A DNA stretch of 64,000 nucleotides from Sulfuricellaceae bacterium (GCA_050177075.1 JBFXHL010000001.1:3349-67348), one strand, 5' to 3'; positions 1-64,000 are shown, counted from the first letter of the stretch. Notes: generated by a model from the letters alone, not told the origin. Numbers and translations: made by a program.

Positions 1-1
1 T

Positions 2-1345
2 GGAGTCGGAACAGTCACCTCCGAAACCCTGTGGGCCACCCTGACCGAAGCCTGCCGCCGGCTGGAAACCGAACCGCCCCGCTGCAAGAAACTCGACGGC
101 CTGATCGGGCGCCTCACGGATTACCGCTGGTGGCGCAAGACCCTTCGCCGCCGCACCATGCGCACCCGGGAAGCCGGGGCCATCAAGGCCGGCTTTGTCC
201 ACCGCAAGGCCGGCCTCTACGCCTCCGATGAAACCATGGCCCGCCACCGCCAGCACCGCAAGCTGGGCGCCCAATACCTCGAAATGATGGAAGCCATCAA
301 CGAGTTGGGGGAAATCTTCACCCTGGATGAAATCGCCGCCGGCAATGTGAGCAACCCCGCCGTCCGCCGGGCGGAACTCATGGTCCGCATCAAGGGCATG
401 GAGGCATACGCCCAAGGGAAAGGGCTCCGTGCCCTGTTCGTCACCTGGACCTGCCCCAGCCGGATGCACTCCCGCCGCGACAACGGCACCCCCAACCCCA
501 AGTACGACACCACCACCCCCGCGCTTGCCCACCGCCACCTGCAAGCCCAATGGGCCAAGGCCCGCGCCAAGCTGAAACGGGAGGGCGTGAACTGCTTCGG
601 CCTGCGGGTGGAAGAACCCCACCACGACGGCACCCCGCACCGCCATATTCTGCTGTTCGTCCACCCCCTCCAGGTGGGCCGCCTGACCGCCATCCTGACC
701 CGCTACGCCCTGGAGCACGACGCCGACGAACCCGGCGCCCAAAAGCACCGCCTCACCGTGGAGCGCATCGACCCGGCCAAGGGCAGCGCCGCCGGCTACG
801 TGGCGAAGTACATCGCCAAGAACGTAGACGGTGAGCACGTGGGCCTGGACTTCGAAGCGAACGGTGAAAGCGCCGCCACCACCGCCGAGCGCGTCAACGC
901 CTGGGCCGCCACCTGGGGCATTCGCCAGTTCCAGTTTTTCGGCGGCCAGAAGGTCACCCCCTGGCGCGAACTGCGCCGGCTGCGTGAGGAGCCCCAGGGC
1001 GAATTCAGCGCCCCATGGTTCCACGCAGACAGGGGGGATTGGGACGGCTACACCCGGGCCATGGAGGAAGCGCCCCTGGCCCTGTGGACAGAGCCCCGCC
1101 CCAGCCTGCGCTATGCAGGCGAGGAAAGCACGATCATCAAGGGCCTGGAGTTCGGGCCGGAGAAGCTGAAAACCCGCGTCCACGAATGGCGGATTGAGCC
1201 GAAAGCGGGGGCCTTTGCTCCCCCTTGGACTCGTGTAAATAACTGTACGCGGCACCCTGACGCGCCCCCGGAACCGGGAAAAAAGAACGCCGCCCCGGGC
1301 AGTTTTAAGCCCGGAAGCGGCGGGAAGTTGCCGGGTCAGGCGTGA
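2..1345 (+). CDS. Rolling-circle replication endonuclease, P2 GpA-like (5' end cut by window edge)
   Basis: Frame is open from nt 2 into the listed ORF 158..1345. HUH-type motif HRHILLF, Tyr motif GYVAKYIAKN and the FVTWTCPSRMH block are typical of the Phage_GPA family. Confidence 0.8.
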   Translation, partial: GVGTVTSETLWATLTEACRRLETEPPRCKKLDGLIGRLTDYRWWRKTLRRRTMRTREAGAIKAGFVHRKAGLYASDETMARHRQHRKLGAQYLEMMEAINELGEIFTLDEIAAGNVSNPAVRRAELMVRIKGMEAYAQGKGLRALFVTWTCPSRMHSRRDNGTPNPKYDTTTPALAHRHLQAQWAKARAKLKREGVNCFGLRVEEPHHDGTPHRHILLFVHPLQVGRLTAILTRYALEHDADEPGAQKHRLTVERIDPAKGSAAGYVAKYIAKNVDGEHVGLDFEANGESAATTAERVNAWAATWGIRQFQFFGGQKVTPWRELRRLREEPQGEFSAPWFHADRGDWDGYTRAMEEAPLALWTEPRPSLRYAGEESTIIKGLEFGPEKLKTRVHEWRIEPKAGAFAPPWTRVNNCTRHPDAPPEPGKKNAAPGSFKPGSGGKLPGQA

Positions 1346-2052
1346 AGGCGACCCGGCATAGGCCAAATGATAGCACAATGAGAACCATTCGCAACATGAA
1401 GCCGACACGATCAGCACACAATCAGCGAAAAAAGACCGGATGGTCCTACCGGATGCAGGCTATCGAGCCCACCGACCCGACCATTAACCAGGTGTTCCCC
1501 GGCTACCATCCGCAATGGGTCATGCAGTCGCAGAAAATGACCATCGGCCCGGAGAATTTCCGGCTCTTGCGGGAATGGATGCTGGGCATGAACACCGAGG
1601 AATGCGGCGCCTATCTTCGCGTGGCCCCTTCCACCGTCCGCCGCTGGGAGGCCGGCACGGTCCCCGTGCCCTTCACGGCCTTCGAACTGCTGCGACTGGT
1701 GTATGAAAGCGTCCATTTCCGCCTGTCCGGCCACGATTGGGCGGGCTGGTTCATCGGCGAGAATGGCCGGCTGGTGTCCCCCGACATCGGCGGCTTGGAT
1801 GTCTCGCCGCAGGACGTGAACGCCATCCCCGGCCTGCTCCGCGAAATCGGCCAGCTCAAGGCCGAGAATGCCGAACTCGCCGCCAAGCTCGCCCAGGCCC
1901 AGGAAGAAAATACCCGCCTCCGGGGACAGTACGTTTCCCAGGGCGTGGTGGACGAAATCACCGACATGCAGGAACGCCTAGCCGACCTGCTGGGCCGGCT
2001 CAACACCGCCAAGGTCTACAACTTCCCCCAACCCAAGGAGGCCGCAGCATGA
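1342..2052 (+). CDS. Island protein with HTH-like segment and C-terminal coiled coil (start uncertain)
   Basis: ORF track. EECGAYLRVAPSTVRRWEAG looks like an HTH. C-terminal LKAENAELAAKLAQAQEENTRLRG is a coiled coil. The GTG at 1342 overlaps the upstream stop; internal ATGs are also possible starts. Confidence 0.55.
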   Translation: MKATRHRPNDSTMRTIRNMKPTRSAHNQRKKTGWSYRMQAIEPTDPTINQVFPGYHPQWVMQSQKMTIGPENFRLLREWMLGMNTEECGAYLRVAPSTVRRWEAGTVPVPFTAFELLRLVYESVHFRLSGHDWAGWFIGENGRLVSPDIGGLDVSPQDVNAIPGLLREIGQLKAENAELAAKLAQAQEENTRLRGQYVSQGVVDEITDMQERLADLLGRLNTAKVYNFPQPKEAAA

Positions 2053-2219
2053 AACCCGATTTCCGCCTGAAACCCGGCGAATCCGCCCCGCAAGCCATCA
2101 CCCGGCTTTACCGGCACCTTCGCACCCTGAGCCCCGCCCACAAGCCCGACAGCCACTACGCGGCCCGCATCAAGAGCCGCGCCGCCGAGCGCCGGGCACA
2201 ACTGCACTTGGTGAAATAA
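2049..2219 (+). CDS. Small hypothetical island protein (56 aa)
   Basis: ATG at 2049 overlaps the stop of the upstream gene (ATGA). It lies within track ORF 1737..2219. No recognisable family. Confidence 0.35.
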   Translation: MKPDFRLKPGESAPQAITRLYRHLRTLSPAHKPDSHYAARIKSRAAERRAQLHLVK

Positions 2220-2222
2220 ACC

Positions 2223-2423
2223 ATGCTCTTCCTGACGGACGCCGAACTTTTCGAACTGACCGGCAAGCGCCTGCCTTCGGCGCAATGCCGCGCCCTGACG
2301 CTGATGGGCATCCGGTTCGTGCAGCGTCCCGATGGGAAGCCAAAAATCCCCCGTGCATGGATTGAAGGCGCACAGCAGCAAGCTCCGCGGCGCCCCGTCC
2401 TCGTCCTGGAAGCCATCAAGTAA
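2223..2423 (+). CDS. DUF4224-like small protein (family usually found just upstream of phage integrases)
   Basis: MLFLTDAELFELTGKRLPSAQCRAL... resembles DUF4224. Its stop overlaps the integrase start at 2423. Confidence 0.55.
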   Translation: MLFLTDAELFELTGKRLPSAQCRALTLMGIRFVQRPDGKPKIPRAWIEGAQQQAPRRPVLVLEAIK

Positions 2424-3397
2424 TGCCCCGCCCACGCTACCGCAATCAAGCCCTGGCCCCCTATCCGGGGCTGGTGGCGCGAAAGCTCAAGACCAAAACC
2501 CGCTACTACCTGGAAACCTTCGAAGGCAAGCGCGTACCCCTGGGGGACGAACTCCAAAAGGCCATCGAACGCTATAACGACCTGCTCAACGTCCCCATCG
2601 CCGGGGCCGTGACCTTCGCCCACGCCGCCAAGCAGTACCGGGAAAAATGCCTGCCCAAAAAAGGCCTCAAGACCCAACGGGACCAGGAAAAGCAACTGGA
2701 TACCCTGCTGGCCGCCTTCCCCCACGCCCTGCTGGATGAAATCGACCCCCAGCACATCGCCCAATACCGGGACAAGCGAAGCGCCAAGGTATCGGCAAAT
2801 CGGGAAATCGCCCTCCTCTCCCACCTGTGGAACTGGAGCCGGGAACAGGGCTACACCAACAAGGCCAACCCGACCCAGGGTGTAAGGAAGAACCCCGAGC
2901 GCGCCCGGGAACGCTACGTCAGCGACGACGAATACGAGGCGGTTTGGGAACAGGCTGACCACGCCCTCCAGGACGCCATGGACCTGGCGCTCCTCACTGG
3001 CCAGCGCCCCGGCGACGTGTTCTCCTGGAAGCTCTCCGACATCCGGGACGGCTACCTGCACGTCCTCCAGGCCAAGACACGAAAGCCGCTGCGCATTGAA
3101 ATCAGCGGCGAACTGGCAGAGGTGATCGAACGCATCAAGGGCCGGCCACGCAACGCCACCGGCAACTGGCTGGTTCAAACCGAGAATGGCCAACGCCTGA
3201 CCTACGCCATGTTCCGCAAGCGCTTCGAGAAAGCGAGGGAGGCCGCCGGGGCCGACTGGCAGTTCCGCGACCTGCGGGCCAAGTCCGCCAGCGACAGCGA
3301 CACCCTGGCCGAAGCTCAGGAACGACTGGGCCACGAATCCAGCCGAACCACCCGCCGGCACTACCGGCGCGGCGAAAAAACGAAGCCCCTCAGATGA
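2423..3397 (+). CDS. int: Tyrosine recombinase / phage-type integrase
   Basis: 324 aa. C-terminal catalytic region ...RDLRAKSASD...LGHESSRTTRRHYRR (the H-x-x-R ... Y pattern of tyrosine recombinases). Lies next to the 3' end of a tRNA. Confidence 0.9.
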   Translation: MPRPRYRNQALAPYPGLVARKLKTKTRYYLETFEGKRVPLGDELQKAIERYNDLLNVPIAGAVTFAHAAKQYREKCLPKKGLKTQRDQEKQLDTLLAAFPHALLDEIDPQHIAQYRDKRSAKVSANREIALLSHLWNWSREQGYTNKANPTQGVRKNPERARERYVSDDEYEAVWEQADHALQDAMDLALLTGQRPGDVFSWKLSDIRDGYLHVLQAKTRKPLRIEISGELAEVIERIKGRPRNATGNWLVQTENGQRLTYAMFRKRFEKAREAAGADWQFRDLRAKSASDSDTLAEAQERLGHESSRTTRRHYRRGEKTKPLR

Positions 3398-3426
3398 AAA
3401 ATAATGAACGGATAGTGAACGGGTGC

Positions 3427-3460
3427 AGAAAAAGTTAGGGCCTGCTCACTGGCAGGCCCT
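3427..3460 (-). terminator. Rho-independent terminator 8 nt downstream of tRNA-Thr
   Basis: Minus strand reads AGGGCCTGC-CAGTGA-GCAGGCCCT followed by AACTTTTTCT. Confidence 0.6.
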
Positions 3461-3467
3461 TATCTAC

Positions 3468-3543
<76 letters not shown>

Positions 3544-3554
3544 GGAAAGCCGGA

Positions 3555-3583
3555 ATTATACGGACCGGAGAGGGAAACGGCAA
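3555..3583 (-). promoter_or_regulatory. Sigma70-like promoter for tRNA-Thr
   Basis: Minus strand reads TTGCCG-N17-TATAAT. The -10 element ends 11 nt before the mature tRNA 5' end. The -35 element abuts the stop of the upstream Fur-family gene. Confidence 0.55.
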
Positions 3584-4012
3584 TCAGGCGGGACGAGCGG
3601 TGGAACGCACGCGGACGATGATATCCACGCCTTCGCTCACCACACCGGCGGGCAAGTTAGGCAGGCCGGAAATCCGCAGGTCGGAGGAGTCGATGTCCAT
3701 CAGTTCGCCGGTGTCCAGGTCGTACATGTGATGGTGCTCGTGGGTGTTGGGGTCGTAGAACACCTTACCGGCGTTGACGATCACCTCGCGCACCAGTTTC
3801 TTTTCGACGAACAGGTTGAGGGTATTGTACACCGTGGCCTTGGAGGTCTCGCTGTGCTTGGCGTTGACCGCCGCCATGATCTGGTCGGCGGACAGGTGGG
3901 CCATGCGGGAGAACAGGGCATAGGCAATCTCGATCCGCTGGTGTGTCGGGTTGATGCCGTGGCCACGCAGCAGCTCGATGATGGTATCGCGGGAATAGCT
4001 GATATGTTCCAT
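3584..4012 (-). CDS. Fur-family transcriptional regulator lacking the CxxC zinc motifs (Irr-like features)
   Basis: 142 aa. N-terminal winged-helix region (THQRIEIAYAL...ATVYNTLNLFVEKKLV) and the motif NTHEHHHMYDLDTGEL, where classical Fur has HHHDH..C..C. Confidence 0.85.
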   Translation of the reverse strand: MEHISYSRDTIIELLRGHGINPTHQRIEIAYALFSRMAHLSADQIMAAVNAKHSETSKATVYNTLNLFVEKKLVREVIVNAGKVFYDPNTHEHHHMYDLDTGELMDIDSSDLRISGLPNLPAGVVSEGVDIIVRVRSTARPA

Positions 4013-4030
4013 GGACTTACTATAAACCCA

Positions 4031-4051
4031 TTGCTAGACAATGTCTAACAA
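4031..4051. promoter_or_regulatory. 21-bp near-perfect palindrome upstream of the Fur-family gene (candidate operator)
   Basis: TTGCTAGACA-A-TGTCTAACAA, with 9/10 arm matches. It lies 19-39 nt upstream of the start at 4012, in an AT-rich stretch. Confidence 0.4.
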
Positions 4052-4071
4052 TTATTTTTATGGGTCCCATG

Positions 4072-4101
4072 GAAAAATTGCCCGCCCCGGGAGGGGCGGG
4101 C
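4072..4101 (-). terminator. Rho-independent terminator of fbp
   Basis: Perfect 9-bp stem GCCCGCCCC-loop-GGGGCGGGC followed on the minus strand by AATTTTTC, 8 nt after the fbp stop. Confidence 0.7.
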
Positions 4102-4109
4102 AACGGGCA

Positions 4110-5114
4110 TTACTCCTTGTGGTAGGAGACGATGCGTTCCACTTCGTTCTTGGAGCCCAGGATCACGGGCACGCGCTGGTGGATGTGGTCGGGCTGGATG
4201 TCCATGATGCGCTCGCGACCGGTGGAGCTCACGCCGCCGGCCTGCTCGACGATGAAGGACATGGGGTTGGCTTCGTACATCAGGCGCAGCTTGCCGGGCT
4301 TGGTGGGGTCCTTGGTGTCCTTGGGGTACATGAACACGCCGCCGCGCATCAGGATGCGGTGCACTTCGGCCACCATGGAGGCAACCCAGCGCATGTTGAA
4401 GTTCTCGCCACGGGGGCCTTCCTTGCCCTGCAGGCACTCTTCCACGTAACGCTGCACGGGGGCTTCCCAGAAGCGCTCGTTGGAGGCGTTGATGGCGAAT
4501 TCCCGGGTATCGGGCTTGATCTGGATGTTGGCGTGGGTGAGGATGAATTCGCCCACTTCACGGTCCAGGGTGAAGCCGTTCACGCCGTGGCCGCAGGTCA
4601 GCACCAGCATGGTGGAGGGGCCGTAGATGGCGTAGCCGGAAGCCACCTGCTTGGTGCCGGGCTGAAGAAAATCCTTCTCGGTGGCCTCGGTCACGCCCTC
4701 AGGGGCACGCAGGATGGAGAAAATGGTGCCGACGGAAATGTTCACGTCGATGTTGGAGGAGCCGTCCAGGGGATCGAACACCAGCAGGTACTTGCCGCGG
4801 GGGTACTGGGCGGGGATGGGCAGAATCTCTTCCATCTCCTCGGAGGCCATGGCGGCCAGGTGGCCCGCCCACTCGTTGGAGCGGATCATGATGTCGTTGG
4901 TGATGACGTCCAGTTTCTTCTGGGTCTCGCCCTGCACGTTCTCGCTGCCGGCGGAGCCGAGGACGCCGATGAGGTCGCCCTTGTTGACGGCGTTGGAGAT
5001 CACCTTGATGGCGGTGACGGTGTCGTTGAGCAGACCGGTGAAATCGCCGGTGGCGCCCTTGACGCGGCGCTGTTCCTCGATGATGAACTGGGTCAGTGTG
5101 GTGCCGATATGCAT
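4110..5114 (-). CDS. fbp: Fructose-1,6-bisphosphatase class 1
   Basis: 334 aa. N-terminus [25 protein letters not shown] and the rest are collinear with class I FBPase. Confidence 0.95.
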
Positions 5115-5366
5115 GGAACTTCCTTGTTTTATTGCGTTGAAATCTGATGCTTAAGCCGAAATCTCGACTTAGTCCAAAACATTATTATATTAGAAAACCC
5201 TGAAATCCCCCTAACTCCCCTTCCCTACTGGCCCCGCACGACATCGGCCATCGACGGGCGGGCAAAGCCCCGCCTGGGCGAGGGCGATTTTTGCCCCTCC
5301 CAACCCTTGGGCACGCCCGGCAGATATGCCATAATCCGCTGATTATTTTCACGGGGGTACCAAGAC

Positions 5367-6398
<1,032 letters not shown>

Positions 6399-6451
6399 AA
6401 CTCCCGCCGCGGCCGCCGCTGTGCGGCGGATACCCGGCGAAAAAAACGGCA

Positions 6452-6901
6452 ATGGCTGAAAAAGCCATTTCCCTCCGGCAACGGGCCCTGGGCTTCCTGG
6501 CTCGGCGCGAATACTCCCGCCTGGAGCTGAAGCGCAAGCTGGCGCCCCACGCCGAGAACGAAGAAGAGGTAGAAAACCTGCTGGAGGATTTCCAGAAACG
6601 GGGCTGGCTGTCGGAGGACCGCTACACCGAACAGCTCATCCACGCGCGCCGGGCCAAATACGGCACCCAGCGCATCGTGCAGGAATTGCGGGAAAAGGGC
6701 GTCGGCGAGGAAGCCATCAGCGCCGCCCTGCCGGAACTGAAGGACAGCGAGCTGGAAACCGCCAAGGCCGTGTGGGTGAAAAAATTCGGCCAACCGCCGG
6801 TGGATGCCAAGGACAAGGCTCGGCAAGTTCGCTTTCTCGCCAGCCGGGGCTTCAGAATGGACGTGATCTTCCGCGTCCTGGGCGGTGGGGACGAGGATTG
6901 A
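6452..6901 (+). CDS. recX: Recombination regulator RecX
   Basis: 149 aa, MAEKAISLRQRALGFLARREYSRLELKRKL.... It is the last third of composite track ORF 5291..6901. Position just after recA. Confidence 0.9.
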   Translation: MAEKAISLRQRALGFLARREYSRLELKRKLAPHAENEEEVENLLEDFQKRGWLSEDRYTEQLIHARRAKYGTQRIVQELREKGVGEEAISAALPELKDSELETAKAVWVKKFGQPPVDAKDKARQVRFLASRGFRMDVIFRVLGGGDED

Positions 6902-6904
6902 AGG

Positions 6905-7270
6905 ATGAGCGTCATGAAAAGCATGTGGATGCTTGCGATGTTGGCCGGGACCCTGGCCATGGGGGGCTGCGACTACCTGCCGGTGGGAACGACGCCGGTG
7001 AAGGATATCGTTGCCGCGCCGGCCAACTTCGAAGGCAAGGAGGTCAAGCTGCGGGGCACGGTCAAGGACGTGACCAAGGTTCCCTTCCTAGGCATCCGCC
7101 AGTATACCCTGGACGACGGCAGCGACGAGATTGCGGTGGTCACTTCCGGCGATCTGCCGGCGGAGAAATCCAAGCTGCTGGTGACGGGCAAGGTGGCTAG
7201 CACCGCCATCATCGCCGGCCAGTCCCTGGGGCTGCACCTTAACGAAACAGCGCGTCACGGCGGCTTCTGA
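6905..7270 (+). CDS. Small lipoprotein, function unknown
   Basis: Signal peptide with lipobox LAMGGC. 121 aa. Confidence 0.6.
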   Translation: MSVMKSMWMLAMLAGTLAMGGCDYLPVGTTPVKDIVAAPANFEGKEVKLRGTVKDVTKVPFLGIRQYTLDDGSDEIAVVTSGDLPAEKSKLLVTGKVASTAIIAGQSLGLHLNETARHGGF

Positions 7271-7312
7271 CCGGGGCGCGGAATAGCGATTATTGATTTT
7301 GGGTTCGACTAA

Positions 7313-9979
<2,667 letters not shown>

Positions 9980-10010
9980 CGGCATAAGGGGCGGCGACGC
10001 CCCCTAAGCA

Positions 10011-10049
10011 AAAAGCGGGTCGGCCCACAGAGGGCGGCCCGCTTTTTTC
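10011..10049. terminator. Bidirectional rho-independent terminator between alaS and the convergent lipoprotein gene
   Basis: AAAA-AGCGGGTCGGCCC-loop-GGGCGGCCCGCT-TTTTTT: an imperfect GC stem flanked by an A-run and a T-run. Confidence 0.7.
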
Positions 10050-10055
10050 ATACCC

Positions 10056-10541
10056 CTAGCGTTTCCCCGGCGGGGGCGGCGGGTACGGCGCCGCTTCAAC
10101 ACGAGGCGTTGCGGGCGCCGGCGCCCCATACCCCGGCAACGGGTTCCCCTTGCCGGTCATGCACTGCTGGTAGGCGATGTCGTAGCGCCGCTGCATCTCC
10201 CGCGACGCCAGGGCGCCTTGCCGGGCACCCACGGCGGCACCGGTGAGCAGTCCCAGCGCCGCGCCCTTTTCCGCCCCTTCATGGTTGCCGCCCATCGCCG
10301 CTCCCGCCACGGCGCCGATGGCCGTGCCCACCGCCGCCGAGGCGGCGAAATTCCGCGCTCCGGCGTCCGACGGCGCCAGGCCGATGGATTGCTCGGCATA
10401 GCGGCGGCAATACTGGTCGTCGGCGGAGAACTGCTCGAAGGGCTTGCCGGGGGCGGGCATCATGGACACCCGGGGCCCGGGCGGCAGGGTGGCGCATGCC
10501 GCCAGGCCGAGGACCGCCAGGAAAAGCATCGCTCGCGCCAT
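10056..10541 (-). CDS. Glycine-zipper lipoprotein
   Basis: Lipobox LGLAAC. Gly/Ala zipper segment AASAAVGTAIGAVAGAAMGG...GLLTGAAVGA. Confidence 0.7.
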   Translation of the reverse strand: MARAMLFLAVLGLAACATLPPGPRVSMMPAPGKPFEQFSADDQYCRRYAEQSIGLAPSDAGARNFAASAAVGTAIGAVAGAAMGGNHEGAEKGAALGLLTGAAVGARQGALASREMQRRYDIAYQQCMTGKGNPLPGYGAPAPATPRVEAAPYPPPPPGKR

Positions 10542-10551
10542 CGTCCTTCTC

Positions 10552-10980
10552 CTACTGGCCCGGCGGCGTCGCCGGCACCGTCTTCCAGCCGCCGGGACAG
10601 ACGGAGACGTAGGGGTAGTAGCCCTTGGCCGACGGGCAGTAATACCACACCTGGGTTGCCGGGGCCGATGGCGCGGGCGGCGTACTGGCCTGGGGAACCA
10701 TAACTACAGGCGGCCGATAGGGGTCGGGATAGGGATAGACGGGCTGAGGATAGAAATACCACGCCCCCGCCACCACCCACCACCAGCCCAGGCGCCCCTC
10801 GTGGCGGCCATGGTACCAATGGCCGCCGCGCCAGACGTGGATATCGCGCTCATGGAAATGGCGGATGTCGCCATGCCAGCGCGGGTCATGGCGCCATTCA
10901 TCCGCCTGAGCCGGAAAAGCCAGCGAAGCCAGGACGGTAGCGGCGCTCACCGCCCAGCCGATTTTGTAGCGCAGTTTCAT
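10552..10980 (-). CDS. Secreted His/Trp/Pro-rich protein of unknown function
   Basis: Signal peptide ...LAFPAQA. Repeated RHxxW / GWWWVV / YPYPDPY motifs. Forms a gene pair with the glycine-zipper lipoprotein. Confidence 0.6.
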   Translation of the reverse strand: MKLRYKIGWAVSAATVLASLAFPAQADEWRHDPRWHGDIRHFHERDIHVWRGGHWYHGRHEGRLGWWWVVAGAWYFYPQPVYPYPDPYRPPVVMVPQASTPPAPSAPATQVWYYCPSAKGYYPYVSVCPGGWKTVPATPPGQ

Positions 10981-11163
10981 GACGCTCCCTTTCCGATGAA
11001 TTACGGTCGGGATATTGCACCACGGGGATGTAAGGGGCGTGTGTCGGGGAAAGGGGGAAAAGTAACGCCGTGCGTCGGGGAGGGGCGATGGAAATATTGG
11101 GTTACAAATTGGGGGGATGCGCTTCGCGCAGGAGGTTTGGGTGTCGGGTTACCCGGCATCCGA

Positions 11164-11673
11164 TCACGCCGTGCAAAACACGGCCTCCCCCTCCCGCAGA
11201 ATCCCCCGCAACGCCACTTCCACCGCCTGCCGCCGCACCTCCCGCCGGTCGCCGGAAAACACTTGGCGCCCCGCCACCATTCGCCCATCGGCGAAGGCCC
11301 AGGCGAACCAGACGAGGCCCACGGGTTTTTCCACCGTGCCGCCGGTGGGGCCGGCAATGCCGGAAACCGCCAGGGCCGCCTGGGCGCGGCTGCGCTGCAA
11401 AGCGCCCGCGGCCATCTCCCTGACCGTGGCCTCGCTCACCGCGCCGTGGGCGGCGAGGGTCTCGGGAGACACCCCCAGCATCTCCTGCTTGGCCTCGTTG
11501 GTGTAGGTGATGAAGCCCCGGTCGTACCAGGCCGAGCTGCCGGACACGGCGGTCACCGCCTCCCCCACCCAGCCGCCGGTGCAGGACTCGGCGGTGGCGA
11601 GCATCCAGCCCCGTTCCGTGAGGAAGCGGCCGAGTTCTTCGGCCAGGGGATAGAGGTCGTCGCCGGCGTTCAT
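11164..11673 (-). CDS. pncC: Nicotinamide-nucleotide amidohydrolase (CinA C-terminal domain family)
   Basis: 169 aa, MNAGDDLYPLAEELGRFLTERGWMLATAESCTGGW.... The ATG overlaps the upstream stop (TGATG). The rest of track ORF 11164..12081 is spurious. Confidence 0.85.
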   Translation of the reverse strand: MNAGDDLYPLAEELGRFLTERGWMLATAESCTGGWVGEAVTAVSGSSAWYDRGFITYTNEAKQEMLGVSPETLAAHGAVSEATVREMAAGALQRSRAQAALAVSGIAGPTGGTVEKPVGLVWFAWAFADGRMVAGRQVFSGDRREVRRQAVEVALRGILREGEAVFCTA

Positions 11674-12494
11674 CAGTAGGGGGCGTCGGCGGGCTTGCCG
11701 CCCTTCGGCCAATCCTTGGATTTGCCCTTGAAGTCGGGGCGGGGCTGGCGGGTGAAGTAGGCGGCGACGTCGTAGGCTTCCTGGTCGGTCAGGGTGTTGC
11801 CCTGGCCCAGGGGCATGTTGGCCTTGACGAAGGCGGCGGCGGTGTCGAGGCGCGCCATGCCGGCGCCGATGTTGAAGGACTTGGCTCCCCACAAAGGGGG
11901 GAACATATAGCTGCCGTTGGCGCCGCTCAGGCCCTGGCCGGCGACACCGTGGCAGGCGGAGCACTTGGCGGCGTAGATCGCCTTGCCCTTCGCCTCGTCG
12001 GGGGCCCGTTCGGCCTTGATCTGCTTGAAGCCGCGGCCCTCCACCTCCATGCCGGTGGGCACGCCCTGGGACAGCCACCACATGTAGGCCAGGAGGCCGC
12101 GCATTTCATCGCTGTCGGCGGGAAGGGGCTTGCCGTTCATGGAGCGCTGGAAGCAATCGTTGACCCGCTCCTCAAGGGTGTTCACCTGGGCCGTGCGGCT
12201 ACGGTACGCCGGGTACACCCCCCAGACGCCCACCAAGGGGGAAGCGTAGGGCGTCTTACCGCCGTTGAGGTGGCAGGAAGTGCAGTTGAGGCCGGTGCCC
12301 ACGTATTGCTTGGCATACGCCTGGGTCTGGTTCAGCACCTTCTCGCCGTAGCGGATGGCGTCTCCCATGGGGCCGGCGGGGATGCCGCTGTCGGCGGGGG
12401 GAGTGAACGGCGCTTTTTTCGGCGCGTCGGCGGCCTGGGCCAGGGACAAGAACGTCATCAGGGCCACCGCGTAAGCAATTTTTCTCATTTCCAA
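11673..12494 (-). CDS. Periplasmic diheme c-type cytochrome (TsdA/thiosulfate-dehydrogenase-like)
   Basis: Signal peptide and two CxxCH motifs (CTSCH, CSACH). The NDCFQRSMNG block resembles the TsdA Cys-ligand region; that comparison is from memory only. Confidence 0.75.
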   Translation of the reverse strand: MEMRKIAYAVALMTFLSLAQAADAPKKAPFTPPADSGIPAGPMGDAIRYGEKVLNQTQAYAKQYVGTGLNCTSCHLNGGKTPYASPLVGVWGVYPAYRSRTAQVNTLEERVNDCFQRSMNGKPLPADSDEMRGLLAYMWWLSQGVPTGMEVEGRGFKQIKAERAPDEAKGKAIYAAKCSACHGVAGQGLSGANGSYMFPPLWGAKSFNIGAGMARLDTAAAFVKANMPLGQGNTLTDQEAYDVAAYFTRQPRPDFKGKSKDWPKGGKPADAPY

Positions 12495-12503
12495 TTTCCC
12501 CCT

Positions 12504-13073
12504 TTAAATCAATAACAAAGCGAATCTGATTATACCTATCGTATAAGCGGCGGCCAGCAGGTCGTCCAGCATGACGCCGAAGCCGCCGTGGGTATGGCGG
12601 TCGAAATAGCCGATGGGAAAGGGCTTCCAGATGTCGAACAGGCGGAACAGGGCGAAGGCCGCCCCGTACCACCAGACGGTCATGGGGGTGAAAACCAGCA
12701 CCAGCCACACCGCGACGATCTCGTCCCACACGATGCCGCCGAAGTCCGCTTCCCCCAGGGCCTTGCCGGTGACGTCGCAAAACCAGATGCCCACCAGGAA
12801 GGAAGCCGCCACCACCGCCAGGAGCCAGGGCTGGGGAAGAAAATAGGCCAGGGCCAGGTAGAGGGGAATCGCCACCGCGCTGCCGGCGGTGCCCGGCGCC
12901 TTGGGCGCCAGGCCGGAACCGAGGCCGAGGGCGAAGAAATGGGCCGGGTGGCGGAAAAGGAAGCGCCAATCGGGCGAAGCCGCGGATTGTCTCCCCCTCC
13001 CCGTCCCTCCCCCGCCTGCTGGAGAGGGGGACAAGGTGTCACCATGTGACTCTTTATTCACTGAAGTGGTCAA
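12504..13073 (-). CDS. pgpA: Phosphatidylglycerophosphatase A (start uncertain: TTG 13073, GTG 13061 or TTG 13034)
   Basis: The core FFALGLGSGLAPKAPGTAGSAVAIPLY... matches PgpA. There is no in-frame start downstream of the GC-rich repeat. Confidence 0.85.
   Translation of the reverse strand: MTTSVNKESHGDTLSPSPAGGGGTGRGRQSAASPDWRFLFRHPAHFFALGLGSGLAPKAPGTAGSAVAIPLYLALAYFLPQPWLLAVVAASFLVGIWFCDVTGKALGEADFGGIVWDEIVAVWLVLVFTPMTVWWYGAAFALFRLFDIWKPFPIGYFDRHTHGGFGVMLDDLLAAAYTIGIIRFALLLI
12990..13033 (-). repeat. Degenerate copy of the GC-rich hairpin repeat at the pgpA 5' end
   Basis: Minus strand reads CCCCCTCTCCAGCAGGCGGGGGAGGGACGGGGAGGGGGAGA, roughly 80% similar to the ygiQ TIR. Translated as [15 protein letters not shown]. 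Confidence 0.65.
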
Positions 13074-14010
13074 AGCCTGTCGCTCCCAGAGTCATCAATC
13101 GCCCGTCCTTCAGCACGGACAAACCTTCGTTCACAGTGATTCGCCCGATGGGCGTGAGGGGCAGTTCCAGCACCCGGGCCAGGGCCGCGATTTCGCCGTG
13201 ACGCTCGGCCGGGGCGGTAAAGCACAGCTCGTAGTCGTCCCCCCCCGCCAGCACGCACTGCTGCGTGACTTCCCTGTCCAGATGGCGCGCCACCACCTCG
13301 TTCACCGGCAGGGCCTCGAAGTTAATTTCCGCCCCGGTGCCGGAGCATTCCAGGATATGCCCCAGGTCAGCCAGGAGGCCGTCGGAGATGTCGATGGCGG
13401 CATGGGCCACGCCCCGCAGGGCAAGGCCGAGGTCAATGCGAGGCTGGGGCACGTACAGGCTGGGCAGGCAGGCGGCGGCTTCGAAGGGGTCCAGCTCCAC
13501 CCGCCCCTGGCGATGGGCCAGGGCCAGGGCGGCGGCGCCGAGGTGGCCGGAGACCCAGATTTCGTCTCCCGGCTGGGCGGCGTCGCGGCGCAGGGCCTCG
13601 TCCGCCGGCACTTCGCCGATGATCTGCACCGAGATGTTGCGGGGCCCCTTGGTCGTGTCGCCTCCCACCAGCTCCACGCCGAATTTCTGCGCCAGGCCGA
13701 AGAAGCCGCCGGCGAAGCCCTGCAGCCACTTCTCGTCCGCCTCGGGCAGGGCCAGGGAGAGCAGCACCCAGCGGGGCTGGGCGCCCATGGCGGCCATGTC
13801 GGACAGGTTCACCGCCAGGGATTTGTGGCCCACGGTGCCGGGCCCGTCCTGGGGAGAAAAATGCCGCCCTTCCACCAGCATGTCGGCGGAAACCGCCAGC
13901 ACCATGCCGGGCGTCGGGGCCAGCAGGGCGGCATCGTCCCCCACCCCGAGCAGGGCGCCGGGGGCGGGACGGGTGAAGAAGCGTTTGATGAGGTCGAATT
14001 CGGAGGGCAT
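13054..14010 (-). CDS. thiL: Thiamine-monophosphate kinase
   Basis: 318 aa. MPSEFDLIKRFF...GVGDDAALL is a typical ThiL N-terminus. Confidence 0.92.
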   Translation of the reverse strand: MPSEFDLIKRFFTRPAPGALLGVGDDAALLAPTPGMVLAVSADMLVEGRHFSPQDGPGTVGHKSLAVNLSDMAAMGAQPRWVLLSLALPEADEKWLQGFAGGFFGLAQKFGVELVGGDTTKGPRNISVQIIGEVPADEALRRDAAQPGDEIWVSGHLGAAALALAHRQGRVELDPFEAAACLPSLYVPQPRIDLGLALRGVAHAAIDISDGLLADLGHILECSGTGAEINFEALPVNEVVARHLDREVTQQCVLAGGDDYELCFTAPAERHGEIAALARVLELPLTPIGRITVNEGLSVLKDGRLMTLGATGFDHFSE

Positions 14011-14087
14011 GGCTCAGGCCGTGAGGCGCGAAGAGGGAGGAGTGAGGAGAATGGCCATCGCCGACGCCCCGCCTAAGGCCTTATCCG

Positions 14088-14576
14088 TCACGCCCCGGGT
14101 TTCGGGCTTTTCTTTTTCGGTTCGAGCTTGGCGGCGATTTCCACCGCCCGCAGCTGGCCGGCCAGCTTGTCGAGGACGCCGTTGACGAACTTGTGGCCGT
14201 CGGTGCCGCCGTAGATCTTGGCCAGCTCCACCGCCTCGTTGATCACCACCCGGTAGGGAATCTCGGGGTGCTTCTGCAGCTCGTACCCCCCCAGGAGAAG
14301 GATGGCGTGCTCGATGGGGGACAGCTCCTCCACCTTGCGGTCGATGTGGGGCGCGATCAGTGCGTCGAGGTCGGCGGACGCGTCAATGGCGCCGGTGACC
14401 AGGCCGGCGAAATGGGCCTCGTCGATCTTGGCGAATTCCTTCTCTTCGGCCAGCTGGGACATGACCACTCCCGCCGGGTCCCCCGCCATCTTCCACTGGT
14501 ACAGGGCCTGGAGGGCGAATTCCCGGGTCTTGCGGCGGCTCTTCTTGGGGCCGGATTCGGGTTTGGTCGAGGTCAT
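14088..14576 (-). CDS. nusB: Transcription antitermination factor NusB
   Basis: [15 protein letters not shown].... The ATG at 14576 overlaps the ribH stop (ATGA). The track uses an alternative GTG at 14582. Confidence 0.92.
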
Positions 14577-15040
14577 AGGCACTTCAGCAGGTTGGCCATT
14601 TCCACCGCGGCCTTGGCGCAGTCGGCGCCCTTTTCGGCCATGCGGGCCAGGGCCTGCTCGTCGGTGTCGGTGGTGAGTATGCCGTTGGCGATGGGCACGC
14701 CGGTATCGAGGCCGACGCGGGTGATGCCGGAGCCGGACTCGTTGGACACCAGCTCGAAATGGTAGGTATCGCCGCGGATCACCGCCCCCAGGGCGATGAG
14801 CGCGTCGTACTTGCCGGAGCGGGCCATCTTCTGGAGGATGATGGGGTGCTCCAGAGCGCCGGGAACGGTGGCCAGGGTGATGTCGCTTTCAGCCACGCCC
14901 AGCTTCACCAGCTCGTCGCGGCAGGCGCCCAGCAGGCCCTCGCACACGTCGATGTTGAAGCGGCTCATGACGATGCCGATTTTCAGGCCCTTGCCGTCCA
15001 GGTTCTGTTCGCATTCGGTGATGTTGTCGTAATGTGCCAT
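14573..15040 (-). CDS. ribH: 6,7-dimethyl-8-ribityllumazine synthase
   Basis: 155 aa. [10 protein letters not shown]...ATVPGALE... is canonical RibH. Confidence 0.95.
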
Positions 15041-15061
15041 GAAAAAGGGTTCCTTGTTCGG

Positions 15062-16153
15062 TTAAGCCTTGGGTTCCTGGTAGCCCGTCACTTCCAGGTC
15101 GAAGCCGGTCATGCTCGGCATCTTGCGGGGGACGGCCAGGAGCCGCATCTTGGTGACGTTCAGGTCCCGCAGGATCTGGGCGCCAATGCCGTAGTTGCGC
15201 AAGTCCACCTTGGAAGCGGGCTTGGGCTCGGAGCGCTGGAGGCGTTCCAGCAGATCGCCGCCGGTTTCGGTGCGGCGCATCAGGATGATGACGCCCTTGC
15301 CCGCTTCGGCCACCGCCTTCATGGCCTCGGGGACGCTGAAGGCGTGGTCCAGGCTGTGGCTGTCCAGCAGGTCCAGCACCGACAGGGGCTCGTGGACCCG
15401 CACCAGCACTTCCTCGCCGGGAACGATATCGCCCTTGACCAGGGCCAGGTGCACTTCGTTGGCGGTCTTGTCCTTGTAGCCGATCAGCTTGAATTCACCG
15501 AAGCAGGTGTTGACGGTACGCTCCGCCGCCCGCTCCACCAGGCGCTCGTTCTGGCTGCGGTAGTGGATGAGGTCGGCGATGGTGCCGATCTTCAGGCCGT
15601 GCTCCTTGGCGAACACCAGCAGGTCCGGCAGGCGGGCCATTTCGCCGTCTTCCTTGATGATTTCGCAGATCACCGCCGCCGGCTCCACCCCCGCCATGGC
15701 GGCCAGGTCGCAGCCCGCCTCGGTGTGACCGGCGCGGACCAGCACGCCGCCCTTCTGGGCCTTCAGCGGGAAGATGTGGCCGGGCTGGTTGAGGTCGGTG
15801 GGCTTGGCATCCTTCTTCACCGCCGCCAGGATGGTCTTCGCCCGGTCGGAGGCGGAGATGCCGGTGGTCACCCCCTCCGCCGCCTCGATGGAGACGGTGA
15901 AGTTGGTGCCCAGGGCCAGCTTGTTGGCGGACACCATCAGGGGCAGGTCCAGCTGGCGGCAGCGCTCTTCGGTGAGGGTCAGGCACACCAGGCCGCGGGC
16001 GTGGCGAATCATGAAATTGATGGCTTCGGGAGTGACGAATTCGGCGGCCATCACCAGGTCGCCTTCGTTCTCCCTGTCTTCCTCGTCCACCAGGACGACC
16101 ATGCGGCCGGCCTTGATTTCGGCGATGATTTCTTCGGTGCTGCTGATTGTCAT
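15062..16153 (-). CDS. ribB: 3,4-dihydroxy-2-butanone-4-phosphate synthase with a degenerate GTP-cyclohydrolase-II-like C-terminal domain (RibBX type)
   Basis: Starts MTISSTEEIIAEIKAGRMVVLVDEEDRENEGDL. The C-terminal domain reads RVHEPLSVLDLLDSHS where active RibA has the RVHSECLTGD...C.C zinc triad. The ATG overlaps the ribE stop. Confidence 0.9.
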   Translation of the reverse strand: MTISSTEEIIAEIKAGRMVVLVDEEDRENEGDLVMAAEFVTPEAINFMIRHARGLVCLTLTEERCRQLDLPLMVSANKLALGTNFTVSIEAAEGVTTGISASDRAKTILAAVKKDAKPTDLNQPGHIFPLKAQKGGVLVRAGHTEAGCDLAAMAGVEPAAVICEIIKEDGEMARLPDLLVFAKEHGLKIGTIADLIHYRSQNERLVERAAERTVNTCFGEFKLIGYKDKTANEVHLALVKGDIVPGEEVLVRVHEPLSVLDLLDSHSLDHAFSVPEAMKAVAEAGKGVIILMRRTETGGDLLERLQRSEPKPASKVDLRNYGIGAQILRDLNVTKMRLLAVPRKMPSMTGFDLEVTGYQEPKA

Positions 16154-16755
16154 TTTTGCGTGTCCTGGAATTGCATCATGCGTTCTACGTAGCGGGCGAT
16201 CAGGTCCACTTCCAGATTGACCTTGGAGCCCGCCTTGAGGTGCTTGAGGGTGGTGACCTCCAGCGTGTGGGGGATCAAATTGATGGTGAATTCGTCGTGC
16301 TCCACCGAGTTCACCGTGAGGCTGACGCCGTTCACCGTCATGGAGCCCTTGTAGGCGATGTACTTGGCGATGGACAGGGGCGCCTTGATGCGCAGCAGGT
16401 AGCATTCCCCAACGGGGTCGAAGGACACCACCGTGCCCACCCCGTCCACGTGGCCGGAAACCAGGTGGCCGCCGATCTGGTCGTTGAGGCGCATGGCCTT
16501 CTCCAGGTTCAGCTCGCCCCCTTCCACCCCCAGGCCCTCGGTGCAGTTGAGGGTTTCCCGGGACACGTCCACCTGGTAGGCATCATTGCCCACCTTGCTG
16601 ATGACCGTGAGGCACACGCCGTTGGCGGCGATGCTGTCCCCCAGGGAAACGTCGGACAGGTCCAGGCCCGAAGAGCGGATGGTGAGCCGCACGCCTTGGG
16701 CGAGAGGCTCCAGTTTCTCGATTTTGCCGACGGCTTGGACGATGCCGGTGAACAT
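16150..16755 (-). CDS. ribE: Riboflavin synthase alpha chain
   Basis: 201 aa, MFTGIVQAVGKIEKLE.... Internal duplication typical of the family. Confidence 0.95.
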   Translation of the reverse strand: MFTGIVQAVGKIEKLEPLAQGVRLTIRSSGLDLSDVSLGDSIAANGVCLTVISKVGNDAYQVDVSRETLNCTEGLGVEGGELNLEKAMRLNDQIGGHLVSGHVDGVGTVVSFDPVGECYLLRIKAPLSIAKYIAYKGSMTVNGVSLTVNSVEHDEFTINLIPHTLEVTTLKHLKAGSKVNLEVDLIARYVERMMQFQDTQK

Positions 16756-16779
16756 GCTTGAAATTCCTTAATCTTCGTT

Positions 16780-17529
16780 TTAACGGGAAACGCGACCGAC
16801 GCGCAGATGGACCGGCCATTTTATTGTTTTCTTGGCTTCAGGAGAACCCCAAGCCGCCGCCAGGCGCTCGCGGAGTTCCGCCACCGGGTCGCTGCCCCGC
16901 TCCTCCCGGTAGCGCTGCACCGCCGACCAGGTGCCGAAGTAGCCCAGCAGGTCGTCCAGGTCCCACGCCGCCTCCATGGCGAATTCCGGCGCCACCGTTT
17001 CCGGCAGGGGAAAGGGCACCGTGCGGTACTCCTCCTCGATCAGGCGACGTTCCGGCGGCCAATAGGGGCCAACCGTTTCCGAGTAAAACACATCCAGCAC
17101 CGCGTCCGTCTCGCTGCCGGTGCGAAACAGCCCGTAGCACCAGGCCGCCAGCACGCCGCCGGGTTTCAGCACCCGCTCGGCCTCGGCGTAAAAGGCGGAA
17201 AAATCGAACCAGTGCAGGGCCTGGGCCACGGTGATCAGGTCCACGCTGGCGTCTTCGAGACTGCTGCGCTCCGCCGGCTCCACCCGGTATTCCACCTTGG
17301 GGTGGGCTTCGGCATTGTTTATCTGCCTGGCGCTGGGGTCGGTGGCCACCACCCGCTCGAACAGCCGCGCCAGTTCCACCGCCACCTGGCCGCTGCCGGT
17401 GCCCGCGTCCCAGGCCAGGTCGCGCCCGGGCGCCTGCTCCGCCAGCCAGTCGAGCAGGGCCGGCGGATAATGGGGGCGGTACTTGGCGTAGTCGGCGGCC
17501 TGCCGGGAGAAGTGGTCCTTGAAGCTCAC
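16780..17529 (-). CDS. Class I SAM-dependent methyltransferase
   Basis: 249 aa from the GTG at 17529, which overlaps the ribD stop (GTGA). Motif I is LAWDAGTGSGQVAVELA. The N-terminal part of track ORF 16780..18108 is antisense to ribD and was discarded. Confidence 0.8.
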   Translation of the reverse strand: MSFKDHFSRQAADYAKYRPHYPPALLDWLAEQAPGRDLAWDAGTGSGQVAVELARLFERVVATDPSARQINNAEAHPKVEYRVEPAERSSLEDASVDLITVAQALHWFDFSAFYAEAERVLKPGGVLAAWCYGLFRTGSETDAVLDVFYSETVGPYWPPERRLIEEEYRTVPFPLPETVAPEFAMEAAWDLDDLLGYFGTWSAVQRYREERGSDPVAELRERLAAAWGSPEAKKTIKWPVHLRVGRVSR

Positions 17530-18632
17530 ACCGCGCTTTCCGGCACCAGGGTGAGGCGCAAATCCTGCCCCACCTGGCGGGTGTCCAGTACACGCAACTG
17601 CCGCTTGCCGACCATGTCGGCCAGTTCCGGCAGGTCGAACAGGCCCCGCGCCTTGTCGCCCATCAGGATGGGCGCGAGATAGAGCACGATCTCGTCCACC
17701 AGCCCGGCTTTCAGCAGGGCGCCGTTGAGGCGGGCACCGGCCTCCACCGTCACTTCGTTGAGTTCCCGCCGCCCCAGTTCGGCCAGCAGGGCGGCCAGGT
17801 CCACGTGGCCGTCCCGTTGCGGCAGTTCCAGCACTTCCGCCCCGGCGGCCCGCAGGTGCTCGGCCTTGCGGGCATCGGCCCCGGCCATGGCGGCGATCAG
17901 CACGGAACCCTGGGCGAGTATCCTCGCCGTCGGCGGCGTTTGCAGGCGGCTGTCCACCACTATTCGCAGTGGCTGGCGGCCGATGTCCAGTTCCCGCACC
18001 GTGAGCTGCGGGTCGTCGGCCAACACGGTGCCGACGCCGGTGAGCATGGCGCTGGAGCGTGCCCGCAGGGCCTGCACGTCGTGACGGGCGGCGGGGCCGG
18101 TGATCCACTGGCTCTTGCCGTTGTTGAGGGCGGTCTTACCGTCCAGGCTGGCGGCGATTTTCAGCCGCAGCCAGGGGCGGCCCCGGCTCATGCGGGAGAT
18201 GAAGCCAGTGTTGAGGCGGCGCGCCTCCTGCTCCAGCAGGCCGCAGGCGGTGGGAATGCCGGCCAGTTCCAGCATGGAGAGGCCGTTTCCCGCCACCAGG
18301 GGGTTGGGGTCCTGCATGGCGGCCACCACCCGGGCGACTTTGGCGTCGATCAGGGCCGCCGCGCAGGGCGGGGTGCGGCCGTGGTGGCTGCAGGGTTCCA
18401 AGGTGACGTAGGCGGTGGCGCCTTGGGCTTTGTCCCCCGCCGCCCGCAGGGCGTGGATTTCGGCGTGGGGCTCGCCAGCCCGCTGGTGCCAGCCTTCGCC
18501 GACGATTTCGCCGTCCTTGACCAGGACGCAGCCGACGCGGGGGTTGGGCGTGGTAGTATGGAGGCCCTTTTCCGCCAGTTGCAGGGCCCGGGCCATGAAG
18601 GCGTGGTCTTGCGCGGAGAAAGCCCCGGACAT
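17526..18632 (-). CDS. ribD: Bifunctional riboflavin biosynthesis deaminase/reductase
   Basis: 368 aa. Deaminase motif HAEIHAL...LEPCSHHGRTPPC. Confidence 0.95.
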   Translation of the reverse strand: MSGAFSAQDHAFMARALQLAEKGLHTTTPNPRVGCVLVKDGEIVGEGWHQRAGEPHAEIHALRAAGDKAQGATAYVTLEPCSHHGRTPPCAAALIDAKVARVVAAMQDPNPLVAGNGLSMLELAGIPTACGLLEQEARRLNTGFISRMSRGRPWLRLKIAASLDGKTALNNGKSQWITGPAARHDVQALRARSSAMLTGVGTVLADDPQLTVRELDIGRQPLRIVVDSRLQTPPTARILAQGSVLIAAMAGADARKAEHLRAAGAEVLELPQRDGHVDLAALLAELGRRELNEVTVEAGARLNGALLKAGLVDEIVLYLAPILMGDKARGLFDLPELADMVGKRQLRVLDTRQVGQDLRLTLVPESAV

Positions 18633-19081
18633 TACTCGTCCAGGTCCTCGATCACGTCGCGGAAGTCGTCCACGTCCTGGAAGCTGCGGTAGACCGAGGC
18701 GAAGCGGATGTAGGCCACCTTGTCGAGCTTGCGCAGCTCGTTCATCACCAGCTCGCCCACCTGGCGGGAGGGGATTTCCTTCTCCCCCAGGGAAAGGAGG
18801 CGTTGCACCACGCGCTCGATGGCTTCATCCACCAATTCGGCGGACACCGGGCGCTTGTGGAGGGCGCGGGTGAAACCGACGCGCAGCTTGTCCCGGGAAA
18901 ACTCCTCCCGGCTGCCGTTGCTTTTCACCAGCTGGGGCATGCGCAGTTCCACCACCTCGTAGGTGGTGAAGCGCTTGTTGCAGGCCTGGCAGCGCCGCCG
19001 CCGGCGAATGCTGTCCCCCTCCTCGTTGACCCGGGAGTCGATGACTTGGGTGTCAGTGGCGCCGCAGTAGGGGCATTTCAT
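18632..19081 (-). CDS. nrdR: Transcriptional repressor NrdR
   Basis: 149 aa. [17 protein letters not shown]...[16 protein letters not shown] zinc ribbon plus ATP-cone. Confidence 0.97.
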
Positions 19082-19091
19082 GGTGGTTAGC

Positions 19092-19170
19092 CGAGAGTTG
19101 TCAGCCGGGAGTCGAGAGTGAAAGAGTCGTGGTTTTTTGCTCTCGACTCTCCGCTCTCAACTCTCGACTC
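19092..19170. repeat. Nested inverted/direct repeats (GAGTCGAGAG motif) filling the glyA-nrdR intergenic region
   Basis: Outer 9-bp stem pairs 19092-19100 with 19158-19166. Inner 10/11-bp stem pairs 19108-19118 with 19140-19150. A third motif copy lies at 19161-19170, and a GAGTCG copy sits in the apical loop. Confidence 0.6.
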
Positions 19171-20413
19171 ATTTCCCATACACCGGGAACTTGTCGCACA
19201 TCGCCTTGACCTCGTTGGCGACCTTGGACAACACGGCTTCGTCCATGGGGTTGTCCAGCACGTCGGCGATCAGATTGGCCAGCTTCTCGGCTTCCACTTC
19301 CTTGAAGCCGCGGGTGGTCATGGCCGGGGAGCCGATGCGGATGCCGCTGGTGACGAAGGGCTTCTCGGGGTCGTTGGGGATGGCGTTCTTGTTCACCGTG
19401 ATGTGGGCGCGGCCTAGGGCGGCTTCGGCGTCCTTGCCGGTGATCTTCTTGGCCCGCAGGTCCACCAGGAACACGTGGCTCTCGGTGCGGCCGGAAACGA
19501 TGCGCAGGCCGCGCTCCTGGAGCACCTTGGCCATCACCTGGGCGTTGGCGATCACCTGGGCCTGGTAAGCTTTGAACTCCTTGCTCGCCGCTTCCTTCAG
19601 GGCCACCGCCTTGGCGGCGATGACGTGCATCAGGGGACCGCCCTGGATGTTGGGGAAGATGGCGGAGTTCAGCGCCTTCTCATGCTCGGCGCTGGACAGG
19701 ATGAGGCCGCCGCGGGGGCCGCGCAGGGTCTTGTGGGTGGTGGTGGTGACGAAGTCGGCGATGCCCACCGGGCTGGGGTAGACGCCCGCGGCCACCAGGC
19801 CGGCGTAGTGGGCCATGTCCACGAAGAGGTAGGCGCCGACGGAATCGGCGATCTTGCGGAAGCGTTTCCAGTCGATCACCAGGGCGTAGGCGGAGGCGCC
19901 GGCGACGATCATCTTGGGCTTGTGCTCGGTGGCGAGGCGCTGCACCTCGTCGTAGTCGATTTCTTCCTTGTCGTTCAGGCCGTAGGTAATGGCGTTGAAC
20001 ACCTTGCCGGAGAAGTTGACCGAGGCGCCGTGGGTCAGGTGGCCGCCGTGGGCCAGGGACATGCCGAGGATGGTGTCGCCGGGCTTGAGGACGGACAGGT
20101 AGACCGCGGCGTTGGCCTGGGAACCGGAGTGGGGCTGGACGTTGGCGTACTCGGCGCCGAACAGGGACTTGGCGCGGTCGATGGCCAGCTGCTCGGCCAC
20201 ATCGACGTATTCGCAACCGCCGTAGTAACGCTTGCCAGGATAACCCTCGGCGTACTTGTTGGTCAGCACGGAGCCCTGGGCTTCCATCACCGCCGGGCTG
20301 GTGTAGTTCTCGGAGGCGATGAGCTCGATGTGGTCTTCCTGGCGGCGGCGCTCGCCTTCCATGGCATTCCACAGTTCGGGGTCGAATTCCTTGATGGTGT
20401 TGGCGGTAAACAT
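19169..20413 (-). CDS. glyA: Serine hydroxymethyltransferase
   Basis: Starts [15 protein letters not shown], with AAGGA 9 nt upstream. Canonical SHMT sequence ([13 protein letters not shown]). Confidence 0.97.
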
Positions 20414-20469
20414 CGATGGTCCTTGTAACTGGCTTAGCAAAAAGCGAATTTTAGCACACGGCGGGGGTC

Positions 20470-21300
20470 TTAGGTGACGGTGTCGCCCTTGGCCTGGCTT
20501 TCATCCACGGGGCAAGGCCGTGCGATCGTGTGCTGCTCCAGTTCCCGCCGCAGGGAGGCGATTTCCTCCCGCAGGGCCTTGATGTCGCCGTGCATTTCCC
20601 GGCGCAGCAGGCGCTCGTCCTCGCCGATGAACATGGCGGCGATGCTCGCCGTGACCAGCGAGAGAATGGAGTAGCCGATCAGGACGATGGCCACGGACAT
20701 CACCCGGGTCAGGCCCGTGGTGGGCACCAGGTCGCCATAGCCCACCGTGGCGCTGGTGGTGAAGGCCAGCCACAGGCCCTCGCTGAAGGATTGCACGCTG
20801 GGCTCCAGCCAGTAGTAGGAGGCGCCGGAAACCGCCAGGGCCACCATCCACAGCAGCAACAGGCTGGGAATGGCATGGGGGGACAGCAGCCGGCGGGCGG
20901 AGGCGATCAGGCGGGCGAAAATCAGCCCGGCATAGAACAGCCGCAGCAAACGCACCAGGGGCAGCCATTCCAGCCCCACCCCCACCAGCCCCAGGCCGGA
21001 GCCGGCGATGATCACCAGGTTGAGCCAGTTGCGCCGCACGTAGAGCCGCCTCTGCTGGGTGAGGCTGAGCATGAGGATCATTTCCGCCGAAAAAACGAAG
21101 AAAATCAGGGCATCCAGCTCCCAGCCCAGGATTTGGAGCTCCGCGGCGACGGCAATATCCTCGAGATAGAAGGCAGGAATAGCCAGCAGCGCCACCCCCA
21201 TCATCACCCAGTGGAGGCGGCGCTCCCAGTCGTAAGCCTTGGGGTTGTCGTGGGGAGGCACTCCTCCCATGCCCAGCAGATGGCGGAAATCCTTTTGCAT
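20470..21300 (-). CDS. Potassium channel protein
   Basis: Multi-TM protein with the K+ selectivity filter TSATVGYGD and a C-terminal coiled coil. Confidence 0.8.
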
Positions 21301-21339
21301 GCCGCTTTCCTTTTCAAGAATCCGGCCATTCTACCAATT

Positions 21340-23052
21340 TCAGCGTAACTTCATCCCCACCTGGGTGATGCGCCCCCGTTCCATTTCCCTCACCACGAAT
21401 TCCACACGCCCCTGGACAACACGATCTCCCACCACCGGCCGCCTGCGAAAAGCCCGGTCAAGATATGCCGACAGTCTCAGCCCGGCGGCTTCGGGCGGCG
21501 GCTCAAAGCCGTAAAGGAGGGCAAGGGCCGCCATGTCGGCGTCGCCGTTGAGGACGAAATCGCCGAAAAAGGCGCCGGGCGAAAGCTCTCCCGTGGAGGG
21601 GGAAGCGAACAGCCGGTTGAGCAGGACCTCGGCTTCCCGGGGCGCCGCCAGATAAAGGCTATCCCCCGCCTTCAGGCGGATGCCGCCCGACAGAAAAATG
21701 GCGCGGCCTGCGCGAATCAGCGTGGCGGGGAAAACGTTTTCCGGCAGGGGAAGGCGGCCCAGCTCCTGCCCTACCGCCGAACTGCCGGGAGCGAGGCGAT
21801 AGCCCAACAGGTCCACGTCTACCGGGCCGTCGGCGCTGAATTCCACCCTTTGCATGGGCTCGGGGCTCGGAGGAACCTCCAGCCCCAGCCGGTGCGCCAA
21901 GGGGGCCAGCGTCCAGCCCTGCATCACCAGGGACATCAACACCACGAAGAATGTGACGTTGAAGTAGGCATGCGCATGCTCCAGGCCCGCCAGGAGCGGA
22001 AAGGTGGCGAGGATAATGGGAACCGCCCCTCGCAGTCCCACCCAGGCGATATAGACCTGTTCCCGGAGGGGAAAACGGTAGGGCAGGAGACACAGCCACA
22101 CCGCGATGGGCCGCGCGACGAACATCAGCACCAGGGCGATCAGCATCGCCTGGGGGGCCACCGGCAGGAGGGCGCTGGGCGTCACCAGCAAGCCGAGCAT
22201 GAGAAACATGCCGATCTGGCTCAGCCACGCCAGTCCGTCGTGAATCCGGCGGATGGAATCGGTGGCCCGCACCCGGCTGTTCCCCAGGACCAAGCCAGCC
22301 AGATAGATGGCGAGAAAGCCGCTGCCGCCGGCAAGGGAGGTGGCGGCGAAGAGGGAAACCCCTCCCCCAACCGTCAGGAGCGCGTATAAGCCCTGCTCCA
22401 GTTCGAGGCGGTTGACCACCCAGGCGATGGCCTTGCCGCCGGCCGCTCCCGCCGCCACCCCCAGGCCCATCTGGCGCAGGAATTCTCCCAGCATATTCCA
22501 GCCCAGTCCCTCCTGCCCGGCGGCAAGGGCCTCGATGAGCAACACTGTCAGCAGTACCGCCATGGGGTCATTGCTGCCGGATTCGATTTCCAGCGTCGCC
22601 CCCACTCGCTGCTTCAAGGCCATACCCTGATAGCGCAGGAGGGAAAACACCGCCGCCGCGTCAGTGGAACCGACGATGGCCCCCACCAGCAAGCCCTCCA
22701 TCCAGCCGAACCCCAACACCCAGGCAGCGAACAAGCCCGTCACGAGGGAAGTGAGCGCCACTCCGATCGTGGCTAAGGACAGGGCGGGATAAAGGGCGAC
22801 GCGAAAGGTTTCCACCCGGGTGCGCATGCCACCGTCGAAGAGGATGACCGCCAGGGCGAGGCTGCCGATGAGGTGGGCCGCCTGGAAGTTGCTGAAATGA
22901 ATACCACCGGGGCCATCCTCCCCCGCCAGCATGCCGAGGAGCAAGAAGGCGAGGAGGAGGGGCATTCCCACCCGCGAAGAAGCGGCGCTGGCGAAGATGC
23001 TCAGCAGCAGCAGCACCGCCCCCAGGAGGATGACCTGGTTGGAGAAGTCCAC
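21340..23052 (-). CDS. nhaP2: K+/H+ antiporter, NhaP2/CvrA type (CPA1 core plus C-terminal TrkA-C-like domain)
   Basis: 570 aa. MDFSNQVILLGAVLLLLSIFAS...GMLAGEDGPGGIHF is typical of the family. Confidence 0.8.
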   Translation of the reverse strand: MDFSNQVILLGAVLLLLSIFASAASSRVGMPLLLAFLLLGMLAGEDGPGGIHFSNFQAAHLIGSLALAVILFDGGMRTRVETFRVALYPALSLATIGVALTSLVTGLFAAWVLGFGWMEGLLVGAIVGSTDAAAVFSLLRYQGMALKQRVGATLEIESGSNDPMAVLLTVLLIEALAAGQEGLGWNMLGEFLRQMGLGVAAGAAGGKAIAWVVNRLELEQGLYALLTVGGGVSLFAATSLAGGSGFLAIYLAGLVLGNSRVRATDSIRRIHDGLAWLSQIGMFLMLGLLVTPSALLPVAPQAMLIALVLMFVARPIAVWLCLLPYRFPLREQVYIAWVGLRGAVPIILATFPLLAGLEHAHAYFNVTFFVVLMSLVMQGWTLAPLAHRLGLEVPPSPEPMQRVEFSADGPVDVDLLGYRLAPGSSAVGQELGRLPLPENVFPATLIRAGRAIFLSGGIRLKAGDSLYLAAPREAEVLLNRLFASPSTGELSPGAFFGDFVLNGDADMAALALLYGFEPPPEAAGLRLSAYLDRAFRRRPVVGDRVVQGRVEFVVREMERGRITQVGMKLR

Positions 23053-23062
23053 GTCTTCCTCT

Positions 23063-23947
23063 TCATCCCGCCGCGATCAGGACATCGCACCCCGCCTCGT
23101 AGATCATGTGCTCGGTGTTGCTGCCCAGGAGCAGGCGCTCCAATTCGGACTGGCCGTGCTTCCCCATCACCAGCAGATCCGCGTCCCAGTCGCGCAGCTT
23201 GCGGTGGAGGACGGTGGCCACGTGGCCGTGCTCCACCTGGCCGACCACGGCGGGCGACGCCTCTCCCCCCTCGGCCAGGAAATCCCGCAGACGGTGGATG
23301 CTCTCCGTCGCCGCCGCATCCAGGTAATGCCTGAGGGCCTCGTCCTCGGCCACGGCGAAGCGTATCTTGCCCTCGTAGGGGGATTCGAACACGTGCAGCG
23401 CCAGGACCTCCGCCCCCGGCGCGACCCGGGAGGCCCATTCCATGGCGAGGCGGGACGCCTGGGAAAAATCCACCGCCACCACCACCCGCCGATAGGCGGC
23501 GCGGGGCTCATTCTTCACCACCAGCAGGGGACAATGCAGCTTGCGGGCCAATTTGTCGGCGGTGGAACCGAGAAAGATATCCTCGACAAAATTACCGCCA
23601 TGGGCCCCCACCACCACCAAATCCGCCCCGTGGGCCGCATGGGTGGCAAACGTCTTGGCCGTCCGCCCCACCGCCACATGGCGGCGAACCGGCAGCCCGA
23701 AACGGCTCTCCAGCGCCGTCGCCGCCATCTCCAGCAGGCGGCCCCTCGTCTTCATCAGCGCGGCGTCGGCCTCCTCGTCGGAGAGGGCGGTCAAATATTC
23801 CACGGCTTTCAACGGTTGCGGATTGACCACGTGGAACAGTTCCAGGTTTTCCCCCAGGACTTGCGCCAGCATGGCGGCACGCACCTCGGCCCGCTCCGCG
23901 CGCTCGGAAAAATCAGTCCCCGCCACAATACGCCGTACTCCCTTCAT
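23063..23947 (-). CDS. Tandem-domain universal stress protein
   Basis: Start MKGVRRIVAGTDFS is preceded by GGAGGGACC. There are two Usp domains (..VVGAHGG.., ..VMGKHGQS..LLGSNTEHM). The longer track ORF extends into the cstA promoter region. Confidence 0.85.
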   Translation of the reverse strand: MKGVRRIVAGTDFSERAERAEVRAAMLAQVLGENLELFHVVNPQPLKAVEYLTALSDEEADAALMKTRGRLLEMAATALESRFGLPVRRHVAVGRTAKTFATHAAHGADLVVVGAHGGNFVEDIFLGSTADKLARKLHCPLLVVKNEPRAAYRRVVVAVDFSQASRLAMEWASRVAPGAEVLALHVFESPYEGKIRFAVAEDEALRHYLDAAATESIHRLRDFLAEGGEASPAVVGQVEHGHVATVLHRKLRDWDADLLVMGKHGQSELERLLLGSNTEHMIYEAGCDVLIAAG

Positions 23948-24095
23948 GGTCCCTCCCCTTCCTGGCTTATCCACTGCGGCTCCCTCACCAATAAGACTCT
24001 CGAACGGCGGCATGGGTTCCTTGGCTTCCAGGCTGTTTGTCTTCGCTTCTTTCCGTAATACCATAGACCCCATAAGCCAAACAATGGGACACACC

Positions 24096-26168
24096 ATGAA
24101 AAACCCCTTCCTCTCCAGGCTGACCTGGCTCGCCGTCGCCGTCATCGGCGCTGGCGCCGTCGGCGGCATCGCCCTCCACCGGGGCGAAAGCATCAACACC
24201 CTGTGGTTCATCGTCGCCGCTCTGTGCGTCTACGCCATCGCCTACCGCTTCTACGCCGCCTGGATCGCCGCCACGGTGCTGGTCACCGACGACCGCCGCG
24301 CCACCCCGGCGGAGCGCTTCGACAACGGCCGCGACTTCGTCCCCACCAACAAGTGGGTGGTGTTCGGCCACCACTTCGCCGCCATCGCCGGCCCCGGCCC
24401 TCTCATCGGCCCCACCCTGGCGGCCCAGTTCGGCTATCTGCCGGGCACCCTGTGGATACTCATCGGCGCCGTGCTGGGGGGCTGCGTCCAGGACATGACC
24501 ATCCTCTTCTTCTCCACCCGCCGCGACGGCCGCAGCCTGGGCCAGATGGCCCGGGACGAGCTGGGCCCCATCGGCGGCGCGGCGGCCCTCACCGGCACCC
24601 TGATGATCATGGTGATCCTGATCGCGGTGCTGGGCCTGGTGGTGGTCAACGCCATGAAGCACAGCCCCTGGGCCACCTCCACCGTGGCCGCCACCATTCC
24701 CATCGCCATGATTGTCGGCCTCTACATGCGCAACATCCGCCCGGGGCGGGTACTGGAAGGCTCCCTCCTGGGGGTGGGCCTGCTCCTGGCGGCGGTGGCC
24801 GGCGGCGGCTGGGTGGACCATCACGAGACCCTGCGCGGGTTCTTTGACCACGAGGGCCTGACCCTGGCCTGGTTCGTCATCGCCTACGGCTTCATCGCCG
24901 CCGTCCTGCCCGTGTGGCTGCTGCTGGCGCCCCGGGACTACCTTTCCACCTTCATGAAGCTGGGCACCATCATCCTCCTGGCCATCGCCATCGTGCTCCT
25001 GCACCCGACGGTGAAGATGCCGGCCCTCACCCCCTTCATCGACGGCAGCGGCCCCATCTTCGGTGGCGCCCTGTTCCCCTTCGTCTTCATCACCATCGCC
25101 TGCGGCGCGGTGTCCGGCTTCCACGCCCTGATCTCCTCCGGCACCACGCCGAAACTGCTGGCCAACGAGCGGGACATCCCCATGATCGGCTACGGCGGCA
25201 TGGTGCTGGAATCCTTCGTCGCCATCATGGCGATGATCGCCGCCACGGTGCTGGACCCCGGCGTCTATTTCGCCATCAACAGCCCGGCGGGCATCGTCGG
25301 CAAGGAAGCCATGGATGCAGTGGCGAAAATTTCCTCCTGGGGCTTCCCGGTGACCGTGGAGCAGATGGAATTCCTGGCGAAAGAAATGGGCGAGAAGACC
25401 CTCTTCGCCCGCACCGGCGGCGCCCCCTCCCTGGCGGTGGGCATGGCTTCCATCTTCGGCAGTGCCTTCGGCCAGGGCCTGCTGGCCCTGTGGTACCACT
25501 TCGCCATCATGTTCGAGGCGGTGTTCATCCTCACCACCCTCGACGCCGGCACCCGGGTGGGGCGCTTCATGCTCCAGGATTTCCTCGGCAACTTCTCCCC
25601 CAAGCTGGGGCAGACCTCCTGGTACCCCTCGGTGCTGCTCACCTCCGGCGTCATCGTCGCCGCCTGGGGCTATTTCCTCTACATCGGCGTCATCGACCCC
25701 AACGGCGGCGTCAACATCCTCTGGCCCCTGTTCGGCATCTCCAACCAGATGCTGGCGGCCATCGCCCTGTCGGTGGCCACCGGCATCCTGGTGAAGTCCG
25801 GCAAGCTGAAGTACGCCTGGGTCACCGGCCTGCCCCTGGCCTGGCTGGCGGTAGTCACCACCAGCGCGGCGTGGGAGAAGATTTTCAGCCCCGACCTGCG
25901 GGTGGGCTTCTTCGCCGCCGCCAACGACCTGGCCGACAAGCTCGCTGCCGGTGCCCTGCCGCCGGAGAAGGCCGCGGTGGCGCCCCAGCTGATCTTCAAC
26001 CAGCAGCTGGACGCCTGGCTGACGCTGTTCTTCGTCGCCATGCTGTGGACCATCATCCTCGACATGCTGCGGGTCAGCGTCCGCCACCTCCAGGGCAAGG
26101 CGGTGCCGCCCCTGTCGGAATCGCCCCACGAGCCGTCGCGGCTGGTGGAAGACTGGGTGCGGGATTGA
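24096..26168 (+). CDS. cstA: Carbon starvation protein A (peptide/pyruvate transporter family)
   Basis: Collinear with E. coli CstA (ALHRGE.INTLW..., FGHHFAAIAGPGPL, ACGAVSGFHALISSGTTPK). An alternative ATG lies at 24084. The first 180 codons of track ORF 23541.. are antisense to usp. Confidence 0.93.
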   Translation: MKNPFLSRLTWLAVAVIGAGAVGGIALHRGESINTLWFIVAALCVYAIAYRFYAAWIAATVLVTDDRRATPAERFDNGRDFVPTNKWVVFGHHFAAIAGPGPLIGPTLAAQFGYLPGTLWILIGAVLGGCVQDMTILFFSTRRDGRSLGQMARDELGPIGGAAALTGTLMIMVILIAVLGLVVVNAMKHSPWATSTVAATIPIAMIVGLYMRNIRPGRVLEGSLLGVGLLLAAVAGGGWVDHHETLRGFFDHEGLTLAWFVIAYGFIAAVLPVWLLLAPRDYLSTFMKLGTIILLAIAIVLLHPTVKMPALTPFIDGSGPIFGGALFPFVFITIACGAVSGFHALISSGTTPKLLANERDIPMIGYGGMVLESFVAIMAMIAATVLDPGVYFAINSPAGIVGKEAMDAVAKISSWGFPVTVEQMEFLAKEMGEKTLFARTGGAPSLAVGMASIFGSAFGQGLLALWYHFAIMFEAVFILTTLDAGTRVGRFMLQDFLGNFSPKLGQTSWYPSVLLTSGVIVAAWGYFLYIGVIDPNGGVNILWPLFGISNQMLAAIALSVATGILVKSGKLKYAWVTGLPLAWLAVVTTSAAWEKIFSPDLRVGFFAAANDLADKLAAGALPPEKAAVAPQLIFNQQLDAWLTLFFVAMLWTIILDMLRVSVRHLQGKAVPPLSESPHEPSRLVEDWVRD

Positions 26169-26169
26169 G

Positions 26170-26349
26170 ATGAAGGCGCGGCTGCACGCCCTGTGGCGCA
26201 TGATCCGCCGCCTTTCCGGCGACGACGCCTACGAGCGCTACCTGGCCCACCACGCCGCCGCCCACCCCGGCGAGCCTCCCCTGTCCCGCCGGGAATATTT
26301 CAAGCGGGAGCAGGAGCGGAAGTGGGGAGGAATCCGGCGCTGCTGCTGA
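26170..26349 (+). CDS. YbdD/YjiX-family small protein (DUF466), CstA partner; absent from the ORF track (59 aa)
   Basis: Hand translation gives MKARLHALWRMIRRLSGDDAYERYLAHHAAAHPGEPPLSRREYFKREQERKWGGIRRCC. The ATG is 1 nt after the cstA stop. The family hallmark is the C-terminal RCC. Confidence 0.8.
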   Translation: MKARLHALWRMIRRLSGDDAYERYLAHHAAAHPGEPPLSRREYFKREQERKWGGIRRCC

Positions 26350-26361
26350 AGCGGATGGCGC

Positions 26362-26889
26362 TCAGCGGAATTCGATGCCGAACCCGTCCTGCTTCGCCAC
26401 CGCCTCCAGCCGCTGCTTCAGCTCGTCGCCGTAGATTTTGGTCCAGGAATCGTAGAAGTTGCCGGTTTCGGTCAGGATTTTCACCGTTTCCGCCAGGTAG
26501 CGCTTGCCCAGGGGCGAATCGTAGAAGGCCAGCAGCTGCTTCAGCTCCTCGGCGCTGAAGCGTTCGCCGTAGGCCTCCACGATGCGGTCCACGGGGCCGC
26601 CGGATTTCTCCACCACCTCCCGGGTGTAGGCGAGGATGGCCTGGTTCAGCTTCGCCATGGCTTCCTTGGCGGCGTCGGGGTTTTCCACCCGGATGGAGCG
26701 CACCAGCTTGGCCTTGAAGTTGTCCGCTGCGGCAGCGATGAAGAGCTGGTCGTAGCTAGTGCCGAAGGACTGGAGGCCGGCCTCCATCAGGCGCAGGATG
26801 TCCTGGCGCTTTTCCGGCGTCATGTCGTCGGCCTGGGCGCCAAGACAGGCCAGGGCCAGCAGCGCCGCCAGCAGGGTTCGTTTCATCAT
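26362..26889 (-). CDS. Periplasmic DUF2059-like protein
   Basis: Signal peptide. ...FSAEELKQLLAFYDSPLGKRYL... resembles DUF2059. Confidence 0.65.
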   Translation of the reverse strand: MMKRTLLAALLALACLGAQADDMTPEKRQDILRLMEAGLQSFGTSYDQLFIAAAADNFKAKLVRSIRVENPDAAKEAMAKLNQAILAYTREVVEKSGGPVDRIVEAYGERFSAEELKQLLAFYDSPLGKRYLAETVKILTETGNFYDSWTKIYGDELKQRLEAVAKQDGFGIEFR

Positions 26890-27064
26890 GGTCCGTGTCT
26901 CCCGTGAATAAGCGCCCCCATCTTACCATCCCTCTCCGCCGGGCCAAGGCTGTCTCCGGCACGGGTTTTTCTTTATCATGACAGCCCTTCCCACCCATCC
27001 CGCTGCCCATGCTCCCTGCCCTTTCCACCATCCTTGCGTCACCGCCTTTTCCGGAGGGCGGGCG

Positions 27065-28270
27065 ATGAACATCGACGTGGTGGTCGTCGGCGGCGGCGCC
27101 GCGGGCATGATGTGCGCCGCCCAGGCCGGACGGCGGGGACGGCGGGTGCTGGTCATCGACCATGCCGCCAGGATCGGCGAGCGCATCCGCGTCTCCGGCG
27201 GCGGCAAATGCAACTTCACCAACCGCAGCGTCGGCCCGGAGAACTACCTCTCCCGCAACCCCCACTTCTGCCGCTCGGCCCTGGCCCGCTTCAGCCAGTG
27301 GGACTTCCTCGCCCTGGTGGAGGGACGCGGCATTCCCTACCACGAGCGGGACCACGGCCAACTGTTCTGCGACAACTCGGCCCAGGACATCGTCGCTCTC
27401 CTCAAGGACGCCTGCGACGATGCCGGGGTGCAATGGGCCAACCCCTGCACGGTAGCAAGCGTCGAACGGCTGGAAGGTAACGGGGACATGCCGCGCTTCG
27501 CCGTCGCCACCGACCGCGGCACTTTCCGCTGCCGCTCCCTGGTGGTCGCCAGCGGCGGCCTGGCCGCCCCCCAGCTCGGCGCCAGCCCCTTCGGCTATCG
27601 CCTGGCGGAGCAGTTCGGCCTCGGCGTCGTGCCGCCCCGGCCCGCCTTGGTGCCCCTGGCCCTGGCGCCGGAGACCCTCGCCGCCTTCAAGCCCCTGGCC
27701 GGCAACACCCTCGACGCCGCCACCTGGTGCGAGGCCTTCCCCGAGCGGCGCTTCCGCGAGAACGTCCTCCTCACCCACCGGGGCCTGTCCGGTCCCGCCA
27801 TCCTCCAGGTGTCCAGCTACTGGCAGATGCAGGAGGGAAAGAAACGCCCCCTGGAAATCGACCTCCTGCCGGGGACGGACGCCCCCGCCTGGCTCGCCGA
27901 CCATCGCCGCGGCAAGCTGCTGCTGTCCAACCTGCTGGCGGAACGGCTGCCTCGCCGCTTCGCCCACGAGTGGTGCGCCCTCCACGGCTGGAACCGGCCC
28001 CTCCACGACTTCGCCCAGAAGGAGCTGGAGGCCGTCGCCCGCGCCCTCCAGGGCTGGACCGTCTCCCCTTCCGGCACCCTCGGCTATGCCAAGGCCGAGG
28101 TCACCCTGGGCGGGGTGGACACGGACGGCCTGTCGTCGAAGACCATGGAGGCGAAAATGGTGCCGGGCCTGTTCTTCGCCGGCGAAGTGGTAGACGTCAC
28201 CGGCTGGCTCGGCGGCTACAACCTCCAGTGGGCCTGGTCCTCGGGCTGGGTGGCCGGGCAGTTCGCCTGA
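27065..28270 (+). CDS. NAD(P)/FAD-dependent oxidoreductase, HI0933/YhiN (BaiN-like) family
   Basis: Start MNIDVVVVGGGAAGMMCA is preceded by GGAGGG. ...SGGGKCNFTN... is characteristic of the family. Confidence 0.85.
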   Translation: MNIDVVVVGGGAAGMMCAAQAGRRGRRVLVIDHAARIGERIRVSGGGKCNFTNRSVGPENYLSRNPHFCRSALARFSQWDFLALVEGRGIPYHERDHGQLFCDNSAQDIVALLKDACDDAGVQWANPCTVASVERLEGNGDMPRFAVATDRGTFRCRSLVVASGGLAAPQLGASPFGYRLAEQFGLGVVPPRPALVPLALAPETLAAFKPLAGNTLDAATWCEAFPERRFRENVLLTHRGLSGPAILQVSSYWQMQEGKKRPLEIDLLPGTDAPAWLADHRRGKLLLSNLLAERLPRRFAHEWCALHGWNRPLHDFAQKELEAVARALQGWTVSPSGTLGYAKAEVTLGGVDTDGLSSKTMEAKMVPGLFFAGEVVDVTGWLGGYNLQWAWSSGWVAGQFA

Positions 28271-28276
28271 GCGGGC

Positions 28277-28825
28277 CTAGGAAGCGGCGCGGCGCAGGGT
28301 TTCCAGCTCCACCCGTACCGAGCCGTCCTCCCCCGTCAGGAGGATTTCCCCTTCCTGGATGGTGGCCTGGAGGCGCATGGTGCGCCGGGCCATGGCCGCC
28401 AACTCCTGGGTGGCGGCGTAGGGCAGGTTGAACACCGTCAGGTTCGCCGCCCGGGCCAGCTTCGGCCCCACCTGGCTCCACCACAGTTCCGCCCCCCGCC
28501 CGCCGTAGGCATAGACCACCACCTGGGCGGCCCGGCCACAGGCCTTGAGAACGCGGCGTTCGTCCGGCAGCCCCACCTCGATCCAGCGCTCGACGGCGCC
28601 GGTCAGGTCACGCTGCCACAGGTCCGGCTCCTCCGTCTCGCTCAGCCCCTTGCCGAAGGCCAGGGCCTCGTCGGCGTTATGGGCGAAGGCCAGGAGCCGC
28701 ACCATCATCCGCTCGTCGGTCTCCGACGGATGGCGGGCCAGGGTCAGGCTGTGGTCGCGGTAATAGTGGCGGTCCAGGTCGGCGATCTGGAGGTCGGCTT
28801 TGTAGACGGTGGCTTTGAGGGCCAT
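28277..28825 (-). CDS. yaeQ: YaeQ family protein
   Basis: 182 aa. MALKATVYKADLQIADLDRHYY..HSLTLARHPSETDERMMVRLLAF is a typical YaeQ sequence. Confidence 0.85.
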   Translation of the reverse strand: MALKATVYKADLQIADLDRHYYRDHSLTLARHPSETDERMMVRLLAFAHNADEALAFGKGLSETEEPDLWQRDLTGAVERWIEVGLPDERRVLKACGRAAQVVVYAYGGRGAELWWSQVGPKLARAANLTVFNLPYAATQELAAMARRTMRLQATIQEGEILLTGEDGSVRVELETLRRAAS

Positions 28826-29074
28826 TGAACATTTCCCCGTGAGATGAAAGGCGATTCCACGCCGAGCCGGTTTAAACTTGGCCCGTCCCGGCCCAGGGTG
28901 GCGATTATATTGGATATAACGGGCAACAGCTCTCCCTCGCCCCATTCCCCAGCCGAGTCCGTCACTGAAGACGACTTCGTTCAGTTAAATTGTTTCCCTC
29001 TGTCAAGGAATTACCCCTTAGCAGACGCCACCCCGGGGCCATCACTTTCCCCACCATGCCTACAGGAGACAACC

Positions 29075-30343
29075 ATGAACCATCTCGTCACCCCCTTCGC
29101 CCACACTCCCGCCTTCGTCAACGCCCCCGAGCCGGACTTCCTCGCCCGCCGGGTGAACCGCTACTACCAGGAGCGGGTTCTCGACACCTGGGACGGCGGT
29201 CATATCATGCGCGGCCGCCACCCCGGCCCGGACGCCATCCACCTAAGCAGCAACGATTACCTGTCCCTGGCGCGGCATCCGAAGATTCTGCGGGCGTCGG
29301 CGGAAAAGCTGGTGGATGAGGGCAACGGCCTGCTGATGTCGGCGATTTTCCTCCACGGCGACAATCCCCTTCTCAACATGGAGCGGCGCCTGGCCAACTT
29401 CATGGGGGCCGAGTCCGGGGTGCTGTGCCAGTCTGGCTTCGCCGCCAACACCGGGCTGGTGCAGTCCATCGCCGACGAAAAGACCCCCGTCTACGTCGAC
29501 ATGATGGCCCACATGTCCCTGTGGGAAGGCATCCGCAGCGCCGGCGCCCGCCCCGTGGTGTTCCACCATAACGACGTCGAGCACCTGGAGCGCCAGGTGC
29601 TCAAATACGGCCCCGGGGTGATTCTGGTGGATTCGGTGTACAGCACCAACGGCAGCGTCTGCCCCCTGGCGGAGGTGGTGGACGTGGGCACCCGCCACGG
29701 CTGCGTGCTGGTGGTGGACGAATCCCATTCCCTCGGCACCCATGGCCGCCAGGGGGAAGGGATGGTGGAGGACCTGGGGCTGTCCCACAAGGTGCATTTC
29801 CGCACCGCCAGCCTGGCCAAGGCCTTCGCCGGACGGGCCGGCTTCATCGCCTGCTCGGAGCGCTTCAGCGAATATTTCAAGTTCGAATCGAACCCGGCGA
29901 TTTTCAGCTCCACCCTGCTGCCCCACGAGGTGGCCGGGCTGGAGGCCACCCTGGAGGTGACCCGGGAGGAGCACTGGCGCCGCCTCGCCCTACGCGCCAA
30001 CGCCGCCTACCTGCGGGAGCGCCTGGACGAGCTGGGCTACAACCTGAACGGCAGCCAGTCCCAGATCATCGCCCTGGAATCAGGCACGGAGCGGCAGACC
30101 ATCGTGCTACGGGACGCCCTGGAAGCGCGGGGGATTTTCGGTTCGGTGTTCTGCGCCCCGGCGACGCCGAAAAACCGCTCCCTGATCCGGCTGTCGATCA
30201 ACGCCACCCTGACGGAAGAGGAGCTGGAGCGCATCGTCGACGCCTGCCGCGACATCCGCGGCGAGGTGGACATGGCCAACTGGGCCTCAACCCGGCGCAA
30301 GGCCGCCCGCGGCGACGCCCTGCCCCATAGCGACGCGGCCTGA
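29075..30343 (+). CDS. cqsA: Alpha-hydroxyketone autoinducer synthase (CqsA/LqsA family, PLP-dependent class II aminotransferase fold)
   Basis: 422 aa; AGGAG lies 7 nt upstream. Blocks match V. cholerae CqsA from memory: SNDYLSLARHP, VYVDMMAHMSLWEG, DSVYSTNGS..PLAE, VVDESHSLGTHG, HFRTASLAKAFAGRAG, NPAIFSSTLLPHEVAGLEATLE, GIFGSVFCAPATPKN..IRLS. Confidence 0.88.
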   Translation: MNHLVTPFAHTPAFVNAPEPDFLARRVNRYYQERVLDTWDGGHIMRGRHPGPDAIHLSSNDYLSLARHPKILRASAEKLVDEGNGLLMSAIFLHGDNPLLNMERRLANFMGAESGVLCQSGFAANTGLVQSIADEKTPVYVDMMAHMSLWEGIRSAGARPVVFHHNDVEHLERQVLKYGPGVILVDSVYSTNGSVCPLAEVVDVGTRHGCVLVVDESHSLGTHGRQGEGMVEDLGLSHKVHFRTASLAKAFAGRAGFIACSERFSEYFKFESNPAIFSSTLLPHEVAGLEATLEVTREEHWRRLALRANAAYLRERLDELGYNLNGSQSQIIALESGTERQTIVLRDALEARGIFGSVFCAPATPKNRSLIRLSINATLTEEELERIVDACRDIRGEVDMANWASTRRKAARGDALPHSDAA

Positions 30344-30360
30344 CGGCGAGGGGGCGGCGC

Positions 30361-31380
30361 CTAGGCGAAGGAGGCGCTGCTTTCCTTGTCCAGCCACACC
30401 AGGAAAGCGTTGTAGGGAATGACCGTGCCCAGCTGGAAGCCGGCCGGGTTCGGCACCACGGCGTAGTAGTACCACTCCCGCCCCTTGAGTTCCGTGGCGG
30501 GGTAGAGGCACGACTGCCAGTCGCAGTCGGGGCCGTACTCGCCCCCCGTTTGCCAGAAATAGGGCACCATCCGGTTGCTCTTCAGGGCGCTGAGGAGGGG
30601 CGGCGGCGCCGCCTGGTCGTAGGCGATCTCGTAGTGGGAAAGCATATCCTCCTCGGTCTGGACGATGAGCAGGCTCGCCACGCCGTCCGCATCCAGCATC
30701 AGGATGCCTTCCGGCAAGGCCGTCAGGTAGAACTCGACGATATCCAGCCGGTTGCATATCTGGCGGAATTCCTCGGCGAAGGCCGGGTCCCGCAGGAAGG
30801 TGTGGGAGCCCAGGGCCAGGGTATCCATCACCGTCCGCCCCAGGCTCTCGAAATAGGCCAGCTGCAGGTCCACGATGGCCCGGTTGAGGACGGGAATGAC
30901 GTCCGGGTCCTGCTTGAGGATGAAGCGGTCGATCAGGCCCTGGTTGAAGGCCTGCACCGCCACCTTCTCGTCCGCCTTGCCCGTCAGCAGCACTTTTTTC
31001 AGGGTCGGGTTGTCGAGGCGGCGGCACAGCTCCAGGCCGTCGATCTCGGGCATGTCGTAGTCCACCACCACCACCGACACCTGTTCGAACCGATGCTCGT
31101 TGTGGACTTCCCGGGCGATGGCGTCGAGGTTGAGGTCGATGACGTGGTGGGAAAAGGGCAGTTCCTCCCCGTGGCGGGACACGGAAAAGAAGCGTTCCGC
31201 CAGGGACGGCTCGGCGGGCGCGCCGTTCAGCACCGCCAGGGCTTCCGCCGGGGAATCGTAGAGACGGTAGGCGAGACCGGCGTCGAGCTGCAGGCTCAGG
31301 TTGGCCAGGAAATCGGGGCTGTCGTCGATGAAAATTACCGTGGTCGGGAAATAGAACGGCGGGATTTCATTTTGCCGCAT
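30361..31380 (-). CDS. Orphan receiver-domain protein with a non-DNA-binding C-terminal domain (LqsR-like)
   Basis: 339 aa. Receiver signatures are VIFIDDSPDF, VVVVDYDMPEIDG (putative acceptor Asp107) and LLTGKADE. The ATG overlaps the kinase stop (TGATG). Confidence 0.75.
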   Translation of the reverse strand: MRQNEIPPFYFPTTVIFIDDSPDFLANLSLQLDAGLAYRLYDSPAEALAVLNGAPAEPSLAERFFSVSRHGEELPFSHHVIDLNLDAIAREVHNEHRFEQVSVVVVDYDMPEIDGLELCRRLDNPTLKKVLLTGKADEKVAVQAFNQGLIDRFILKQDPDVIPVLNRAIVDLQLAYFESLGRTVMDTLALGSHTFLRDPAFAEEFRQICNRLDIVEFYLTALPEGILMLDADGVASLLIVQTEEDMLSHYEIAYDQAAPPPLLSALKSNRMVPYFWQTGGEYGPDCDWQSCLYPATELKGREWYYYAVVPNPAGFQLGTVIPYNAFLVWLDKESSASFA

Positions 31381-32693
31381 CAACCGCTTGCCGCAGGAAA
31401 GGTTAAAACGAACTCGCTGAACTCGCCCACCGTCGACTCGCATGAAATACTCCCACCAAACGCTTGCATGACGCTCTGGCAGTACGCCAGACCGATACCG
31501 GCACCCGAACCGTCGTCGTGGCCCAAGGACCAGGCGTAGAACCGGGTGAAAATGTGCGGCAGCACGTGGGGCGGGATGCCCGGCCCCGTATCGCGGAAAA
31601 TCAGCCGCCCGCCCACCGACGACGATTCCAGCCGGATGGCGATCTGCCCCTTGCCTGCCTTGGTGACATGATAGACCGCATTCTTGAGCAGGTTGAATAG
31701 CACGTGCACCATCATCAACTCGTTGCCGCGGAAAATGAAGTCCTGCCCCCGCTCCCACGTCACCAGGCGCCGCTCCCGTTCCGAGGCGAAAGGATAGCGC
31801 CGCAGGGCCGTCTCGACGCAGGACGCCATGGAACAGGGAGCGAAATTTTCCTCCCGGAAGCCGAAGGGCTTGGTGTTCATCAACAGCATGTCGATGGCGG
31901 TGTTGGAATAGTCCGCCTCCCCCTCGATGCGCTCCAGCACCCCGGCCATGGACGCCAGGTGCGCCTCCCGCAGCGGCTCCACCGGCAGGCCTTCCTCCCG
32001 GGCCTGGCGATAAGCGTCCAGCAGGGCGGGCAGGTGCTGCTTCAGCCCCGCCGCCCCGGCCTTGATGCCCAGGAGGGGCGTGCGCAACTCATGGGCCACG
32101 GTGCTGGCGGCGGTCAGCATGGCCCGCAGGCGCTCCCGCTTCACCACCTCCGAGCTGTAGTTCGCCGCCGCGCCGATGACGATGATGAACAGGTAGATGG
32201 GCACATGCTCCAGGCTGACGGACTCCAGGTGGGGTCCCGCCGTCGTCAGGCTGTAAGCCAGCCAGGCCAGGCCGATTCCTACCACGCTCTGGATGAACAG
32301 ATTCAACCAGTCCAGCAGCAGCACCATCAGGAAGGCCGCCGCCAGGGCGGACAGCAGCCAGACGCTGTCGCCGTTGTTCTTCAGCAGCATGAAGGTGAAG
32401 AAGAACGGCAGGGCGAAGAGAACGGCCAGATACCAGTAACCCGCCAGATAGGGACGCAGTCCCTTGGGCCAGTATTTCGCCAGCATCACCGGCACGAACA
32501 GGGCGCTGCCGAATAGCCGCAGGGGCAGGTTCTCGTAGGGCTGGGGGAAAAGGTCGTGCCAAATGAAGTAATAGAGGGGGAAGCCCACCACCGCCACCAG
32601 CCCGAAGGGCAGGAAGCGCGGCTCGAAATACAGCACGCTGCGCTCCACGGTGGCGTAGGCCCGTTGCGCCAGGTTCTTGACTCCCTCCATCAT
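31380..32693 (-). CDS. cqsS: CqsS/LqsS-type membrane sensor histidine kinase (no C-terminal receiver domain)
   Basis: 437 aa with about 6 N-terminal TM helices. Carries the family hallmark FPQPYENLPLR, the H-box VAHELRTPL, and N/G boxes (LLKNAVYH, DTGPGI, GSGAGIGL). Confidence 0.85.
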   Translation of the reverse strand: MMEGVKNLAQRAYATVERSVLYFEPRFLPFGLVAVVGFPLYYFIWHDLFPQPYENLPLRLFGSALFVPVMLAKYWPKGLRPYLAGYWYLAVLFALPFFFTFMLLKNNGDSVWLLSALAAAFLMVLLLDWLNLFIQSVVGIGLAWLAYSLTTAGPHLESVSLEHVPIYLFIIVIGAAANYSSEVVKRERLRAMLTAASTVAHELRTPLLGIKAGAAGLKQHLPALLDAYRQAREEGLPVEPLREAHLASMAGVLERIEGEADYSNTAIDMLLMNTKPFGFREENFAPCSMASCVETALRRYPFASERERRLVTWERGQDFIFRGNELMMVHVLFNLLKNAVYHVTKAGKGQIAIRLESSSVGGRLIFRDTGPGIPPHVLPHIFTRFYAWSLGHDDGSGAGIGLAYCQSVMQAFGGSISCESTVGEFSEFVLTFPAASG

Positions 32694-32763
32694 CGCGTAT
32701 CGCTCGTTTCGGCTTGCCTCGAAAATGCCACTTTACCCCGGCGGGGGGCAGAAAAAAACCGCC

Positions 32764-32795
32764 GCAAAAAAGAACCCCCCGTCGAAGCGGGGGGT
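32764..32795 (-). terminator. Rho-independent terminator of ssb
   Basis: Minus strand reads ACCCCCCG-CTTCGA-CGGGGGGT followed by TCTTTTTTG. Confidence 0.75.
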
Positions 32796-32819
32796 CGTTT
32801 TACTGCCGGGTTTCGCCAC

Positions 32820-33293
32820 CTAGAACGGAATATCGTCCTCGAAGTCGTCGAACTCGCCGCCGCTCTTGGCCGGGGCGCTACCGCCGCGGGAGCCGCCGGA
32901 CGCGCCGCCGGACGAACGTCCGCCGCCCCCTTCGACCACCTCGAAGGCATTGCCGCCGCCACCGCGGCCACCCAGCATCTGCATCTTGTCGGCGACGATT
33001 TCGGTGGTGTAGCGGTCCTGCCCTTCCTTGTCCTGCCACTTGCGGGTTTGCAGGCGGCCTTCCACGTAGACCTGGGAGCCTTTCTTCAGGTACTCGCCGG
33101 CGATTTCCGCCAACTTGCCGAAGAAGGCCACCCGGTGCCACTCGGTGCGCTCCTGCTTCTCGCCGCTCTTGTCCTTCCAGGTGTCGGTGGTGGCCAGGGT
33201 GATGTTGCAGATGGCGTCGCCGCTGGGCATGTAGCGGGTTTCGGGATCGCGCCCCAGGTTGCCGATAAGAATCACTTTGTTGACGGATGCCAT
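32820..33293 (-). CDS. ssb: Single-stranded DNA-binding protein
   Basis: 157 aa. OB fold, Gly-rich tail, acidic tip DDIPF. The ATG overlaps the upstream MFS stop (TAATG). Confidence 0.97.
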
Positions 33294-34669
33294 TACATTT
33301 CCTCGATCAGTTTCATTGCCTGGGCCTCATCCCAGCGGTGCATGTCCACCTTGAGATAGGCCGCCCCCTCTTCCGGGACCACCGCCGCGTCCCGCACGCC
33401 TTCCAGCGCCAGCAGGCGGCGGGTGATGTCCGCGGCGTCGCCGTGGCGCACGGCCTCGATATGATACATCTTCGTCCGCACCGCCGGCGGCTTTTTCATG
33501 GTCAGGGCCAGGCCGAACCAGACCAGCATCAGGCAGCCGCCGAAGACGAACACCGCCAGGGGGCCGAAATGGCTGGAGAGCAGGCCGCCCACGGCGCCAC
33601 CGGTGAAAAGCCCCAGGGACTGGGAGGTATTATACACGCCCATGGCGGTGCCCTTGGAGCGGGCCGGCGCCACCTTGGAGATGATGGAGGGCAGGGACGC
33701 CTCCAGGATGTTGAAGGCGGTGAAGAAGGCCAGCAGCAGGGCGACGATGCCCCAGAAGTGGCTGAAGGCCTCCAGCATGCCGAACTCCACCGCCACCAGC
33801 AGGCCCACGGCGAAGACGAAAATCTCCTTCAGCTTGGCTTTTTTCTCGCCGACGATGATGGCCGGCACCATCAGGGCGAAGGCCACCACCATCACCGGCA
33901 GATACACCTGCCAGTGGTGCTCCTCGTCCAGGCCGCCGGTGCTCTTGAGGGCGAAGGGAATCACCACGAACATCGCCATCTGGGCGGCGTGGAGGGCGAA
34001 AATGCCGAAGTTGAGACGCAGCAGCTGGGTATCCCGCAGCACCTCCTTCAGCCGCGCCGGCTTGGCCTCGGCATCGGAGTGGAAATGGCTTTCCTTGGGG
34101 TCGGGAATCACTTTCGCCACCACCGCCACCGCCAGCAGGGCCAGCACCCCGGTGAGATCGAAGATGCCGGGCACGCCGATCCACTGGTAGAGGGCGGGAC
34201 CCGCCACCAGGGAGACGGCGAAGGTCAGGCCGATGGTGGAGCCGATCATGGCCATGGCGTGGGTGCGGTGCTCCTCCCGGGTCAGGTCCGCCAGGAGGGC
34301 GGTGACGGCGGCGGAGATGGCGCCGGCGCCCTGGATGGCCCGTCCGAGGATGATCAGGTTGAGGTCGTGGGCCGCCCCGGCGATGAAGCTGCCCAGGGCG
34401 AAGAGGGCGAGGCCGAAATAAATCACCCGCTTGCGCCCCCAGCGGTCCGCCGCCATGCCGTAGGGCAGCTGCAGGCACGCCTGGGTCAGGCCGTACATGC
34501 CCAGGGCCAGGCCCACCTTGGCATGGTCCGTGCCGCCGGGCAGGCCCTCGGCGTAAATGGCGAAAATCGGCAGGATCAGGAACAGGCCCAGCATGCGCAG
34601 GCCGAAAATGCCGGCGAGGCCGAAGGTGGCGCGTTGTTCCAGGGGGGTCATTTTGTCGCTGGTTTGCAT
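33293..34669 (-). CDS. MFS transporter with a ~60-aa C-terminal soluble domain (YajR-like)
   Basis: 12-TM MFS core ([11 protein letters not shown]) plus the C-terminal [31 protein letters not shown]... domain. Confidence 0.8.
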
Positions 34670-34956
34670 TCCGTTGGAAGCCGGGGTGGTTGAAGAAGCC
34701 GACTATTTTAGCAGGCTATCCTTGCATTAAGCTGTCGAATCGGCGGCGGGCGGAAAAGCGCTGCCGGCGAAGGCCGGATTGCGTTCCCTCTGCGCAAGCA
34801 TCCTCATTCTCGCCCCGACGCGCCGACCTCTTTTCACTCTTCCGACAGCCGCAGAATTACCTCACCGTTCCAAATACCATACCCCTGCCCCGATTTGAGC
34901 TCCCCCCCCAAAATTCCGTATAGTAGCGGATTGGCCTTTTCCCCCTGAGCAGCACC

Positions 34957-37776
<2,820 letters not shown>

Positions 37777-37900
37777 ACGGAGGCGTCCGCGCCAGGCGGA
37801 CCCGGGGGGTGTGGCCCAGGACCAGCGTGGCCACGTTCTGCACGGGCTCCCCAGACGTGATACCCTTGCGCCAAACAACATAAACACCCCGGGGACATTC

Positions 37901-38704
37901 ATGCATTCCATCACCATCAGCGAGATCGGCGTCTTTCTGGTCGAGCCTTCCGGCGTTCAGGCCCAATTCATCACCCGGCGACTGGAAGAACTGGGCGTCA
38001 TCCGCATCAAGACCTTCGGCGACGCCCAGAGCGCCCTGGCGGAAATGCGCCGCCAGCCGCCCGACCTGGTAATCAGCAGCCTCCACCTGCCGGATATGAG
38101 CGGCGCCGAACTGGTGCAGGCCATGCGCAGCGACGAGCAGCTGCGGGAAACCGCCTTCATTCTGGTCTCCAGCGAAACCAAGCCTCACTACCTGGAGCCG
38201 GTGCGCCAGGCAGGCGCCTGCGCCATCCTGCCCAAGCCGGTGGAAACCGCCACCCTGCGCACGGCCCTCCTCGCCTCACTCGACTACCTCCAGCCCAACA
38301 CCCTCAAACTGGACGTTTCGGGCATCGACCTGGAAAGCCTGCGGGTGCTGGTGGTGGACGACAGCCGCAGCGCCCGTGCCTTCATCCGCCGGGTGCTGGA
38401 GAACCTGGGCATCGTCAACATCACCGAGGCCGAGAACGGCCGCCAGGCGGTGGAAATCATCAACGAAGGCTACTTCGACCTGGTGGTGACCGACTACAAC
38501 ATGCCGGAAATGGACGGCCGGGAGCTGACCGAATTCATCCGCACCAAGAGCTGGCAGGGCTCCCTGCCCATCATGATGGTGTCCAGCGAACAGGACCAGG
38601 AACGCCTCGCCGCCGTCCAGCAGGCCGGGGTGTCCGGCATCTGCGACAAGCCCTTCGAGCCCGCCGTGGTCAAGGACCTGATCGAGCGCATGCTGGCGGT
38701 GTAG
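37901..38704 (+). CDS. Two-receiver-domain protein: degenerate pseudo-receiver plus canonical CheY-like receiver, no output domain
   Basis: REC1 has VEPSG and LVISSLHLPDMSG, with Ser at the acceptor position. REC2 has VVDDS, LVVTDYNMPEMDG and CDKPF. Confidence 0.8.
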   Translation: MHSITISEIGVFLVEPSGVQAQFITRRLEELGVIRIKTFGDAQSALAEMRRQPPDLVISSLHLPDMSGAELVQAMRSDEQLRETAFILVSSETKPHYLEPVRQAGACAILPKPVETATLRTALLASLDYLQPNTLKLDVSGIDLESLRVLVVDDSRSARAFIRRVLENLGIVNITEAENGRQAVEIINEGYFDLVVTDYNMPEMDGRELTEFIRTKSWQGSLPIMMVSSEQDQERLAAVQQAGVSGICDKPFEPAVVKDLIERMLAV

Positions 38705-38907
38705 CCCACGAGCGGGGAGGCCAGGCCGGCCCCTTCCTTTGGAAAATCCCCCCCGACTGCTATAACTCACTACACGGCAAGCGCGCATTCCCGCGCCGCC
38801 CGCCTTACCGTCCACACGATCCCGAACCACCCCCGCCGCCCGATGTCCCCGACGCGGCACGCCGAAGCAGGCGTCGAGGCGGCTCCCTTTGCACGAAGGA
38901 GAAGGCC

Positions 38908-39552
38908 ATGGATATTCCCACCCAACGCACCATCGCCCGCAACGCCGCCTGCGCCCTGGTCGCCGCCGCCCTGACGGCGGGGTGCGCCACCGAAGGAGGC
39001 GGCTATTCATCGGGAGGCTCCAGCCCGGCCAGACAGGCCGCCATCGGAGGCGCCATCGGCGCGGTGGCCGGCAACGTGGTCGGCTACCTCGCCAACCGGG
39101 ACCGCACCACCGTCACCGTCGTCGGTGCCCTGGTGGGTGCCGGCATCGGCTATTGGAAAGGCCTGCAAAGCGACCACAGGCTGAAGCAGGCGGAAGATTC
39201 GTCGCGGGAAATCGCCGACGTGCAAGCCAAGAGCCGTTATCCCTACGAGAGCCCCAAACTCCAGGCGCGGGAGTCCGACGACAAGGGCCGCGCCACCTTC
39301 GACAAGCTGGAAACCCCCATCCCTTACGACGCGGTGAAGAACCACTCGGCGGACGCCAGCCAGGTGCTGCGCAAACTGGGCGCCCTGGCGGCCCGCAACG
39401 AATCGGCGGTGCATATCTACGCCCCGACCCAGGAGGCACGGGATTACATGGCGGCGGAAATCCTACGGGGGGCGGCCGGCGAGCAGATCAGTATCCGCAG
39501 CAGCGCCAGCAAGGAAACCAAGGTGGTCATCGGCAGCGTGCCGTCCACCTGA
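38908..39552 (+). CDS. Lipoprotein with glycine-zipper segment, function unknown
   Basis: Lipobox LTAGC. AAIGGAIGAVAGNVVG...GALVGAGIG. GGAG-rich RBS upstream. Confidence 0.65.
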   Translation: MDIPTQRTIARNAACALVAAALTAGCATEGGGYSSGGSSPARQAAIGGAIGAVAGNVVGYLANRDRTTVTVVGALVGAGIGYWKGLQSDHRLKQAEDSSREIADVQAKSRYPYESPKLQARESDDKGRATFDKLETPIPYDAVKNHSADASQVLRKLGALAARNESAVHIYAPTQEARDYMAAEILRGAAGEQISIRSSASKETKVVIGSVPST

Positions 39553-39581
39553 GCAGCCCAGCCGTTTCAACTTTTCTCCTG

Positions 39582-39611
39582 GGCGCGGCGGGTTCTCCGC
39601 CGCGCCTTTTC
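39582..39611 (+). terminator. Rho-independent terminator
   Basis: Perfect 10-bp stem GGCGCGGCGG-GTTCT-CCGCCGCGCC followed by TTTT. Confidence 0.75.
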
Positions 39612-39698
39612 ATGCCGCCGGGGCGGTTGCAGGCGTGCCGCCGCAGGCGCAGAATGAGTGAAACAAAACCATAACACTTACACGCGGCGGAGGACTCC

Positions 39699-40580
39699 AT
39701 GTCTCACAAGCACCCCATCATTGCGGTGACCGGCTCGTCAGGCGCCGGCAGCGAGCCGGTGATGTCGGCATTCAAGCATCTGTTCTGGCGGGAGAAGGTC
39801 ACGGCGGCGGTGGTGCAGGGAGACGGCTTCCACCGCTACGACCGGGAGGCGATGAAGGCGGCGGTCAAGGCTTCCCTCCAGGCCGGCAAACGGCCCATCA
39901 CCCATTTCGGCCCCGAGGGCAACCTGCTGCCGGAGCTGGAAGCGCTGATGGTGGAGTACGGCAAGAAGGGCAGCGGCAAGAGCCGCCACTACATCCACTG
40001 CGAGGCCGACGCCGCCGAACACGGCCAGCCCCCCGGCACCCTCACCCCCTGGGCGCCCCTGCCCGACAATACCGACCTGATGCTTTACCAGGGGTTGCAC
40101 GGCGGCTACGTCGGGAAAGAGGCGGACATCGCCCGGCACGTGGACCTGCTCATCGGCGTCACCCCCATCGTCAACCTGGAGTGGATTCAGAAGCTCCACA
40201 AGGACATCAACGACCGGGGTTATTCCCGCGAAGCCATCACCCACGTCATCCTGGAGCGGATGCACGACTACGTCCACCACATCACGCCCCAGTTCTCCCG
40301 TACCCATATCAACTTCCAGCGGGTGCCGGTGGTGGACACCTCCAACCCCTTCATCGCCCGGGACGTGCCCAACCTGGACGAGAGCCTGATGGTGATCCGC
40401 TTCCGCTACCCGAAAGGGGTGAATTTTCCCTACCTGCTGGAAATGCTGCACGACTCCTTCATGTCCCGCCCCAACACCCTGGTGGTACCCGCAGGCAAGG
40501 CCCTGCAGGCGATGGAGGTGATTTTCGGCCCCCTCCTCCACGAGCTGATGGAAAGGCGGCGGGCCGCCAAGAAAGGCTAG
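39699..40580 (+). CDS. prk: Phosphoribulokinase
   Basis: 293 aa. MSHKHPIIAVTGSSGAGSE...QGDGFHRYDR is a typical bacterial PRK sequence. Confidence 0.9.
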   Translation: MSHKHPIIAVTGSSGAGSEPVMSAFKHLFWREKVTAAVVQGDGFHRYDREAMKAAVKASLQAGKRPITHFGPEGNLLPELEALMVEYGKKGSGKSRHYIHCEADAAEHGQPPGTLTPWAPLPDNTDLMLYQGLHGGYVGKEADIARHVDLLIGVTPIVNLEWIQKLHKDINDRGYSREAITHVILERMHDYVHHITPQFSRTHINFQRVPVVDTSNPFIARDVPNLDESLMVIRFRYPKGVNFPYLLEMLHDSFMSRPNTLVVPAGKALQAMEVIFGPLLHELMERRRAAKKG

Positions 40581-40584
40581 GTCC

Positions 40585-41277
40585 TCAGGCGGCGTCCTTG
40601 CCGCAGCACTGCTTGTATTTCTTGCCGCTGCCGCAGGGACAGGGGTCGTTGCGCCCCACCTTGGGCTCCTGCCGCCGCGCGGTGGCCGGCTTGGCGCGGT
40701 AGGACCGCCAGAAGCGGTAAATGGCCCCCACGGCGTTGGGCAGTTCCTCCTGGGCCTCGGCCAGGGCCTGTTGCTCTTCCTTGGGGGACATCCACTTGTC
40801 GCCGTGCTTGAGGGTGTCCTCCTTGAGGAGGCCGTTGAGGAGGAAGAATACTTCCATCTTGTCGGTCAAGTCCTCGCTGTACTCCCCCGCCGCCTCGAAC
40901 CAGTTGCTCTCCCCCATCTGGGAACCGTAGACGTAGCCGTCGCACCAGGAACCGTAATCCAGTTCTTCCGGGTCGTCCTCGAAACCGTAGAGGATGAGGT
41001 CGAAATCCTCCCGCGCCTCCAGGGCGGCGGCGATGCTGCGGTAGAACTTCAGCACCAGGGCCTCGGCCTCTTCCTTCCGGGCCGGGGTGTCGTAAGCCGG
41101 CGCCTCGCCCAGGGCCTCGGGCAGCCAGACCGACGCGGGAATCTCCTCCGGCCCGCTGGCCACGGCGCAGAGGAAGCCCTGGAGCACGTCCAGGGTCATC
41201 GCCTCGTCCTTGAACATCTCTTCGGCCAGCAGTTCTTCCAGCCGGTCCAGGTCCTGGTCGGTAAATTGGTTTTCCAT
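40585..41277 (-). CDS. yecA: YecA-family protein (UPF0149 domain plus SEC-C metal-binding motif)
   Basis: C-terminal [20 protein letters not shown]-terminal UPF0149-like [16 protein letters not shown]. Confidence 0.85.
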
Positions 41278-41287
41278 GAATTTTCCT

Positions 41288-43843
41288 TTAACGGCGCCCT
41301 TTCGGGGCGGGTTTGTGTCGGCGGGGGGCGGGCCCGGAGGAACGCGGCCGCCGCGTGTCCTTGTCGGGTTCCCGGCCGGCGCCGGCGGGCTGCCAGGCTG
41401 GCACCAGGCATTTCTTGGCGTTGCCGATGAGGTCGGCGCGGCCCATTTTCTTCAGGGTCTCCCGCAGCAGGGGCCAGTTTTCCGGGTCGTGGTAACGGAG
41501 GAAGGCCTTGTGCAGCTTGCGCTGCCGCGCGCCGAAGGGCACCGGCACTTCCTCGCTCTTGCGCGTCACCCGCTTCAGGGGGTTGCGGTGGCTGTGGTAC
41601 ATGGCGGTGGCCAGGGCCATGGGCGTGGGGAGGAAGGTCTGCACCTGATCCGGGCGGAAATCGTTGGCCTTGAGCCACAGGGCCAGGTTGAGCATGTCCT
41701 CGTCGGTGGTGCCGGGATGGCCGCCGATGAAGTAGGGAATCAGGTACTGCTCCTTCTTCGCCTCCCGGGAATAGGCGTCGAACAGCTCCTTGAAGCGGTA
41801 GTAGGTGTCGATGCCCGGCTTCATCATTTTCGACAGGGGCCCCGCCTCGGTATGCTCGGGGGCGATCTTGAGGTAGCCCCCCACATGGTGGGCCGCCAGC
41901 TCCCGCACGTATTCCTTGGAGCGCACCGCCAGGTCGTAGCGTACGCCGGAGCCGATCAGCACCTTCTTGATGCCCCGCAGGGCCCGGGCCTTGCGGTAGA
42001 GGGACACCAGGGGCCCGTGGTCGGTGCCCATGTTGACGCAGATATCCGGATAGACGCAGCTCAAGCGGCGGCAGGCGGACTCGATGTTCGGGTCCTTGCA
42101 CTTCAACCGGTACATGTTGGCGGTGGGGCCGCCCAGGTCGGAGATGATGCCGGTGAAGCCGGGGGTCTTGTCCCGCACCTCCTCCACCTCCCGCAGCACC
42201 GAGGCCTCGGAGCGGCTCTGGATAATGCGACCCTCGTGCTCGGTGATGGAGCAGAAGGTGCAGCCGCCGAAACAGCCGCGCATGATGGCGACGGAAAAAC
42301 GGATCATCTCCCAGGCGGGAATCTTCGCCTCGCCGTAGGCCGGGTGGGGCCGGCGGGCGTAGGGCAGCTCGTACACCCGGTCCAGCTCCTCGGTCTCCAG
42401 GGGAATGGGCGGCGGGTTGACCCACACGTCCCGGTCGCCGTGGGCCTGGACCAGGGCCCGGGCGTTGCCGGGGTTGGACTCCAGGTGCAGCACCCGGGAG
42501 GCATGGGCGTAGAGCAGGGGGTCGGCCTTCACCTGTTCGTAGGAAGGGAGGCGGACCACGGTGTGCTGTCGGTCGGGTTTATTCCCCTCTCCCGCAGGCG
42601 GGAGAGGGGCTAGGGGAGAGGGAAGGCGTGACGGCGAAGCCGCAGAGGGAAAACCCATCCCCACCGCCAATCGGATGGCTTCCAGTACCGCCTCGGTTTC
42701 CTGCAACACCTCATTGTTCCAGAACCGCAACACGCGAATACCTTCCTGTTCGAGGTATTTCGTACGCTCAGTGTCGTATGCCACTTGTTCCGCGTGCTGC
42801 CCACCGTCCAACTCGATATTCACCTTCTTCTCAGGACAGTAGAAATCCAGGATATAGCGTCCAACCGGATGCTGGCGGCGGAACTTCAGACCGAAAAAGC
42901 GCTTTGCGCGCAGGACTCCCCACAACAAGCCTTCGGCGTCAGTTTGATGGGTGCGCAGTTCGCGGGCGAAAGCGAGAATGTCCACCTGCAAGGGTTTGAC
43001 GGGATAACGGGTTTTTCCCTCTCCCCCAACCCCTCCCCCGCCTGCGGCGGCTGAGACGGCTTCGCCGCCACGCCTTCCCTCTCCCCCAACCCCTCCCCCG
43101 CCTGCGGGGGAGGGGAGCGTGTCGTCGACGTCGGATGAATCGAGTTCTCTCCACCCCTCCCCCGGCAACCACCCTTTCGGCCGCATGAAGGCCGTCCCCC
43201 GCAGGTCGGTAATGTCGCCGATCTTCTCGCCCTTCGCCAGGCGGTGGGTCAATTCCACCAGGGCCCGTTCGGCGTTGCCGAACAGCAGCAGGTCCGCCTT
43301 GGCGTCCGGCAGCACCGAGCGGCGCACGGTGTCGGACCAGTAGTCGTAGTGGGCGATGCGGCGCAGGCTCGCCTCGATGCCTCCCAGCACCACGGGCACG
43401 TCCGGGTAGGCCTCGCGGCAGCGCTGGGAATAGACCAGCACCGCCCGGTCGGGGCGCCTGTTTCCCTCGCCTCCGGGGGTATAGGCGTCGTCGGAGCGGA
43501 TTTTTCGCTCGGAGGTGTAGCGGTTGACCATGGAGTCCATGTTCCCCGCCGTGACGCCGAAATACAGGGTAGGACGGCCCAGGGCCTTGAAGGCTTCCGC
43601 CGACTGCCAGGCGGGCTGGGCGATGATGCCGACGCGGAAGCCCTGGGCCTCCAGCAACCGCCCCACCAGGGCCATGCCGAAGCTGGGATGGTCGATATAG
43701 GCGTCTCCCGTGACCAGGATCACGTCGCAGGCGTCCCAGCCCAGGGCGTCCATCTCCTGCCGGCTCATGGGCAGGAAAGGGGCGGTACCGAAGCGTTTGG
43801 CCCAGTGGGGGCGATAGGAGAAGAGGGGTTTGGCGGCTTCCAT
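41288..43843 (-). CDS. ygiQ: YgiQ-family radical SAM protein carrying an in-frame ~177-aa insertion (DUF559 cassette)
   Basis: Collinear with E. coli YgiQ ([58 protein letters not shown]) except for residues ~243-420. Confidence 0.92.
42584..42656 (+). repeat. Terminal inverted repeat, right-hand copy (reads inward on + strand)
   Basis: Hairpin CCCCTCTCCCG-CAGG-CGGGAGAGGGG, then CTAGGGGAGAGGGAAGGCGTGACGGCGAAGCCG...GAGGGAAAACCC. Confidence 0.85.
43009..43115 (-). repeat. Terminal inverted repeat, left-hand copy (reads inward on - strand), with an internal 33-nt tandem duplication
   Basis: Reverse complement reads CCCCTCCCCCG-CAGG-CGGGGGAGGGG TTGGGGGAGAGGGAAGGCGTGGCGGCGAAGCCG..., 54/59 identical to 42584-42642. 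TTCCCTCTCCCCCAACCCCTCCCCCGCCTGCGG occurs at both 43015 and 43075. Confidence 0.85.
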
Positions 43844-43925
43844 CAGGGGGGGTATTGTACGCGAGGCGGCGGGGGACCACTATGGACCCGATGGCAGGGT
43901 GGAGGTTCCCCGCTACAATAGTCCC

Positions 43926-44399
43926 ATGTCTGACGAACCCTGGCTCGCCCCCCAAGCCGTCATCCGCGCCACCCAGGTGCTGGACTCCTTCGAGCGCCTC
44001 CTCGGATGGCCCCTTATCCCCCGCCAGGGCAACCCGGCGGCCGACGCCCGGGCCCTGTTCGACGCCCCCTTCCCCGTCCTGGCCCACGGCACCCAGGCCG
44101 ACCCCGTCCTCGACTACGGCAACCGCGCCGCCCTCGCCCTGTGGGAAATGGACTGGCCCCGCTTCACCACCACCCCCTCCCGCCTGACGGCGGAACCGGA
44201 CAGCCGCGCCGCCCGGGAAAAAATCCTGCAGACGGCGGCGCAACAGGGCTACGTAGCCCACTATTCCGGCGTGAGGATTTCCGCCACGGGCAGGCGCTTC
44301 CGGGTGGAGGAACTGATCCTGTGGCGGGTCGCCGACGGCGACGGCAAGCGTGCCGGCCTGGCGGCCACCTTCCCCCGTTGGGAGTTCCTTCAGCCTTAG
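43926..44399 (+). CDS. MEKHLA domain-containing protein
   Basis: 157 aa. DPVLDYGNRAALALWEMDWPRFTTTPSRLTAEP... matches the bacterial MEKHLA pattern. Confidence 0.75.
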   Translation: MSDEPWLAPQAVIRATQVLDSFERLLGWPLIPRQGNPAADARALFDAPFPVLAHGTQADPVLDYGNRAALALWEMDWPRFTTTPSRLTAEPDSRAAREKILQTAAQQGYVAHYSGVRISATGRRFRVEELILWRVADGDGKRAGLAATFPRWEFLQP

Positions 44400-44532
44400 C
44401 CGGCCTGGAATGTCGGGGGTGCCGGTCGGACCCAGAACCCGCCCTCCAAGGGGAAAGAATCCGCCCGCCGCCACCTGCGCGGCGAATTGCCTATAATCGG
44501 CTTACAACACCCCTAACCGAGGAGGAGACCCC

Positions 44533-45186
44533 ATGAGCGAGGCGATGGAACCGCAAGCGGAAGCCCCGGCCCAGCCGGAGGCGAAGAAGAAACTGGCCCT
44601 GCAGGCCATCAAGCTCAACTCGACGGTAATCGCGGCCATTGTCGGCGTGGTGGCGGTGGTGGCCATGGCGGCGTGGAAAAGCCTGGCGGTTTCCGCCGTG
44701 GAGGAGCGCCTGACCGCCGAAAAAGCCCAGGCGGTGAAACAGGCCCAGGCCAGCGCCGCCAAAGCCGTCGAGGACGGCAAGAAAGCCGTGCTGGCAGCCC
44801 GGCGCGACGCCCTGCTCCTCATGGCCCGCCCCCTGTCCTGGGCCCTGCGGGACTTGGTGATGGCGGACAACCAGGCCCAAATCGACAGCTACATCGGCGA
44901 CCTGGTCAAGCAGCCCGGCTTCGACCGCATCGTGCTTGCCCGCACCGACGGCTCCATCGCCCTCGCCAGCGACCGCAAGCTGGTCGACGGCAAGCTGGAA
45001 GCGATCTATCCGCCGGCGGTGAGCGCCGTCCAGGGGCCGACGGTGCTGGATGGCGAGGGGGGAAAGATGATCCTGGCGGTGCCGATCATGGGACTGTCGG
45101 AAAAGCTGGCGCTGCTGGTCCTGAGCTACGATCCGGCGGCAGCCCCGCCGACGGCCCCAGCCACGGCGCCACCGGCACCGCAGTAG
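44533..45186 (+). CDS. Membrane-anchored hypothetical protein
   Basis: GAGGAGGAG RBS upstream. One TM helix (VIAAIVGVVAVVAMAAW), a coiled-coil-like segment and a Pro/Ala-rich tail. Confidence 0.6.
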   Translation: MSEAMEPQAEAPAQPEAKKKLALQAIKLNSTVIAAIVGVVAVVAMAAWKSLAVSAVEERLTAEKAQAVKQAQASAAKAVEDGKKAVLAARRDALLLMARPLSWALRDLVMADNQAQIDSYIGDLVKQPGFDRIVLARTDGSIALASDRKLVDGKLEAIYPPAVSAVQGPTVLDGEGGKMILAVPIMGLSEKLALLVLSYDPAAAPPTAPATAPPAPQ

Positions 45187-45198
45187 CCTCTCGAACCC

Positions 45199-45227
45199 AA
45201 GCCCGCTTTTCAGCGGGCTTTGTTTTC
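45199..45227 (+). terminator. Rho-independent terminator (the loop contains the stop codon of the convergent gene)
   Basis: AAGCCCGC-TTTTCA-GCGGGCTT followed by TGTTTT. Confidence 0.7.
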
Positions 45228-45959
45228 CCAGCGGTAGCCCCGCGCCGCCACCCCCTGCTGGAGGAAGGCGGCCGCTTCGTTCACCCGGGGACGGCTGCCC
45301 TTGACGCCGAACTCGATGCGCCGCTCGCCGCCTTCCCCCAAGTGGGGCAGGCTGGAAAAGCGTACGTCGGGGTAGCGGGCGACGAAGTCCTCCATCAGGT
45401 CGATGAGAAAGCTCTCGCTGACGTCGAAAACGGTGAACAGGGTCTCGGTTTCCGGCGCCAGGTCGCGCAGGCCGGGATAGCGATTGTCCAGCACCCATTC
45501 CATCATCGGCCACGCCATCTGGGGAAAGCCGGGGAGGAAATGGTGGCCCTTGAGATAGAAGCCCGGCACCCGGTTCACCGGGTTGGGGATGATGCCGCAC
45601 CCCTCGGGCAGGTCGGCCATGACGATGCGGCGGGGATAGGCATCGGCGCCGAACTGGGCCTCGATCTCCGCCACCGCCTCGGGGTGGCGCGTCATGGGCA
45701 CCCCCGCGGCCTCCGCGGCGCAGCGCCGGGTATGGTCGTCCGGGGTGGCGCCGATGCCGCCGCAGGAAAAGACCAGGTCGCCGCTGGCGTAGGTTTCGCG
45801 CAAAGTCTGGACGATGCGCGCCGGCACGTCGCCGACGATGCGGCACCAGGACAGCTCCAGCCCCCGCTGGGCAAGCATGCCCACCACATGGTCGAAGTGG
45901 CCGTCCTTCCGCTTGCCGGAGAGGATTTCGTCGCCGATGATGAGGAGGCCGATGTCCAC
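45210..45959 (-). CDS. CinA N-terminal-type molybdopterin-binding (MoCF) domain protein (start uncertain: GTG 45959 or TTG 45992)
   Basis: VDIGLLIIGDEILSGKRKDGHF...FSCGGIGATPDDHT is typical of the family. Confidence 0.8.
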   Translation of the reverse strand: MDIGLLIIGDEILSGKRKDGHFDHVVGMLAQRGLELSWCRIVGDVPARIVQTLRETYASGDLVFSCGGIGATPDDHTRRCAAEAAGVPMTRHPEAVAEIEAQFGADAYPRRIVMADLPEGCGIIPNPVNRVPGFYLKGHHFLPGFPQMAWPMMEWVLDNRYPGLRDLAPETETLFTVFDVSESFLIDLMEDFVARYPDVRFSSLPHLGEGGERRIEFGVKGSRPRVNEAAAFLQQGVAARGYRWENKAR

Positions 45960-45963
45960 GGCT

Positions 45964-46578
45964 TCAGGATTTCGGCGGCACCGTGTCGGCAAAGGAAGGC
46001 CGCGCCATCAGCTTGTCCATGTGCTGGGCCAGGCCGGGGTGGCCGACGCGCCATTCGACCTCGTCCTCGAAACGCAGGTTGAGGTAACCCAGGCAACAGG
46101 CGGCGGCGATGTCCGCCAGGGACAGGCCGTGGCCGTGGAACCATTCCTTGTCCCCCAGCTCCCTTTCCAGGGCGTCCAGCCCCCGGTCGATGGCGGCGCG
46201 CTGGAGGGCGACCCAGTCGGGGTCACGCTTCTCGGCGGGGCGCTTGCGCTCGAGGAAAATCTTCATCGCCGCTTCCGTCACCCCGTCGGCCAGGGCCTCG
46301 ATGCGCCGCACCAGCATGCGCTGGCGGCCGGGTTCGGGAAGGAGCTTGACCGCCGGGCTGATGGCGTCCAGGTACTCGACGATGACCCGGGAGTCGAAGA
46401 CGTTGTTGCCGTCGTCCAGCACCAGGGTGGGCACCTGGCTCAGGGGGTTGTGCTCGATCACCGGATTCACCGGCTCCCACGGGTTGACCACTTCCAGTTC
46501 GCACTCGACGTGCTTTTCCGCCAGGACGATGCGCACCTTGCGGGCAAAGGGACTGGTGAGGGAAGCGAGGAGTTTCAT
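45964..46578 (-). CDS. Glutathione S-transferase
   Basis: 204 aa. N-terminal thioredoxin-like MKLLASLTSPFARKVRIVL and a C-terminal GST helical domain. Confidence 0.85.
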   Translation of the reverse strand: MKLLASLTSPFARKVRIVLAEKHVECELEVVNPWEPVNPVIEHNPLSQVPTLVLDDGNNVFDSRVIVEYLDAISPAVKLLPEPGRQRMLVRRIEALADGVTEAAMKIFLERKRPAEKRDPDWVALQRAAIDRGLDALERELGDKEWFHGHGLSLADIAAACCLGYLNLRFEDEVEWRVGHPGLAQHMDKLMARPSFADTVPPKS

Positions 46579-46585
46579 GTTCCGC

Positions 46586-49144
46586 TTACCCCGCCATCAC
46601 CGGAATGATCTTCTTCCCCTTGGCGTAGCTGTCCATGAGGTGGAAGTTGAGGTAGCGGTAGATGTTGTCCGACAGGGGGGCGATCTTGTCCTTCACCACC
46701 GCCTGGTATTCCTCCATCGTGGGAATGCGCCCCAGACGGGCGCACACCGCCGCCAGTTCGGCGGAACCCAGGTAGCAGCGGGCGTCGCGGCCCATCCGGT
46801 TGTCGAAATTGCGGGTGCTGGTGGAGAACACCGTGGCCTTGTCCGCCACCCGCGCCTGGTTGCCCATGCACAGGGAGCAGCCGGGCATTTCCATGCGGGC
46901 GCCGGCGCGGCCGAAAATGCCATAGGCCCCTTCCTCCCGCAGCTGGGCCTCGTCCATGCGGGTGGGGGGCGCCACCCACAGGCGGACGGGGATCATGCCG
47001 GCGTCCTCCAGCACCTTGGCGGCGGCGCGGTAGTGGCCGATGTTGGTCATGCAGGAGCCGATGAACACCTCGTCCACCTTGTCCCCGGCCACGGCGGAGA
47101 GGGGCTTGATGTCGTCCGGGTCGTTGGGACAGGCCACCAGCGGTTCCTTGATGTCGTTGAGGTCGATCTCCAGCACGTAGGCGTATTCGGCGTCGGCGTC
47201 CGGCTCCAGCAGCTCGGGCTTGGCCAGCCAGGCCTTCATGGCGTCGATGCGGCGCTGCAGGGTGCGGGCGTCCTGGTAGCCGTTCTCGATCATGTTCTCC
47301 AGCAGCACGACGTTGGAGTTGAGGTACTCCATCACCGGCTCCTTGTTCAGGCGCACGGTGCAAGCGGCGGCGGAGCGCTCGGCGGAGGCGTCGGACAGCT
47401 CGAACGCCTGCTCCACCTTCAGGTCGGGCAGGCCCTCGATTTCCAGGATGCGACCGTTGAAGACGTTCTTCTTGCCGGTCTTGCCCACGGTCAGCTCGCC
47501 CTTCTGGATGGCGGCGTAGGGGATGGCGTTGACCAGGTCCCGCAGGGTGATGCCGGGCTGCATCTGGCCCTTGAAGCGCACCAGCACGGACTCGGGCATG
47601 TCCAGGGGCATCACGCCCATGGCGGCGGCGAAGGCCACCAGACCGGAACCGGCGGGGAAGGAAATGCCGATGGGGAAGCGGGTGTGGGAATCGCCGCCGG
47701 TGCCCACGGTGTCGGGCAGCAACATGCGGTTGAGCCAGGAGTGGATCACGCCGTCGCCGGGGCGCAGGGACACGCCGCCGCGGGAGGAGATGAACTCGGG
47801 CAGCTCGTGGTGCAGCTTGATGTCCACGGGCTTGGGGTAGGCGGCGGTGTGGCAGAAGCTCTGCATCACCAGATCGGCGGAGAAGCCCAGGCAGGCCAGT
47901 TCTTTCAATTCATCACGGGTCATGCCGCCGGTGGTGTCCTGGGAGCCCACGGACGCCATCCTCGGCTCGCAGTAGGTGCCGGGGCGCACGCCGGCCACGC
48001 CGCAGGCGCGGCCCACCATCTTCTGCGCCAGGGTGTAGCCCTTGCCGCTGTCCTTCGGCGCCTGGGGAGCGGCGAAGAGGTCGGAATGGGGCAGCCCCAG
48101 GGCCTCCCGCGCCTTGGCCGTGAGGCCGCGGCCGATGATGAGGGGGATGCGGCCACCGGCCCGCACTTCGTCCGCCAGGGTGACGGGCTCCAGCTTGAAG
48201 GTGGCGATGGTCTTGCCGGAGGCGTCGTGGACCTCGCCCTTGAAGGGATAGACGGTGATCACGTCGCCGGTGTTCATGGCGGCGACGTCGCACTGGATGG
48301 GCAGGGCGCCGGAGTCCTCGGCGGTATTGAAGAAGATGGGGGCGATCTTGCCGCCGATCACCACGCCGCCGGTGCGCTTGTTGGGGATGAAGGGGATATC
48401 GCGCCCCATGTGCCACTGCACCGAGTTGATGGCGGACTTGCGGGAGGAGCCGGTGCCCACCACGTCGCCCACGTAGGCCAGGGGCAGGCCCTTCTGCTTG
48501 AGCTCCTCGATTTTCTCCAGGGCTCCGGGCAGGCGGGTCACCAGCATTTCCTGGGCATGCTGGGGGATATCGGGCCGGGACCAGGCGGCCTGGGCGGGGG
48601 AAAGGTCGTCGGTGTTGGTCTCGCCGGGCACCTTGAACACCACCAGCTCCAGCTTCTCCGGCAGGGGCGCGCGGGAAGTGAACCACTCGGCGTCGGCCCA
48701 GGACTGCATCAGCTTCTTCGCGGCGGCGTTGCCGGCCTTCATTTTCTCCGCCACGTCGTGGAAGGCATCGAACATCAGGATGGTCTTGGACAGGGCCGCC
48801 ACGGCGTGCTCCGCCATGTCGCCGTCCAGCAGCTCCACCAGCGGACCGACGTTGTAGCCGCCGAGCATGGTGCCCAGCAGCTGCACCGCCTTCTCCCGGC
48901 TCACCAGGGGAGAGGTCGCCTTGCCGTGGGCCACGTCCGCCAGGAAAGCCGCCTTGACGTAGGCCGCCTGGTCCACCCCGGCGGGGACCCGGTTCTCCAG
49001 CAGGTCCACCAGGGCCTGCTCCTCGCCCGCCGGCGGGGCTTTCAGCAGCTCCACCAGCGCCGCGGTCTGCTCGGCGGACAAGGGAAGGGGCGGCAGCCCC
49101 TGGGCGGCGCGCTCGGCGACGTGGCTACGGTAAGCGTTCAACAT
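46586..49144 (-). CDS. acnB: Aconitate hydratase B (bifunctional aconitase 2 / 2-methylisocitrate dehydratase)
   Basis: 852 aa. [22 protein letters not shown]... and Fe-S ligand regions ([14 protein letters not shown]). Confidence 0.97.
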
Positions 49145-49170
49145 GGCTCTCTCACGTTAGGCTTTAAAGA

Positions 49171-49202
49171 CCACGAAGCGCGCCGGGTGGCGCGCTTCGT
49201 GG
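49171..49202 (-). other. Perfect 14-bp GC-rich hairpin 27 nt upstream of the acnB start (either the terminator of the upstream udg-family gene or an acnB leader structure)
   Basis: CCACGAAGCGCGCC-loop(4)-GGCGCGCTTCGTGG, followed on the minus strand by TCTTTAAAG. Confidence 0.7.
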
Positions 49203-49229
49203 CGGATTACATTATGGGCGACTCGCCCG

Positions 49230-49238
49230 ATTATAGCA
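49230..49238 (-). promoter_or_regulatory. Extended -10 element (TGCTATAAT), candidate acnB promoter
   Basis: Minus strand reads TGCTATAAT. There is no good -35 at 17-bp spacing; TTGCTT lies 20 nt upstream. Confidence 0.4.
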
Positions 49239-49274
49239 CCATGGTTCGAGGGAAGAAGCAATCCGCCCCGAGTC

Positions 49275-49850
49275 TTATATAAGAGCAGACAGCCTTCGCC
49301 GGAGTTCCGGAATCACCTCCTCCGCGAACCAGGGATTGCGTTTCAGCCACAGCTGGTTGCGGGGGCTGGGATGGGGCAAGGGAAGGAAAGCGGGGCCGTA
49401 CTCCCGCCAGGCGCGCACCGTTTCGGTCAGGTTGGCCTTGCGGCGCTCGCCCAGATAATAGGCCTGGGCATACTGCCCCACCAGCAAGGTCAACGCCACC
49501 TCCGGCAGGGCCGCTCGCAGGGGCGGATGCCAGAGGGGGGCGCACTCTGGCCGCGGCGGCAGGTCGCCTCCCTTGCCGCTGCCCGGGTAGCAGAAGGCCG
49601 TGGGGATAATGGCGAAGCGGGCGGGGTCGTAGAAGGCCTCCCGCGCCACCCCCATCCACGAGCGCAGCCGGTCGCCGGAGGGGTCGTTCCAGGGGATGCC
49701 TGTTGCGTGCACCCGCCGCCCCGGCGCCTGGCCGACGATCATCACCCGCGCCGTGGCCCCGGCCAGCAGGATGGGCTTGGGCGGATTGGGGAGAAAGGCC
49801 TCGCACACGCGGCAGGCACGCACCTGTTCCAGCAGTCGTTCGAGTTCCAT
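49275..49850 (-). CDS. Uracil-DNA glycosylase superfamily protein
   Basis: Starts MELERLLEQVRACRVCE. Motifs GQAPG and HPSPRN. Confidence 0.8.
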   Translation of the reverse strand: MELERLLEQVRACRVCEAFLPNPPKPILLAGATARVMIVGQAPGRRVHATGIPWNDPSGDRLRSWMGVAREAFYDPARFAIIPTAFCYPGSGKGGDLPPRPECAPLWHPPLRAALPEVALTLLVGQYAQAYYLGERRKANLTETVRAWREYGPAFLPLPHPSPRNQLWLKRNPWFAEEVIPELRRRLSALI

Positions 49851-49928
49851 AACCTGACAAAGAGAAGGGAATGCCGACAAAGTTTCCTTGATCCAGCGCA
49901 AGGAAGATGTAAGTTAGACAAAGGTAAT

Positions 49929-51122
49929 ATGTTGGACTTCAAAAATATATTTCCAACCATGAAACTCCTGCAACGCCTGCAACGCCTGCTGCCCTATCTC
50001 GTTTCAGACTCCACCCCCCTCAGCACAGCCGAGAAGCTACGCTCCACCTTCTCGGCCTTTCTCGCCCTGCTGGTGGTGGGGCTGATCAGCAGCCTGTCCC
50101 TCCACGGCCTGGGCCTGCCGGTGATGATCGCCTCCATGGGCGCTTCGGCGGTGATCCTGTTCGCCACCCCCCACAGCCCCCTGGCCCAACCCTGGCCCCT
50201 GGTGGGCGGGCACCTGATCTCGGCCTTCATCGGCGTCACCTGCGCCCAGCTGGTGCCGGAGATGTGGTTCGCCGCCGCCCTGGCGGTTTCCCTGGCCATC
50301 CTCGCCATGCACCTCACCCGCAGCCTGCACCCGCCCGGCGGCGCCTCCGCCCTGCTGCCGGTGCTGGGCAACAACTACGTCCACGCCGACGGCTACCACT
50401 TCATTCTGGCGCCGGTGGGGCTCAACGTCCTGATCATCTTCGCCATGGCCCTGCTGGTCAACAACCTGCTTCCCGGCCACCGCTGGCCCGCCCGCCCCTA
50501 TCCGAAAAAGGATACCCTGCACCGCCACGACGACCCCACCCCCCTGGACCGGCTGGGCATCGACAAGAACGACCTGCACAAGGCCCTGGAGGACCTGGAC
50601 ATCTACCTCGACGTCAGCGAGGAGGACCTCAACCTGGTCTACAGCCGCGCCGGCATCCACGCCTTCCGCCGCAAAATGGGCCAGATCACCTGCGGCGACA
50701 TCATGTCCCGGGACGTGGCCGCGGTGAAAACCGGCACCGACCTGGAGGAAGCCTGGGCCCAGCTCCGCTTCCACAAGATCAAGGCCCTGCCGGTCCTCGA
50801 CGACGCCCGGCGGGTGGTCGGCGTCGTCACCCTGGTGGACTTCCTCAAGCGCGCCGAGCTGAAAACCTACGCCAGTTTCCGGGAAAAGCTGGTGAACTTC
50901 GTCCGTGGCATCGCCGCCGACACCCCCAAAACCGTGGAGCAGATCATGACCTCCCCCGTGGTGACGGCCCGGGCGGCCATGCACATCGTCGAACTGGTCC
51001 CCCTGCTGTCGGACAAGGGCCTGCACCACATCCCGGTGGTGGACGCGGAACAGAAGCTGGCCGGCATGGTCACCCAGTCGGACCTGATCGCCGCCCTCTA
51101 CACCGGCGACGTGAACCGCTGA
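49929..51122 (+). CDS. HPP-family membrane protein fused to a CBS-domain pair (start 49929 or 49959)
   Basis: Membrane core carries the HPPGGA motif. The C-terminus has two CBS motifs (IMSRDVAAV..., IMTSPVVTA...HHIPVVD). Confidence 0.8.
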   Translation: MLDFKNIFPTMKLLQRLQRLLPYLVSDSTPLSTAEKLRSTFSAFLALLVVGLISSLSLHGLGLPVMIASMGASAVILFATPHSPLAQPWPLVGGHLISAFIGVTCAQLVPEMWFAAALAVSLAILAMHLTRSLHPPGGASALLPVLGNNYVHADGYHFILAPVGLNVLIIFAMALLVNNLLPGHRWPARPYPKKDTLHRHDDPTPLDRLGIDKNDLHKALEDLDIYLDVSEEDLNLVYSRAGIHAFRRKMGQITCGDIMSRDVAAVKTGTDLEEAWAQLRFHKIKALPVLDDARRVVGVVTLVDFLKRAELKTYASFREKLVNFVRGIAADTPKTVEQIMTSPVVTARAAMHIVELVPLLSDKGLHHIPVVDAEQKLAGMVTQSDLIAALYTGDVNR

Positions 51123-51179
51123 CGCCCGCCCCGAGCCGTCCGGAAGGGCGGTTCGTCCCGAAGCCGCCCTTTGGGGTAA

Positions 51180-52583
<1,404 letters not shown>

Positions 52584-52590
52584 CGGCGTT

Positions 52591-53160
52591 TCAGTCCGCC
52601 ACGGCGACGGCCCGCACCGGCGAGCCGTCGCCGTTTTTTATCGGCAGGGGGAAACCGTAGAATTGAAATGTTCTCCCCACCGGCAGCCGCCCGGTGTTGA
52701 CCAGGTTCTCGAAGCAGACGATGCCCGCCGCCAGCAGGCGGCGCTCGATGTCCACCGCGAAGGGGCAGTCCGTCGCCACGGCGACGAACTTCGGCCCCAC
52801 GCGCACAATCTCGTCCGCCAGGGCGGCGTCGATCCGGCGGTCGTCAAACAGTACCCCTTCCCCCGGGCACAGATCGGCCGCTTGCCGATAACGGCGGGCC
52901 GGGCCGAAGAAGGTTTCCGGCGGCAGCTCGTCGAGAGTCTTTCCTGCCGCCACCATGTGCCAGGGCACGTTGACGTGGGTGCCGACGTGGGTGTGCAAAT
53001 CGAGCGCCGACAGGCGCCAGCCCTCGGCCTCCAGGGCATGCAGGGGACGGACGGCCACCGGCGGATCGCCGGGGTAGCCGGCCATGCCGGTGAAGATGGG
53101 CAAGCTGAGGTCGATAACCGCCACGGAAAACTCCTTCGGCAGAAAAAAGCGATCTCCCAT
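52591..53160 (-). CDS. Cyclase-family protein (kynurenine-formamidase-like fold)
   Basis: 189 aa. The motif HVGTHVNVPWH corresponds to the family HxGTHxDxPxH, with Asn replacing Asp. Confidence 0.7.
   Translation of the reverse strand: MGDRFFLPKEFSVAVIDLSLPIFTGMAGYPGDPPVAVRPLHALEAEGWRLSALDLHTHVGTHVNVPWHMVAAGKTLDELPPETFFGPARRYRQAADLCPGEGVLFDDRRIDAALADEIVRVGPKFVAVATDCPFAVDIERRLLAAGIVCFENLVNTGRLPVGRTFQFYGFPLPIKNGDGSPVRAVAVAD
52603..52640 (+). terminator. Rho-independent terminator of purB, embedded in the 3' coding end of the convergent cyclase-family gene
   Basis: GGCGACGGC-12 nt loop-GCCGTCGCC followed by GTTTTTTA. Confidence 0.7.
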
Positions 53161-53167
53161 TCTAGCG

Positions 53168-54988
53168 CTACTCCGCCCGATAGCTGCGCCGGTTGAGATA
53201 GAGGCTGTTGCCGGGAATCTTCTTCGCCATTTTCTTGGTTTCCGACGCCACCGACGACAGGGCCATGCAACTGTCGAAAACCCCCGGCTCCACCCTCACG
53301 GCGCCGATGGAGAGGGTGGTGAGGGGATGGAATTCCTTTTCCCCCTTGCGGTTCTCGGTAACGTAGCCGCCCCGCTCCCGGTCGGCGTCGCTGAAGAACG
53401 CCGTCACCTCGCGGCCGAAGCGCTCCAGCACGTGGCGGCAGCGGTCCTCCCAGTCGCCGCTGCGCAGCACCAGGATGAAATCGTCGCCGCCGATGTGGCC
53501 GACGAAATCCAGGGAGGCGTCCACCGCCTCGCACAGCAGGCGGCCGGTGAGACGGATGATCTCGTCCCCCATGGCGAAGCCGTAAACGTCGTTGAAGGGC
53601 TTGAAATGGTCCAGGTCGCAATAGGCGACGCAAAACGGCGCCCCTGCCGCCAGCAGCTGCTCGATGCGCTCATTCACCGGCACGTTGCCCGGCAGTTGGG
53701 TCAGGGGGTTGGCATAACGGGCGGCGGAAAGCTGCAGCTCGGTGATTTCCCGCATCAGGTCATGCCCCAGCCCCATGCCCAGGTAGCGCCCGCGGTCGGT
53801 AATGATGAAGCCGTTGGCCAGGTGACGGCGGTCTTCCCCCACCACGATCTTGCTCAATTCCTGGACGGGGAGGTGCTTGTCCACCACCAGGGGCGCGGCG
53901 TCCATCAGCACGGTGCACGGTTTCTTGCCGTAGAGCTCCCGGTGATAGGGGCGGGCGAAGCGGTCCACCAGCAGATGGCGGTTGATCAGCCCCACCGGCG
54001 TGCCGTCCTCCCGCACCACCGGCACCGCGTCCAGGTCCGGGTTCTGCTCGAAGCGGCGATAGACTTCGTCGTTGGGCGTCGAGGCCTGGACCGGGTCCAC
54101 CCGGCGCAGCAGCTTGCGCTCGATGGCGGCATTGTGCCAGCGAGCCCCTCCCCGCTGGCCCTGGCCGGCGGAAAGGGCCTTGGCCACCTCCGCCGCCACC
54201 ACCGTCGAGGGCGACGCCGAGGGCCGGGCGATATGGTAGCCCTGGCCGGCGCACACGCCGAAGCCCCGCACCACCACCAGCTCGGCGTGGGTCTCGATGC
54301 CCTCGGCGATGACCCGGGAGCCGGCGTTGTCGGCGATCTCCTTGATGGCGCGGACGAACTGGGCCTTGACCGGGTCCTTGTCGATGTTCTGGATGAAATG
54401 GCGGTCGATCTTGACGTAGTCGGGCCGCAGCTCGGACCACAGGCGCAGGCTGGAATAGCCTTCCCCCAGGTCGTCGATGGCGACCTTGAACCCCCGCCCC
54501 CGGTAGTCGGCGGCAGCGGCCACCAGCATGTCCAGCGGACAGTCGTAGGAAGGTTCGTTTTCGGTCAGTTCGATCACCACCCGGGAGGGTGCCAGGGCCG
54601 AGGCGGGAACGAATTCCCGGTCGCCACGGGTATCGTGCTGCAACAGCACGTCCGGGCTGACGTTGAGAAACAGCATCCCGGGCAGGCCCAGTTCCACGAA
54701 ACGTTCCACCACCACCTGGCGGCACAGGCTCTCCAGCTCGAAGGCCAGGCCGAACTGGCGGGCCACCGGAAACAGTTTCCCGGGAGCGTGGAGGGGGCTG
54801 TCGGAAGGCCCCCGGATCAGCCCCTCGAAGCCCAGGATCGCCCCGCTCCCCATGTCCAGGATGGGCTGGAACAGGGCCGTCAGCGCCCGTTCCTCGATGA
54901 TCCGGTTGAGGGTTTCGAGACAGTCCAGGCTGCCGGCCGACATCACGCCGTCCGCGTCGTGAAGGAGAAGGGATGTGACGTCGTTCAT
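53168..54988 (-). CDS. c-di-GMP signalling protein: EAL domain, CBS pair, GGDEF-like domain (GGDDF)
   Basis: EAL-domain motifs FEGLIRG, ELTE, DDLGEGYSSL, KIDRHF, EGIE and QGY. The C-terminal motif is HIGGDDFILVL. Confidence 0.85.
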   Translation of the reverse strand: MNDVTSLLLHDADGVMSAGSLDCLETLNRIIEERALTALFQPILDMGSGAILGFEGLIRGPSDSPLHAPGKLFPVARQFGLAFELESLCRQVVVERFVELGLPGMLFLNVSPDVLLQHDTRGDREFVPASALAPSRVVIELTENEPSYDCPLDMLVAAAADYRGRGFKVAIDDLGEGYSSLRLWSELRPDYVKIDRHFIQNIDKDPVKAQFVRAIKEIADNAGSRVIAEGIETHAELVVVRGFGVCAGQGYHIARPSASPSTVVAAEVAKALSAGQGQRGGARWHNAAIERKLLRRVDPVQASTPNDEVYRRFEQNPDLDAVPVVREDGTPVGLINRHLLVDRFARPYHRELYGKKPCTVLMDAAPLVVDKHLPVQELSKIVVGEDRRHLANGFIITDRGRYLGMGLGHDLMREITELQLSAARYANPLTQLPGNVPVNERIEQLLAAGAPFCVAYCDLDHFKPFNDVYGFAMGDEIIRLTGRLLCEAVDASLDFVGHIGGDDFILVLRSGDWEDRCRHVLERFGREVTAFFSDADRERGGYVTENRKGEKEFHPLTTLSIGAVRVEPGVFDSCMALSSVASETKKMAKKIPGNSLYLNRRSYRAE

Positions 54989-55173
54989 CGGTCAGGGTTG
55001 CTCGCCGCGTGAGAAAGGGGATTTCCAAGAGACGTGGACTTTAGCACCCCTCCATGACTGAATTGTTACATCCCCCACGCCCTGCCCCGGCAGAACGGCG
55101 CGGCAATCACGCTTGAAATCCCGTCCTTTGTTACCATATTGGGGAACAGTGATTTTTAGAAGGAAGCCCGTCC

Positions 55174-56031
55174 ATGTCCCCCTACGCCCTCGACGTCACC
55201 GAAGCCGATTTCGACCAGCATGTCATCGAAGCCTCCAAGACCACCCCGGTAATCATCGATTTCTGGGCCGAATGGTGCGGCCCCTGCCGGGTGCTGAAGC
55301 CGATGCTGGAAAAACTGGCGGCGGAATACCAGGGCAAATTCATCCTCGCCAAGATCGACTCCGACGAGAATGCCCGCATCGCCGGCCGCTACGCGGTGCG
55401 GGGCATCCCGACGGTGATCGCCATCGTCAACGGCGAGGAGGTGGACCGTTTCTCCGGCGCCCTGCCGGAAGGCCAGGTGCGCAAATTCCTCGACAAGCTG
55501 ATTCCTTCCCCCGCCGCCGAACTGCGCCGCCAGGCGGCGGAGCGCTACCACCAGGGCGACGCCCCCGGCGCCCTGAAACTCCTCGGCGAAGCCTCCCAGC
55601 TCGACCCGGAGGACACGGACACCCGCCTGCTGGCGGCGGAAATCCTGCTCCACAGCGGCAACCCCGCCGAGGCCCGGCGGCTCATCGACAGCCTGCCGCC
55701 GGTCAAGCGCATGGAGGACAAGGTGGTCACCCTCCTCGCCCGGCTGGAATTCGCCGAGAAGGGCCAGTCCCTCCCCGGCGCCGAGGAGCTGGAAAGCCGC
55801 ATCCAACAGGACGAAAACGACCTGGCGGCCCGCCTCGAGCTGGCCAACCTCCATGTCGCCCGGGAACGCTACGAAGCCGCCCTGGAGCAGCTGCTGCAAA
55901 TCGTGCGGCGGGACCGCGCCTTCCAGGACGACATCGGCCGCAAGACCATGCTCCAGGTGTTCCAGCTGCTCGGCGGAGAAGGGGAACTGGTGAGCAAGTA
56001 CCGCAAGCTGCTGGCTTCTACCCTCTACTGA
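55174..56031 (+). CDS. Thioredoxin-domain/TPR co-chaperone (YbbN/CnoX-like) with intact WCGPC
   Basis: N-terminal DFWAEWCGPCRVLKP. C-terminal TPR-like repeats. Confidence 0.85.
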   Translation: MSPYALDVTEADFDQHVIEASKTTPVIIDFWAEWCGPCRVLKPMLEKLAAEYQGKFILAKIDSDENARIAGRYAVRGIPTVIAIVNGEEVDRFSGALPEGQVRKFLDKLIPSPAAELRRQAAERYHQGDAPGALKLLGEASQLDPEDTDTRLLAAEILLHSGNPAEARRLIDSLPPVKRMEDKVVTLLARLEFAEKGQSLPGAEELESRIQQDENDLAARLELANLHVARERYEAALEQLLQIVRRDRAFQDDIGRKTMLQVFQLLGGEGELVSKYRKLLASTLY

Positions 56032-56190
56032 ACTAGGCTCTAATCCCTTTCCGACACCTGATTGGTATTTTTCTAGGTGTTCGCACGTATTTAAAATTCG
56101 GCTGGCTGGCTTATCGTTAAATCTAAAGGAAAGGATGGGCCGCGAGGTCTTCGCCCGCGCATCAACCAACGCTCGCCGGAGGGTCTAGCC

Positions 56191-56982
56191 ATGAAAGAGA
56201 CGCTGAACCACGAGGAACTGGGACAGTTGCACATGCTGACCGCCCTGTATGTCGAGGACGAAGAAGTGGTCCGCGAGGAGCTCGCCCGTTTCCTCCTCCG
56301 CCGCCTGAAAACGGTCTACACCGCCAAGAACGGCCAGGAAGGGCTGGAACTCTACCGGCAGTACAAGCCAGACGTGGTCATCGCCGACATCACCATGCCC
56401 ATCATGGACGGCCTGGCGATGGCGCGGGTGATCAAGGACGACGACAGCGAAGTGCCGATCATCATCACCAGCGCCCACAACGAGCACGACTTCTTCGTCG
56501 AGTCGGTGGAAATCGGCATCGACAGCTACGTCCTCAAGCCCATCAACGACATCCTGCTGCGCAACATCCTGAAAAGCTCCCAGACCATCCTGCGCGGCCG
56601 CATCGTCGATTCCCAGAACAAGCTGGTGCGCTTCGTCCTTGATCGGACCAGCAACCCCACGGTGGTGGTCCACGGCTCCACGCCGGAAATCATGAACCGG
56701 GCCTTCCTGGAATACCTCGGCTATCCGACGGAAGAGGATTTTCTTCGCTGCCTAGCGGAGGAGGGGAATTTCTGCCTGGTGGACGGCGACGGCACGGAAG
56801 AGGTGCCCGGCTGGAACTGCTTCGACTATTTCAGCCGGCACGAGGATGTCCTGCAGCAAGCCCGCCTGTTCAACCGCCGCTACAACCAGGAAATACCCTG
56901 CGAAGTGCACCACGACAGCTTCCCGGAGTTGGACACCCACATTCTGTCCTTCCACCCCCTGCGCCGCATGGGCGATGCCTGA
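56191..56982 (+). CDS. Response regulator receiver protein with an uncharacterised (PAS-like?) C-terminal domain
   Basis: YVEDEEVV, VVIADITMPIMDG, ITSAHNE and VLKPI receiver motifs. No HTH is recognised. An AT-richer region lies upstream. Confidence 0.75.
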   Translation: MKETLNHEELGQLHMLTALYVEDEEVVREELARFLLRRLKTVYTAKNGQEGLELYRQYKPDVVIADITMPIMDGLAMARVIKDDDSEVPIIITSAHNEHDFFVESVEIGIDSYVLKPINDILLRNILKSSQTILRGRIVDSQNKLVRFVLDRTSNPTVVVHGSTPEIMNRAFLEYLGYPTEEDFLRCLAEEGNFCLVDGDGTEEVPGWNCFDYFSRHEDVLQQARLFNRRYNQEIPCEVHHDSFPELDTHILSFHPLRRMGDA

Positions 56983-56985
56983 CTC

Positions 56986-57318
56986 CTAGACCGGCGTCCC
57001 TTCCGCCTTCCGCCGCACTCGCCGCCGGTCCAGCCACCAGGCCAGCAAGGGCAGGAAAAGAACGGACCCGGGCAAGGCCAGGGTCAAGAGATAGGGACTC
57101 ACCGAGTATAGGCTGCGCAGCATGCGCACCAGTTCCCGCTTCTCCTCCCGGGTCCAGCGATAGCCATTGCGCGGTTTCATCAGCAAGGGCATCAGCCCCC
57201 TCACCTGCAATACCTCCTGCTGGATACGCCGCTTTTCCCGCGCCTGCACCTCCCACAGCGGGCGCAGCATGGCGGCCATGCCTTGACGTCGCGGATCGTC
57301 CGGCAGGAAGAAAGTCAC
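56986..57318 (-). CDS. Small membrane protein, function unknown
   Basis: 110 aa with a C-terminal TM helix (LLTLALPGSVLFLPLLAWW). Lies 9 nt downstream of the oxidoreductase gene. Confidence 0.5.
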   Translation of the reverse strand: MTFFLPDDPRRQGMAAMLRPLWEVQAREKRRIQQEVLQVRGLMPLLMKPRNGYRWTREEKRELVRMLRSLYSVSPYLLTLALPGSVLFLPLLAWWLDRRRVRRKAEGTPV

Positions 57319-57327
57319 GGACGTCTC

Positions 57328-58452
57328 CTAACGGTACTGGGCAAGGTACATTTTTTCGAACGCCCCCTTGGCCCAGTGCAGTAGGCCGGCCTTGAACAGC
57401 AGGCTCCGGGCGGGGCTGCGGTAGACCAGAACGCCGCTGGCGAGGGTGTCCACGATGCACACCAGTTCGGGCTTGAAGGTATGGCGCCCGGGCCGGCCGG
57501 CCAGGTCGGACAGCAGGTTCTTCGCCGCCGCCACCGCCTGCAGGTCGGCCATGTGGGCCTGCTTCGGCAACCAGTCGGGGCCGGGGAAGCTGCCGGCGTC
57601 CCCCGCCACGTACACCCCTTCCACGCCGGGTACGCGGCAGGTCTCGTCGGCCTGGATGAAACCGCCGGGAGACAGGGGCAGGCCGCTGCCCTCCAGCCAG
57701 GCCGGGCCGGTGAGGCCAGGCATGAAGAAGGTCAGGTCGGCGGCGAAATCGCCGCCCTCGGTCTGGACGCTGTTCTCGCCGAAGCCCTTCATCTTGTGGC
57801 CCAGGTGGGTATGGATGTCCCGCCGGCCCATTTCCGCCAGCAGGTTGGTCACCGCCTTTTCCCCCAGGCGCTTGCCGGGCTCGGCGGCGGGCGAGAAGAA
57901 GGTCAGCTGGAACTTGTCCCGCCGCCCCTGCTGGCGCAGCAGGGTGTCGATGCCGAAGAGGAACTCGAATACCGGCCCGCCGCGCATGGCCGACGGCTCG
58001 TTGGGGTTGCCGGCGAAGCCGAAGGCCAGGCTGCCGCCCTCCATCCGGCGCAGCCTGTCGCTGTAGGCCGCCACGGAAGCGTAGCTTTCGCAGGGAATGT
58101 GGACGTGCTCGATGCCCGGCAGCTTCTTGATGAAACGGCTGCCGCTGGCGACGACCAGGTAATCGTAGGCCACCTCGCCGGCATTGGTGAGCACCTTCTT
58201 GGCCGCCAGGTCCAGGCCGGTGACGGCGGCGGCGTGGTGCGCCACGTTCTGGCGGCGGAAATAAGCGCCAAGGTGAACCGTGAGGTCCGCCTCGCTGCGC
58301 AGCCCCGCGGGCACCCAGATCAGGCTGGGATAGAAGAACAGCTCCGCCTTGGGTGACACCAGGGTAAGGGTTTCGCGATACCCCTGCTTGCGCAGGGTTT
58401 TCACCGCGGACAGGGCGGCGAAACCGGATCCCAGGATGACGATGCGCGCCAT
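57328..58452 (-). CDS. FAD-dependent pyridine nucleotide-disulfide oxidoreductase (NDH-2/SQR superfamily)
   Basis: MARIVILGSGFAALSAV Rossmann motif. 374 aa. Confidence 0.8.
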   Translation of the reverse strand: MARIVILGSGFAALSAVKTLRKQGYRETLTLVSPKAELFFYPSLIWVPAGLRSEADLTVHLGAYFRRQNVAHHAAAVTGLDLAAKKVLTNAGEVAYDYLVVASGSRFIKKLPGIEHVHIPCESYASVAAYSDRLRRMEGGSLAFGFAGNPNEPSAMRGGPVFEFLFGIDTLLRQQGRRDKFQLTFFSPAAEPGKRLGEKAVTNLLAEMGRRDIHTHLGHKMKGFGENSVQTEGGDFAADLTFFMPGLTGPAWLEGSGLPLSPGGFIQADETCRVPGVEGVYVAGDAGSFPGPDWLPKQAHMADLQAVAAAKNLLSDLAGRPGRHTFKPELVCIVDTLASGVLVYRSPARSLLFKAGLLHWAKGAFEKMYLAQYR

Positions 58453-58477
58453 GGTATTCCCTCCTTCTGGCAGGTCC

Positions 58478-59119
58478 TCAGGCAGCGCGGCGGCGCTGGC
58501 GGACGAAACCGATGAAGCCCGGCATCAGGGAAAGGAAAATGATGCCGAACACCACCAGGGTGAAGTTCTGTTTTACCACCGGAATGTTGCCGAAAAAGTA
58601 TCCCCCCATCACCAGGGAGCCGACCCAGGCCACACCGCCGACAATGCTGAAGACGACGAAGCGGCGGTAGAGCATGCTGCCGATGCCGGCGACGAAGGGG
58701 GCGAAGGTGCGGATGATGGGGAAGAAGCGCGCCAGGATCACCGCCTTGCCGCCGTGGCGCTCGTAGAAGCGGTGGGTTTCGTGGAGGTGCTGGCGGTTCA
58801 GCAGGCGCGAGGTGTCGCTGTGGAACACCTTGGGACCGACGAAATGGCCGATCCAGTAGTTGGTGTTGTCCCCCAGAAAAGAGGCTGCAATCATCACCGC
58901 TAGGAGCAATACCGGGTCCATGGCCCCGGTGGCGGCCAAGGCGCCGGTGACGAAGAGAAGGGAATCGCCGGGGAGGAAGGGGGTCACCACCAGCCCGGTT
59001 TCGCAGAAGATGATCAGGAACAGGATGGCGTAGATCCAAGTGCCGTAATTCTCCACCAGCCAAGCCAGGTGCTTGTCCAGGTGAAGGACGATATCGAGAA
59101 AGGCGGTCAGCAGTTCCAT
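58478..59119 (-). CDS. dedA: DedA family membrane protein
   Basis: Starts MELLTAFLDIVLHLDKHLAWLVENYG..FCETGLVVTPFLPGDSLLF, collinear with E. coli DedA. The track uses a TTG 18 nt upstream. Confidence 0.88.
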   Translation of the reverse strand: MELLTAFLDIVLHLDKHLAWLVENYGTWIYAILFLIIFCETGLVVTPFLPGDSLLFVTGALAATGAMDPVLLLAVMIAASFLGDNTNYWIGHFVGPKVFHSDTSRLLNRQHLHETHRFYERHGGKAVILARFFPIIRTFAPFVAGIGSMLYRRFVVFSIVGGVAWVGSLVMGGYFFGNIPVVKQNFTLVVFGIIFLSLMPGFIGFVRQRRRAA

Positions 59120-59140
59120 GAAGGTTTCATCATCCAATAA

Positions 59141-59599
59141 TCAAAGGCCCAGGCGCAGGGTGACGAACGAGCGCCGCTCCACCACGAAATCCCCGGTGGC
59201 GAACTCGCCGTAGGCCCCGCCCATATTCTGCAGGGTGAGGGAAATTTCGTTCCCCGCCCCGCGCTTGCCGAACTCCTTCGCCAGGCGGAAATCCACCCGC
59301 CGATAAGGGGGCTGGTAGTCGCCGTCGTTGAGCCACTTCATCGGCACTACCAAATAGTAACCCATGCCGACGGAAAAACCAGCGGAAAAACTACGCTCCC
59401 ACAACAGGCTGGTGGCGTTCGGCGGCGCCGAGGAAGGCACGTCCCGGTCCACATTGGCCGCCGCAGCGATGTGGTTGTCGGTATGGCCCGGCACCAGGCG
59501 GAACAGGTCGTGGATTTCGGTGAAACCGGAGCATCTCCTGTCGATGATCGTCGCCGGGGCGGGAGCGTCGAGGGGGACCGGGCGAGGCGGGAACCCGCC
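59141..59599 (-). pseudogene. Orphan fragment resembling the C-terminal strands of an outer-membrane beta-barrel (TonB-dependent-receptor-like); no credible N-terminus
   Basis: The frame is open from the secF stop to 59141, with only a GTG start. The tail reads ...ISLTLQNMGGAYGEFATGDFVVERRSFVTLRLGL. This is weak pattern-based recognition only. Confidence 0.25.
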
Positions 59600-60532
59600 T
59601 TATATCTCCGCCTCGACCGCTTTCTTCTCCGCTTTCACGAATTGCTCACGGGACACCCCCAGCCACATGACGATGGGGCTCGCCACCAGCACCGAGGAAT
59701 AGATGCCGAAGACGATGCCGATGGTCAGGGCGAGGGCGAAGTAGAACAGGGCCTCGCCGCCGAAGAACAGCATGGACAACACCATCAGTTCGGTCATGGT
59801 GTGGGTGATGACGGTCCGGGACATGGTGCGGGTGATGGCGTTGTCGATGATCTCCGGCACGCTGGCCTTGCGCATCTTGCGGAAGTTCTCGCGGATCCGG
59901 TCGAACACCACCACCGATTCGTTCACCGAGTAGCCCAGGATGGCGAGCACTCCGGCCAGGACGGTGAGGGAGAATTCCCACTGGAAGAAGGCGAAGAAGC
60001 CGAGGATGATCACCACGTCGTGCATGTTGGCGATGATGGCGGCGACGGCGAAGCGCCACTCGAAGCGCACCGCCAGGTAGGCCATGATGCCCAGGCAGAC
60101 CACGATCAGCGCCAGGGAGCCGTTCTCGTACAGTTCCTTGCCCACCTGGGGGCCGACAAACTCCACCCGCTGTTTCTGCACCGTGTCGTCGGTGGCTTTC
60201 AGCGCCGCGTACACCTTGTCGGACAACTGGGCGCTGGACAGGTCCGCCTTCACCGGCAGGCGCACCAGCACGTCCTGGGAGGTGCCGAAATTCTGCACCA
60301 CCGCGTCGTTGAGGCCGATGGAAGCCAGGGTGTCGCGAATCTTGGGCACGTCCGCCGGGTGGGGATAGTGCAGTTCCATCACCGTGCCGCCGGTGAAATC
60401 CACCCCCAGGTTGAGGCCCTTGGTCGCCAGGGCAGCCACCGCCAGGACGAAGGTGAGCAGCGAGATGACCGTGGTCACCCGCGCATACTTCATGAAGGGG
60501 ATGTCGTGCTTGATATTGAAAAATTCGATCAT
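59600..60532 (-). CDS. secF: Protein translocase subunit SecF
   Basis: 310 aa, canonical SecF. Confidence 0.96.
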   Translation of the reverse strand: MIEFFNIKHDIPFMKYARVTTVISLLTFVLAVAALATKGLNLGVDFTGGTVMELHYPHPADVPKIRDTLASIGLNDAVVQNFGTSQDVLVRLPVKADLSSAQLSDKVYAALKATDDTVQKQRVEFVGPQVGKELYENGSLALIVVCLGIMAYLAVRFEWRFAVAAIIANMHDVVIILGFFAFFQWEFSLTVLAGVLAILGYSVNESVVVFDRIRENFRKMRKASVPEIIDNAITRTMSRTVITHTMTELMVLSMLFFGGEALFYFALALTIGIVFGIYSSVLVASPIVMWLGVSREQFVKAEKKAVEAEI

Positions 60533-60548
60533 GTCGTTTCTCCGCCCC

Positions 60549-62363
60549 TCAGATGGAGACTTTCTGGACCCGCGCCTTGCGGCCGTAGATCAGGTTGACC
60601 ATGCTGCGGGACACCATCACCGCGCTGAACATGGAGGTCAGGATGCCCAGGCACAGCACCACGGCGAAGCCCTTCACCGGCCCGGAGCCGAGCCAGAACA
60701 GGGCAATGCCGGCGATGAGGGTGGTGATGTTGGAGTCCAGGATGGTGGCGAAGGCCCGCTCGTAGCCGGCGTGGATCGCCGCCTGGGGCGTGGACCCGGC
60801 GCGCAGCTCCTCGCGGATGCGCTCGTTGATCAGCACGTTGGCGTCGATGGCCATGCCCACGGTGAGGGCGATACCGGCCATGCCCGGCAGGGTCAGGGTC
60901 GCCTGGAGCAGGGACAGGATCGCCACCAGGAACAGCACGTTGGCCCCCAGCGCCAGGGTGGAAATAACGCCGAACAGGCGGTAGTAGAACATCATGAACA
61001 GGGCGATGGCGGCGAAGCCGTAGAGGTTCGAATGGAAGCCCTTGGCGATGTTCTCCTTGCCCATGCTGGGGCCCACGGTGCGCTCCTCGACGATGTCCAT
61101 GGGCGCCGCCAGGGCGCCGGCACGCAGCAGCAGGGCGATGTCGTTGGCCTCCCGGGTGTCCATGCGGCCGGAAATCTGCACCCGGCCGCCACCGATTTCG
61201 GTGCGGATGACAGGAGCGGTGATGACTTCCGCCTGGCCCTTCTCGATCAGCAGGATGGCCATGCGCTTGCCGATGTTCTCCCGGGTCACCTGCTGGAAGA
61301 TGCGGGCACCGCGGCCGTCCAGGGTGATGTGCACCGCCGGCTCGCCGGTCTGGCCATCGAAGCCGGGCTGGGCGTTGCTGATGTAGTCGCCGGTGAGGAC
61401 CACCTGCTTCTTCACCAGCACGGGGGCGCCGTTGCGCTCGTAGAACAGGTCGTCGCCGAAGGGCACCTGGCCCTGCAGCGCGACGGCCACGTCGTGCTCC
61501 TCGTCCACCATGCGGATTTCCAGGGTGGCGGTGCGGCCGAGGATTTCCTTCGCCTTGGCGGTGTCCTGCACGCCGGGCAGCTGCACCACCACGCGGTCGG
61601 TTCCCTGCTGCTGGATGATGGGCTCGGCCACGCCGAGTTCGTTCACCCGGTTGCGCAGGGTGGTGATGTTCTGCTGCAGGGCGTATTCCTGCAGGCGTTT
61701 GGTGGCCTCGGGCTTGAGGCTGCCCACCAAGAACGGCTCGCCCCCCTCGTCCGCTTCCTTGAAGCTCAGGTCGGGTTGGGACTTGGCCAGCTCGGCCTCG
61801 CCCTGGCTGCGCCCCGCGGCGTCGCGGAACTTGACCTTGAGCTGGTTCCCTTCGCGGCTGACGCCGGAATAGGGAATCTTCTGGTCCCGCAGGGAAGAAC
61901 GGATATCGCCGCTCATGCGGTCGATGGCCTTGTCCAGGGCCGCCTTCATGTCCACCTGAAGGAGGAAGTGCACGCCGCCCCGCAGGTCCAGGCCCAGGTA
62001 CATGGGCAGGGCGCCGACGGCATGGAGCCAGGCGGGAGAGCTGGAGAGCAGGTTCAGGGCCACGGTGTAGCCGCTGCCGAGCTGGCCTTGCAGAATATCC
62101 TTCGCCTTCAGCTGGGCGTCGGTATCGGCGAAACGAATCTTGATGCCGCTGGCGTCGAGGACGGCGCCGCTATACGGGACATTGGCCTGTTTGAGAGCGG
62201 ATTCGGCCGATTCCAGCAAGGCGCTGTCGGCCTTGTTCACCGCCTTGGCGGGGGAAATCTGCACGGCGGGCGATTCGCCGTAGAAGTTGGGCAGGGTGTA
62301 GAGCAGGCCCAGCACCAGCGCCACGGCGATGACGACGTATTTCCACAGGGGATAGCGATTCAT
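60549..62363 (-). CDS. secD: Protein translocase subunit SecD
   Basis: 604 aa. MNRYPLWKYVVIAVALVLGLLY... is canonical SecD. Confidence 0.96.
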   Translation of the reverse strand: MNRYPLWKYVVIAVALVLGLLYTLPNFYGESPAVQISPAKAVNKADSALLESAESALKQANVPYSGAVLDASGIKIRFADTDAQLKAKDILQGQLGSGYTVALNLLSSSPAWLHAVGALPMYLGLDLRGGVHFLLQVDMKAALDKAIDRMSGDIRSSLRDQKIPYSGVSREGNQLKVKFRDAAGRSQGEAELAKSQPDLSFKEADEGGEPFLVGSLKPEATKRLQEYALQQNITTLRNRVNELGVAEPIIQQQGTDRVVVQLPGVQDTAKAKEILGRTATLEIRMVDEEHDVAVALQGQVPFGDDLFYERNGAPVLVKKQVVLTGDYISNAQPGFDGQTGEPAVHITLDGRGARIFQQVTRENIGKRMAILLIEKGQAEVITAPVIRTEIGGGRVQISGRMDTREANDIALLLRAGALAAPMDIVEERTVGPSMGKENIAKGFHSNLYGFAAIALFMMFYYRLFGVISTLALGANVLFLVAILSLLQATLTLPGMAGIALTVGMAIDANVLINERIREELRAGSTPQAAIHAGYERAFATILDSNITTLIAGIALFWLGSGPVKGFAVVLCLGILTSMFSAVMVSRSMVNLIYGRKARVQKVSI

Positions 62364-62452
62364 GGTGAAATCCGTGAAGAGTGAGGCGTGAGGGGAAGGC
62401 GGCAGGTAACAAGAGGAGAAGGCGCGGCAATCCGCTCCTCCCCCCTCATTCC

Positions 62453-62785
62453 TTACGCCTCGCCCTTGATGGTGCCCTTGGGAAGCAGGATCTGGACGGT
62501 GGGCTTCTGCACCAGCACCACGGTGTTCTCCGCCACTTCCAGGCTGACGAAGTTGTCGCTGATCTTCACCACCTTGCCCACCAGTCCGCCCTGGGTGACC
62601 ACTTCGTCGCCCTTTTGCAAAGCGTCGAGCATGTTCTTCTGCTCCTTGCTCCGCTTCATCTGCGGACGAATGATCATGAACCAGAACAGGATGAAAATGA
62701 CGATCAGGGGCAGAAAGCCCATGAACCCTTCGGGACCTCCGGCGGGGGCAGCCGCATCGGCCGCATGGGCGAGGTTGATCAGCAT
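62453..62785 (-). CDS. yajC: Preprotein translocase subunit YajC
   Basis: 110 aa. ...FWFMIIRPQMKRSKEQKNMLDALQKGDEVVTQGG. Confidence 0.95.
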   Translation of the reverse strand: MLINLAHAADAAAPAGGPEGFMGFLPLIVIFILFWFMIIRPQMKRSKEQKNMLDALQKGDEVVTQGGLVGKVVKISDNFVSLEVAENTVVLVQKPTVQILLPKGTIKGEA

Positions 62786-62925
62786 GTCGGGACTCCTTGC
62801 GTCAATATACGGATTAAGCGCGGGATTTTAGCACGATGCGCTTGCCGCGGCGTGGCAACTTCGCCGCGCCATGTGTTAGATTGGCTGGAGACTCCGCACG
62901 CCGCGGCCTTTCCGAGGAGCCAAGC

Positions 62926-64000
<1,075 letters not shown>

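Follow-up and report, generated by a model that had tools for sequence, protein, structure and literature searches.

Complete alpha-hydroxyketone (AHK) signaling gene sets have been described in betaproteobacteria since about 2010 (PMC3376566, PMC3566124). LqsR orthologues were reported from 206 betaproteobacterial representative genomes, mostly inside lqs clusters and often in the gene order found here (PMC10653808), and the JQS system of Janthinobacterium was functionally validated through its control of violacein (PMC3566124, PMC5080296). The Lqs system of L. pneumophila comprises LqsA, LqsR, HdeD, and LqsS, along with the orphan LqsT. In that organism, LqsS and LqsT were shown to autophosphorylate and to be inhibited by LAI-1, and LqsR dimerized upon phosphorylation of Asp108 (PMC5289986).

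The locus described here lies in a 64-kb stretch of DNA (the window) from an uncultured Sulfuricellaceae bacterium and consists of three open reading frames at 29075-30343 (+), 30361-31380 (-), and 31380-32693 (-), as the preliminary description had placed them. Comparison of the three proteins with CqsA/CqsS and LqsA/LqsS/LqsR showed specific similarity in every case and confirmed, as judged from sequence, their assignment to a complete and intact Lqs-type signaling module of synthase, membrane sensor, and response protein. The module was correctly identified but is ordinary, its layout being already known from hundreds of related bacteria. Among the 80 related genomes retrieved for comparison of layout, the synthase-kinase-regulator triad was present in every one and the convergent arrangement was unchanged in 70, in which the kinases were non-hybrid and 427-454 aa long. 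The earlier view that a complete set in a betaproteobacterium was noteworthy could not be upheld, as this layout had been catalogued across Betaproteobacteria (PMC3376566, PMC3566124, PMC10653808). The cluster is set among housekeeping genes as proposed, with yaeQ to its left and ssb, an MFS transporter gene, and uvrA to its right. The host had been called Rhodocyclales-like; NCBI labels the source, a metagenome-assembled genome, as Sulfuricellaceae, order Nitrosomonadales. When L001, the closest relative at 95% nucleotide identity, was used for comparison, all three genes were under purifying selection, with dN/dS values of 0.052 for the regulator, 0.067 for the synthase, and 0.129, the highest of the three, for the kinase.

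The gene at 29075-30343 (+) encodes a 422-aa CqsA/LqsA-family PLP-dependent AHK autoinducer synthase, the assignment originally made. It passed the NCBIfam model NF005526 (AHK autoinducer synthase equivalog; cutoff 428) at 609.8 bits, and its best PDB match was CqsA (3HQT; E=3e-113, 381.9 bits). Identity was 49% to V. cholerae CqsA and 47% to LqsA of the Legionella comparison genome, which is not L. pneumophila itself and in which LqsR shares 91% identity with the crystallized L. pneumophila protein. The PLP-binding lysine is K236 in CqsA and K258 in LqsA (PMC3376566); its equivalent, Lys249, fell in an invariant column together with K256 of the CqsA chain (K236 in native numbering). Pfam gave only the generic match Aminotran_1_2. 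NCBI already names the synthase. A ribosome-binding site (AGGAGA) was located at 29064-29069, ahead of the synthase start. A longer ORF is possible from 28844; the family model alignment begins at residue 16, and 422 aa was likewise the length in gene calls made independently by JGI and NCBI. The synthase and yaeQ are divergent, and the region between them (28826-29074, +), the presumed site of the synthase promoter, was scanned with neither a sigma-70-like consensus nor a JAI-1 motif being found. This region was not common to L001, where homology begins only at 29061, 14 nt upstream of the synthase start.

The gene at 31380-32693 (-) encodes a 437-aa sensor histidine kinase of the CqsS/LqsS family, with a six-helix membrane sensor (residues ~27-177), a DHp domain carrying His201, and a catalytic domain (324-435). 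Pfam identified HisKA and HATPase_c (324-435; E=4e-22) and no receiver domain after HATPase_c, the protein ending at residue 437. The alignment between the kinase and Legionella LqsS spanned the full length of both (41% identity, E=3e-88), but that with V. cholerae CqsS covered only residues 8-413 of 686 in the latter (33% identity, E=6e-72). The lack of a C-terminal receiver, along with this partial alignment, placed the kinase in the non-hybrid LqsS subtype, in agreement with the earlier reading of it as LqsS-like rather than Vibrio CqsS-like. The hallmark motif FPQPYENLPLR, which had been pointed out together with six transmembrane segments and an H-box, occupies residues 49-59; the H-box His is His201, which is invariant and aligned with LqsS H200 and CqsS H194, and the N and G box residues were also invariant in the kinase alignment. 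Hydropathy gave five segments above 1.5, and a sixth, shorter hydrophobic segment at ~60-72 was obtained by hand calculation rather than from a tool; the count of six is based on hydropathy combined with alignment to the six-TM CqsS.

The membrane domain (residues 1-185) was 36.5% identical to that of LqsS and 32.8% identical to that of CqsS. The hallmark generalized to [FY]PQxYE[NS]LxLR, a motif shared by 84 of 85 kinases, and its last Arg is a ligand head-group contact (Arg59). By reference to the cryo-EM structure of V. harveyi CqsS with CAI-1 (PMC13174287), all three CAI-1 head-group contacts (Trp45, Arg59, and Ser115) were identical in the kinase, as were six of eight tail contacts (Phe38, Tyr41, Leu95, Phe98, Phe99, and Phe169). 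The two that differ from Vibrio are both in helix 6, namely Ile173 and Ala177 (Cys170 in V. cholerae, Phe in V. harveyi). The identical residues were nearly invariant among 82 non-Vibrio homologues.

The gene at 30361-31380 (-) encodes a 339-aa LqsR-family response regulator, in which a receiver with an insertion of ~45 residues (~55-100) is followed by an LqsR-type, GGDEF-like C-terminal output domain (~190-339). It matched the LqsR structure (PDB 6SY9) over its full length (E=6e-86; residues 3-333 against 23-356), with 148 of 330 positions identical. An AlphaFold model (pLDDT 82, pTM 0.82) likewise had 6SY9 as its top Foldseek match (E=4e-31, TM 0.82/0.90, rmsd 2.2 A over 331 columns), and the proposed likeness to LqsR was borne out in both sequence and predicted fold. 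The acceptor, placed at about residue 107 and likened to LqsR Asp108, is Asp107 within VVVDYDMP, aligned with D128 of the 6SY9 chain (D108 in native numbering). Asp19/Asp20, Asp107, Thr133, and Lys156 of the receiver were conserved across 83 sequences. Pfam gave only the generic Response_reg, and NCBI annotates both kinase and regulator generically. The regulator family comprised 823 clusters at 50% identity (E<=1e-30), and the best 150 of the 823 cluster representatives by score were mostly ~330-350 aa.

The kinase TGA stop and the regulator ATG start share one base in TGATG at 31378-31382 (-; ggtTGATGcgg), the overlap first reported, implying that translation of the two genes would be coupled. 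A stop/start overlap was found in 74 of 80 related loci and is hence family-wide rather than peculiar to this cluster, being of the -1 type in the window's own clade and of the -4 type (ATGA) in 60 loci. The convergent stops of the synthase and regulator are separated by a 17-bp spacer (30344-30360), in which no terminator-like hairpin was found; across the 70 beta- and gammaproteobacterial loci with convergent genes, the length of this spacer ran from -4 to 273 bp, and it was 257 bp in Legionella. The interval that separates the kinase gene from the ssb terminator (32694-32772, -) presumably holds the promoter and leader of the kinase-regulator pair; a consensus promoter was not detected there. 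Downstream of ssb, an intrinsic-terminator-like hairpin followed by a T-run (32763-32796, -; nine pairs, seven of them G-C) is also conserved in L001 and is predicted to insulate the kinase operon from ssb transcription. The JAI-1 palindrome TTGAN6/7TCAA had no matches in the 64 kb, with 0.63 expected by chance. These promoter and JAI-1 results, along with the Ile173 and Ala177 tail differences, were counted against a functional module.

The locus very probably encodes a functional Lqs-type AHK quorum-sensing module, a reading drawn from family membership, catalytic and acceptor residues, ligand contacts, co-occurrence, purifying selection, and the biochemistry of homologues. By analogy with its family, the synthase would condense an amino-acid-derived unit with a medium- or long-chain acyl-CoA, and the resulting amino- or enamino-ketone would then become a 3-hydroxy-4-ketone autoinducer. 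In Vibrio, the amino-acid-derived unit is SAM or 2-aminobutyrate. The conserved residues suggest that the kinase binds this lipid-like signal inside its transmembrane bundle, with the head group held by Trp45, Arg59, and Ser115 and the tail by an aromatic and aliphatic cleft. Without signal, the kinase would autophosphorylate on His201 and pass the phosphate to Asp107, as expected from homology with LqsS/LqsT-LqsR; the phosphorylated regulator would dimerize, and signal binding would shut the kinase off. Co-expression of the kinase and regulator on a single mRNA, in which the stop of the first overlaps the start of the second, may favor a fixed stoichiometry. Output is the weakest step: as the regulator has no DNA-binding domain and its C-terminal fold is degenerate GGDEF-like, it would probably act by protein or nucleotide interaction rather than by direct promoter binding.

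The generic Pfam matches (Aminotran_1_2, HisKA/HATPase_c, and Response_reg) and the generic NCBI names of the kinase and regulator would fit a housekeeping BioF/Kbl-type acyltransferase that happens to neighbor an unrelated, generic two-component pair. This is scarcely credible, as the BioF (258 against a cutoff of 426) and Kbl (229 against 460) models were far under their cutoffs, as were SPT and ALAS, whereas the AHK synthase model was passed, and CqsA scored 382 bits against 156.9 bits for the next solved family. The synthase was assigned to CqsA/LqsA rather than BioF/Kbl, the kinase membrane domain was 33-37% identical to CqsS/LqsS with its ligand contacts kept, and the regulator was specifically similar to LqsR; neither outcome named in the preliminary description as contrary to its proposal was observed. 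The family models, PDB scores, full-length LqsR match, and triad co-occurrence in 80 of 80 loci refuted this explanation. Several observations would fit a cluster that is instead the relic, no longer active, of a cassette gained by horizontal transfer: its genomic position is not conserved, the right flank is common only to the closest relative among the 80 related loci, homology to L001 ends just upstream of the synthase start, and recognizable promoters were not found. However, all ORFs are intact with catalytic residues present, dN/dS is 0.05-0.13, and the G+C and third-position G+C of the three genes match those of adjacent genes. Identical proteins also recurred, in unchanged order, on contigs of three independent metagenome sources, which indicated that the cluster is not an assembly artefact. 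Degeneration of the module is therefore very improbable.

A functional module may still use a signal other than classical CAI-1/LAI-1, differing in acyl length or carrying an enamino or amino group at its head; this is possible but less likely than not. The helix-6 tail contacts Ile173 and Ala177 differ from those of Vibrio, and the Cys170 position sets tail-length preference, with small residues relaxing selectivity (PMC3285556). Vibrio cqsA mutants were not complemented by Janthinobacterium JqsA (PMC3566124), and the kinase had the highest dN/dS of the three genes. In contrast, the kinase retains the head-group Trp, Arg, and Ser unchanged, the last of which makes the hydrogen bond to the C3 hydroxyl, and the synthase is 47-49% identical to makers of C13 and C15 hydroxyketones. 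If true, the system would be chemically private, without cross-talk with Vibrio or Legionella-type signals, a refinement of the best explanation that does not exclude it. Rather unlikely, on the other hand, is that the regulator lacks a conventional output and mainly controls the kinase, whether as phosphate sink or as phosphatase partner, or feeds c-di-GMP signaling through its GGDEF-like domain. Legionella LqsR abrogates autophosphorylation by catalyzing dephosphorylation of phospho-LqsS and phospho-LqsT (PMC5289986), but deletion of PhcX in R. solanacearum alters hundreds of transcripts, implying a real output (PMC10653808). Similarly, a degenerate GGDEF motif was described in LqsR (PMC10653808), and the best structural matches after LqsR were to the REC-GGDEF protein WspR; those alignments were low (TM 0.33-0.34), however, and diguanylate cyclase activity was looked for in LqsR but not detected (PMC10653808).

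The functional Lqs-type module favored here shares with Vibrio CqsA-CqsS a synthase 49% identical with the PLP lysine kept, and a kinase with 33% identity in the sensor domain that retains all head-group and six of eight tail contacts to CAI-1. Vibrio CqsS, however, is a 686-aa hybrid kinase whose receiver-like and receiver domains feed LuxU and LuxO, whereas the window kinase is without both and is paired with an LqsR-type regulator, which Vibrio loci do not have. PhcX of R. solanacearum belongs to the LqsR family like the window regulator, with a receiver and an LqsR-type output domain (PMC10653808), but it is an orphan beside the phc genes that has lost its link to lqsA/lqsS, whereas the regulator in the window has kept its coupling to kinase and synthase. 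Legionella and the window have in common a non-hybrid kinase with a separate LqsR-type regulator, at identities of 47% (synthase), 41% (kinase; His201/H200), and ~45% (regulator; Asp107/D108). In Legionella, the kinase and regulator are 2614 bp apart, whereas the window pair is co-directional and overlaps by one base; neither an hdeD/DUF308 gene nor Legionella's intervening 531-aa gene is present at the window cluster, and no second, LqsT-like kinase was found within the 64 kb. Without hdeD and with kinase and regulator overlapping, the layout is that of betaproteobacterial rather than Legionella lqs loci. The lifestyles also differ, Legionella being an intracellular pathogen and the window host free-living and presumably sulfur-oxidizing.

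Among betaproteobacteria, the JQS system (JqsA, JqsS, and JqsR) by its published description likewise combines an AHK synthase with a non-hybrid kinase and a regulator of the LqsR type; the JAI-1 motif that lies upstream of jqsA in Janthinobacterium is absent from the whole window. The closest likeness is to the lqs clusters of Paludibacterium, Paraburkholderia (including P. xenovorans LB400), Massilia, and others (PMC10653808, Table S5; earlier Tiaden and Hilbi, PMC3376566), in which lqsA(+), lqsR(-), and lqsS(-) are all adjacent, as in the window, and whose proteins are 68-80% (synthase), 52-79% (kinase), and 45-79% (regulator) identical to those described here. Compared with these clusters, the window differs only in its host lineage (Sulfuricellaceae), its flanks (yaeQ and ssb), and its overlap type, which is the one-base TGATG rather than the commoner ATGA.

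An Lqs-type signaling cluster was confirmed in the window, and its interpretation as an alpha-hydroxyketone (AHK) system was supported. The synthase gene (29075-30343, plus strand, 422 aa) converged on a minus-strand pair consisting of a kinase gene (31380-32693, 437 aa) and a regulator gene (30361-31380, 339 aa). All three open reading frames were found where the preliminary description had placed them, and the TGATG overlap of the kinase stop and the regulator start was seen in the sequence. An AGGAGA ribosome-binding site, a good match, lay 6 nt 5' of the synthase start. A longer alternative synthase frame began at 28844; in the short form, alignment with the family profile began at residue 16, and the 422-aa start was picked independently by the JGI and NCBI gene callers.

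The synthase scored 609.8 bits against the NCBIfam equivalog model for alpha-hydroxyketone-type quorum-sensing autoinducer synthases (cutoff 428). Among solved structures, its best match was Vibrio cholerae CqsA at 382 bits, with the next family at 157 bits. It was 49% identical to V. cholerae CqsA and 47% identical to a Legionella LqsA, and its Lys249 aligned with the PLP lysine of CqsA, K236. Membership in the CqsA/LqsA family was thereby borne out. The alternative, an affiliation with BioF/Kbl-type enzymes, was not found, as the synthase scored far under every cutoff of the BioF, Kbl, serine palmitoyltransferase and ALA synthase models.

For the kinase and regulator, the NCBIfam scan returned generic families only (LuxN kinase core, NosR/FixJ receivers) and was therefore unable to decide the membership of either protein. 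As the kinase received no LqsS/CqsS-specific match, comparison loci were fetched. One genome per species was scanned with a CqsA alignment and the best 80 loci were kept, with no Vibrio or Legionella among them. A V. cholerae locus was recovered by scanning metagenomes with the sequence of CqsA in PDB 3HQT; on its contig, CqsA was 100% identical to the PDB sequence and a 686-aa CqsS adjoined. A Legionella locus was obtained by a homologue search with the LqsR sequence of PDB 6SY9, followed by contig look-up; the source was not L. pneumophila proper (LqsR 91% identical to the crystallized protein), and it had the classic layout of lqsS, hdeD, lqsR and lqsA. Between lqsS and hdeD, a 531-aa gene with no Pfam match (3410-5005 of that locus) stretched the kinase-regulator gap to 2.6 kb.

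The kinase aligned with LqsS over the full length (41% identity, E=3e-88), while its alignment with CqsS covered residues 8-413 (33% identity, E=6e-72); the membrane domain alone was 36.5% identical to LqsS and 32.8% to CqsS. Its Pfam domains were HisKA and HATPase_c (324-435), with none past HATPase_c, which agreed with the earlier reading of an LqsS-like kinase without a receiver. The proposed family hallmark FPQPYENLPLR (residues 49-59) also held, as 84 of the 85 kinases compared carried the pattern [FY]PQxYE[NS]LxLR, which reads FPQAYESLLLR in LqsS and FPQSYENLGLR in CqsS. The H-box, AHELRTPL, contained His201, aligned with LqsS H200 and CqsS H194. The residues holding CAI-1, the Vibrio signal, were taken from a cryo-EM preprint of 2026 that describes V. 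harveyi CqsS (PMC13174287), and were transferred to the kinase through the alignment; the preprint also reports that synthase and DHp domain touch in Vibrio. The three head-group hydrogen-bond donors were identical (Trp45, Ser115 and Arg59, the final residue of the hallmark motif), as were six of the eight tail contacts (Phe38, Tyr41, Leu95, Phe98, Phe99 and Phe169). These nine contacts were nearly invariant across 82 non-Vibrio homologues, which supports one sensing mechanism common to the whole kinase family. The two deviating tail contacts, Ile173 and Ala177, both lay in helix 6; Ala177 stood at the position of V. cholerae Cys170 and a Phe in V. harveyi, which governs tail-length preference (PMC3285556). 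Judged from the alignments, the motif, the ligand contacts and His201, the kinase is a true member of the family and falls in its non-hybrid, LqsS subtype.

The regulator matched PDB 6SY9, described by Foldseek as L. pneumophila LqsR, over essentially its whole length (E=6e-86, approximately 45% of positions identical). Asp107 aligned with residue 128 of the 6SY9 chain, which is native Asp108, in accordance with the LqsR-like receiver and the acceptor near residue 107 that had been proposed. Together with Asp19/Asp20, Thr133 and Lys156, it formed a normal receiver active site. The AlphaFold model of the regulator (pLDDT 82, pTM 0.82) superposed on the crystal structure with TM scores of 0.82/0.90 and an rmsd of 2.2 Å in Foldseek. 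The next structural matches were the REC-GGDEF protein WspR, which agrees with the degenerate and apparently inactive GGDEF-like fold attributed to the LqsR output domain in the literature (PMC10653808). Specific similarity was thus obtained for all three gene products, to CqsA and LqsA for the synthase, to CqsS and LqsS for the kinase and to LqsR for the regulator. LqsR-family proteins formed 823 distinct 50%-identity clusters in a search of 1.8 billion representative proteins.

In each of the best 80 loci, the synthase was accompanied by a kinase of 427-454 aa and a regulator of the LqsR type. The convergent layout of the window was present in 70, and all three genes were co-directional in the other 10 (Salinisphaera, Endozoicomonas). 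The kinase stop overlapped the regulator start in 74 of the 80, the overlap being 4 nt long in 60 loci and a single nucleotide in the window's own clade, indicating that translational coupling is a family trait and not peculiar to the window. The best 80 loci included those of Paraburkholderia xenovorans LB400 and of Nitrococcus mobilis, two organisms in which lqs clusters had been noted over ten years ago (PMC3376566), and the closest relatives included metagenome-assembled Sulfurimicrobium and Gallionella genomes.

The housekeeping neighbors yaeQ and ssb flanked the cluster on opposite sides, as previously noted. On one side lay yaeQ, an HI0933-like flavoprotein gene, a DUF2059 gene and cstA; on the other lay ssb, an MFS transporter gene and uvrA. 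Directly downstream of uvrA, a 297-aa protein with two receiver domains and no output domain was encoded at 37811-38704 (plus strand). In the closest relative (L001), the DNA was 95% identical to the window from 29061 to beyond ssb. Beyond a point 14 nt before the synthase start no homology remained, so the near-identical synthase genes must use different promoters, and the left flank was entirely different. None of the other loci among the best 80 shared the flanks; the cassette therefore moves over evolutionary time. Positions 1-3313 of L001 were compared with 28277-29060 of the window, and where the window has yaeQ, L001 had other open reading frames; from reading the translations only, a 255-aa frame resembled an EEP/CdtB-like nuclease, two others looked secreted and one had a GIY-YIG-like motif. 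The dN/dS values against L001 (synthase 0.067, kinase 0.129, regulator 0.052) indicated purifying selection on all three genes.

A compositional island was ruled out because base composition was unremarkable, with G+C and third-position G+C being those of the neighboring genes. An assembly artefact was likewise excluded, since contigs of three independent metagenome sources encoded identical proteins in the same order. Elsewhere in the window (41288-43843, minus strand), an 851-aa YgiQ-type radical SAM protein had a DUF559 domain (Vsr/restriction-endonuclease-like) inserted in frame at residues 290-392, within its N-terminal domain. The insertion, at approximately 42583-43116, was flanked by inverted repeats of 60 nt that are 92% complementary, with 414 nt separating them; they translate in frame into Gly/Pro-rich linkers, and their 33-nt core had no second site in the window. 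The whole resembles a small DUF559 element that ends in inverted repeats and entered a host gene with the reading frame left intact.

A strong, G+C-rich, terminator-like hairpin at 32763-32796, between ssb and the kinase gene, was conserved in L001 and was the sole convincing terminator in the promoter/terminator scan, which found none in the 17-bp convergent spacer. On the minus strand its T-run was clear; the T-rich tail on the plus strand was weaker. With the terminator itself lying downstream of ssb at 32773-32796, the kinase and regulator genes probably form a separate transcription unit. The sole promoter-like site fell within the synthase gene (29181-29208). The window offered no clue to a regulon: the Janthinobacterium JAI-1 promoter motif TTGAN6/7TCAA was absent from it, and the upstream regions of the synthase and kinase genes, aligned across seven close relatives, shared no motif except the ribosome-binding site. 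A paralogue search of the window turned up neither a further, LqsT-like kinase nor another copy of the synthase, kinase or regulator gene.

Synthase, kinase and regulator genes are inherited together as one unit, with the kinase and regulator genes arranged for coupled translation, and the aligned sequences show the catalytic residues, phospho-acceptor residues and ligand pocket all to be conserved. By analogy with its homologues, the synthase would join an amino-acid-derived unit and an acyl-CoA into an amino- or enamino-ketone and then a 3-hydroxy-4-ketone (PMC3376566). At low signal, the kinase would autophosphorylate and then phosphorylate Asp107 of the regulator, which would dimerize; the signal would inhibit the kinase (PMC5289986). 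Output is the weakest step of this model, as the regulator has no DNA-binding domain. We tentatively propose, as a rather doubtful reading, that the cluster makes and senses an AHK chemically unlike CAI-1 or the Legionella signal LAI-1 and, through a non-DNA-binding, GGDEF-like, LqsR-type output, controls a regulon specific to the chemolithotrophic, sulfur-oxidizing Sulfuricellaceae. On this reading, the small helix-6 residues Ile173 and Ala177, at tail-length positions, would permit a longer or otherwise different tail. No description of quorum sensing in Sulfuricellaceae was found in the literature searched. A phosphoribulokinase gene at 39699-40580 (plus strand) agrees with an autotrophic host that uses the Calvin cycle.

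The preliminary description had considered a complete set noteworthy in a betaproteobacterium, but such sets were already described. Complete synthase-kinase-regulator sets are known in Burkholderia xenovorans and Polaromonas (PMC3376566) and, with genetics, in Janthinobacterium and Duganella (PMC3566124, PMC5080296), and a 2023 survey counted 206 betaproteobacterial representative genomes with LqsR orthologues, the orthologues lying mostly within lqs clusters (PMC10653808). The host was also wrongly called Rhodocyclales-like, as Sulfuricellaceae belongs to Nitrosomonadales. The Rhodocyclales and Nitrosomonadales genera searched for were absent from the survey table, which lists class and species, not order; the Sulfuricellaceae lineage is therefore a modest extension of the known Lqs range. 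Uncultured members of this family thus join a long list of environmental Proteobacteria with Lqs-type signaling, and they raise no new question beyond the reach of the existing models Legionella, Janthinobacterium and Cupriavidus. The practical value is in annotation: the window was deposited as a metagenome-assembled Sulfuricellaceae genome, in which NCBI names the synthase as an alpha-hydroxyketone-type quorum-sensing autoinducer synthase, while public records label the kinase and regulator generically. The arrangement itself is found in the supplementary table of that survey (PMC10653808), where Paludibacterium yongneupense and Paraburkholderia acidipaludis have the same adjacent, convergent layout, and the entry for Paludibacterium purpuratum, lqsA(+)..0..lqsR(-)..0..lqsS(-), is exactly the layout of the window.
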